A DNA stretch of 16,564 bases from an uncultured Fibrobacterota bacterium (GTDB lineage: Bacteria > Fibrobacterota > Chitinivibrionia > Chitinivibrionales > FEN-1185). Shown one piece after another: positions 1 to 16,564 of this stretch. The DNA is taken from positions 1-16,564 of the forward strand of contig CAVWBU010000014.1 in assembly GCA_963753345.1 (NCBI GenBank), given 5' to 3'. Numbering within the stretch: the stretch's first letter is position 1; each line of letters opens with the position of its first letter. A program made the position numbers and the translations under genes. The notes below the pieces were generated by a model that saw nothing but the letters and a program-made list of their open reading frames with translations, made no database searches and was not told the origin of the DNA.

Positions 1-838
1 TGGCTTCGGTCCATTCCGGCAGGTGCTTGAGCTTGACGCTCAGGAATCCGCATTGTATCGCGTCAAGACGGCCGTTATATCCTTCCATGTCGTGATAATA
101 TTTCTGGGCCTGGCCGTGGTCGCGCAACTGGCGGCAGACGCGGGCGATTTCGTCGTCGTCGGTGGTTATGGCGCCGCCTTCGCCGAGCGCACCGAGGTTT
201 TTTCCGGGATAAAAGCTGAAGGCAGTTGCCCTGCCCATTGATCCGGCTTTGCACCATTTATTCAGCTTTCTTGAATGATACTCTGCGCCATGTGCCTGGC
301 AGGCATCTTCAAACACCATCAAGTTCCATTGCGCTGCGATTTCAAGAATTGCATCCATGTCTGCCATCTGGCCATATAAATGAACCGGAACGACCGCGGT
401 GACGGGCCGGCCGCTCTTTCTATTTATTGTTTTCCCTGAACCAGCATCCTTTTTGCAAGACGTCTCAAGGAATGCCCGCAATTTTGCAGGATCAAGATTA
501 TAGGTCTTCTCGACAATATCCATGAAAATGATATGCGCTCCGGCCTGGGAAATCGATTCAGTTGTAGCAATAAAAGTATTAGGCACGGTTATCACTTCGT
601 CGCCCGGTTTGATGCCTCCTGCGATATAGGCAAAACGCAGCGCGTCGGTGCCGCTGTTGACCGCGATGCAATGCTTTACTTCGCAGAAACGGGCAAACTC
701 CTCCTCAAAGTTCTTTACCATGGGACCGCCGATATATCCTGCTTTGTCTATGGCCGAACTCAAGACAGCCAGCAATTCGTTTTTGAGCTGTACATGCGGT
801 GTAACCAGGTCGAGAAACGGTATGTTCTGTTGCGTCAT
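1..838 (-). CDS. DegT/DnrJ/EryC1/StrS-family PLP-dependent sugar aminotransferase (3' end outside the window)
   Basis: Absent from the ORF track, so translated by hand from ATG 838. The frame is open to the window edge: MTQQNIPFLDL...VNSGTDAL...GDEVITVPNTFIAT...VPVHLYGQ...EDACQAHGA...FSFYPGKNLG (PLP Lys)...GYNGRLDAIQ. It has an AAGGAG RBS and an ATGA overlap with the upstream stop. Confidence 0.95.
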   Translation of the reverse strand, partial: MTQQNIPFLDLVTPHVQLKNELLAVLSSAIDKAGYIGGPMVKNFEEEFARFCEVKHCIAVNSGTDALRFAYIAGGIKPGDEVITVPNTFIATTESISQAGAHIIFMDIVEKTYNLDPAKLRAFLETSCKKDAGSGKTINRKSGRPVTAVVPVHLYGQMADMDAILEIAAQWNLMVFEDACQAHGAEYHSRKLNKWCKAGSMGRATAFSFYPGKNLGALGEGGAITTDDDEIARVCRQLRDHGQAQKYYHDMEGYNGRLDAIQCGFLSVKLKHLPEWTEA

Positions 839-1308
839 GCTATGCTCCTTAGTCTTCTAGCCGGATTTCCGGCAACAATGGTGTTTGCGGGGACGTCTTT
901 TGTCACAACGCTGCCTGCCCCGACAATGGCATTTTCGCCAATGGTAACGCCGCACAGGATCGTGGCATTCGACCCGATGGATGCGCCTTTCCTGACATAC
1001 GTGGGTACCACGCTCCAGTCCTGCTCGGTTTGCAGACTTCCACCTTTGGTGGCGGAACGGGGATACTTGTCGTTGGTGAACATGACACCATGGCCGACAA
1101 ACACACCGTCTTCGATCACGACGCCCTCGCAGATAAAGCTGTGGCTCTGTATCTTGCAATTGCTGCCGATGGTCGCATTCTTCTGGATCTCCACGAAGGC
1201 GCCTATCTTGGTGTTGTCGCCCACGGTGCAGCCGTATAAGTTGACAAACTTTGATAGCTTGACATTTGCGCCTAGCTTCACATCCGGTGCGATTGAGACG
1301 TATTCCAT
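835..1308 (-). CDS. Hexapeptide-repeat (left-handed beta-helix) sugar N-acetyltransferase, WbpD/WxcM-like
   Basis: Hexapeptide repeats, the HGVMFTNDKYPRS motif and a C-terminal GAGSVVTKDVP...AGNPAR. ATG 1308 is preceded by a GGGAG RBS, so it is preferred over the ORF-track start at 1329. Confidence 0.93.
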   Translation of the reverse strand: MEYVSIAPDVKLGANVKLSKFVNLYGCTVGDNTKIGAFVEIQKNATIGSNCKIQSHSFICEGVVIEDGVFVGHGVMFTNDKYPRSATKGGSLQTEQDWSVVPTYVRKGASIGSNATILCGVTIGENAIVGAGSVVTKDVPANTIVAGNPARRLRSIA

Positions 1309-1358
1309 TAATTCTCCCTTGTTTGGCATCGTACAATCTTTTTCACTTTCTCCATCTC

Positions 1359-1583
1359 ACCCCTTCGGGTATCTCGTTGCGTCGCCCCGGGGGAGCGCCA
1401 CAGCGCAAACGGTCCGGTGCCCCCTCTGGGCGCTAGGGGGCGGGAATCAGCGGGCGCACCTTTCCCCCGTGGGCGGTCCCGCCCTTGAGTCGCATTGGTC
1501 AATCTCGGCCGTGCGCCAGCCGAAATGGCGCGCCGCTCTCTGCTCACTTGTATTGATTCCTCGTTTCGCAAGGAATCAATACA
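1359..1583 (-). ncRNA. Candidate structured cis-regulatory RNA between wzc and the acetyltransferase gene (unassigned family)
   Basis: Dense series of stems: 13-bp perfect 1549-1561/1571-1583; 1506-1518/1526-1535; 1471-1484; 1419-1425/1435-1441 with 1416-1420/1456-1460 as an overlapping alternative; 1375-1411; 1359-1370. There is no credible ORF here. Confidence 0.45.
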
Positions 1584-1888
1584 GCCGTCCCGCGTTGCCA
1601 TTGCCAAGAAAGCCCCTCAGCGCATGGCTCCGTCAGTCATTCTTGGAAAAATGTGTCAGGCTGGCCGCAAGATTGATGTGAATCGCTCCGAGCCGAAACC
1701 AGTCCAGTCTCGACCGGTCGGGGTTGTGCAAACAACCGACAATTGTGCCGCTGGTTCTTGCGTGCCTCTACGGTATGAAATTCTCCTCTGTGTCATTTTC
1801 TTTTGGGGACGCGACGCATCTTCCATAATCATTCGTTTCAGAGCGGCGCTATTCCCAGAAAAGCAACATCGCTTGAGAGTGTTTTGCA

Positions 1889-4270
1889 TTACGCACCATA
1901 TTTTGATCGGTTGTAATAGCGATCCGTCTTTCTTTCTTCGGCAAAATTCAATACATACCCTGTGAGCCGTTTCTCAACCGACGGAAATTCGGCAATCTTC
2001 TTAATGGCATCGCGCACATTGGTTTTTGCCGCTTTTACAACCACAATATATTGCGACACAAGGGGTGCTATGACTGCGGCATCCGAAACCACGCCGATGG
2101 GCGCCGAATCGATGATTATAACTGCGAATTGCTTGGCCAAGGCTTCCTTCAGGGCCGCAAACCGCGTAGAAGCAAGAAACTCGGACGAAGCCGGCGATCC
2201 GCTACCCGCGCTAATGAACGACAGGCTCGGAATGGCTGTTTTTTGAATAAGCGGACCGGCAGTTGCCGAACTGTTCATCCCGGAAAGAGCCAGCGCTTCC
2301 GAAAGTCCCGGAAGTTTTGCGCAGTTGAATGTTTTGTACAGCGTGCCGCGCCTGAGGTCGGCGTCCACGAGTACCGTGCGGATATTCTGGGTCGCGATGA
2401 TTACTGCGAGGTTTGCCGCAATAAATGATTTGCCTGTGCCGCTTTCCATGCTGGTGACACACAGCACCCGCGGACCGGTTTGCTCGGAGGCGAGCATCAC
2501 CTTGGTCCGCAGGAGCCTGAACACTTCGTGCACATACGTGTTGGGAAAGAAATCAGCCACAAGGGTGAGCGCGCCCTCTTCGGGCGGCTGGCCCGCGCCG
2601 GCGCTGTTTGTGACTCGTTTATTGACAGGCGATACTTTAGGGACAATTTCAAAAAACACCTTCCCGGTTTTTTTTCTGAAGTCGTATTCCGTGCGCACGG
2701 TAGGGTCAAAATAGTCGACGAGCAAGGCCGGGCCCGCGGTGACAGCCATGGCAATGACCAGCACTATCAAGAGCAGCTTGATTGGATCGGCAGGCGGCGG
2801 CAGGGGAGGGACCGCGTAGTCCATCACATACGCTTCCGCGACTTCCGCCGCATTGGCGACCTTGGCCTGATTGTAGCGGGAGAGCACCGTGGAATAGATA
2901 TCGGACGCAATCTGCTGACGCCGCTGCAGTTCCGCCAATTGAAGTTCTTTGCTCGGCAGACGCTGCAGCTCGCCTGAAAGCGACTGCATGCTGGACGTCC
3001 TGTTGACAAGCCCGGACTGTGATCCGGCGATAAACCCTTTGAGCGCCGCCATGATGTCTTTTTCAAGATCGTCGATCTTTCTCTGGTTCTCGACACGGAC
3101 CGGATGATCGGCGGCGTAGGTGCGCTGAAGTTCCCGTTGTTCCGCGAGGAGCTGGTTCAATTCGGTCTGAAGGACCGGCGCCGAACTGTTGCCTTTGCCC
3201 GCCAGAAACACCAGCGCCTCGCTTGACACGCGCAGTTTATCGTCAGGTGTCGCGGCCGTCAAACGATTCATAAGGTCCTGAGCGTCGTCGAGGGCCTTCC
3301 GCACGTCATACATGCCGGTTTCCATCTGGGTGAGATTGTTCACCCGCTGGCTTACGTCCTGGGACAACCCGACGGTCGGGTTGGCGGTCCGGAAATTCCG
3401 CAGCGCCTCCTCGGAACCGGAAAAATCGCGCTTCACTGTTTCGAGCTGCTTTTCCAGGGATGCAAGAACGTTCTGGGTCCTTCCCTTTCTGAAGCTGGCG
3501 TTTCTTTCGACAAAAGCGTCGGCAATGGCGTTTGCGATGGAAGCAATGAGCGGATAATCGGTCCCATCCACCGAAATGGCCATATTGAACTGCCGCCTTA
3601 GCGGGTCTGCCTGCTTCACCGACACCCGTTTTAAAACGTCTTCCACAGCTCTTCGTATATCAACGATCTGGAAGGTGAAATTATGGGGGGCGTTTAAAAA
3701 CGAGGGGGAAAGGACGCAGTGGATACCGCCTAGACTGACACGAGGAACCTCGGCAATGTTCCCCTTTAAAACACACATGGGCTTTCGGGCATATTTTCGT
3801 ATCACAGGGATACCGGTGGGGTGGTTATTGAGGTAATTAAGGCCAAACTGCCTTTTATCCGTCTTGTCAATTTTAAAAAAATAGGTGCCGTCGGGAGTGG
3901 TGCTGTCGACCGAAACCGAGTCAAAAATGCTTGACCGGAAATATTTCTTCATGGAAAGCCTGAGTGACAGCCGTGTCACGATGTCTTCCAGAAACGTCCT
4001 GCTCTGGATAAGGTCAGATTGCTCCTGCACAAGGTCACTCACGTCCCGCACAGCGGTCATATCCTGGGTGTTTTCCAGCCCGATAAGGGCCTTGGCCGTA
4101 AGCATCGGCTCTTTGACCGCGACCTTGAAAACGATTATACTTGCAACAGCCAGCGCTATTGGACCGGAAATGATGATATACCATTTCCATCGCCAGAAAA
4201 GGGAAATGTAATGGCCAATGGTCTGGCCTAAATCGCCTTGCTGTGTGCCCTGTAGCCTCGGCAGTTCCAC
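1889..4270 (-). CDS. wzc: Wzc-like polysaccharide co-polymerase / tyrosine autokinase (BY-kinase)
   Basis: 793 aa. N-terminal TM, periplasmic coiled-coil, Pro-rich segment and second TM, then Walker A (SGTGKS), A' (VLVDADLRR), B (IIIDSAP) and a C-terminal Tyr cluster (RYYNRSKY). GTG start 4 nt after the upstream stop. Confidence 0.93.
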   Translation of the reverse strand: MELPRLQGTQQGDLGQTIGHYISLFWRWKWYIIISGPIALAVASIIVFKVAVKEPMLTAKALIGLENTQDMTAVRDVSDLVQEQSDLIQSRTFLEDIVTRLSLRLSMKKYFRSSIFDSVSVDSTTPDGTYFFKIDKTDKRQFGLNYLNNHPTGIPVIRKYARKPMCVLKGNIAEVPRVSLGGIHCVLSPSFLNAPHNFTFQIVDIRRAVEDVLKRVSVKQADPLRRQFNMAISVDGTDYPLIASIANAIADAFVERNASFRKGRTQNVLASLEKQLETVKRDFSGSEEALRNFRTANPTVGLSQDVSQRVNNLTQMETGMYDVRKALDDAQDLMNRLTAATPDDKLRVSSEALVFLAGKGNSSAPVLQTELNQLLAEQRELQRTYAADHPVRVENQRKIDDLEKDIMAALKGFIAGSQSGLVNRTSSMQSLSGELQRLPSKELQLAELQRRQQIASDIYSTVLSRYNQAKVANAAEVAEAYVMDYAVPPLPPPADPIKLLLIVLVIAMAVTAGPALLVDYFDPTVRTEYDFRKKTGKVFFEIVPKVSPVNKRVTNSAGAGQPPEEGALTLVADFFPNTYVHEVFRLLRTKVMLASEQTGPRVLCVTSMESGTGKSFIAANLAVIIATQNIRTVLVDADLRRGTLYKTFNCAKLPGLSEALALSGMNSSATAGPLIQKTAIPSLSFISAGSGSPASSEFLASTRFAALKEALAKQFAVIIIDSAPIGVVSDAAVIAPLVSQYIVVVKAAKTNVRDAIKKIAEFPSVEKRLTGYVLNFAEERKTDRYYNRSKYGA

Positions 4271-4274
4271 TCTG

Positions 4275-5063
4275 TCATCTCCTTCCCGAATATGCCTGGT
4301 ATGAGAAATACAAGGTCGCCACTGCTGACAATGTAGTCACCGAAATACTTAGTATGGGCAAAACACCGGTCTGGAAAATTTCCCATCCGTCGCGCCTCGG
4401 TACGTGCGTCACCCACAACTGGTCGCCGGAGGCGATTCCGATCCTGGAAAGGGATACGCCCGCCTCTATGTCGGGAAGAAGGGTCTCTTTCAAAACGACG
4501 TTACTGCGCTCCCAATGGATTTTTTTGAGCCCGTCTTCCCTAACAGGGCCTCCTGCTTGGGCCAATGCGTCCCAGAGAGAGGACGTTGGACTCAGGTAAT
4601 ACATGCCCGGTCTGAAAAAACCGCCGAGCATCGCAACACGTATAAGTGGCTGGACCCTGACGTTGGGATATCTGAGGTAAGAAAGATATTGGGAATCGAG
4701 AAAAGCCGTTAACTTTTTTTCCGACAAATTGTCGACCCTGACCTTCCCGATTATCGGAAGCAACGCGATGCCTTCGTCGTCTATCTGAAAAATACCATTG
4801 AGAAAATGGGCAGTGTCCGGTGATACGATGAGCCTGAACGCATCCCCTTTCTTAAACGGGAATTGTGCTTCGGCCTGAGAAGCATTAAGGCCAATGGAGC
4901 GATCGAGGCTGACAGTTGCCTGTTTGTGCTCTCCTGATGCGTTGTCCGCCTGGACCACGCTTTGCGCAAACACCCCCGTGCCATAGCCTGTCAATATTAT
5001 GGAAATTTTGATGAGATACAGCGAGGTACGCAACCTTTTGAAACTGAAAAAAGAGAGTTCCAT
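4275..5063 (-). CDS. Wza-like polysaccharide export protein (Poly_export + SLBB domains)
   Basis: Contains F..GD....V, IDDEGIALLPIIGKVRV (Poly_export), and GGFFRPGMY / LWDALAQAGG (SLBB), plus a signal-like N-terminus and a hydrophobic C-terminal helix. It sits directly upstream of wzc. Start is ATG 5063 or TTG 5078. Confidence 0.85.
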   Translation of the reverse strand: MELSFFSFKRLRTSLYLIKISIILTGYGTGVFAQSVVQADNASGEHKQATVSLDRSIGLNASQAEAQFPFKKGDAFRLIVSPDTAHFLNGIFQIDDEGIALLPIIGKVRVDNLSEKKLTAFLDSQYLSYLRYPNVRVQPLIRVAMLGGFFRPGMYYLSPTSSLWDALAQAGGPVREDGLKKIHWERSNVVLKETLLPDIEAGVSLSRIGIASGDQLWVTHVPRRDGWEIFQTGVLPILSISVTTLSAVATLYFSYQAYSGRR

Positions 5064-5371
5064 ATTATTTCCAGACAATGTGTTAGATTGTTTAAAATGT
5101 TAAGCGATGCCCAGCAACCTCGCTTGCTGGATAAGGCAAAAAAATAAATAAAACACCGGCCCCACCGCGAACAATTTAATAAATAGTTATCTGTCCTGCT
5201 ACAAACAGGTTATAATGTTGAGTTCTCAAATGGCAGCTTCGAATTTCCAGTGATATCATGATACTGCACATAATTTAATGGAAGTTCTCCTAAGACAATG
5301 TAAAATTGGAATGAGATAGAAAAGCCCCTAAACCTGCATCACAACGATTTTCAGAGAATTATTTTGAAATC

Positions 5372-5463
5372 AGAGGGGTTGGAACTGGTGTTCCGGCTGG
5401 TCTTCAAAACCAGTGGCGGGCGGATAACACCGTCTGTGGCAGGTTCGATTCCTGCCCTCTCTG
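5372..5463 (+). tRNA. selC: tRNA-Sec (anticodon UCA)
   Basis: D-arm TGGAAC-TGGT-GTTCCG (5380-5395). 6-bp anticodon stem with loop CTTCAAA (TCA at 5404-5406). 8-bp variable arm 5416-5437. T-arm GCAGG-TTCGATT-CCTGC. Acceptor AGAGGGG/CCTCTCT. Adjacent to selA. The 5' end is 5371 or 5372, and CCA is not encoded. Confidence 0.95.
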
Positions 5464-5497
5464 CACGAACGTTCACTTTGGAGCAGGCCCCAGTCCC

Positions 5498-6914
5498 ATG
5501 CGAAAATCGAATGCCCACCTGCAATCGCTTCCCAGTGTCGATTCCGTGCTCAAGAGTTCCGAGGTCGCGCAGCTTGCCGCGGAGCACGGAAGAGCGCTGT
5601 GCGTGTTTGCCGTGCGCGAGGCACTGTCGGCGCTCCGGGCGCGCCTCGCGCGCCTCGCATCCGGCGGCGCCGCCGCAGACGAACGCGAAATCCCTGCGCT
5701 GGTCGCGGCGCTCGTGCGTTCTCTCGCAAGCCCGTCGCTTGTGCGGGTTGTCAACGCAACCGGCGTGATTCTTCACACGAACCTCGGCCGGGCGGTGCTC
5801 GGCGAGACGGTACTCGCCGACATGGCCGACGTTGTTACCGGCTATTCGAATATCGAATTCGATCTGGAAAGCGGCGGCCGCGGCAGCCGAAACCATCATG
5901 TCGCCGCGCTCCTGCGGTTCCTCACGGGCGCGGAGGATGTCCTTGTTGTCAACAACAACGCGGCCGCCATTGTACTTGCGCTGTCGACGCTCGCCGCGGG
6001 CCGCGAGGTGATTGTTTCGCGCGGCGAACTCATCGAGATCGGCGGCGAATTCCGCATTCCCGACATCATGGCCGCATCCGGCTGCACCATGGTGGAGGTG
6101 GGCGCCACCAACCGCACGCGCATTGCCGATTACGAAAAGGCAATCACTCGCAACACGGCCGTCATTTTCAAGGCGCACAAGTCGAACTATGCCATCACCG
6201 GCTTTGTCGAGGAGGCTTCGCTCGAACAATGCGCGGCGCTGGCGAAAAAGAAGCGATTGCCGTTTGTCTATGACCTCGGCTCCGGGCTGCTCCGGAAGGT
6301 GCGCTCCCTGCCCCTCGAGGGCGAGCCCGATGCGGCCTCGTCAATCGCAGCGGGCGCCGACCTCGTCCTTTTCTCGGGCGACAAGCTGCTCGGCGGCCCG
6401 CAGGCGGGCATCATCGCCGGGAAGAAGAAGCTTGTGGCCCGGCTTGCCAAGGCGCCGCTCATGCGCGCCCTGCGCGTGGGGAAGCTCACCATGGCGGCTT
6501 TGTCGTCCGCATGCAGAAGCCATCTCGAGGATGAGTCGCTTGTCAAGAACAACCCCACCTTCGCCATGCTGTCGCGGGACCGCGACGAAATCCGGCAGCG
6601 CGCCGAGCGCGCTTGCGCAGGATGTTGCCGCGCGCGGGATACCGTGTACGGTCGAAGACACGAAGGGCCAGTGCGGCGGCGGCACCCTGCCAGGCCTGCT
6701 TGTCCCGAGCGCTGCCGTGGTGCTTGACAAAAAGGGCCCGCGGGCGGGCGACTCCCTCCGCCTCGTGGCGGCCCGTCTCAGAAGGGCGCGGCCGCCCGTC
6801 GTTGCGGTCCTGCGTGAGGGCCGTCTCGTGTTCGACATGCTCGCGGTCGCGGAGGCCGACCTGCCGCACTGCGCAAAGGCGATCGCCGCGGCGCTCGGGG
6901 CGGGGGAGCCGTGA
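5498..6914 (+). CDS. selA: L-seryl-tRNA(Sec) selenium transferase, with one +1 frameshift near 6608-6611
   Basis: Motifs [53 protein letters not shown] and [13 protein letters not shown] (PLP Lys). The C-terminal domain (GGGTLPG...[15 protein letters not shown]) lies in the 6012..6914 frame. Joined length is 471 aa. Confidence 0.93.
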
Positions 6915-8853
6915 TCCACAGCATCGTGGGGACCGCGGGCCACGTCGACCATGGTAAAACCGCACTTGTCAAGGCCCTCACCGGCATCGACTGCGACACC
7001 CACAAGGAAGAAAAACGGCGCGGCATCACCATCAACCTCGGGTTCGCGCATCTTTCACTCCCGTCGGGCGACACGGTGGGCATCGTGGACGTGCCAGGGC
7101 ACCGCGATTTCGTGCACACCATGGCGGCGGGCGCGCACGGCATCGACGTGGTGCTCATGGTGATCGCGGCCGACGAGGGCGTGATGCCGCAGACCGTTGA
7201 ACACCTGCGCATCTGCGAGGCGCTCGGCATTTCGGCCGGCGTGATCGCCCTCAACAAGGCCGACCTCGTCGACGAACCGGGACTTGCGGCGGCGCGCGCC
7301 CGGCTCGCGGAATTTACAAAAGGGACATTCCTTGACGGCTGCCCTGTGGTGCCTGTGTCGGCGCTTTCCGGGCGGGGGATCCCGGAACTGGTTGCGGCCA
7401 TAGCGGCCGAGGTCACCGCGTCACCCCGTCGAGCCGGAAGCGGCGTATTCCGCATGTACATAGACCGGATCTTTTCGGTGAGCGGGTTCGGCACCGTGGT
7501 GACCGGGTCGGTGATCGGCGGTTCCCTTCGCACCGGCGCCGCGGCATGGCTGCTGCCCGGGGGCAAGGAGCTGCGCGTGCGGCGCATGGAGCGGTACGGT
7601 GCGGAGACCGACGAAGTTGTCGCGGGAGACCGCGCCTCGCTCAATCTGGCGGGTCTTTCCAAAGAGGAATTCCGGCGGGGCATGCTCCTTGCCGACCGGC
7701 CGCTTGCCGAAACGACCCTGCTCGACGCGGCGGTTCGGCTGTTCCCGGGCGTCAAGCCGCTGCCGGTGTGGTCGCAGGCGGAATTCATCATGGGCACTTT
7801 CGAGGCCCAGGCAAAGATCCATCTCATCGACGCCGACAGCCTGTCGCCCGGCACATCGGGCCTTGCCCAGATCCACCTGCCGCTGCCCTGCGTCGCGCAG
7901 GCACAGGACGCGTTCGTGCTGCGCACGAGCTCGGGCGACGCTACCATCGGCGGCGGCACCGTTATCGACCCGCACCCGCTGCACCACCGGCGGCGGCCCG
8001 ACAACCTGGTGCAACAGCTCAGAGAACTTTCGGGCGGAAAACTGCCCATGCTTGCCGCCGCCGAAGCCGCCAAGCATCCGGCCGGCATCGAGCGATTCGC
8101 GCTTGCCGAGGCGCTCAACGTGTCGCCGCAGGACGTGGATGCCATTGACAAAAGCGGATTTCCCGGCGGCATGGTGGCGCTCGCGTCGGAAGAAAAGCGG
8201 TTCTTATATTTCGCCGGCACGCTACGACGAGCTCGCTGCGAAGGCAAAAAAAAACATAGCCGAGTATCATGCCGCCAATCCGCTGCTCGAAACCGGAAGG
8301 ACCGCCGAGGAAATGCAGGGGATTCTGGGCATGGGCGGAGGCGACAACGGCAAAACACGTGTGCCTGCTGCTGCTGGAAAAGCTCGTGCGCGACGGCGCG
8401 CTCGGCCGCGCGGGCCGCACCTACGTGCTGGCGGGCCATTCGGTGAATCTTACCAAAGAGGAACGTGAGCAGTGCCGGATTGTGGAGGATTACATCCTCA
8501 AATGCGGCATGCAGGCGCCTGTTCTTGCGGAGCTCGAGGCGCATGCCAAGCGGGCCGGCATCGAGGGAAAGCGGCTCTCGCATCTGCTCAAGTTCATGTC
8601 GTCGTCACGCGTGCTGTACGCAGTCGAGGGAACGTTCCTGCACGCGTCGGTTGTTGACAAATGCCGTAAAGCCCTCTGCGCTGAGCTGGCGAAGCATCCC
8701 GAAGGGCTCACGGTTGCGCAGTTCCGCGACCTCGTGTCGGGGAACCGCAAGATCTGCCTCATGCTGTACGCGCTGTTTGACGCCGAGGGAACAACCGAGC
8801 GCAGGGGAGACGCGCGGGTGCTTAAGGAACCGCGGGTTGTTGTTGACGCATGA
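6911..8853 (+). CDS. selB: Selenocysteine-specific elongation factor, with two +1 frameshifts (~8200-8222 and ~8352-8355)
   Basis: Motifs [29 protein letters not shown] and [16 protein letters not shown]. It continues in the 7599-frame ([11 protein letters not shown]) and then the 8269-frame to the SECIS-binding winged helix ([10 protein letters not shown]...RRGDAR). Joined length is 646 aa. GTGA overlap with selA. Confidence 0.92.
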
Positions 8854-8859
8854 TATGAT
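8851..8859 (+). promoter_or_regulatory. Possible extended -10 promoter (TGnTATGAT) for the helicase
   Basis: TGATATGAT overlaps the selB stop, 48 nt upstream of the helicase GTG. There is no good -35. Confidence 0.25.
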
Positions 8860-8907
8860 CTATTTTCTTTTACCGTTTCCTTCGCCCTCCATCCTTCGGG
8901 AACCATC

Positions 8908-10833
8908 GTGAACTACCTCGGTTTCGCCCTCGACTCGTTCCAGGAAAAAGCGGTCCGCGCCATTGACGAAGGGAAGTCGCTCATCGTTGCCGCGCCCACC
9001 GGCTGCGGCAAGACGCTCGTGGCCGAATACGCGGCCGAGGCCTCCATGAAAACGGGCAGGCGGGTGATCTACACCGCACCCATCAAGGCCCTCTCCAACC
9101 AGAAGTTCCGCGACTTCCGCAAACGCTTCGGCGACGCCGTGGTCGGCATCCACACCGGCGACGTCACCATCAACCCCGAGGGCCGCATCCTCATCATGAC
9201 CACCGAGATATTCCGCAACCTCATCCTCGAAAACTCGCCGCGGCTCGGCGACGTCCTGTACGCGATCTTCGACGAAATCCATTACCTTGACGATCCGGAA
9301 CGCGGCACCGTGTGGGAGGAGAGCATCATCCTGGCGCCCCGCCACATCCGCTTCATGTGCCTGTCGGCCACCGTGCCCAACCTGCACGAGCTGGCGCAGT
9401 GGATGGAGGCGGTGCGGGGCTCGCAGGTGACCGTCATCGAGGAAAGCCACCGTCCGGTGCCGCTCAAGCATTTCCTGTACAGCCCCAAGTACAAGGTGAT
9501 GAACCTCAAGGAAGTGGCGCGGATGTACCTTAAGAACCCGAACCAGCGCAAGGCGCTGCTCCGGAAAAAACCGTCGGCGCGCAGCGTCGTGAAGCATGTG
9601 CTTGACACAGGGCATTACCCCATCCTGTATTTCTGCTTCAACCGCAACGGCTGCGAGCGCAACGCGCACATGCACTCGTGGCTAACGCTCCTGTCCCGTG
9701 AGGAGCATTCCCGGGTGCGCGTGATGGTGGACGACCTTGTGGAGCAGTATCATCTTGGGTCGTACGACCGGCTCCAGGCAATGCGGCAACTGTGGGAGAC
9801 CGGCGTCGCGTACCACCACGCGGGCATCCTGCCGGCGGCCAAAGAAATTGTGGAGCGCCTGTTTTCCTCGGGCCTCATCAAACTGCTGTTCTGCACCGAG
9901 ACCTTTGCGCTCGGCGTGAACATGCCTGCAAGCACCGTGATATTCGACACGCTGGAGAAATTCGACGGCGTGGATTTCAACTATCTCATGACGCGGCAGT
10001 ACAACCAGATCGCGGGCCGCGCCGGGCGCCGCGGCATGGATGAGGTGGGTTACGTGTATGCGCAGATCGTTCCCGAAGCCACCGACCCCCGGGAGGTCGA
10101 GCGGCTGTGGTCGGGCAGAAACGAGGTCATTTCGAGCAGGTTTTTCGCCTCATACTCCACGATTCTCTCTTTGTACAGCCAGTTCGGCGAGGGCTCGTTC
10201 GACCTTTTCAGAAAGAGCCTGCGCAATTTCCGCAAGGGGCAGTTCTCCTTCACGCATTCCTACCGCCAGGAGGAGGAGCAGATTGTCAATCGCATCGCGT
10301 TTCTGCAGGCCGCGGGGTTTCTGTCCGGGACCACCCTCACCGACAAGGGCAGGCTCGCCATGGCGGTGAACGGCTACGAGATCCAGGCGGCCGAGCTGTA
10401 TTACTCGCGCAGCTTCGACGAATGCAGCGCGGCGCAGCTTCCCGTGGTGATCGCGGCGCTCATCACCGAGGAGAGCAGGAGGCGGAACGCGCGGCCGGTC
10501 TCCGATGTCAAGATGCGGTTCCACGCCGAAGGGGTCATCCACAGGCTCCGCTCGAGGGAAATCCGCCACAACATCGACGCGCCGGTCCGCGAGCTCGATT
10601 TTTCGCTGGCCGCGCCCGTATTCGCCTGGGCGAGCGGCTGCACGCTGTCCGAGCTCGAATCGTTCGGCGTGCCCGAAGGAGATTTGGTGCGCGTGCTCAG
10701 AATGACGGTGCAGTTGCTGCGGACATTGAGAGACACAATTCCCGATCCGTTTATTGCGGACAGAATGCACGAGTCGCTTGCGCTTGTCAATAGGGGAGTG
10801 GTTGATGCGCAGGCGGAGCTTGAGGTGGCCTAA
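8908..10833 (+). CDS. Ski2-like (HelY/DOB1/SKI2 family) DExH-box RNA helicase with DSHCT-type C-terminus
   Basis: Motifs APTGCGKT, PIKALSNQK, TGD, MTTEIFRN, DEIH, LSAT, HHAG, TETFALGVNMPA, QIAGRAGRRG and C-terminal EGDLVRVLR. Confidence 0.93.
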   Translation: MNYLGFALDSFQEKAVRAIDEGKSLIVAAPTGCGKTLVAEYAAEASMKTGRRVIYTAPIKALSNQKFRDFRKRFGDAVVGIHTGDVTINPEGRILIMTTEIFRNLILENSPRLGDVLYAIFDEIHYLDDPERGTVWEESIILAPRHIRFMCLSATVPNLHELAQWMEAVRGSQVTVIEESHRPVPLKHFLYSPKYKVMNLKEVARMYLKNPNQRKALLRKKPSARSVVKHVLDTGHYPILYFCFNRNGCERNAHMHSWLTLLSREEHSRVRVMVDDLVEQYHLGSYDRLQAMRQLWETGVAYHHAGILPAAKEIVERLFSSGLIKLLFCTETFALGVNMPASTVIFDTLEKFDGVDFNYLMTRQYNQIAGRAGRRGMDEVGYVYAQIVPEATDPREVERLWSGRNEVISSRFFASYSTILSLYSQFGEGSFDLFRKSLRNFRKGQFSFTHSYRQEEEQIVNRIAFLQAAGFLSGTTLTDKGRLAMAVNGYEIQAAELYYSRSFDECSAAQLPVVIAALITEESRRRNARPVSDVKMRFHAEGVIHRLRSREIRHNIDAPVRELDFSLAAPVFAWASGCTLSELESFGVPEGDLVRVLRMTVQLLRTLRDTIPDPFIADRMHESLALVNRGVVDAQAELEVA

Positions 10834-10902
10834 TAATTTATTTCATTTTGTGCAACCAGAGAGGATTTTTGCGGTATGCCTACGGCGTTTTCTCGAAAAG
10901 AG

Positions 10903-11020
10903 ACCACGCCCTATGGGCGTGGTGCACAATGTTACGCTAAAGCGCTGACGCGCTTTTCTTTGATTTCGGGGGTTACACCCCCTCATCAAAGAACCACGGC
11001 CTATGGCCGTGGTTCTTTAC
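10903..11020. mobile_element. Putative non-autonomous palindromic miniature element (IS200/IS605-end-like, PATE/REP-like)
   Basis: Two related palindromes, ACCACGCCC-TAT-GGGCGTGGT (10903-10923) and AAAGAACCACGGCC-TAT-GGCCGTGGTTCTTT (10988-11018), enclose two more hairpins (10939-10956 and 10956-10993). No transposase is present. Confidence 0.55.
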
Positions 11021-11086
11021 TTCCAATTCCTAATTAGAAATATTATTGCGGGGGAAGTATCCCCCTCGCTCCGGCCCTTCGACACC

Positions 11087-14002
11087 ATGGAAACACAACT
11101 TTCCCCGCGCGCTTCGCGCGCTTCGCGCGCAAGCGGCCGCCTGATGTGGCTTGTGTACTTCCTGTTCTGCCTGTCGGGGTGCATCGGGCTGGTGTACGAA
11201 GCGCTCTGGGCGCGGTACCTCAAGATTTTCCTGGGCCATTCGTCCTACGGGCAGATCATCACTCTGGTGATCTACATGGGCGGGCTCGGCGCAGGCAGCT
11301 TTATAAGCGGGAAAATCGGCAGGCGCACCCGAAACGCATTTCTTCTTTACGCAAGCATCGAGTTTCTTGTGGGCATGGGCGGATTTGTCTTTCACGAAGA
11401 GTTCGTGTCCGTCACCCGGGTCTTTTTCAACACGGTAAGGCACAGCAGTCTGTCTCCTTTGTCAGTCCATGTCTACAAGGTGCTGACTTCCATCGCGCTT
11501 GCCGGGCCGGTTTCCGTGCTTCTGGGCATGACCTTCCCCGCGCTGGCCATCGCGGTCATGCGGTTGACCAAAGACCAGGGCAGGGTCTCGCTTCCCCGGC
11601 TTTATTTCACGAATTCCCTGGGCGCCGCGGCCGGGATCGTGCTTACGTCCTATGTGCTTGTTCCCGGTTTCGGGACGCCGGGGGCGCTCGCGCTTGCCGC
11701 GGCCGGAAACATGGTGATTGCCGCGGGGTTCTGGTTTATTTCCCGTTTCGCAAATGCCGGCGGAGAAACCCTCTTTTCCGCCGGTTCTCCCGGCGTGCAG
11801 ACAGCTGCCTCGGGAATCAAAAACCCAGTGGTGTTCTGGCTCGCGATCGCCGCGGCAACCGGAATGTCGTCTTTTGTCTACGAAACCGGCTGGACAAGGC
11901 TCATAAGCCTTCTTCTGGGCTCCTCCACCCATGCCTTTGACATAATGATATCTGCATTTATTCTGGGGCTTGCGCTGGGCGGGCTCTTCTCGGCGCGCAT
12001 CCTCAAGAAGCCGGACAGCGCAGGGCCGGCGCTTGCAGTAATCCAGGTGTGCATGGGCGGCCTGGCCCTGGCCAGCCTGTACCTTTACAAACCGTTTTTC
12101 CTGGCCGTCAACACCTTTAACGACATACTCCTGCGCACCGAAGTTTCCTATGCAGTCTACTCGGTGTTCAAATACGTCCTCTGCGTGGCGCTGGTGAGCC
12201 CGGCAAGTTTTTTTGCGGGAATGACCCTGCCACTGCTTACCTATGTGCTTGTCCGGAGGACCGGCAATGAAAAGCATGTGGGCTACCTGTACGGCTGGAA
12301 TACGCTTGGCTCCATTGCGGGCGCAGCTCTAGGCGGCATGGTGCTGCTTCCCGCACTCCAGCTCAAGATGACAATCGCGTCCGGCGCGTTTATCGACATA
12401 GGCCTGGGACTGCTTTTATGTGCACTGTTCGTTACAAACGCGACTCGGCGATCTGCTCTCTTTGGCGCGGCTTTGGCAAGCAGCGTACCGGTCTTCTTTG
12501 TCTCTCTCGATCCCGGCGTCGTGACCAGCGGAGCTTTCAGGTCGCATGCAGACTTCGGCAGCCGCCTCGAAACAGTGACGCAGCGCGACGGTGCGACCGC
12601 CACCATTTCTTTTCACCGCAGAAGCGATGTTGCGTTCATCAAGACCAACGGCAAGACCGATGCGAGCGCGGCGCCCGGCGGCGCCGCGGCTGTGGTGGAC
12701 GAGTACACACAGGCGGCCCTTGCCTTTTATCCCATGAGCGTAATTGAGAAAAGGTATTCCGCCGCCGTTATCGGATTCGGCAGCGGCATGACCGCCCACT
12801 ACCTGCTGTGCGACCCTTTGCTGGAACGCGTGGATATTGTCGAAATAGAAAAGGAGATGGTGCGGCTCGCGAAGGGCTTTTTGCCCGCCAACCGCAGGGT
12901 GTTCGAAGATTCCCGCGCCAGAATCGTCATCGACGATGCGAAAACCTATTTCAACACCTCGAGGAAGACCTACGACCTGATCGTGTCCGAGCCTTCCAAC
13001 CCGTGGGTGAGCGGCGTCTCGGGCCTGTTTACCGCCGAGTTCTACCGCGACGTCGTGCCGTTCCTCGCGGACAGCGGCCTCATGGTGCAATGGCTCCATC
13101 TTTACGAATTCAATTCCGATCTCGTGCTCGGTGTTGTCAAGGCGCTTTCAACGACGTTTCCCGAAATAAAAATCTACGCGGTGCCTGCAGCTTCCACCGA
13201 CATCGTTATCCTCGCGTCAAGGAGACCTTTTTCGTTCGGGCCCGCTCAAAGGTTCCGCACGCCGGACATTCTTGAGCATATCCGCCTGCTCAGGGACGAC
13301 CCCGCGCTTTTTGGGGAACGCAATTTCCTGGTGACCGGCCGCAGCCTCACGCCGCTTCTGCGCTACTTTCGCCCTAACTCCGATTACTTCCCGATCCTCG
13401 ACAACGGCGCGGAAAAGGCCTTTTTCCTCCGGTCGCAGGCCCGGCTTTTTGCGCCATTTACGTCCACGTCTGTTTCGTATCAAGAGTTCATGGACCCGGA
13501 AATGGCGGCAGTGGTGCGAACGGAACGCGAAAAGGTTTATCGTGAGGTTCACAAGAATATCGTCGCGGCAGCCAATTTGTCCGGTCATGCCGAATCAGGA
13601 CAGTCTGGACCGCAGCTGGGAGCCATTGAGAACGTCGTGTTTTCATACTTCACCGTGGGCACGGCTGCGGCCGAGTGGGACACTTTGCGGCCTGTCGTGC
13701 AATTCCGCCGTTTCGCAGCCGAAGGCCGGCTCACTGCTTCGCAACGATTCCGCTTTCGAGTGCTCGACTGTCTTGAACATGGCGATTCCGCGGCTGTGCA
13801 TTCCACAGCGCTCGCAGCAGCAGATTCATTGCCGGCCGGAGAGACAGGCAATGATTTTGTGCGCCTGCTTGTGTCGGTTGCTGTGAAGAACAACGATCGC
13901 GGATTGCTTGACAAAATCTATTGGAGATTCATGGCACGGAATCCCGCGTTTGAGAAGACCGAGAGGATGATGATTGCGGAGAGGATAAGGGCAATGCGAT
14001 AG
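11087..14002 (+). CDS. Membrane-fused spermidine-synthase-like protein (multi-TM domain plus SAM-dependent transferase fold)
   Basis: Duplicated TM module (SGCIGLVYEALWARYL / TGMSSFVYETGWTRLI), then VIGFGSGMT, VEIE, DDAK and YDLIVSEPSNPWVSGVSGLFTAEFY. The ORF-track ATG 11003 lies inside the palindrome, so 11087 (or 11144) is more likely. Confidence 0.88.
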   Translation: METQLSPRASRASRASGRLMWLVYFLFCLSGCIGLVYEALWARYLKIFLGHSSYGQIITLVIYMGGLGAGSFISGKIGRRTRNAFLLYASIEFLVGMGGFVFHEEFVSVTRVFFNTVRHSSLSPLSVHVYKVLTSIALAGPVSVLLGMTFPALAIAVMRLTKDQGRVSLPRLYFTNSLGAAAGIVLTSYVLVPGFGTPGALALAAAGNMVIAAGFWFISRFANAGGETLFSAGSPGVQTAASGIKNPVVFWLAIAAATGMSSFVYETGWTRLISLLLGSSTHAFDIMISAFILGLALGGLFSARILKKPDSAGPALAVIQVCMGGLALASLYLYKPFFLAVNTFNDILLRTEVSYAVYSVFKYVLCVALVSPASFFAGMTLPLLTYVLVRRTGNEKHVGYLYGWNTLGSIAGAALGGMVLLPALQLKMTIASGAFIDIGLGLLLCALFVTNATRRSALFGAALASSVPVFFVSLDPGVVTSGAFRSHADFGSRLETVTQRDGATATISFHRRSDVAFIKTNGKTDASAAPGGAAAVVDEYTQAALAFYPMSVIEKRYSAAVIGFGSGMTAHYLLCDPLLERVDIVEIEKEMVRLAKGFLPANRRVFEDSRARIVIDDAKTYFNTSRKTYDLIVSEPSNPWVSGVSGLFTAEFYRDVVPFLADSGLMVQWLHLYEFNSDLVLGVVKALSTTFPEIKIYAVPAASTDIVILASRRPFSFGPAQRFRTPDILEHIRLLRDDPALFGERNFLVTGRSLTPLLRYFRPNSDYFPILDNGAEKAFFLRSQARLFAPFTSTSVSYQEFMDPEMAAVVRTEREKVYREVHKNIVAAANLSGHAESGQSGPQLGAIENVVFSYFTVGTAAAEWDTLRPVVQFRRFAAEGRLTASQRFRFRVLDCLEHGDSAAVHSTALAAADSLPAGETGNDFVRLLVSVAVKNNDRGLLDKIYWRFMARNPAFEKTERMMIAERIRAMR

Positions 14003-14105
14003 ATGGAAGGCGTTCGGCGGAAGAAAGGTATACAAGGCAAGAAAAAGCATCCGGGAGGGGGAAGTACAGCCTGTCTCAAAACTCAAGAGAAGATTTGGGC
14101 GCCCC

Positions 14106-14210
14106 GCTTGGCTAGACCGGCCTTTCCGGTCAGCAGGAGGGGCCTGTCTTCTGCCAGAGAACACTTTCTTTCAAAGAGGCTTGAATAGAGTGGAATTGAA
14201 AGTATATTAT
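14106..14210 (+). repeat. Repeat copy A (blocks Y+Z) ending in a putative sigma70 promoter for the GH16 gene
   Basis: 14106-14137 matches 15436-15467 at 30/32 nt. 14127-14182 aligns with 15574-15631 (about 46/58 by manual alignment). TTGAAT at 14181-14186 is followed by TATATT/TATTAT at 14203-14210. Confidence 0.85.
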
Positions 14211-14232
14211 GAGGGTAAAAGGAGCCAGAAAT

Positions 14233-15297
14233 ATGAACAACTTTAACGAGTGTCCTTTGTCAGGAATACTTCCATTATTATTTGTACTATTATTCATTGC
14301 GATTGCGTCCGCAGCCCCGCCGTCAGGTTATTCCCTTGTCTGGTCTGATGAATTCGACAGCACGGCACTTGATACAAACAATTGGAGTTATGATACAGGC
14401 GGATATTGGCCTACTCCACAGCAACAATTTTATACCAACGGCCTTAATATGTCTTTTGAAAACGGCTCTGCGATCCTTTGGGCGAAAAAGCAGACATACG
14501 GCCAAAATCCCTACACTTCTTGCTACATCACCACCCAAGGCAAACGAGAATTCAAATACGGCTATATCGAAGTGAGGCTGGAAGGTCCCTACGGCATTGG
14601 GCCGTGGGCGGTATTCTGGATGATGGGAGCAAATTACCCTACCGTGTCGTGGCCGGAGTGTGGAGAAATTGAAATATATGATCAAATGACAGGGCCTCGA
14701 AACTTTAATGCAGCATCTCCCGGCGATAGTGGCTATGTTGTATCTTGTGATTTTGCAGGGACCACTGGCGGACCAATTTATAATCGTCAACCCTACGGTT
14801 ATACGGAATGCCTGTGCAATAATTATCATTTGTATGCCATTGAATGGGACTCTCTCGGAATTAAGTATTTCTTCGATGGCAAGGAATTCTGGGAATATGA
14901 CACCATCAACGCAAGCTACAATTTCTCTTCCTTTCATCAGCCTTTTTGTTTCATTGCAAATCTTATAGTATATGGCTATATAACTGATACAACCATCTTC
15001 CCACAGAAGATGTCCATCGACTACGTCCGGGTGTATCAGAAGAGCACACAGGTAAAAGCTAGTCCGCAGAAAAGCGCATTGAAAATCTTTACTTTATCGA
15101 ATCCGTCACAAGCCCAATTGAGGGTATATAACCTCCAAGGCCGCTTGATCGCTGATTACACCGACAGAGTAAGGATCATGAAAACCGGTGAGAATGTGAT
15201 GAAGGGCATAGCATCAAATTTACCCATCGGAATATATGTGACCAGGCTCTTTGACGGTGTGAAAACGGTCTCGGAAAAGCTGGTCATCCAGAAATAA
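14233..15297 (+). CDS. Secreted glycoside hydrolase family 16 (laminarinase-like fold) with T9SS-type C-terminal domain
   Basis: AAGGAG RBS 8 nt before ATG 14233. Signal peptide ending ASA, then LVWSDEF, FKYGYIEVR, WPECGEIEIYD, YHLYAIEW and MSIDYVRVYQ. The C-terminus has VYNLQGRLI...GIYVTRL...KLVIQK. Confidence 0.9.
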   Translation: MNNFNECPLSGILPLLFVLLFIAIASAAPPSGYSLVWSDEFDSTALDTNNWSYDTGGYWPTPQQQFYTNGLNMSFENGSAILWAKKQTYGQNPYTSCYITTQGKREFKYGYIEVRLEGPYGIGPWAVFWMMGANYPTVSWPECGEIEIYDQMTGPRNFNAASPGDSGYVVSCDFAGTTGGPIYNRQPYGYTECLCNNYHLYAIEWDSLGIKYFFDGKEFWEYDTINASYNFSSFHQPFCFIANLIVYGYITDTTIFPQKMSIDYVRVYQKSTQVKASPQKSALKIFTLSNPSQAQLRVYNLQGRLIADYTDRVRIMKTGENVMKGIASNLPIGIYVTRLFDGVKTVSEKLVIQK

Positions 15298-15375
15298 GGT
15301 ACATGAATTGCCAGTGTCTTTTATCCTCTTCAATAAGTAATTCAGCCCTTCGTCCCTTTGTCCTAGCCCCTCGCC

Positions 15376-15494
15376 CCGTGACGCCCAACTGAACCGTACC
15401 CCTTATCCATGGAATATCTACTGAGTCAAGGTCTGGCTTGGCTTGACAGGCCTTTCCGGTCAGCAGGTGGAGAACCGGTGGACCCAAGTTGTCG
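15376..15494 (+). repeat. Repeat copy B (blocks X+Y), first unit of a ~119-bp tandem duplication
   Basis: 15376-15427 matches 15495-15545 at 47/52 nt, including TATCCATGGAATATCTACTG. 15436-15467 matches 14106-14137. Confidence 0.9.
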
Positions 15495-15658
15495 CCGTGA
15501 CGCCCAATTGACCCATACCCCTATCCATGGAATATCTACTGGGTCTCATTTCTGGTGTGCTAGAGTGGACTTGCGGTCAGCAAGAGCGGCCCTGGTTTTC
15601 TGCCAGAAAACGGTTTCTTTGAAAAAGACTTCACTTTTGGGGTGTTTGGGTGTATTAT
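15495..15658 (+). repeat. Repeat copy C (blocks X+Y+Z) ending in a putative sigma70 promoter for the lipoprotein gene
   Basis: X block as in copy B, a diverged Y block (GCTAGA...CGGTCAGCA), and a Z block homologous to copy A. TTCACT (15630-15635), 17 nt, then TATTAT (15653-15658). Confidence 0.85.
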
Positions 15659-15781
15659 TGGGTGAGGGCGGGGCATTGGCGCCACACTGTGCGCCAAGCA
15701 GGTGGAGTGAGTGGTCAGCCACAAGGCACTTCAAAATCGAAGGTTTCCAGTGCAGGCCGCCGTATTGCGGGGGGTAAGAAT

Positions 15782-16441
15782 ATGAAGCAACTTATGACAT
15801 TGCCAGCTGTATTGATGCTCGTGGCAATGTGCTCGAATCCTGTGACACACCATTCCGTCTCAAAGGTCGACTTTGCACCGATAGCTCTGGGAAATACCTG
15901 GGTGTATGCGTGCAGTGATGAAATATGTTGTCCATGTGTCTCCTCAATTGGCCTGAAGACAATGACTATCATAACAGTAGATAGTATGAAAGACCGCATC
16001 GTCTTTGAAGTAAAAATACGAGACAGTTTACTCTCGGAAATGACGGACTGCGATACTGTCATATACGATTCATTGACCTCAGATACTTCATATACCGATA
16101 CCCTTGTCAAGTTCTATGATGTAGACACCATTAAAAACTTGCAGGGGGAATATCCGCCGAGCGGCGTAAATTATGCGTCATCTGGCGTATACTTTGGTCT
16201 AACGACCATTCCACCAAAGGACACATTAGTGACTGATACAATAACTAAATACAACAACCTCATAGAATGTGTATTACCTGGATACATGTATTGGGATTTA
16301 ACACAAACATATTTACAGAATGTAGGAATAACATACTATGCTTGGCAATTATGTCCCATGAATGCTTCAGTATCTGGTGGATATCACGCGGTTCTTCTGA
16401 CTTTCAACGGCAAGACGCCGGAACAAATTTCTAAAGAGTGA
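15782..16441 (+). CDS. Putative lipoprotein of unknown function, Cys-rich and probably beta-rich
   Basis: 219 aa from ATG 15782, with a G-rich SD upstream. MKQ plus a hydrophobic stretch plus VAM|CSNP forms a lipobox-like signal. Also FAPIALGNTWVY and YLQNVGI segments. Visibly AT-richer than the core genes. Confidence 0.75.
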   Translation: MKQLMTLPAVLMLVAMCSNPVTHHSVSKVDFAPIALGNTWVYACSDEICCPCVSSIGLKTMTIITVDSMKDRIVFEVKIRDSLLSEMTDCDTVIYDSLTSDTSYTDTLVKFYDVDTIKNLQGEYPPSGVNYASSGVYFGLTTIPPKDTLVTDTITKYNNLIECVLPGYMYWDLTQTYLQNVGITYYAWQLCPMNASVSGGYHAVLLTFNGKTPEQISKE

Positions 16442-16564
16442 ACAACATTCTCATGAAAACCAGGAACAAAAGGGCATGCGAATGCCGGTACTTTGCAAAG
16501 GCGATTTTCGGGAGAGGGGAGACGGTGAAGGGGTTTACGGTGGTGAGGTGAGGAGGCGAACGGT

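Follow-up and report, generated by a model that had tools for sequence, protein, structure and literature searches.

The intergenic modules around a laminarinase-like gene and a second exported-protein gene in an uncultured Fibrobacterota lineage are probably a patchwork of three mutually independent sequence families, namely a palindrome-plus-promoter type (Z), a repeat (X+Y) and a REP-like fragment, and not the product of one cassette machine. The window, by which we mean the whole stretch of DNA analyzed (16,564 nt), lies on contig C14 of the genome under study, G000 (C-numbers denote contigs throughout). An earlier note on this DNA had described repeats that carry promoters and precede genes for unrelated exported proteins, and had considered them more than a one-off duplication, and both of these points stand. 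Its larger proposal, an integron-like array of units made of repeat, promoter and gene, is not borne out. The blocks belong to three separate genome-wide families, and X+Y shows no attC-like fold.

Layout of the intergenic modules

By three-way alignment, the three modules lie where they had been placed and have the composition that had been proposed, Y+Z for module A, X+Y for module B and X+Y+Z for module C. The features of the region are as follows.

14040..14108, +, 5' portion of a truncated copy of R1, the genome's high-copy REP-like element, joined to Y_A (nhmmer, R1 profile)
14106..14140, +, Y_A block, Y only, with no X in this strain (X+Y profile match 14104-14142, E 3.6e-5)
14146..14162, +, putative operator palindrome in module A, GTCTTCTGCCAGAGAAC (GTTTTC-N5-GAAAAC with 2 mismatches)
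14163..14210, +, GH16 promoter: T-tract, -35 TTGAAT at 14181-14186, -10 TATATTAT at 14203-14210 (consensus scan)
14233..15297, +, gene for a laminarinase-like GH16 protein that has a signal peptide and a T9SS type A sorting domain (Pfam GH16, Por_Secre_tail)
15376..15494, +, module B: X_B 15376-15435, Y_B 15436-15480, 14-nt linker (X+Y profile, E 2e-28)
15495..15590, +, X_C and Y_C, the latter a diverged Y (X+Y profile, E 7.8e-24)
15595..15611, +, putative operator palindrome in module C, GTTTTCTGCCAGAAAAC (GTTTTC-N5-GAAAAC without mismatch)
15612..15658, +, ORF2 promoter: T-tract, -35 TTCACT at 15630-15635, -10 TATTAT at 15653-15658 (consensus scan)
15782..16441, +, ORF2, 219 aa, exported protein, lipoprotein-like, without a known family (N-terminus; family searches)
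16475..16564, +, remnant of a T9SS C-terminal-domain coding 3' end, a repeated sequence at the contig break (identity to copies)

The direct repeat claimed to recur 1330 bp apart is present as 35 nt at 14106-14140 and 15436-15470 (91% identity). Tandem copies of X are found at 15376-15403/15495-15522 (89%) and 15400-15427/15518-15545 (93%), with an offset of 118-119 nt, and the Z blocks are 81% similar between 14146-14182 and 15595-15631. The consensus scan also bore out the -35/-10 pair at the homologous position in modules A and C, with the -10 candidates of module A being TATATT and TATTAT, ending at 14208 and 14210. Module B has neither a Z block nor a gene, just as had been noted, and module C starts directly after it; X_C and Y_C are 77% identical to G005:C56:1274-1380. 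All three blocks have further copies elsewhere in the genome, so that their resemblance is more than chance. A single local duplication without wider meaning is hardly conceivable as the source of the modules, since, although B and C stand in tandem, the genome-wide search of the blocks returned 11 X+Y matches, eight of them outside the window on four other contigs, and Z at ~30 loci, and X+Y is also carried by two congeners and one metagenome contig.

R1, the REP-like element at the upstream edge of module A, is GC-rich, structured and intergenic, with 121 exact cores and 428 profile matches genome-wide (~400 copies). Its profile match here spans 14040-14131 (E 6.6e-13) and extends into Y_A because R1 and Y_A are fused at this point; the fusion would have occurred through a deletion at CCCCG microhomology. 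In two metagenome runs it is a copy of X, and not R1, that is joined to the GH16 side at 14102. Derivation of Y from R1 is not favored, given that on the R1 profile the remaining copies of X+Y have E>100. A short similarity, GGAGGAGAACCGGTG, is shared by Y and one reversed R1 copy.

At the other end of the region, contig C14 stops 123 nt past ORF2 within repeated sequence, and 16475..16564 is 86-91% identical to C41:158812-158884, to C35:186400-186470 and to the start of C11.

The two cargo genes

The cargo had been claimed to be exported and AT-rich, and it is both: the two products have exported-type N-termini, and the GC content is 0.441 for GH16 and 0.415 for ORF2, where the mean of the genome's ORFs is 0.564 (sd 0.060). 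The GH16 protein scores 26.8 bits against TIGR04183 (cut-off 23), and its residues 32-270 match PDB laminarinases and endo-1,3-beta-glucanases (E 3e-40). The predicted catalytic motif, for which ExDxxE is expected, reads EIEIYD here and EIDIMS in the aligned PDB chain. ORF2 gave no family match, and a homologue search returned weak matches only. The closest GH16 orthologue (79% nt) has the coding sequence alone in common with the window and none of the modules. A neighboring 999-aa protein has no close orthologue within the genus (29-36% identity). The sole tRNA in the window is a tRNA-Sec (5371-5463). When the window and seven repeat loci were scanned with Rfam (E<=1), the modules stayed unmatched, and this tRNA-Sec and tRNAs were all that was returned; ARAGORN detected no tRNA in the seven repeat loci.

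Z is a palindrome-plus-promoter type

Z consists of a 17-bp palindrome, GTTTTC-N5-GAAAAC, followed by a T-tract (RCTTTCTTT), a -35-like hexamer and a -10 of the form TATATTAT at a distance of 40 or 41 nt from the palindrome, and the promoter totals ~65 bp. The -10 of module A lies 40 nt past the palindrome, matching the other Z sites. Most of the ~30 copies in the genome stand before genes for signal-peptide or T9SS-cargo proteins. Allowing up to one mismatch, the palindrome arms occur at 57 sites in the genome versus 18 in the reversed genome, and a -10-like hexamer is found at +40/41 in 19 of the 57 sites, as compared with 332 of 200,000 random positions (0.17%). Signal-peptide-like N-termini, called by a crude rule, were seen in 22 of 28 ORFs downstream of Z versus 889 of 2879 in the background (Fisher p 3e-7), and eight of 22 scanned downstream proteins matched Por_Secre_tail.

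Several families of the order are enriched in the palindrome. Exact copies number 21 in G000, 6-25 in the five congeners, 6-23 in family f2 and 3-10 in f3, with 3 and 1 in G006 and G007 (the other genera of family f1) and 0-5 in the remaining families; controls read backwards gave 0-2. In family f2 the -10 is at +52 in six of 16 sites, that is, one helical turn farther. Two traits of a conserved regulon promoter are thus present, a palindrome-to--10 distance that is fixed at many unlinked genes and a site that is conserved across species. Rather than being part of a cassette, as the earlier note had suggested, Z is a regulon promoter with a palindrome conserved across families of the order, and most of the ~30 Z loci are without X+Y. 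Through it, GH16 and ORF2 would be wired into a regulon of ~30 mostly secreted or T9SS-cargo genes. With the -10 fixed at 40/41 nt, the center of the palindrome would fall near -61, where class I activators classically bind, and we infer from this spacing that the palindrome may serve an activator. No RNA run was found to contain this stretch of DNA.

It is very unlikely that the palindrome and T-tract are instead a weak intrinsic terminator or insulator placed before the promoters. A hairpin followed by CTTTCTTT is indeed terminator-like, and Y_A together with the start of Z scores as such in the consensus scan. However, only the 6-nt arms are conserved, the central 5 nt being variable and often not self-complementary, and the stem would have just six A/U-rich pairs. 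The constant distance to the -10, or its extension by a helical turn, also argues against a terminator, as does the conservation of the palindrome before one regulator gene across families.

Z_A and Z_C had been taken for sister parts of one module family, but the nearest relative of Z_A is on another contig, at C35:3447. These two are 90% identical over 62 nt, and their spacer identity of 88% is the top value of 231 pairs (median 40%), whereas Z_A and Z_C share 55% and rank 17th of the 231. The genes behind the two promoters, GH16 and one for a 249-aa FlgD_ig/CTD protein, are non-homologous. Z_A therefore appears to have been copied recently from the C35:3447 promoter, which, judged from the alignments, would be a case of promoter reuse. 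Our pair resembles cases of promoter reuse, or putative mobile promoters (Nijveen, Matus-Garcia and van Passel, Mob Genet Elements 2012, PMC3575422), in that promoters of high similarity precede non-homologous genes. Unlike in those elements, the similarity among the ~30 Z copies is mostly imposed by the shared operator and core promoter, and a subfamily of four alone looks copied.

A candidate regulator of the Z promoters

In 15 of the 18 loci examined, the orthologue of one G000 gene (C41:168363-169196) is preceded by the palindrome at a distance of 97-253 nt, although G000 and G001 are near-identical at this locus and hence not independent among the 18. Thirteen of the 15 palindromes are exact and two have one mismatch, and the loci are from families f1, f2, f3, f4, f7 and f8. 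Along its entire length, the encoded protein is matched by TIGR02147 (285.7 bits). Since the palindrome precedes this conserved DUF4423 gene so regularly, the gene probably encodes an autoregulated regulator, and the TIGR02147/DUF4423 HTH protein is the likely candidate for control of the Z promoters.

A structural model of the protein, of middling confidence (mean pLDDT 69.6), predicts an XRE-type helix-turn-helix at the N-terminus: residues 8-91 resemble XRE/Cro-type HTH domains (best structural Z 9.2, rmsd 2.9, 81 aligned), and residues about 105-225 resemble ArsR/SmtB-type winged helices (structural Z 6-7.8), with the Z values in a range that is commonly met. Foldseek of the model against the PDB gave no match at E<=0.001. 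Each of the six genomes that lack a DUF4423 match contains 0-1 palindromes. How many DUF4423 paralogues a genome has shows no simple correlation with its palindrome count (G039 has 24 paralogues and 0 palindromes), and in some genomes the orthologue is accompanied by 1-3 palindromes only. In the excerpts returned by a full-text literature search, we found neither the Z promoter and operator nor a function of TIGR02147/DUF4423 described.

Distribution and nature of the X+Y repeat

X+Y is ~110 nt long, and its 11 matches in G000 were obtained with nhmmer at E<1e-3. The copies have a sharp common 5' edge and differ in their 3' truncation points, and they usually precede the next gene and point in its direction. 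Among 40 relatives, X+Y is found in two congeners only. A stricter two-part X+Y pattern matched a single metagenome contig, and the Y-linker-X junction of module B recurs in L268, an unrelated metagenome contig. A 17-nt degenerate pattern, run on genome contigs, was discarded as too loose, its 120 matches in unrelated phyla being due to chance.

X+Y contains no inverted repeat, and two ideas on its nature were rejected. As a structured RNA, it has an RNAalifold consensus of -6.32 kcal/mol with compensatory change in 0 of 19 pairs; as a coding N-terminus (MEYLLG...), its substitutions are not third-position-biased, and one copy has a stop.

Several copies elsewhere in G000 and its congeners adjoin possible remains of integrative elements. 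Displaced 3' halves of tRNA-Arg(ACG), ~49 nt each, are located at C40:91.5 kb and C32:190.0 kb, where they keep the ancestral terminator, and Y precedes both. The live tRNA-Arg gene (C31:8744-8818) has a truncated integrase alongside (C31:8075-8683), and excisionase-like genes adjoin X in C21, at C32:212 kb and in G005:C56. The signature of an attachment region, a tRNA 3' repeat together with an integrase by the tRNA gene, is therefore present at loci outside the window. Contact with a tRNA fragment is seen in two of the 11 X+Y copies, none of them in the window, and beside the copies in the window there is neither a tRNA fragment nor a gene for an integrase or excisionase. The boundary of a tRNA-Phe island, on which the C32 array may ride, was observed at the end of another contig.

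X+Y may be a relic of the element-side attachment arm of an integrative element that targeted tRNA-Arg(ACG), and this origin is the most likely one. The repeat would subsequently have spread and been reshuffled by recombination, with its copy number still variable between strains, and it serves as a marker of recombination-prone accessory regions. Five copies are upstream of exported-protein genes, so that a regulatory role fits them as well as a relic does. Overall, we regard it as unlikely, if less so than the other alternatives discussed here, that X+Y acts in cis as a regulatory module of the gene behind it, in which clustered protein-binding sites are kept by selection and not by mobility. 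In its favor, copies are upstream and co-oriented at ORF2, at GH16 in peat strains, at a lipoprotein gene on C46 and at genes for a PAS kinase, katG, the L268 outer-membrane-like protein and a CTD protein in G005. An invariant 11-mer, CCGTGACGCCC, and the palindromes CAATTG and CCATGG are kept in all eight aligned copies, and a copy near an FGE-sulfatase gene is 81% identical in two species in which the flanking intergenic DNA is unalignable. However, in both species that same copy faces away from the gene and converges on the neighbor's 3' end, two others precede just a dead tRNA fragment, and the differing truncation points and the restriction to two congeners also speak against such a module.

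Possible cassette-like mobilization at X+Y

The variation between strains that the earlier note had foreseen does exist, with alternative X+Y arrangements in metagenome contigs, and segments bounded by (X+)Y differ at the orthologous locus in a congener: the interval between conserved anchors is 1.27 kb in G002, holding a hypothetical gene and a split GH16 paralogue, and 4.73 kb in G000, with two extra (X+)Y-bounded units. The predicted 1330-bp circle or A/B junction fared less well. Neither a circle nor an empty-site junction was seen in the assembled metagenome contigs of four runs, and the only A/B-type joint, 15540->14102, contains 8 foreign bases and a different copy of X. Another joint, 15620->16487, was set aside as evidence, since its short side is 25 letters and the locus is paralogous, and stretches that the contigs of these runs leave uncovered were set aside as well. 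Nor was the expected recombinase found near the array: of eight PF00589 matches in the genome none is on C14, a contig that ends 123 nt past ORF2.

Even so, units made up of X+Y, with or without Z, and a gene could be non-autonomous, bounded by att-derived repeats and moved in trans by the tyrosine recombinase of a tRNA-Arg element, a reading that we hold to be quite improbable. It draws on the Y directly before both displaced tRNA-Arg halves and on a stretch of G000:C32 where (X+)Y copies at 190.0, 193.1 and 194.7 kb have one gene between neighbors, with a further partial copy at 212.8 kb and a tyrosine integrase 2 kb past the tRNA fragment. In G005, a single 424-aa ORF lies between tRNA-Arg and a repeat of the tRNA-Arg 3' end, and the recurrent Y-linker-X junction and the strain-to-strain variation point the same way. 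Against it are the missing junctions and recombinase, the closest GH16 orthologue, which lacks the modules, and the integrases near the X+Y arrays of G000 and G002, which are unrelated (21% identity). Moreover, X+Y lacks both a conserved fold and an inverted-repeat core, and Z is a regulon feature found mostly apart from X+Y. Cassette-like mobilization at X+Y is of low probability. The strongest form of the idea, in which X+Y are working att-derived recombination sites and single Z-wired secretome genes are captured, shuffled and lost as recombinase-less mini-units, is a long shot; if true, the Chitinivibrionales would have a T9SS-cargo cassette system without attC hairpins. A cassette array would have meant a new gene-capture system, for which the evidence is insufficient.

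Comparison with known systems

The region is like an integron in that unrelated single genes are separated by related repeats. Unlike in integrons, each gene has its own -35/-10 and operator and there is no common Pc, the repeats are without an attC-like hairpin, no IntI-type gene is on C14, and no excision product was seen. Integrative elements that target tRNA genes decay into cis-mobilizable elements and accrete at att sites, as streptococcal ICEs do. Displaced tRNA 3' halves, a truncated integrase by tRNA-Arg, excisionase-like genes and block-bounding repeats are what the genome shares with such decayed elements, while the window differs from them in lacking tRNA fragment, integrase and excisionase and in having single-gene units and a 119-nt tandem repeat. 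Were the region a cassette-like array, which we doubt strongly, it would be closer to this kind of accretion than to an integron.

The stretch at 14040-14108 is like REP, BIME and REPIN sequences, coming from a structured GC-rich intergenic repeat of ~400 copies. X+Y is unlike them, with 11 matches, no conserved hairpin and no compensatory changes.

What is gained is a defined promoter architecture, with a putative operator, for secreted and T9SS-cargo proteins of this uncultured lineage. The operator can be used for predicting the regulated secretome in related metagenome-assembled genomes, and a candidate autoregulated HTH protein acting on GTTTTC-N5-GAAAAC would provide the first testable functional lead for TIGR02147/DUF4423. 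Class I activator-dependent sigma-70 promoters have sites at set positions, those of CRP, for example, being centered at -61.5 and -72.5. Z is like these promoters in its palindrome of 6-nt arms 11 bp apart center to center, its fixed upstream distance with an alternative spacing of one more helical turn, its occurrence at many unlinked genes and its copy before the presumed regulator. The half-site GTTTTC differs from those of CRP and FNR, and, unlike in CRP-type systems, the candidate regulator belongs to the uncharacterized TIGR02147/DUF4423 family and the predicted regulon is mostly T9SS cargo and other exported proteins.

Repeat modules and neighboring genes

The window takes up the whole of contig C14 (16,564 nt), one of 55 in a 4.5 Mb genome. 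It carries three intergenic modules that the earlier note had read as a possible integron-like array of cassettes, each a repeat, a promoter and a gene, recombining at block Y. The features concerned are:

14040-14108: fragment of a REP-like repeat, found by profile/core search
14106-14210: module A (Y+Z)
14233-15297: laminarinase-like GH16 gene; its product has a signal peptide and carries the T9SS sorting domain
15376-15494: module B (X+Y)
15495-15658: module C (X+Y+Z)
15782-16441: ORF2, lipoprotein-like, without a known family
16475-16564: last ~25 codons of a T9SS C-terminal domain, a gene remnant standing alone after ORF2

The repeats were found where the note had placed them. Y_A (14106-14140) and Y_B (15436-15470), separated by 1330 nt, agree at 91% over 35 nt. 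X_B and X_C form a tandem pair with an offset of 118-119 nt and an identity of 89-93%, and between A and C the Z blocks show 81% identity across 37 nt. The −35/−10 pairs claimed for the homologous position of A and C are both present, and the two genes behind them are indeed AT-rich (GC 0.441 for the GH16 gene and 0.415 for ORF2, against an ORF mean of 0.564, sd 0.060). Copies of the terminal T9SS remnant occur at C41:158.8 kb, at C35:186.4 kb and at the start of C11, and the assembly breaks here because the contig ends in this repeated sequence.

Several other features of the window were recorded. At the GH16 catalytic motif (residues 143-148; 14659-14676), EIEIYD stands against EIDIMS of the aligned laminarinase chain, so that the usual Asp is Glu and the last Glu is Asp, an apparent swap. 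A complete selenocysteine set (tRNA-Sec, 68.3 bits; selA; selB) lies at 5371-8446, where GC is 62-72%, far over the genome mean. The 999-aa protein with a spermidine-synthase-like domain (11003-14002) has matches of just 29-36% identity in its own genus and one of 56% in G008, from another family; its gene may itself be accessory or transferred.

Block Z as a promoter of exported proteins

Searching the genome with the modules placed Z on many contigs. Its core is a palindrome, GTTTTC-N5-GAAAAC, with 57 sites at no more than one arm mismatch, compared with 18 in the reversed genome. On one side of the palindrome follow RCTTTCTTT, a −35-like hexamer and then TATATTAT. A −10-like hexamer stands exactly 40/41 nt past the palindrome at 19 of the 57 sites, as against 332 of 200,000 random positions, and the spacing in modules A and C agrees with this. 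Taking the −10 element as −12 to −7, the palindrome would be centered near −61, as judged from spacing alone. In family f2 (G008 and G016, loci L252-L267), the −10 lies at +52 rather than 40/41 in 6 of 16 sites, a shift of about one turn of the helix, and genes for exported proteins follow several of these sites.

At 30 sites chosen for having the complete architecture, we read the nearest ORF downstream. By a crude rule, signal-peptide-like N-termini begin 22 of 28 such ORFs, compared with 889 of the 2879 ORFs used as background (p 3e-7), and three of the six that the rule missed, including GH16, start with a visible hydrophobic stretch. A Pfam scan found the T9SS sorting domain in 8 of 22 Z-downstream proteins; among the others were Laminin_G_3, BNR/sortilin, VIT and beta-propeller proteins, a TonB-type receptor and one DUF4423 protein. 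We therefore read Z as the putative activator-type promoter of a secretome regulon; in the window it would wire two unrelated accessory genes, GH16 and ORF2, into that program.

Conservation of the palindrome and a candidate regulator

The palindrome is an old one. This genome has 21 exact copies, and the count is 6-25 for the five congeners, 6-23 across family f2, 3-10 across f3 and 0-5 in the other families of the order; the two other genera of the window's own family (G006 and G007) have three and one, and backwards-read controls 0-2. Between genomes the central five bases vary while the arms are kept, which makes the palindrome look like a protein-binding site, unlike a hairpin.

Orthologues of the DUF4423 gene with a Z promoter (C41:168363-169196) were recovered at E ≤ 1e-40 from 23 of the 25 genomes that were searched. 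Of 18 loci examined, from six families, 15 carry the palindrome 97-253 nt ahead of the start codon (13 exact, two with one mismatch). The three loci without it are the two most distant matches (41-43% identity) and that of the congener G002, where the analysis covered only 305 nt upstream; the locus is nearly the same sequence in this genome and in G001. The six genomes without a DUF4423 match hold 0-1 palindromes, and the number of paralogues does not track that of palindromes. Over its entire length the protein belongs to TIGR02147. In an AlphaFold model based on 11 orthologues (mean pLDDT 69.6; 75-93 for residues 1-100), residues 8-91 match helix-turn-helix domains of the XRE/Cro type (best Z 9.2), and residues ~105-225 match regulators of the winged-helix type (Z 6-7.8); Foldseek alone gave no match at E ≤ 0.001. 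We propose this protein as a candidate autoregulated factor of the Z regulon. Full-text literature searches found no published description of a DUF4423 operator-regulator pair, and we consider this putative pair our most useful new result. The protein offers a first functional lead for the uncharacterised TIGR02147/DUF4423 family.

X+Y repeats and mobile DNA

X+Y forms a repeat family of its own, low in copy number. With a profile built from eight copies, 11 matches were obtained (E < 1e-3), of which C32 has four, the window three, C21 two, and C40 and C46 one each; together with the spread of Z, this shows that the blocks recur beyond the window and are not a local accident. All full copies share a sharp start at CCGTGACGCCC and differ at their 3′ ends; we found in them no coding signal, conserved fold or Rfam match. 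Among 40 relatives searched, X+Y turned up in two congeners only. A strict-pattern search of metagenome contigs returned one contig, on which the Y-linker-X junction of B/C recurs before an outer-membrane-like protein gene.

Two Y copies, those at C40:91.5 kb and C32:190.0 kb, have within ~25 nt downstream the 3′-terminal 49 nt of tRNA-Arg(ACG), together with a common terminator resembling the one behind the live tRNA-Arg of congener G005. The live tRNA-Arg of this genome (C31:8744-8818) has a different downstream sequence and adjoins a truncated tyrosine integrase. Together these features would be the trace of an element that integrated in a tRNA gene, and X+Y would belong to the element's side. 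Excisionase-like HTH genes (weak family match, E 0.006) adjoin X in C21, at C32:212 kb and in G005:C56. The one in C21 (74 aa; locus 33737-34132) lies between inverted X fragments, and a fragment of this gene, itself in the opposite orientation, adjoins X+Y at C32:212.6 kb, an arrangement that could be the scar of a DNA inversion. Separately, C32:186609-187951 holds tRNA-Phe with an intact tyrosine integrase behind it, and the 3′-terminal 46 nt of this tRNA recur at the very end of C23; the two places mark the ends of one island that the assembly has split.

An integron-like or cis-mobilisable cassette mechanism would account for (X+)Y copies that bound single genes in C32 (a PAS kinase, then an esterase), where an integrase lies 2 kb past the tRNA fragment, and for a 4.73 kb interval with two extra (X+)Y-bounded units between conserved anchors that are 1.27 kb apart in G002. 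Public metagenome contigs likewise show other X+Y arrangements, including jumps of 95-110 nt back within the B/C tandem, and at G005:C44:36150-37720 (L058:6150-7720) a lone 424-aa ORF with a signal-peptide-like start lies between tRNA-Arg(ACG) with its terminator and a ~35-nt repeat of that tRNA's 3′ end, which has another terminator; this is a one-gene insertion between att-like repeats. However, the integrases near the arrays of this genome and G002 are unrelated, the contig itself has none, and the closest GH16 orthologue (G004, 79% nucleotide identity) has only 14311-15283 in common with the window. The A/B junction or circle that the note had suggested seeking was not found for the window's own sequence in assembled contigs, where rare excision products would not show.

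The joint that was found is of another kind. Two metagenome runs of one study carry an X copy before GH16, joined to 14102 via eight foreign bases. This joint is no circle junction formed from the window itself; it indicates that module A used to be a complete X+Y+Z. In this strain X would have been lost as Y_A became joined to the REP-like fragment (14040-14108) at a common CCCCG. This GC-rich, structured repeat of ~150 nt has 121 exact cores and 428 profile matches in the genome, and its hairpins show compensatory changes between copies (e.g., CGCCGC/GCGGCG versus CGCTGC/GCAGCG). We conclude that the modules are a mosaic of three families, namely a regulon promoter, a REP-like fragment and a recombination-prone repeat that integrative elements probably left behind. 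Of the note's reading the repeats stand, whereas the cassette array is improbable.

Origin of the module A promoter

The 40-nt spacer that separates palindrome and −10 was compared among 22 canonical Z promoters (231 pairs; median identity 40%). Z_A is 88% identical to the promoter at C35:3447, ranking first of 231, and 55% identical to Z_C, ranking 17th. Z_A thus looks like a copied promoter whose source was not Z_C, and the copying would represent promoter reuse within a regulon, which does not tie modules A and C together. The gene behind C35:3447 encodes an unrelated 249-aa T9SS protein. Promoter reuse has been catalogued by Nijveen and colleagues (PMC3575422), and the likeness of Z_A to C35:3447 is of that kind, with similar promoters in front of unrelated genes.
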